From Anthoceros angustus (lineage: Eukaryota > Plantae > Anthocerotophyta): a stretch of DNA of 18,857 bases. The stretch covers positions 1 through 18,857 of the forward strand of contig VJWM01000400.1 in NCBI GenBank assembly GCA_010909165.1, given 5' to 3'. A model generated the notes under the pieces. The model had not been told where the DNA came from. It ran no database searches and saw only the letters and a program-made list of their open reading frames with translations. Positions 1-18,857 of this stretch are shown here, piece after piece. Numbering within the stretch: the stretch's first letter is position 1; every line of letters begins with the position of its first letter. The position numbers were made by a program, and so were the translations under genes.

Positions 1-270
1 GTTGGGCACAAAGGTTTGATTTTACACTAACACAATACCCACATATATAGGTCTGAGATTAAAATTACCAAACAAAGCACGACTTATCGGAGATTGCAAT
101 TTTAGGAAGGCGGGGATGTTGTAATGTTTATTTTGCATGAGAGCAAAATGACTTTGTAAAAGAGATTAAACAAAATGTGTGTTTTACAAATACATATGGT
201 CTCACTATATATGCAACTCTATAACGTTCATATGATCAACCCTAACTAGCCGCACCTTTCATATTTAACA
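1..270 (-). repeat. Copia 3' LTR (~270 bp; probably ends at or just before position 1)
   Basis: Starts TGTTAAAT (minus, at 270) directly after the PPT and is AT-rich. The window edge reads ...CCCAAC on the minus strand, one base short of an AACA end complementary to TGTT. The 5' LTR is not in the window, so identity cannot be checked. Confidence 0.75.
127..211 (-). promoter_or_regulatory. Putative copia LTR TATA box (205-211) and AATAAA poly(A) signal (127-132)
   Basis: Minus-strand TATATAG followed ~75 nt later by AATAAA, in U3-R-U5 order. Short motifs in AT-rich DNA. Confidence 0.4.
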
Positions 271-277
271 CTCCTCT
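271..277 (-). other. Copia polypurine tract
   Basis: Minus strand TTT-AGAGGAG immediately followed by TGTTA, the typical copia PPT/LTR junction. Confidence 0.75.
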
Positions 278-300
278 AAAGGTAAGCTAGGTTAGGTTAA

Positions 301-999
301 ACGCTCACACCGCCTCGAATACGTACGCCCGACTTCACGCCTGTACCAAAGACGCTCGAGCCTAAGCGTAAACTCCCGCGCCATAAGAATCCTCCGGACC
401 ATCCTCTTCACCATTGTATCAAGTCTGCTTTGCGTCTTCATCTCGAGAGCACCGCCCACGCAGTAATCGAAAACATGAGGACTAAGGAACGAGCTGAAAA
501 GTGCCCTCAAGTGTATCGTAGAAGGAAGAGAAGGAGGATAATCCATGAGAAGGATTCATCGGCTCACCAGGACACCATGTCCCACACGAGCCGTAGCCAG
601 CAGAATAGCCTTCACGCCTAAACATGGTCCTTGTCGGGGTCGAGGGCGTAATGGACGACGAGCAAGAGCAACAACCGGGATGCGCTACTCCATACATGCT
701 CAATATTACGGCTAAAGACCATGGAAAGAATAACAGAGCTGGAGCTTATGCTGGCGGATAGCAGGACACCACCGCCGGGTGATCAAGAGTGGATGTGAAG
801 CCCGCTATATGAGAGAAGTATCGCTGCCGTGAGATTAGGTCTTAAGGTAAGCTTCATCCTCCACGCATCGCCCATCTCCTTGTTTTCATTTCACTAACAG
901 AAATGTGTGAAGTGTCGCAGCTCCCGTGGTTCCTCCAAGGAAGACCGAGAACACAACACCCCAAGGGAAACTCGGTTTCCACCCCACCCCACAAGATAA
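301..999 (+). pseudogene. Candidate antisense accessory gene in the copia 3' region (degraded, with a putative intron at 847-900)
   Basis: Stop-free frame 301-621 (Pro/Lys/Arg-rich, TLTPPRIRTPDF..YRRRKRRR). Second segment 721-846 (MERITELELML..RLGLK, one internal TGA) joins in phase to 901-999 (KCVKCRSS..HPTR*). No recognisable homology. Confidence 0.4.
847..900 (+). other. Putative 54-nt GT-AG spliceosomal intron
   Basis: AAG|GTAAGC donor, pyrimidine-rich CTCCTTGTTTTCATTT, CACTAAC branch-like motif, CAG acceptor. Phase 0, with an in-frame TAA at 895-897. Confidence 0.5.
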
Positions 1000-1009
1000 G
1001 TTATCCAAA

Positions 1010-2124
1010 TACTTGGTATAGTCACCCGTGCCTCGAAAGATCTGGTAGTGTTTATACTTTGCCAATCCTTTCGTTACGCCGACGTTAGAATCAGGCACAT
1101 AACCCACCTTCACGACTCCACTACATCTCTAATGTAGTGATGTTGTATTCTATATGCTTAGTGCGGGCGTGAAAACGTGGATGAGCAAGGGCTAAATGAT
1201 ATGTTATCACATGATGGGGGTAGGTGTCTGCCGGGTCATAAGTCATGAAGGAAGGTCCTTTCCCATTCAGCCTCCTTTGAAGCATCCGTAATGATTTGTA
1301 TTCGCCTGTACAGTGGCTATGGAAGATTGCTTTTACACGACCGCACCACAAAGAAAGAAGATAACAGGAAGCAATATGTGGAGAGGCTTTTCCTGAATCG
1401 CCCCGACGCCCGGCATCGATGAACCCCTAAGGGTGAGTTTTGCTGCCCATCCTTCGATAGAAGAGTCCATAATTGGGTTCCTTGAGATAGCGGAAAATCC
1501 GACGCTGAGCTCAATGTGCTCTTCCCGGATTCTCCGTAAATTGTGATACCGTGCTTATAATCGGATATCCGGCCTTGTCCAGCTAAGAAGATTAGTGCCA
1601 ACCGTGCATAATCAGGGGACATCCTTCATGTCCTTAAGTTCTTCCGAGATTGAGGGCCTCAAGACTGGTAAGTTTAACGCCCATAAAAGGGGTAGTTGAG
1701 GGTCTAGCTTCGCCAAGTTTGAACTGCGAATATCATTGATGTACTTATGCCGTGAACTATCCTTCTTCCGCACTTTAAGATTTGAACTCCCAACAAGATT
1801 TAAGTTCTCCGATGTCTTTCATCTCGAACTTGGTACTTAGCTTATGTTTAACGCCGCCCAATGTGTCTTGTGGCAAGAATGACATCATCAACATATAGGG
1901 CTAATATGACGGTCGCCTTGATCGAGTCGGTAAACATTAGAGTCTCATTGCTTTGGACAAAAGATATACCGAAAGGAGTAAACATGCATAGTGATATACC
2001 AAATTCGCCACTTTGTTTTAGTCCATATATACACTTGAGCAATTTGAGCACTTTGGTGGGATGTTCGTGATCTTCATACCCATGCCTCATATCTATCTTC
2101 ATCCGAGTCTCCATAGAGGCCGTG
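1010..2124 (-). pseudogene. pol: Copia pol: RVT_2-type reverse transcriptase (C-terminal part) and Ty1/copia RNase H, frameshifted
   Basis: ORF fragments 1848-2216, 1317-1622, 1121-1351 and 886-1113 carry successive copia RT/RNase H motifs in the expected order. The end coordinate is approximate. Confidence 0.92.
2120..2124. repeat. Left target-site duplication CCGTG
   Basis: Identical CCGTG at 18433-18437. Removing the insert restores a continuous copia RT. Confidence 0.92.
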
Positions 2125-2429
2125 TATGGAGCATAAAGTTTGAGCAACCAGTCAAAAGAGCCGAACAAACAAGTTTGATTTTTTTGGCTAGGAACGATTG
2201 AAGAGGAGCATGCCAAGAAATTTTCTAGAATCTTGAAGCTGGAGTTTAGGATATTGTTAGGAAGGCGAAAAGGATATCCCAGAAGAACGGGTCAACGACC
2301 CCGAGCGAGCGGTGGCGTCCGAAGGTTGGTAGGGCGGGACTACCACGTGAGGCTGCCACACCTGCCGGTAGGCAAGGAAGCGGACTACCGCAGTGGTGTA
2401 ACTGTAGGGCGAAAATCTCGCTAAAAGGA

Positions 2430-2578
2430 AATTTAGAATAGAGGGATATCCACTATATATGCTCACCAATAGGGAATAAATATATATAATTAGAAGCGGT
2501 TAATTAGGATAGCGAGGAAGAGGAAAATAGGTAGTTTAGGAATTAGGATTTTGGAATGATGAATCCAATCTAGGGTTG
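2430..2578 (+). promoter_or_regulatory. AT-rich TATA-containing island upstream of the LTR gene (copy at ~13710-13850)
   Basis: CACTATATATGC (2451-2462) and AATATATATAAT, ending TCTAGGGTT just before the inferred ORF start. AT-rich within an otherwise GC/purine-rich LTR. Confidence 0.45.
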
Positions 2579-2585
2579 TGGCCCA

Positions 2586-5500
2586 GTGGCGACATCAAAG
2601 GCAAAGTGCGGTTTGGGCAACTCTCTTCGCTCCTCCACTTCGCAAGAGCTGGACGAGCGGGCGTGGAGCGAGAAGGAAGGGCCATCAAGCGCCATCGCCA
2701 CCACGAGCAAGGGAGGGAAGGGAGAGCGGCGCCATCGAGAAAGGAGAACCCAGCAAGTTGGCGCCAAGAGGAGGAAGGAGAAGAAGAGCGCAGCGCCAGG
2801 AGGAGGAAGCTCTCGCGCCCGAGAGGAAGGGCGTCAGGAGCGCGGTGGGTAGCGCAGTGAAATTGAAGAGGATGACCAGTCGGCGCACCACGAAGAGGAA
2901 TCGAAGGAATTGGCGGCTGGGCGCATCAAGCCTAACGTATTGTGCCTCGGGGAGGGTTACCACAAGGGAGAAGGAGTTTGAGAGCAAGCCTGAGATTGCC
3001 AATTAGATTCCTTCCTTGACACTTGGAAAAGGAAGGCGCCATGCCTCGATGGAAAGGCAAGGAGCCGCCAGGCTCTCCTCGCGAGAAGGAAAGAGCAGCG
3101 GTGAGCTCGCCCTGAGGAGGTCGATGCCCCAATTCACTTGCTTTGGGCGCTCAACCCGAGATTTGGTTGATTTTCGTGGGCGAGGAGAACATCCAATTGG
3201 GATGGGTGTATGGCCGCCAATGGGCCTACACCAATTTGGAATTGATTGAGGAGTGTTACATCAACCTCCATCAATCGGGCTGCCGCACTCGGAAGGAATG
3301 CTAGAACGGATCCCTGGACCGTGAAGAAGCATTCGGCAGTGTATGGGACCGGAGGAGAGAGCTGCTCTCTCGAAAGGTCCAATGGAGGGAAGAGGACATC
3401 CCTCCGACATCCCGCAGAGTTCCTTGACATGATGGAGGAGTGAAAGCCCACGCCAAGAATGGCTGGAAGACCGAGAGCATCAAGGAGTCAAGTGGAGGCT
3501 CTTCGCAAAGATTGTCTGGGGGTAAATTACCAACGCACTTCTTATTTCAAAGACCAACTTCCTCCAATTTTGTGGAAGATTTCCATGGGAGCCAAGCCGG
3601 ATTGGGGACTATCATGTATGAGGCCTACATCCACCAGAGAGAAGCTCCTCAAGCCAAATTCGTGGATGAGGAAGGCCAAGGCCTGCTACCTCTACTTGGT
3701 GCATTTATGGGAAACCGAGGGACTCCTCACAAGCAAGGAGCTTGAAGATGCATGGCATCCCTTTGAGGTCATCCACCTCCAAGGTTGGAAAGGCCTTTAC
3801 CTTTTGCAAAAGGCGGTGGGAGGTCGACCTCCACAAGCATGCTAAGCAAGAGGAGAAGATGGAGGCAACAAGGTTGCGGTGGGAATCTCTTCCCACGAGC
3901 AAGCAAGGGAGAGGAGCAAGAAGCGGCCGAGGAAGGCCGAATGGTGGTCTATGAGAGAAGGACCACAGGAGGGGTGACGGAGTGGGGAGTCCCCACCATC
4001 TCCTTTGTGCCTACGAGAGGCACCCCAGACTACCGGTAGGGAGGCGGTCACCCAAGGGGTGGGCACTACCGTGGTGGTGACCTACCATGGTAGGTAGGCG
4101 GACTACCACAGAGGGGCGGCCTACCCGCGGTGGCAGCACCCGCCGCCCAAAGCGGCCTCTGGCGGGGAAGGGAAGGAGAAACGCGAGGTGCCGCGGCGAG
4201 GCCACCATCTCCCGCGCTGGGTGGGAGGCGGATGGAGCAGTGAAGGGACCCAGGCCGCTGATGGCCCGGTGGAGAGCTGGAAATTTCCAGAAGAAGGAGA
4301 GGGTGGAATTAGGACCCCTAGGAGAATTCTGGGAGCTTGTGAAGCACTCACCCGCGTGGATTTGAAGGGGCTAGGGACCTAGCAGCCTCCTTGTGGGCAT
4401 GCCAAGAGGAAGTGAAATCTCAAGACATGGCCGGCGGGGACTAAGTGGCAATTGGAAGCCATGGAGTCCGATGAAAAGCCAAATTGGAAAAGGTCAGGAG
4501 AAGCTCCAACGACCTCATAGAACATGCGGAGAAGGCCCTGAGGGAAGTTGTCACAAGTCAAGAAAGAGCCATTCGGCAACAACCCAAAATTCTTGGAGGC
4601 AAAAGGCGGAAGAGCATTTTGCCCAACTGAGCAAGAGGAAAAGCAAGGCGAGGCACTAGGAAGGAGAAGGTAGCCTCAAGAAGTGGCCGCATGAGCAGTG
4701 ATGGCTACTCAAGCTATCAAAATCCGGATATGGGAGAGGAGTTGAGAAGGACCCGGACAATTTATGGAAGAGGCGGAGGAGAAGCACAAGAGAGCTGGAG
4801 CGAAAGGATGCTTGGCAAGCGGAGAAGGAGGGCTTGCCCGGAATTAGACTGGAACAAAGGAGGTCTCAGGAGGAGGAGCGCCACAAGAAGGTGGTGCATG
4901 AATCGGTAGTGAGGAAGCGGCGATTTTGGGCACTATGCCCTTCGTGCAAAATTGGCCAGCCACTAAAGGAAGGAGGAGGAGAATGTAACCTCCATGTGAA
5001 GGTGGGAGAATTAACCACCGAGATGCCTACAAGGTAGGTGTGGATGGAGAGTGGCCACGGAGATTGATGATCTCCAAATGCAATATCACAACTTGGGGCT
5101 CACCTCCACAACAGATCTTGAAGGCCAACAAAGTCTTACGGTTGGCCAAAGGAGGACATTGGGTCCTCATGATGATGATAAGGAGCGCAACAAGTGCAGC
5201 CGAGGCCTCCGATTTTGATGAGGCCATCAAATGGACTCGAGGAATCCGAGTCGAGGTGAAGGGCACCGCGCCGGGATCGGGAGGCGCGGAGAGGGGAGAG
5301 GGCCCCGCCTCAGGGGTCACCTACCAGGTGGGTGACCACCCATAGTCCGCCGGACTACCGTGGGGGACACCACGCCCGGTAGTCGCCGCACTACGCAGGT
5401 GCAGCGCAGCTTGTTGAGTTGGGACGCGCCCAACAAGATGGAAGGGCCGGTGTACCCTAAAGAGGGGTGGTGGGAGACACAACCCCACCGGAGGAAACTA

Positions 5501-5982
5501 TGGGTCCGACCCGTCGGGGAGGAAGGGTGAGGCCCTTATCCCACGAGTAAGGGAGGAACCGGACCCGAGGAGGAGTCCAACGCAAAAGGGCCCGGAGATT
5601 AGCGTAAAACGCATGGTGGGCGATGGGGATGAAGGGTGCTCTATGATAGGTATGGACAAATCACAAGGCAAAGAGCAATGAAGATCCGACCAAGAAACCC
5701 TCACCGCGGAGAAGAAGGAAGTAAGAGAGTTAGGGGCCGACTACCATGGTAGGTGTACCTAGAGTCCGCGGACTACCGTAGGGTGCGATGAAATGGCGCG
5801 AGGCGATGGAGAAAGGCCTAGGTGCGCGGGAAGCGCGATGGAGGCAGGAATCGCCGCCCGGAGATGGAGGAAGGGCAAGATTGTACTTGCCCCATTAGGA
5901 AGCGGACAAAGGTGGGAAGGGCAAGAGCAAAAGGAGGGCGAGGGAGCCAATCCACCACGGACACGTCCCAGGTGAAGACTAG
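2586..5982 (+). pseudogene. LTR-embedded accessory gene of unknown function, 5' LTR copy (frameshifted; one long ORF or possibly two)
   Basis: E/K/R-rich N-terminus; globular-looking block at ~3125-3800 (KAHAKNGWKTESIKE..LRKDCLG.VNYQRTSYF..LWKISMGAKPDWG..YLVHLWETEGLLTSKELEDAWHPFEVIHL); then charged coiled-coil-like regions. The limits are approximate. Confidence 0.7.
4025..4135. repeat. Cluster of CTACCRYGGTAG-type palindromic repeats (5' LTR)
   Basis: CTACCGGTAG 4030-4039; perfect 16-bp palindrome ACCTACCATGGTAGGT 4080-4095; further CTACC copies at 4066, 4103 and 4121. Confidence 0.85.
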
Positions 5983-6198
5983 ATATGGTCAAGGGCCATA
6001 AATGCTAGGTAGAAGAATAGGAAGGACAGTGATGTAATCGACATCCTTCGAGGATAGACTTAGGTGAAGTTGCTAGAATAGGATTTACCAAGAATGACAA
6101 TAGACTTAGGTGCCGGACATTAAATCTCGGTAGGAAATAATAGAATATTGGAAAAGGTGACTGCAGAGGGTCACCCAAGGGAGGTTGTATGTGGAAGG

Positions 6199-6215
6199 CC
6201 TCCTATAAGAGGAGG
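6199..6215 (+). promoter_or_regulatory. Putative main LTR TATA box (TATAAG 6204-6209) within the inverted repeat CCTCCT-ATAAG-AGGAGG
   Basis: About 880 bp before the LTR end, conserved in the 3' LTR (17388-17393), and preceded by a 13-bp direct repeat ATAGACTTAGGTG (6054, 6100). Confidence 0.55.
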
Positions 6216-6697
6216 ATTTCACAAAGTAAAGTATCATGTCTTGCGCTTCCACGCTCACCGAGTCCTTTGAGGAATTTCGTGCCTGTGAGCCAACACAGTC
6301 TGGTAGAGAGGAAGTCGCGGTGGTCGGAGTGCTTGGTGGAGGACTTGCTCAAGTGCCTAAACGAGTTGCTCCCTTGTGAATGGTTGCTGAAATTGCTTTG
6401 CTTGGTGTGTGGCAAATGCCCAGAACTCGGCTTGAGGGTAGACTACAGGAAAGACTCCTGGAGGTTCTCACGTCTGGTCAAACTCATAGCAACCGCCCAA
6501 GGAAGAACTTGGTGGAGGCGACCCAGGCGGTTGTGCCAGTAGTCGAAGAAGCCCGAACGAGGTTAGACTAGGAGGAAGAGGATGAGGAGATGAGAAGATG
6601 AGTAGAGGATTAGAGGTGTAGGTGTTAGTGGAAGGCCACAGGCGAGCCTAAGGGACGAATCCCAAACTGCAAAGAGCGCTCCGAGTGGAGAAGAGTG

Positions 6698-6850
6698 GTC
6701 TTAGAAGTAGGGACGAATCGCGGTGTGAACTGGGGTCCGGCGCCGTGGTAGGCTCCCGGCGACCCGTTGTGTCGTTGTAGGTCAAGTTTGGTCTTAGAAG
6801 AAGGGGCAATCGCGGTGGTAGTCGGAGGCGACCCGGGTGTCGTAGGTGGG
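6698..6850 (+). repeat. 5' LTR version of the tandem repeat: one full unit plus one degenerate start
   Basis: GTCTTAGAAGTAGGGACGAATCGCGG at 6698 and GTCTTAGAAGAAGGGGCAATCGCGG at 6791. Confidence 0.8.
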
Positions 6851-7086
6851 GTCACGAGGCAATTGTTTTGTGAGAGAGTGTAGGTGCGCGAGGCTGTGGT
6901 GCAGGGAGAGAGAGTAGCGCCTTGCTTGTTGAAGGCGAGAGTTGTGCGGTGGCGATGGTGACCACAAGGCCTCGAACTTTCACACAAGTCTCATGGGACG
7001 AAACCCAACGTCTGGCGGCGTGGGATAAGTGTGGCCGCTATAGTGGGAGGACCTGGGAGTGCCCCGGATTCTCCCTACCACATTTT

Positions 7087-7101
7087 TGGCGCCGTTGGGA
7101 C
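7087..7101 (+). other. Primer-binding site, most likely tRNA-Asp type
   Basis: TGGCGCCGTTGGGAC, 4 nt after the LTR end. The first 11 nt match the Athila-type PBS TGGCGCCGTTGCCGGGGA, with an apparent internal deletion. A tRNA-Arg type PBS is not excluded. Confidence 0.8.
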
Positions 7102-7695
7102 TTTGTTTGAAAGGTTGAAGTTTTGTGGTTTCCATCGCTAGGTCAGCATGCTTGAGAAGGGACCGAGTCGACCATGTGTTGTGAGGAAGAAGCTTCACAC
7201 CTTTAGTTGTCATCGGGGTGAATGGTTGAGACACTAGAGGGTGTGGTTTGCTTCCTTCTTAACGTTGTGAGGATGGTTGGAGGCGGGAGGAAGCTCACCA
7301 AGAGACGTGGAAGAAATCGCCTTGGCCGGAAGGCGGAGGTGCGAGAGCAGCGGAAGAAGAGTGGAGGAGGAAGAGATCAAGAGTGAGAGGAAGGAGGTCA
7401 AAGAAGAGGAAAGTGGTGTGAGGAAGGGTCGCGCTCCTCCGAGCACGGTTACGTCCACGCCGTCGCGGACGACGCTTTGCTTCTCAAAGCGGTGACACCA
7501 CCTCATCCCTGAGACCGATGTGGCAGGTCGCCGAGCGGGAATTTCGCTTGGTCGGAGGATTTGGCGGAACGACTCGATCGATCATCGTCGATTGATCTTT
7601 GGGACGAACTAGAGGGAGGTCGCTACTCCTCAAGGATCCCGATTTGTTTCTGTTACCGGCGAGGAGTGTTGGTCCGTGGACACTCACCGAGCAAC

Positions 7696-9000
7696 ATGAG
7701 TGGAGTTGGTGGAGGAGGACCGCCCAACTTCATAGTCGCCAATACGCCAAATTCGAAGAAGAAGGGAGATGACGCGAGGCGTTTAAGAACTTTTGAGCAT
7801 GTCTCCCATGCTAACTTGGAGGATGGAGACGCCGATCGACTACGCATCTTTCCAGGACTGTTGAGAGGGCATGCACAACAGTGGTACGGTCGCACCTATA
7901 ATTCGGTCGCCATTGGGAAGCTCAAAGCAGCCTTCTTGAATCGGTTCGAGGGCTCACTATGCACACCACACTTTAGCAAAGCCGAGGACCCCTAGGAAGA
8001 AAGCGAGAATCTTTGTTTGATTATGTGAGAGGTTTTACGGATATCCGGATCGAGTTCAAATGTGCACCCGAGAGGCCAGATCCACCACCTGGTACTCACA
8101 AGAGCAAGCGTGGATTGGTTTGTGAGCGGCTTGTCTCGAAAATGGAGGTACACTGCACGCGTCAGACGTTGGCGGCCTCCTCCTTGAGGAATGGGAGTCC
8201 GCCGAGTTAGGGAGGAGAAGAAGAAGAGGCGAAGTCATAAGAAGAGGAAAGGATCGAAGATCTAGCTCCTCGTCGCCACCTCCTCCAGCTCGCCACCCTG
8301 TCCTCATCGAAGCGAGGATAGCGGAACTCAAGAAAGCTCCACATCGGATGAGGAATCAGAAAAGGCCTACGAACGGCGAATAAAGAAGGACCTGGAGAAG
8401 GTCAAACGAAGGCAGGAAGAAGCGGAACGCGCACTGGAGAAGGAGAGGAAGGGGAAGACGGTCCGTCGGATGGAGGAGGGAGAAACGTCTGCAGCAGGCG
8501 GAGGAATTGCGGGACAAGTGGAGGCTTTGACCAAAAGATTGACCGAGTTAGAGGTCAAAGCTGTGAAGAATCAAGCTCCACGAAGGTCTCCCTCACCGGC
8601 AAGGCAGTTGGTGTATTGCTCAATTTGTCATCAAGCGGGACACACCAACCGGGAATGTATTCGTGCACCACGACATGCGGTCATGTGGAAACCGCATGCC
8701 GGGGGACTATTGGTATGTGGATGAAGCTTATCGTGCAAGCGGTCACAGTCGGCCACCTCAATCCATGAGGCGACTTACCAACCGACTACACCAGCCCTCG
8801 AGGTATGGATCGCGACCGACATCGCCAGACCATGGAGACCAGATCCATCCAGAGGCCGATGGCGATTCCACAGGGGGTTGTTACAATTGGAGCACCAGTC
8901 ACTACTCAAATGAATGTCCGTAACCACGAAAAGTGGGCTATGTACCCCAAGTCTGCAAGGAATTAGGACATAAAATGGGGATCCAGTGCTCGGTGGTGTG
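7696..9000 (+). pseudogene. gag: Gag (Retrotrans_gag-like capsid, charged coiled-coil, CCHC zinc knuckles), frameshifted
   Basis: TFEHVSHAN..RLRIFPGLLRGHAQQWY..LKAAFLNRF; CSICHQAGHTNREC at 8617-8658. The start is uncertain: ATG 7696, but coding-like sequence extends up to ATG 7273. Confidence 0.88.
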
Positions 9001-9739
9001 AGTGGCACCAGCTGGGCCGAGTCGGTTCGGAACCCTGGTAGAGGAGGCAAGGCCCAACTCAAACCGCGATCGTGACCACGACACCGGTCAAGGTGAGGCG
9101 GAGATTCCCCGATCGATTGCACATCGTGGATCGTGGAAGAGGGGTATGAAGGAGAGATGAGTGCGGATGAAGGATTGATGGTGGCCAAGGTGACCACCGA
9201 TCAGCGGGGAGAAAGGCCGAGGTAGGAAAACGGCGAGAGGAAAGGAAGCGGAGAAGGTGAGGGACGACTCACCGCCTCCGAGACGCGCGTCAAGCGCGTG
9301 AGGAGGAGGAGGCCCACCCCAAAGTAGACTGCCGTCATGGGGGCAGGGGCCAAGGAGAGGAGGAACGAACCACGTTTCCTCCCGACATCAAAGAAGTAGC
9401 GGCCGGAAGATGAGCTAAACAGCTCACCCGCATGGGAAACGAATGTGGAGCGAAATTATTGATCCGCCGGTATGGGTCCCAACCGATAGGAGGGATCATG
9501 GAATCGGGCTTTACCAATAAGGTCGGGTCGGTCGACCAGCGTGGCTGCAAGCGGAGGAAACCTTGTCGGATAAAATCTCCAGACGCTACTTGACCGCTTT
9601 GTGGTCACGAGATTGCTTGCTGAGTCCAGATCCCGCAAAATTGTGAAGGAGGCGATCGGGGAATCAAGTAGTAGGAGGAGAAAGCGGCTGGAGGTAAATG
9701 TGGTCGAACTCATTGATTTGGGGCACCCAGATTGAGGTT

Positions 9740-10020
9740 GAAATTGCGGGTGTTTGGTGCCCGTGCCATTAGATTCGGATCGAGTCAACTTGATGGAGGA
9801 GACGGCTCATCAACTCGGGTTCACCGAGTTTCACCCGCCCGAGTATTTTACGGATGGCCGACCAGACAAGGAGAAAGCCACTAGGGGTCAAGGACGTGCC
9901 CACTGAATTGGGGACTCACCTTCCATCTTACCTACATTGTGATGCGGCCGGTTTGATCTAGGCTATAAGGTTTTGATAGGTAGGCCTTGGTTGTATGGTC
10001 GTGTGTTTTTGATTTTGGTC
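9740..10020 (+). pseudogene. pol: Aspartic protease, frameshifted
   Basis: AI-DS(G)S-VNL active-site-like motif at ~9763-9790 and GYKVLIGRPWLYG at ~9961-10000. Confidence 0.8.
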
Positions 10021-10379
10021 GAGTGGCATCACCTTCAAGTCCAGAGACACGGACTGGCGATTGCTTTGTGTCATGGAGTAAGGCTCCTTATGAGGGGAGT
10101 CTGCAACCCGGACGTACACCTCGTAGCACGGGGTAAGCTCCTCGGCGTGGCATATCGGGGTCCCTCGAGGTCGCCAAATAAAGAGTGATTTGGTGTATAC
10201 TGTTTACATATAGAGGAAGTCATAGAAGAATCAAGATGAGGCCCATAGAAGGAGTAGCCTTTGGAAGGGCAAAGCTTATGAGCGAGACTTTCCGGAGGGA
10301 TCCGAACAGATAGGCAGGAAGGAACTTATGTAGATCCGCGGTGGAGGACTTAGAGTTAGAACCGCAAGGTAGTCAAGGT

Positions 10380-11240
10380 TTCTAGGTATCTAGGGCGGTG
10401 GAAAAGAAGAGTTTCGTAGTGCTTAGGAGTATGTCGATGTGTTTGCCTTCAAGATTACGACATGACAGAATTGAGGAACTGGGATACATCGAATTGATTT
10501 GAAGGAGGGCAGACCAAGGATCAAGCAATCTGAATCCCAAGTATTCCATGGTTGTAAGGATCAATCGACCAATACTTGGAGCAGGTGATTTATCCGGTGC
10601 TTACCGGTGAGTGGGTTGCTCCATCGTGTACCAAAAAGCAGGAAAGGTTCGTGTGTCGATTTGAACAATGAAGCAAGAAGGACCACCCTTGCCTTTCATG
10701 GACAGCGTGTGACACGATGGTGGCCATGAAATGTACGATCGGATGGGTACTGTTACAATCGATTTCGTTGAGGAAGGAGGATCAGATAAGACAACGCTCA
10801 CAACGGATTGGGGAACTTACGCTTATTCCAAGCTGCCCTTCGGGTTGTGTAACGCCCGCCACTTTCAACGAGTGGTGATGAACGATATTCCGAGATTTTT
10901 ACGGAAGTTCATGGAAGTATTCCTAGATGATTTCGTGTGTTGGGAGGCGAACCGTAGATCATTTAAGGCAATGTTTCAGAGATGCAGAATCGAACATGAA
11001 ACTCATCCGAAGTGTTATTTTGGTATGTGGAGGGTATCCTGTTGGCACATCGAGTTTCGTGAGCGAGGATTGCGTAGATAAGGAGAAGGTAGCGATATGA
11101 GATGGACGCGCACAAACGGTGAGGCGGTCGTGCTTTTGTAGGGCTGTAGGATATTACAGAGGTTCATCAAGGATTTCGCCAAGAAGGCCTTGTTGACACA
11201 ATTGACCAAGAAGGATACACCTTCGAATGGACAACGCAGG
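10380..11240 (+). pseudogene. pol: Gypsy reverse transcriptase, frameshifted
   Basis: GKVRV, LPFMD, TTDWGTYAYSKLPFGLCNA, MEVFLDDF (10920-10934), YYRRFIKDFAK. Confidence 0.95.
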
Positions 11241-11249
11241 CGAGGCTTT

Positions 11250-11660
11250 TCAGCTTGAAGGACATTGGTGAGCGCGCCCAACTGCAACCACCGGATTGGG
11301 GAAAAACCGTTTCATGTATACGTGATGTGTCCGCTTGCCATTGGGACCGTCTTGCCGAAGGACGAGAAGAAGCGGGATCATCCGATTTTCTATGCGGTAG
11401 ACAGCTCACGGATCGAAAAGAACTACTCAACCACGGAGCGGGAGGGTCTTGGTATCATTTACTCGTAAGAAGTTTAGACACTATCGCTTGCTTGCAAGGT
11501 GGCTTCATGTTGACCATTTTGCGTTGAAGTATCTTGTCAACAAGCCGATTTGTCGTGAAGGATTGCCGGTGGGTACTATGCAAGAGTTTGACTACGACGT
11601 CGAAACCGGCCAGAAAGCAACATCGACGCTGATTTCATTTCTCGTCTGGCGGAGCGACTT
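11250..11660 (+). pseudogene. pol: Gypsy RNase H, frameshifted
   Basis: PPDWGKPFHVYV, AIGTVL, HPIFYA, EKNYSTTEREGLGIIYS, KKFRHY, HVDHFALKYLVNKP, MQEFDY. Confidence 0.93.
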
Positions 11661-12199
11661 GAGGCAACGACCGATTTCACGAGGAGTTGGTCGCCAGACT
11701 GGTCAAGGAGAAGGACACGAGCATAATGAAGACGGCCTAAGAAGTGATCAGCAAGTCTTGTTGCTAGAAGAGAGGCCAAGTGAGCAAGAAGGAACGCGTT
11801 GTGAAAAGCGCAGGACAACTGGAAATCCGAGAGAGGATAGAGGCGCCATGGCCGAGGAGGAGGCTGAAATGCTCCTCAAGGGTGAGCGGTCAGCTGCAAG
11901 TGGAGGCCACGAGTTGGCAGGAAGGAGATGCATCCCATGACAAGCTTGAAGAAAAGCAGAAGGAAATGGCGGGATCATGGGAAATCGCCCATGAGGCGAT
12001 CATGAGCACTGGGCCAAGAGTGAGGCCGGGGCCGTAAGAAGCGAAATCGGCCCATTGCGGAAAAGTATGCGAGATGGTGCACCCAGTATGTGAACCTAGG
12101 AGAAGCAAGAGGCGATGGATTACGGATAGATCCACGCCACTTGGGGCTGCACGACGATAGCGGGAGGCGGCACGCCTGGGAGGAGGAGATTGGAACGCG

Positions 12200-13370
12200 A
12201 GGGGCGTTCGTGTCCGAGATATCTGAATGAGGTAATGCAAATTTCGGAGCATGGAACCATGCCCGATGGTTGTCGAGGGAGGCGGCTCTTTCTCCATAAA
12301 GCCTCGCCCTATGAGGGCGGTGTCCTGTAAACAAGGTCCGGACGATAAAATTCGAGATGCCTCGACGGAGAAGCTTCACTCGTCAGGCATGCGTAAGAGG
12401 CGGTGGACACTATTCGTGCAGTGACCGTTAAGAAGATTTTGAATGCGGGATTCGTGGGCTACGATGCAAAAGGATGTGTGGGAGTTCACCGAGGTGTGAT
12501 GCGTGTCGAGGGTTGGGCGGCCACGTTGTCGACACAATGGCCTCTTACCTACATCTTACCAGCACCTTCGAGAAGTGGGGATCGATTTCGAGGACCGATC
12601 AAACCACCAACGCAATGGACTAAGCGACATTTTGGTATACGGACTATTGTACAAAGATGGTGGAAGCGAGCAAGGAAGGATGACGCGCTGCGGTGGCCAA
12701 ATTTTTATTCGAGAACATCATAACGAGGTAGGATGTCCTTTAGAGTTGGTCGACGGGGACACATTTCCTCAACTCGGTCGAGTCCCTAACCACCTACTTC
12801 AACATCCGGCATCGAACGACTCCTTACAACCCAAAGGCAAATGGATTGTGGAGAAGACGAATGGGTTGCTCGCACAATCCTCACCAAGGTAACGTGACGC
12901 ACATGTATGATTGGGATGCTAAGTTGCACTCGCATTGTGGGCCTACAGACGCGGAAAAGATAACCACAAAGAAGACACCATATTATCTAACATATGGTAT
13001 GTCTCACCTGATGCCGTGGAATTTGAAGTACCTACCTCTGAGATCATGGAGGATGAACGGATGGTAGAGGATAGTCGTAGCTAGGTTAGAAGCTTTCATA
13101 GCACAGGAGGAGCATAGGGAGGATGCTTTAGAAGAAACACATGGATTCGGAACTCGAAAAGATCGGCATGATGGGAAGTTAAGGAAGCGAGACTATCGTG
13201 GACGGGATTTGGTTCTTCTATATGATAGTCGGCCTAGACTTTCCAGGAAGCTCAGCTAAGATGGATGGGACCTTACGAGGTGGTCGCAGTATAGAATGGA
13301 TGCAACTCGGGTCGGGCGGCGAATTCGCCGACCAGTCAATGGGTGGAAGGTCAAGAAGTACCTCCAGTAA
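12200..13370 (+). pseudogene. pol: Gypsy integrase (HHCC zinc finger, DDE core, GPY/F), frameshifted
   Basis: H..GGHY, KKILNAGF, CDAC (~12495), WGIDF.GPI, KGNG.VEKTNG, WD.KLH, TPYYLTYG, WMGPYEV (~13262-13282), VKKYLQ* (TAA 13368-13370). Confidence 0.93.
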
Positions 13371-13389
13371 TTGTTGCGAGGGCGCAAAC

Positions 13390-13404
13390 AGATGAGGTGG
13401 GGAG
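13390..13404 (+). other. Gypsy polypurine tract
   Basis: AGATGAGGTGGGGAG, 19 nt after the integrase stop and 2 nt before the 3' LTR TG. Confidence 0.85.
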
Positions 13405-13856
13405 TATGTGGAACGCATAAAGTTTGGGCAACCAGCCCAAAAGAGCCAAGACAAACAAGTTTGATTTTTTTGGCTAGAACGATTGAAGAGGAGCATGCCA
13501 AGAAATTTAGAATCTTGAAGTGGAGTTGTAGGATATTGTTAGGAAGGCGAAAAGGATATCCCAGAAGAAGAAAAACGACCCCAGACGGTGGGGTGGCCGT
13601 CAAAGGTTGGTAGGGCATCTACCACCGTAGGCGCCACACACGCCGTGTGAAGGGAAGCATCTAAGCGGTGGTGGCATCTACCGCGGTAGGGCGAATCTCG
13701 GCTAAAAGGAAATTTAGAATAGAGGGGATATCCACTATATATGCTCAATAGGGAATAAATATATAGTAATTAGATTAATTAGGATAGCGCGAAATAGGAA
13801 AATAGGTAGTTTAGAATTAGGATTTTGGAATGATGAATCCAATCTAGGGTTGTCTA

Positions 13857-16800
13857 GTGGCGGACATCCAAAGGCAAAGTGCTTGGCGCCAACTTCTCTT
13901 GAGCAGGCCTCACTTCAAAGCTGGGGCCGGAGGAGAGCGAAGGGAGAAGGAAGGGCCATCGCCGCGCCGCCATCACGCCGAAGGAGGAGGAAGGAGCGCG
14001 CGAAGAGAGGAGAACCCCGAGCGGAGAGGAAGGAAGAGAAGCCGAGCCGCGCCAAGGAGGAGAGCTCCTCGGAGAGCATTGGAAGGAGCGGAGGGGCGAG
14101 AGGGGAAGCGGAAGGCGAGTGCGTGAAGGAGGAGGTGACCAATCGAGAACGAGAGAATCGCAAGGAAAATTGGCAGCAGCGTGCTCACAACGTGTTGTGC
14201 CTCAGGGGGTACCGGAGAAGGAGCGTTTGAAACAAGCACAGATTGAATTGAATTCCTTCCTTTGAGCTTGGAGAGAAAGGCATGCCTCGAGCTGGAAAGG
14301 CAAGGGAAGGAGCCGCCAAGGCTCTCCTCGCGAGGAGGAAAGGAAAGAAGGCGGTGGGCTGCCAGGGAGGTGAACATGCCCCAATTCACTTGCTTTTGGG
14401 CAGCTCCTCGAGATTTGGTTGATTTTGCGGAGGAGGAGAACATCCAATTGGGATGGGTGTATGGCCGCCAATGGGCCTACACCAATTTGGAATTGATTGA
14501 GGAGTGTTACATCAACCTCCATCAATCGGGCCCTGCCGCTGAGAGGAATGCTAGAACGGATCCCATTGGGAAGAAGCATTCGACAGTGTATGGAAGACCG
14601 GAGGAAGCTCGAATTGCTCTCTCGAAAGGTCGAATGGAGGAAGAGGACATCCTCTCGACATCCCGCAGGAGTTCCTTGACATGATGGGGAGGAGTGAAAG
14701 CCCACGCCAAGAATGGCTGGAAGACCGAGAGCGTCAAGGAGTGAAGTGGAGGCTCTTCGCAAAGATTGTGCTGGGGCTGGTAAATTACCAACGCACTTCT
14801 TATTTCAGCACCAACTTCCTCCAATTTTTGTGGAAGATTTCCATGGGAGCCAAGCCGGATTGGGGACTATTGTATGAGGCCTACATCCACCCGAGAAGCT
14901 CCTCAAGCCAAATTCGGTGGATGAGGAAGGGCCAAGGCCTATCTTAGCACCTATTTGGTGCATTTATGGGAAACCGAGGGACTCTCACAAGCAAGGAGCT
15001 TGAAGATGCATGGCATCCCTTTGAGGTCATCCACCTCCACCGAGGTTGGAAAGGCCTTTGCCTTTGCATTGCAAGACGGTGGGAGGTCGACCTCCACAAG
15101 CATGCTAGAAGCAAGAGGAGAAGATGCGGAGGCAACAAGGTTGCAGTGGGAATCTCTTCCCCAGGGGCAAGCAAGGGAGAGGAGGGAGCGGCCGGAGTGA
15201 AGGCCGAATGAGAGAAGGACCACGGGGAGGGGTGACCCAGTGGGGAGTCCCCACCATCTCCTTTGTGCCTACGAGAGGAGCACCTACCGTGATCTACCCA
15301 AGGGGTGGGCGGCCTACCGTGGTAGGCGGTCTACCATGGTAGGCGGACTACCAGTGGGGGCACCTACGGTGGCGGGCACCCCGCCCGCAAGCGGTGGCGG
15401 GAAGGGAAGGAGAAGCAGCGGTGCGCGGCGGCACCACCCTCTCCGCGGGTGGGAGGCGGATGGAGCAGTGAAGGGACCCGGCCGCGATGGCCGAGAGGCT
15501 GGAAATTTCCAGCAAGAAGAAGAGGGGTGGAATTAGGACCCCTAGAATTCGGGAGCTTGTGAAGCACTCACCGCGTGGATTTGAAGGGGCTAGGGACCTA
15601 GCAGCCTCCTTGTGGGCATGCCAAGAGGAAGTGAAATCTCAAGACATGGCCGGAGCGAGGACTAAGTGGCAATTGGAAGCCATGGAGTCCGATGAAAAGG
15701 CAGCCAAATTGGAAAAGGTCAGGAGAAGCTCCAAGCGACCTCATGGAAGGAGAGAAGGCCCTGGAGGGAAGTTGTCACGTCAAGAAAGAGCCATTCGGCA
15801 ACAACCCAAAACTTGGAGGCAAAAGGCGGAAGAGCATTTTGCCCAAGAGCAAGAGAGGAAAAGCAAGGCGAGGCACTAGGAGGGGAAGCAAGCAACTCGC
15901 AAGTGGCCGCATGAGCGGTGATGGCTACTCAAGCTATCAAAATCCGGATATGGAGAGGAGTTGAGAAGGACCCATACAATTTGGAAGAGGAGCCAGCGGA
16001 AGCACAAGACCGGTGAGAGCGAAGGAAGCTTGGCGGAGAAGGAAGCTTGCAGCAGGACTGGAACAAAGGAGGTCTCAGAGGAGGCGCCACAAGAAGGTGG
16101 TGCATAGAATCGGTAGTGAGGAAGCGATTTTGGGCGACTATGCCCTTGAGGCAAAATTGGCCAGCCCTAAAGGAAGTGAGGAGGAGAATGTAACCTCCAT
16201 GTGAAGGTGGGAGAATTAACCACCTCAGAGATGCCTACAAGGTAGGTGCGAGGAGAGTGGCCCACGAGATTGATGATCTCCAAATGCAATATCACAACTT
16301 GGGGCTCACCTCCACAGATCTTGAAGGCCAACAACGAAGTCTTACGGTTGGCCAAAGGAGGACATTGGGTCCTCATGATGATGTAAGGAGCGCAACAAGT
16401 GCAGCCGAGGCCTCCGATTTTGATGAGGCCATCGTGAAATGGACTCAGGAATCCGAGTCGGGAGGTGAAGGAGCCGCGCCAAGGATGGGAGGCGCGGAGG
16501 AGGAGGGACAGCCCGCCCTCGGGGTCACCTACACGGTGGGTGACCACCTACCAGTAGTCTGCCGGACTACCGTGGGGCCGGTGGTCGCGGACTAGGGTGG
16601 TGCAGTGCCCGCGGCGGTTGGGGAGTTGGGGGCCAGCAAGATGGAAGGGCGGGTGGTATACCCAGGAGCAGGGGTGGTGGGAGACAACCCCACCGGAGGA
16701 AACTAAGGGCGGTCCGACCCGTCGGAGGGGGGAAGGGTGAGGAATCCCTTATCACAGTAAGGAGGAGGGCAGGAGGAGTCCAACGCAAAAGGGCCCGGAG

Positions 16801-17176
16801 ATTAGGCAAAAATCATGGTGGGCGGATGGGGATGAAGGTGCTCTATGATAGGTATGGACAAATCACAAAGGCAAGAGCAATGAAGATCGACCAAGAAACC
16901 CTCACACGGAGAAGGGGAAAGAAGGAAGTAAAGAGCGACTACCATGGTAGGTTCACCTACCCCGTAGTCCGGACTACAGTAGTCGATGCGCGCCGACGGA
17001 GGCGAGAAAAGGCGCCTAGGTGCGCGAAGATGGAGGCAGGAATCACGCCGCCCAGAGATGGAGGAAGGGCAGATTGTACTTGCCCCACATTAGGAAGCGG
17101 ACAAAGGCGGGAAGGGCAAGAGCAAAAGGAGGCGAGGGAGCCAATCCACCAGACACGTCTACCCGGTGAAGACTAG
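13857..17176 (+). pseudogene. LTR-embedded accessory gene, 3' LTR copy (frameshifted)
   Basis: Fragments 14262-14684 (NIQLGWVYGRQWAYTNLELIEECYINL), 14681-14947, 14966-15211, 15487-15879, 16257-16595 (AHEIDDLQMQYHNLGL) and 16826-17176 (MKVLYDRYGQITKARAMKIDQE) are colinear with the 5' copy. Confidence 0.72.
15280..15375. repeat. Cluster of ~17-bp tandem units GGCGGNCTACCRYGGTA (3' LTR)
   Basis: CTACC at 15314, 15331 and 15348 (period 17); CTACCATGGTAG 15331-15342. Confidence 0.85.
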
Positions 17177-17382
17177 ATATGGTCAAGGGACCATAAATGC
17201 TAGGTAGAAGAATAGGAGTGTATCGACATCCTTCGAGGATAGACTTAGGTGAAGTTGCTAGAATAGGATTTACCAAGAAAGGACAATAGACTTAGGTGCG
17301 GACATTAAATCTGGCGGTAGGAAATAATAGAAAATTGGAAAAGGTGACTGCGGTAGGGTCACCCAAGGTTGTATGTGGAAGG

Positions 17383-17399
17383 CCTCCTATAAGAGGAGG
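17383..17399 (+). promoter_or_regulatory. 3' LTR copy of the putative TATA box
   Basis: CCTCCTATAAGAGGAGG; ATAGACTTAGGTG repeats at 17239 and 17286. Confidence 0.5.
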
Positions 17400-17896
17400 A
17401 GGATTTCACAAAGTAAAGTATCATGTCTTGCGCACGCTCACCGAGTCCTTTGAGGAATTTCGTGCGGTGAGCCAACATGTCTGCAGTAGAGAGGAAGTCG
17501 CGGTGGTCGGAGTGCTTGGTGGAGGACTTGCTCGTGCAAGTGCCTAAACGAGTTGCTCCCTTGTGAATGGTTCTGTGAAATTGCTTTGCTTTGGGTGTGT
17601 GGCAAATGCCCGAGAACTCTCGGCTTGAGGGTAGACTACAGGAAAGACTCCTGGAGGTTCTCATTGGTGTCAAACTCCACAAGCCCAAGGAAGAACTTCT
17701 GGTGGAGGCGGACCCAGGCGGTTGTGCCGTAAGGGCGAGTCGTCGATGAAGCCCAGGCGAGGTTAGACTAGGAGGAAGAGGATGAGGAGATGAGAAGATG
17801 AGTAGAGGATTAGAGGTGTAGGTGTTAGTGGAAGGCCACAGGCGAGCCTAAGGGCCGAATCCCAAATGCAAGTAAAGCGCTCACAGTGGAGAAGTA

Positions 17897-18210
17897 GTCT
17901 TAAGTAGGGACGAAATCGCGGTGTGAACGGGGGTCCACACGTGGTAGGCTCTTCTTCTTGAGGCGGGACCTGCAATTGTGTTGTGTCGTTGTAGGTCGAA
18001 GTTTGGTCTTAAGTAGGGACGAAATCGCGGTGTGAACGGGGGTCCACAGGCCCGTGGTAGGCTCCCTGGCGGGACCTTGTTGTGTCGTTGTAGGTCGAGA
18101 GTTGGTCTTAAGTAGGGACGAAATCGCGGGCGTGAACGGGGGTCACAGGCGCCGTGGTAGGCTCCTTGCTGCGAGGCGGGACCATAATTGTTACGTATCG
18201 TTGTGGGCCG
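17897..18210 (+). repeat. Three tandem ~100-110 bp repeats near the 3' LTR end
   Basis: Units begin GTCTTAAGTAGGGACGAAATCGCGG at 17897, 18006 and 18105. Confidence 0.9.
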
Positions 18211-18432
18211 AGGTTGGCGATTTTGAGCGATTGCAAGCGGTCGGTATGAGAGGGAGAGTAGAGGACCTTGCTTGTTGAGAAGGCGAGTTGTGCGGTGGCG
18301 ATTGGTGACCACAAGGCCTCGAACTTTCACACACAAGTCTCATGGGACGAAACCCAGCGTCTGAGCGGCGATTGGGATAAGTGTGGCGCTATAGTGGGAG
18401 GACCTCGAGTGCCCCGGATTCTCCCTACCACA

Positions 18433-18437
18433 CCGTG
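18433..18437. repeat. Right target-site duplication CCGTG
   Basis: Directly follows the LTR end ...CCCTACCACA and matches 2120-2124. Confidence 0.92.
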
Positions 18438-18750
18438 CACACGCCCATTTGTTGTAAGTCAGGTTCAACTCTGCGCCAGGTGCTACGAATGGATTGAGCT
18501 CGAACAACGGGTGAGAATGTTTCTTGGTAATCTAGGCCCTCAACAGGTAAATCCTCTTGCCACCGTCAGCTTTGTATCAGCAATCTCCCTTTGGAGTTGA
18601 GTTTAAGTTTAAAAACCCACTTGCTGTGAGGTCTGCGTCCGGTGGGAGGTCGTGATTTGCGGTCTTGTTCTTGGCGGTATTCATCCTCCTTCTTTGCCAC
18701 TTGGAGCAATCCCGGGCCAAGGAGGGCTTCCTTGTATGATAGGGGTTCCT
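18433..18750 (-). pseudogene. pol: Copia pol: RT N-terminal part, frameshifted
   Basis: EPLSYKEAL (~18748), KWVFKLKLNSKG (~18585-18625), VARGFT, and QMGVCT at the junction. Confidence 0.9.
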
Positions 18751-18857
18751 CGGCGGGGAGGATATTACATGTAGCACCAAAAGCTGCCGAAGATGTTGAA
18801 AATCGGCAGTTGATAACGGGGTTCTAACCAGCAGTGCGGAGGTAGCCTATGGCGTGT

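What the first reader, a model, noticed from the sequence alone, without database searches (positions are those of the whole stretch)
13407..18432. A gypsy element whose 5-kb LTRs carry a whole protein-coding gene in U3
Seen: the TSD, the PBS right after 7082 and the PPT right before 13407 show that the entire ~5 kb repeat is LTR. Only 36 nt separate the integrase stop from the LTR. Both LTRs hold the same ~3.4 kb sense-strand coding remnant upstream of the putative TATA box. Established: Athila/Tat-type elements usually carry extra ORFs in the internal region between pol and the PPT. Genes inside U3 are known from retroviruses (MMTV sag, part of HIV nef). Inference: this family has moved its accessory gene into U3, so each replication duplicates it and each solo-LTR would leave a free-standing gene with its own promoter.
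Basis: partly seen in the sequence, partly recalled or inferred. Interest (0 to 1): 0.8.

Follow-up and report, generated by a model that had tools for sequence, protein, structure and literature searches.

The report
Retrotransposon carrying a gene inside LTRs
A jumping gene in what is likely a hornwort or related plant has two 5-kb end repeats that each hold about 3.4 kb of likely protein-coding sequence, so each new copy would carry two copies of an extra gene whose product likely helps regulate the element or shield it from silencing.

Summary
Structure confirmed: a 16.3-kb Ty3/gypsy element (2125-18432) sits inside a copia RT gene. It has 4958/5026-nt LTRs, a CCGTG duplication, a PBS, a PPT and 36 nt between the integrase stop and the 3' LTR.

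No intact gene is visible, because the contig is full of indels (348 gaps against 227 mismatches between LTRs). Coding is supported indirectly. Sense-strand stops are depleted only in the LTR middle (z -3.6, -3.9; gag-pol -4.5). Of 7 variants in run X1, 5 are synonymous in frames fixed beforehand. In X1, summed depth over the gene's core is LTR-like, about 4x the integrase end, so this is unlikely to be a one-off.

'U3' is inferred: a TATA-like box lies on each side of the gene and no RNA was found. No homologue or fold was found. A palindrome, CTACCRYGGTAG, occurs only in the LTRs.

This scan noted the same layout before on other DNA, including two probable liverwort elements (unreviewed). 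My limited searches found no paper describing it in plants. Verdict: new variant of accessory-ORF gypsy elements.

The parts
2120..2124 (+). Target-site duplication CCGTG (left)
2125..7082 (+). 5' LTR, 4958 nt
2453..2460 (+). TATA-like box 1 (CTATATAT), upstream of the LTR gene; candidate promoter of the gene
   Evidence: function inferred
2546..6000 (+). Frameshifted coding remnant in the 5' LTR
   Evidence: stop depletion z -3.9; lag-3 periodicity z 2.8
6203..6210 (+). TATA-like box 2 (CTATAAGA); candidate promoter of the genomic RNA
   Evidence: function inferred
7087..7097 (+). Primer-binding site TGGCGCCGTTG (tRNA-Asp type by recall)
7600..13370 (+). gag-pol, frameshifted: GAG ~7790-7950, zinc knuckle ~8590-8660, protease ~9610-10000, RT ~10430-11100, RNase H ~11160-11675, extra ~480 nt, integrase ~12270-13370
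   Evidence: tblastn with Riccia polyproteins; RVT_1 weak hit; protease named by its position, not by a Pfam hit
13390..13404 (+). Polypurine tract
13407..18432 (+). 3' LTR, 5026 nt, TGTGG...CCACA
13619..13689 (.). Cluster 1 of the palindrome CTACCRYGGTAG, in the non-coding LTR head (5' LTR: 2340-2396)
13735..13742 (+). TATA-like box 1 in the 3' LTR
13830..17176 (+). Frameshifted coding remnant in the 3' LTR: G+A-rich start, conserved core ~14400-15050, G+C-rich linker, charged segment ~15560-16460, shared stop at 17174-17176; start codon unknown
15284..15352 (.). Palindrome cluster 2 (5' LTR: 4030-4125)
16548..16575 (.). Palindrome cluster 3 (5' LTR: 5321-5366)
16939..16961 (.). Palindrome cluster 4 (5' LTR: 5741-5777)
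17387..17394 (+). TATA-like box 2 in the 3' LTR
17870..18165 (+). 99-109-nt tandem repeat in the tail of the 3' LTR
18433..18437 (+). Target-site duplication CCGTG (right)
1848..2124 (-). Host copia RT, part left of the insertion (downstream in its own reading)
   Evidence: RVT_2 E 1.3e-6
18433..18857 (-). Host copia RT, part right of the insertion
   Evidence: translation continues the RT motif at the duplication; no Pfam hit on the 2 ORFs tried

Best explanation
This is a non-chromovirus Ty3/gypsy retrotransposon whose two 5-kb LTRs each hold about 3.4 kb of likely protein-coding sequence, likely an accessory gene in U3 with its own promoter, whose product would likely be a soluble nuclear regulator of the element rather than an envelope protein. 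Shown: LTR limits, TSD, PBS, PPT, gag-pol filling the internal region, the sense-strand coding signature, and LTR-like depth in run X1. Inferred mechanism: the genomic RNA starts after TATA box 2 (about 6235) and ends in the matching part of the 3' LTR, so it carries one copy of the gene at its 3' end. Plus-strand priming at the PPT just after integrase makes everything from 13407 to R part of U3, and reverse transcription copies it into both new LTRs. TATA box 1 would drive a separate mRNA from either LTR, and LTR-LTR recombination would leave a solo LTR with gene and promoter. The simplest origin is an Athila-type 3' accessory ORF that came to lie downstream of the PPT in use. Most speculative step (about 0.35): the protein binds the palindrome CTACCRYGGTAG, arrayed in four clusters per LTR, to trans-activate or unsilence its own family, as VANC does for its DNA transposon.
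For: Boundaries and target split. Stop depletion confined to the sense strand of the LTR middle, ratio 0.76-0.78 against 0.80 in gag-pol; 3 of 4 sub-segments of the 3' LTR remnant at z -2.0 or lower. In 34 gap-free blocks shared by both LTRs, 39 stops against 48 expected, P 0.047. Of 7 X1 variants in the gene core, 5 are synonymous in frames fixed beforehand (expected fraction 0.20-0.27; P 0.004-0.018); the other 2 are synonymous in one other open frame (post hoc). X1 summed depth: integrase end mean 1058 (5 bins), first LTR bin 4611, gene core mean 4209 (10 bins). Six of 7 paired LTR bins exceed the highest of 9 internal bins. No 15-residue window above hydropathy 1.4 in any sense frame of either remnant. 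Palindrome: 11 of 11 matches in the LTRs, 1.1 expected; half-site CTACC 13 + 13 in the LTRs against 1 in the 6.3-kb interior. VANC is described as a DNA-binding anti-silencing factor structurally like the plant mobile domain (10.1101/2024.09.27.615353, passages). That domain is also found in Ogre extra ORFs (PMC6317226).
Against: No intact reading frame and no start codon in this copy. No sequence, profile, language-model or fold match for the protein, so any link to Athila, PMD or VANC proteins is analogy only. Lag-3 periodicity is not specific: the 5' LTR tail also scores z 2.7. Sub-segment 15561-16460 is weak (z -1.1). The all-frames-closed test was not significant (P 0.14). The variant test has only 7 sites. 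X1 depth is uneven: 7 of 30 bins have none and 13788-14379 is essentially uncovered. The tool warns that summed contig depth is no copy number, and X1 may be the assembly's own sample. Mid-gene paired depths are only 1339-1705. A TATA-like box upstream of the gene allows an R/U5 location.
Confidence: 0.6

Rival explanations
1. The gene is inside the LTR but in R/U5. TATA box 1 (2453) starts the genomic RNA, U3 is only about 360 nt, the gene leads the RNA like a 5' extra ORF, and TATA box 2 drives a separate gag-pol message.
For: CTATATAT at 13735/2453 is followed 20 nt later by AATAAA in the 3' LTR, and palindrome cluster 1 lies just upstream, as an enhancer in a short U3 would. 5' extra ORFs with long LTRs are known (Retrosat2 ORF0, PMC3485330, passages).
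Against: Minus-strand strong-stop DNA could have to be up to about 4.6 kb long (from the general mechanism of reverse transcription, own knowledge). The context of TATA box 2 resembles typical plant LTR promoters (recalled), and it leaves an ordinary tail of about 1 kb with tandem repeats.
Confidence: 0.2
2. The architecture is as described, but the palindrome is a host transcription-factor site (for example a stress-responsive MYB-type element), and the protein acts elsewhere, such as in particle assembly, nuclear import or integration targeting.
For: Plant LTRs carry repeated host-factor sites: Tto1 has a 13-bp element and is regulated by NtMYB2 (seen only as reference titles in PMC4108030; the likeness of the motif is recalled). 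Athila-domain proteins are predicted to form coiled-coil pentamers with many host contacts (PMC13547354, passages).
Against: Three of four clusters lie within the coding span, spread over 3.3 kb rather than grouped at a promoter.
Confidence: 0.35
3. The 3.4 kb is a dead passenger or non-coding purine-rich expansion, or this locus is a one-off rearrangement or misassembly.
For: No intact ORF and no homologue. The contig is noisy. Purine-rich DNA gives stop-poor frames easily.
Against: Depletion is measured against dinucleotide-preserving shuffles and is strand- and region-specific. Synonymous bias among variants. Clean TSD, PBS, PPT and inverted termini at both ends. High depth over the gene core in X1.
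Confidence: 0.1
4. The gene is an env-like membrane protein, as proposed for some Athila 3' ORFs.
For: Sense orientation downstream of pol on the genomic RNA, the position of env-like ORFs (PMC7264820, parts 1-2 of 3).
Against: Highest 15-residue hydropathy 1.33 and 1.38 in the sense frames of the two remnants; T content about 0.16. Frameshifts could hide a short hydrophobic stretch.
Confidence: 0.05

Closest known systems
Athila elements with a sense 3' extra ORF (ATHILA ORF-1, PF03078)
   Same: Non-chromovirus gypsy, 5-bp TSD, Asp-type PBS (72% of Athila, PMC6317226 supplement file 3; the tRNA identity of this PBS is recalled), no added RNase H, sense accessory ORF downstream of pol.
   Different: Reviews place these ORFs in the internal region between pol and the 3' LTR (PMC7264820). 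Here only 36 nt are internal and the ORF is in both LTRs. No PF03078 or PF20167 hit. Lineage not placed.
Phygy (Physcomitrella) and aRH-less Tat Z1/Z2 of non-flowering plants
   Same: Nearest named integrases are bryophyte. The polyprotein fills nearly the whole interior, as in Phygy. The target contains NCGN. No added RNase H, as in Tat Z1/Z2 (PMC10508981, passages).
   Different: Phygy: 4-bp TSD, tRNA-Trp PBS, 7.7-10 kb, no extra ORF. This element is 16.3 kb with 5-kb gene-bearing LTRs.
MMTV sag/naf in U3
   Same: An ORF in the LTR with its own U3 promoter (PMC9412291, passages), duplicated at each replication.
   Different: MMTV is a vertebrate retrovirus with env; the coding span here is about 3.4 kb; no sequence link was tested or implied; U3 is inferred here.
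Retrosat2/RIRE3/RIRE8 (ORF0) and other non-chromoviruses with LTRs up to about 5 kb
   Same: Very long LTRs together with an orphan extra ORF (PMC3485330; PMC6317226 section 13).
   Different: ORF0 is described as upstream of gag-pol; the passages read do not place it in the LTR.
VANC and plant mobile domain proteins
   Same: Transposon-encoded accessory proteins described as DNA-binding anti-silencing factors; a working model for the protein plus palindrome.
   Different: No homology shown here; VANC belongs to a DNA transposon.

Membership tests
Ty3/gypsy LTR retrotransposon | GAG-PROT-RT-RH-INT order | tested here: met
Ty3/gypsy LTR retrotransposon | Direct LTRs with TG...CA, TSD, PBS, PPT | tested here: met
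   the 5' LTR begins TA, one change from TG
Athila | RT/RH/INT phylogeny | tested here: inconclusive
   quick tree on 111 columns, window row on a 2.6 long branch, no labelled Athila references; 99 of 101 hits used
Athila | 5-bp TSD and tRNA-Asp PBS | tested here: met
   tRNA assignment recalled, not matched against a tRNA here
Athila | Extra ORF internal, between pol and the PPT | tested here: not met
   36 nt between the integrase stop and the LTR
Athila | ATHILA ORF-1 or Transposase_32 domain in the extra ORF | tested here: inconclusive
   no Pfam hit on frameshifted pieces; only 16% of Athila carry PF03078
Phygy | 4-bp NCGN TSD | tested here: inconclusive
   target begins CCGT, but a 5-bp reading needs fewer changes
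Phygy | tRNA-Trp PBS, 7.7-10 kb, no extra ORF | tested here: not met
   16.3 kb, Asp-type PBS by recall, coding LTR
Tat with added RNase H (including hornwort Tat A) | Additional RNase H domain | tested here: not met
   the extra ~480 nt between RH and INT give no Pfam hit in three frames and no visible aRH motif; frameshifts limit the test
Tat Z1/Z2 (no added RNase H) | Position on RT and INT trees | not testable with these tools
env-like ORF | Transmembrane segment | tested here: not met
U3-encoded accessory gene (MMTV sag type) | ORF between the PPT and the genomic transcription start | not testable with these tools
   no RNA holder listed; two TATA candidates

The most novel reading that the evidence does not exclude
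A bryophyte lineage of gypsy elements has turned its LTR into a self-contained gene cassette. It encodes a sequence-specific regulator of about 1,100 residues together with arrays of that regulator's own palindromic target. Every insertion doubles the gene, and every solo LTR remains a working anti-silencing unit for the family after recombination has removed gag-pol.
Probability: 0.25. Interest if true: 0.85.

Novelty: new variant of a known kind. Interest (0 to 1): 0.6.

Why it matters
Plant LTRs are treated as non-coding, and solo-LTR formation as the host's way of removing retrotransposon genes. The review read here places accessory ORFs in the internal region. An LTR-borne gene would survive solo-LTR formation and double at each insertion, changing the host-element balance. 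If 5-kb LTRs exceed the length limits of common LTR finders (own knowledge), such elements would be missed or their solo LTRs annotated as orphan host genes. The LTR-restricted palindrome also offers a direct test of a long-open question: what plant retrotransposon accessory proteins do.

Tried and rejected
No genome is held for the window, so other copies and solo LTRs could not be collected. No RNA holder was listed; X2 is only a guessed RNA run with 5 laid contigs, all under 90% alike.

Homologue searches for the LTR protein were all blank. Pfam on 39 and 10 pieces gave nothing above a curated cut-off. Word-based searches gave 203 and 442 candidates, none scoring, longer proteins only. HMMER over 1.84 billion representatives with a two-piece profile gave 0 hits. 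ESM Atlas best scores were 0.84 and 0.88, leads only; the second pointed to unnamed Streptophyta clusters. Viral contigs gave none. Metagenome contigs gave one 20-residue match that lies in no coherent ORF, rejected as chance. The queries were partly out of frame, so these blanks are weak.

Pol-based locus searches: viral none; genome contigs one unrelated element. A single-sequence fold of one 89-residue piece gave pLDDT 54, all helix, with no Foldseek match at E 0.001. Alignments A1 and A4 of staggered pieces were mis-registered and not used. The integrase tree was uninformative.

LTR divergence was rejected as a clock: 348 gap events against 227 mismatches, transitions 112 against transversions 115, and A/G 40 against C/T 9 away from gaps, point to long-read error. 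A nested TIR element as source of the gene: no terminal inverted repeat bracketing it was seen. A shorter LTR starting at 17373: no depth step between the gene core and the TATA-2 region (paired 5772 against 6059), though mid-gene bins are lower. The sigma-70 scan is irrelevant for a plant. Scan look-ups by sequence, relatives and near place were empty.
Full report
Structure. The window holds one complete element from 2125 to 18432 (16,308 nt). The repeats are 4958 and 5026 nt, flanked by CCGTG on both sides. The 3' copy runs TGTGG...CCACA and the 5' copy starts TATGG. TGGCGCCGTTG follows the 5' LTR after four T (7087-7097; single match). A purine tract ends 2 nt before the 3' LTR, and the integrase TAA lies exactly 36 nt upstream of it. 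The flanks are two halves of one copia RT on the minus strand, cut at the duplication (RVT_2 E 1.3e-6). tblastn with Riccia polyproteins places GAG, zinc knuckle, a protease-position segment, RT, RNase H and integrase in gypsy order across 7790-13361.

Sequence quality. The two LTRs align with 4409 matches, 227 mismatches (112 transitions, 115 transversions) and 348 gap events. Away from gaps, 100 of 2553 columns differ, with A/G 40 and C/T 9. Gag-pol and the host copia are equally frameshifted. The read tool listed 609 indel rows between the laid contigs and the window (12 shown), several at majority depth in run X1. I read this as long-read assembly error, so neither the age nor the intactness of this copy can be judged.

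Is the LTR middle coding? The longest sense stop-free stretch in it is 210 aa. Against dinucleotide-preserving shuffles, sense stops are depleted in the middle of both LTRs (89 against 116, z -3.6; 95 against 121, z -3.9), as in gag-pol (202 against 251, z -4.5). They are not depleted in the four head and tail segments (z 0.1 to -0.9) or on the minus strand of the middles. Sub-segments give z -3.2, -2.0, -1.1 and -2.2. In 34 gap-free shared blocks there are 39 stops against 48 (P 0.047), while the all-frames-closed count was not significant (P 0.14). Lag-3 periodicity is z 2.7-2.8, but the 5' LTR tail also reaches 2.7. X1 contigs show 7 substitution variants in 14507-14975. Five are synonymous in frames I had assigned from the translations beforehand, against an expected fraction of 0.20-0.27 (P 0.004-0.018). 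The other two are non-synonymous in my assigned frame and synonymous in another open frame, a post hoc observation. Two of the seven are majority differences from the window and may be window errors. Together this supports a gene under purifying selection, without showing it whole. The ATG at 13830/2556 closes after 5 codons in both LTRs; shared ATGs occur at 14282/3041 and 14376/3124; a shared stop lies at 17174-17176. No sense frame has a hydrophobic window above 1.38.

One-off or family? On 12900-15100, X1 summed depth averages 1058 over 5 integrase bins, 4611 in the first LTR bin and 4209 over 10 gene-core bins. Seven of 30 bins have no depth, 13788-14379 is essentially uncovered, and several bins near the junction are low. 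Over the whole window, paired LTR bins sum to 151, 5772, 1339, 1705, 1554, 6059 and 4467, against an internal mean of 673 and maximum of 1006. Of 6329 contigs, 775 fit two places and may count twice. An internal ORF would track pol depth, and the core does not. The tool warns that this is no copy number, and X1 may be the source sample, so it is supporting evidence only. Solo LTRs were not seen directly, since no genome is held.

What the protein is. Every search was blank, with partly out-of-frame queries. By eye the layout is a charged start, a helical core of about 200 residues, low-complexity linkers and a charged segment. This resembles accessory ORFs of non-chromoviruses and bryophyte transposon proteins as I recall them; that is a lead, not a test. 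The integrase's best named hits are Riccia sorocarpa (56%), Physcomitrium (49%) and Marchantia (49-51%) among 101 hits. 'Likely hornwort' comes from an unreviewed note on this genome (e1-10596208).

Mechanism. Two TATA-like boxes bracket the gene (13735/2453 and 17387/6203). If the second starts the genomic RNA, the gene is in U3, is copied from the RNA's 3' end into both LTRs, and would be expressed from the first box, like MMTV sag (PMC9412291, passages). I give this about 0.7 against R/U5, because the alternative could need a strong-stop DNA of several kb. A new PPT just after integrase would convert an Athila-type 3' ORF into U3 in one step; a recurrence of the junction 10-mer just before TATA box 2 fits but may be chance. 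The palindrome CTACCRYGGTAG matches 11 times, all in LTRs (1.1 expected), in four clusters per LTR, one in the non-coding head. I propose, at about 0.35, that the LTR protein binds it as a trans-activator or anti-silencing factor, by analogy with VANC and plant mobile domain proteins (10.1101/2024.09.27.615353, passages). A host-factor site is about as likely.

Comparison with what is known. PMC7264820 (parts 1-2 of 3, the main text) and PMC11963269 (passages) describe plant extra ORFs as internal. [quoted passage not shown] Nothing I read says whether LTRs were excluded, so LTR-borne cases may be hidden in it (TatII 23%/26%). Its Additional file 1 was not read and may bear on this. PMC3485330 (passages) places ORF0 upstream of gag-pol. 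PMC10508981 and PMC13468544 (passages) define Tat lineages of non-seed plants. PMC13547354 (passages) covers accessory proteins; PMC6673714 (passages) was irrelevant; PMC4108030 gave reference titles only. Five searches for ORFs inside LTRs returned 0, 36 (30 listed), 3, 23 (21 listed) and 5 papers. I opened three of them (PMC3485330, PMC6673714, PMC9412291) and judged the rest by title and abstract start; none showed a plant case. Most subscription papers are outside this library. The element works like a sag-type LTR gene and shares PBS and TSD type with Athila, but it fails the internal-ORF feature and its lineage is unplaced, so I do not file it as Athila, Phygy or Tat.

Earlier notes of this scan report the same layout on other DNA: two probable liverwort gypsy elements with 617-aa and 1,126-codon LTR genes, and cases in other genomes. 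They are unreviewed AI notes, I could not test homology, and they are not independent support. My anti-silencing idea preceded.

Verdict. Observation partly confirmed; interpretation partly supported; new variant of a known kind; interest 0.6. The architecture is surprising for plants and testable. This copy is too noisy to show the gene whole, and its function is inferred.

Noticed in passing
window 13619-13689, 15284-15352, 16548-16575, 16939-16961 and matching 5' LTR places: Palindrome CTACCRYGGTAG in four clusters per LTR; 11 of 11 matches in LTRs, 1.1 expected.
   Followed up: partly
window 13404-13413, 17371-17380, 6187-6196: The 10-mer at the PPT/LTR junction recurs just upstream of TATA box 2 in both LTRs; possibly a relic of an older LTR start, possibly chance.
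   Followed up: partly
window 13436 (runs X1, X2): Contigs share the first 30 nt of the LTR and then diverge (3 contigs in X1); the one X2 contig also covers the integrase end and PPT. This suggests a sister family with the same short 3' interior and a different U3 head. Diverged contigs also match the gene core near 14439-14563.
   Followed up: partly
window 11675-12270: About 480 nt more between RNase H and integrase than in a Riccia polyprotein; charged, no Pfam hit, no added-RNase-H motif seen.
   Followed up: partly
window 17870-18165: 99-109-nt tandem repeat with more copies in the 3' LTR than in the 5' LTR.
   Followed up: no
window 1000-2124 and 18433-18857, minus strand: The element interrupts a copia RT gene. 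The target CCGTG contains the NCGN motif preferred by Phygy.
   Followed up: partly
L002 1-5725: A gypsy-type polyprotein followed by a second ORF of envelope-like appearance (by eye) sits in a contig of a bacterial MAG, probably eukaryotic contamination.
   Followed up: no
PMC6317226 supplement file 3: TatII has sense extra ORFs on both sides at similar rates (23% 5', 26% 3') and Tekay at 33% and 18%; some could be LTR-borne ORFs that were not singled out.
   Followed up: no
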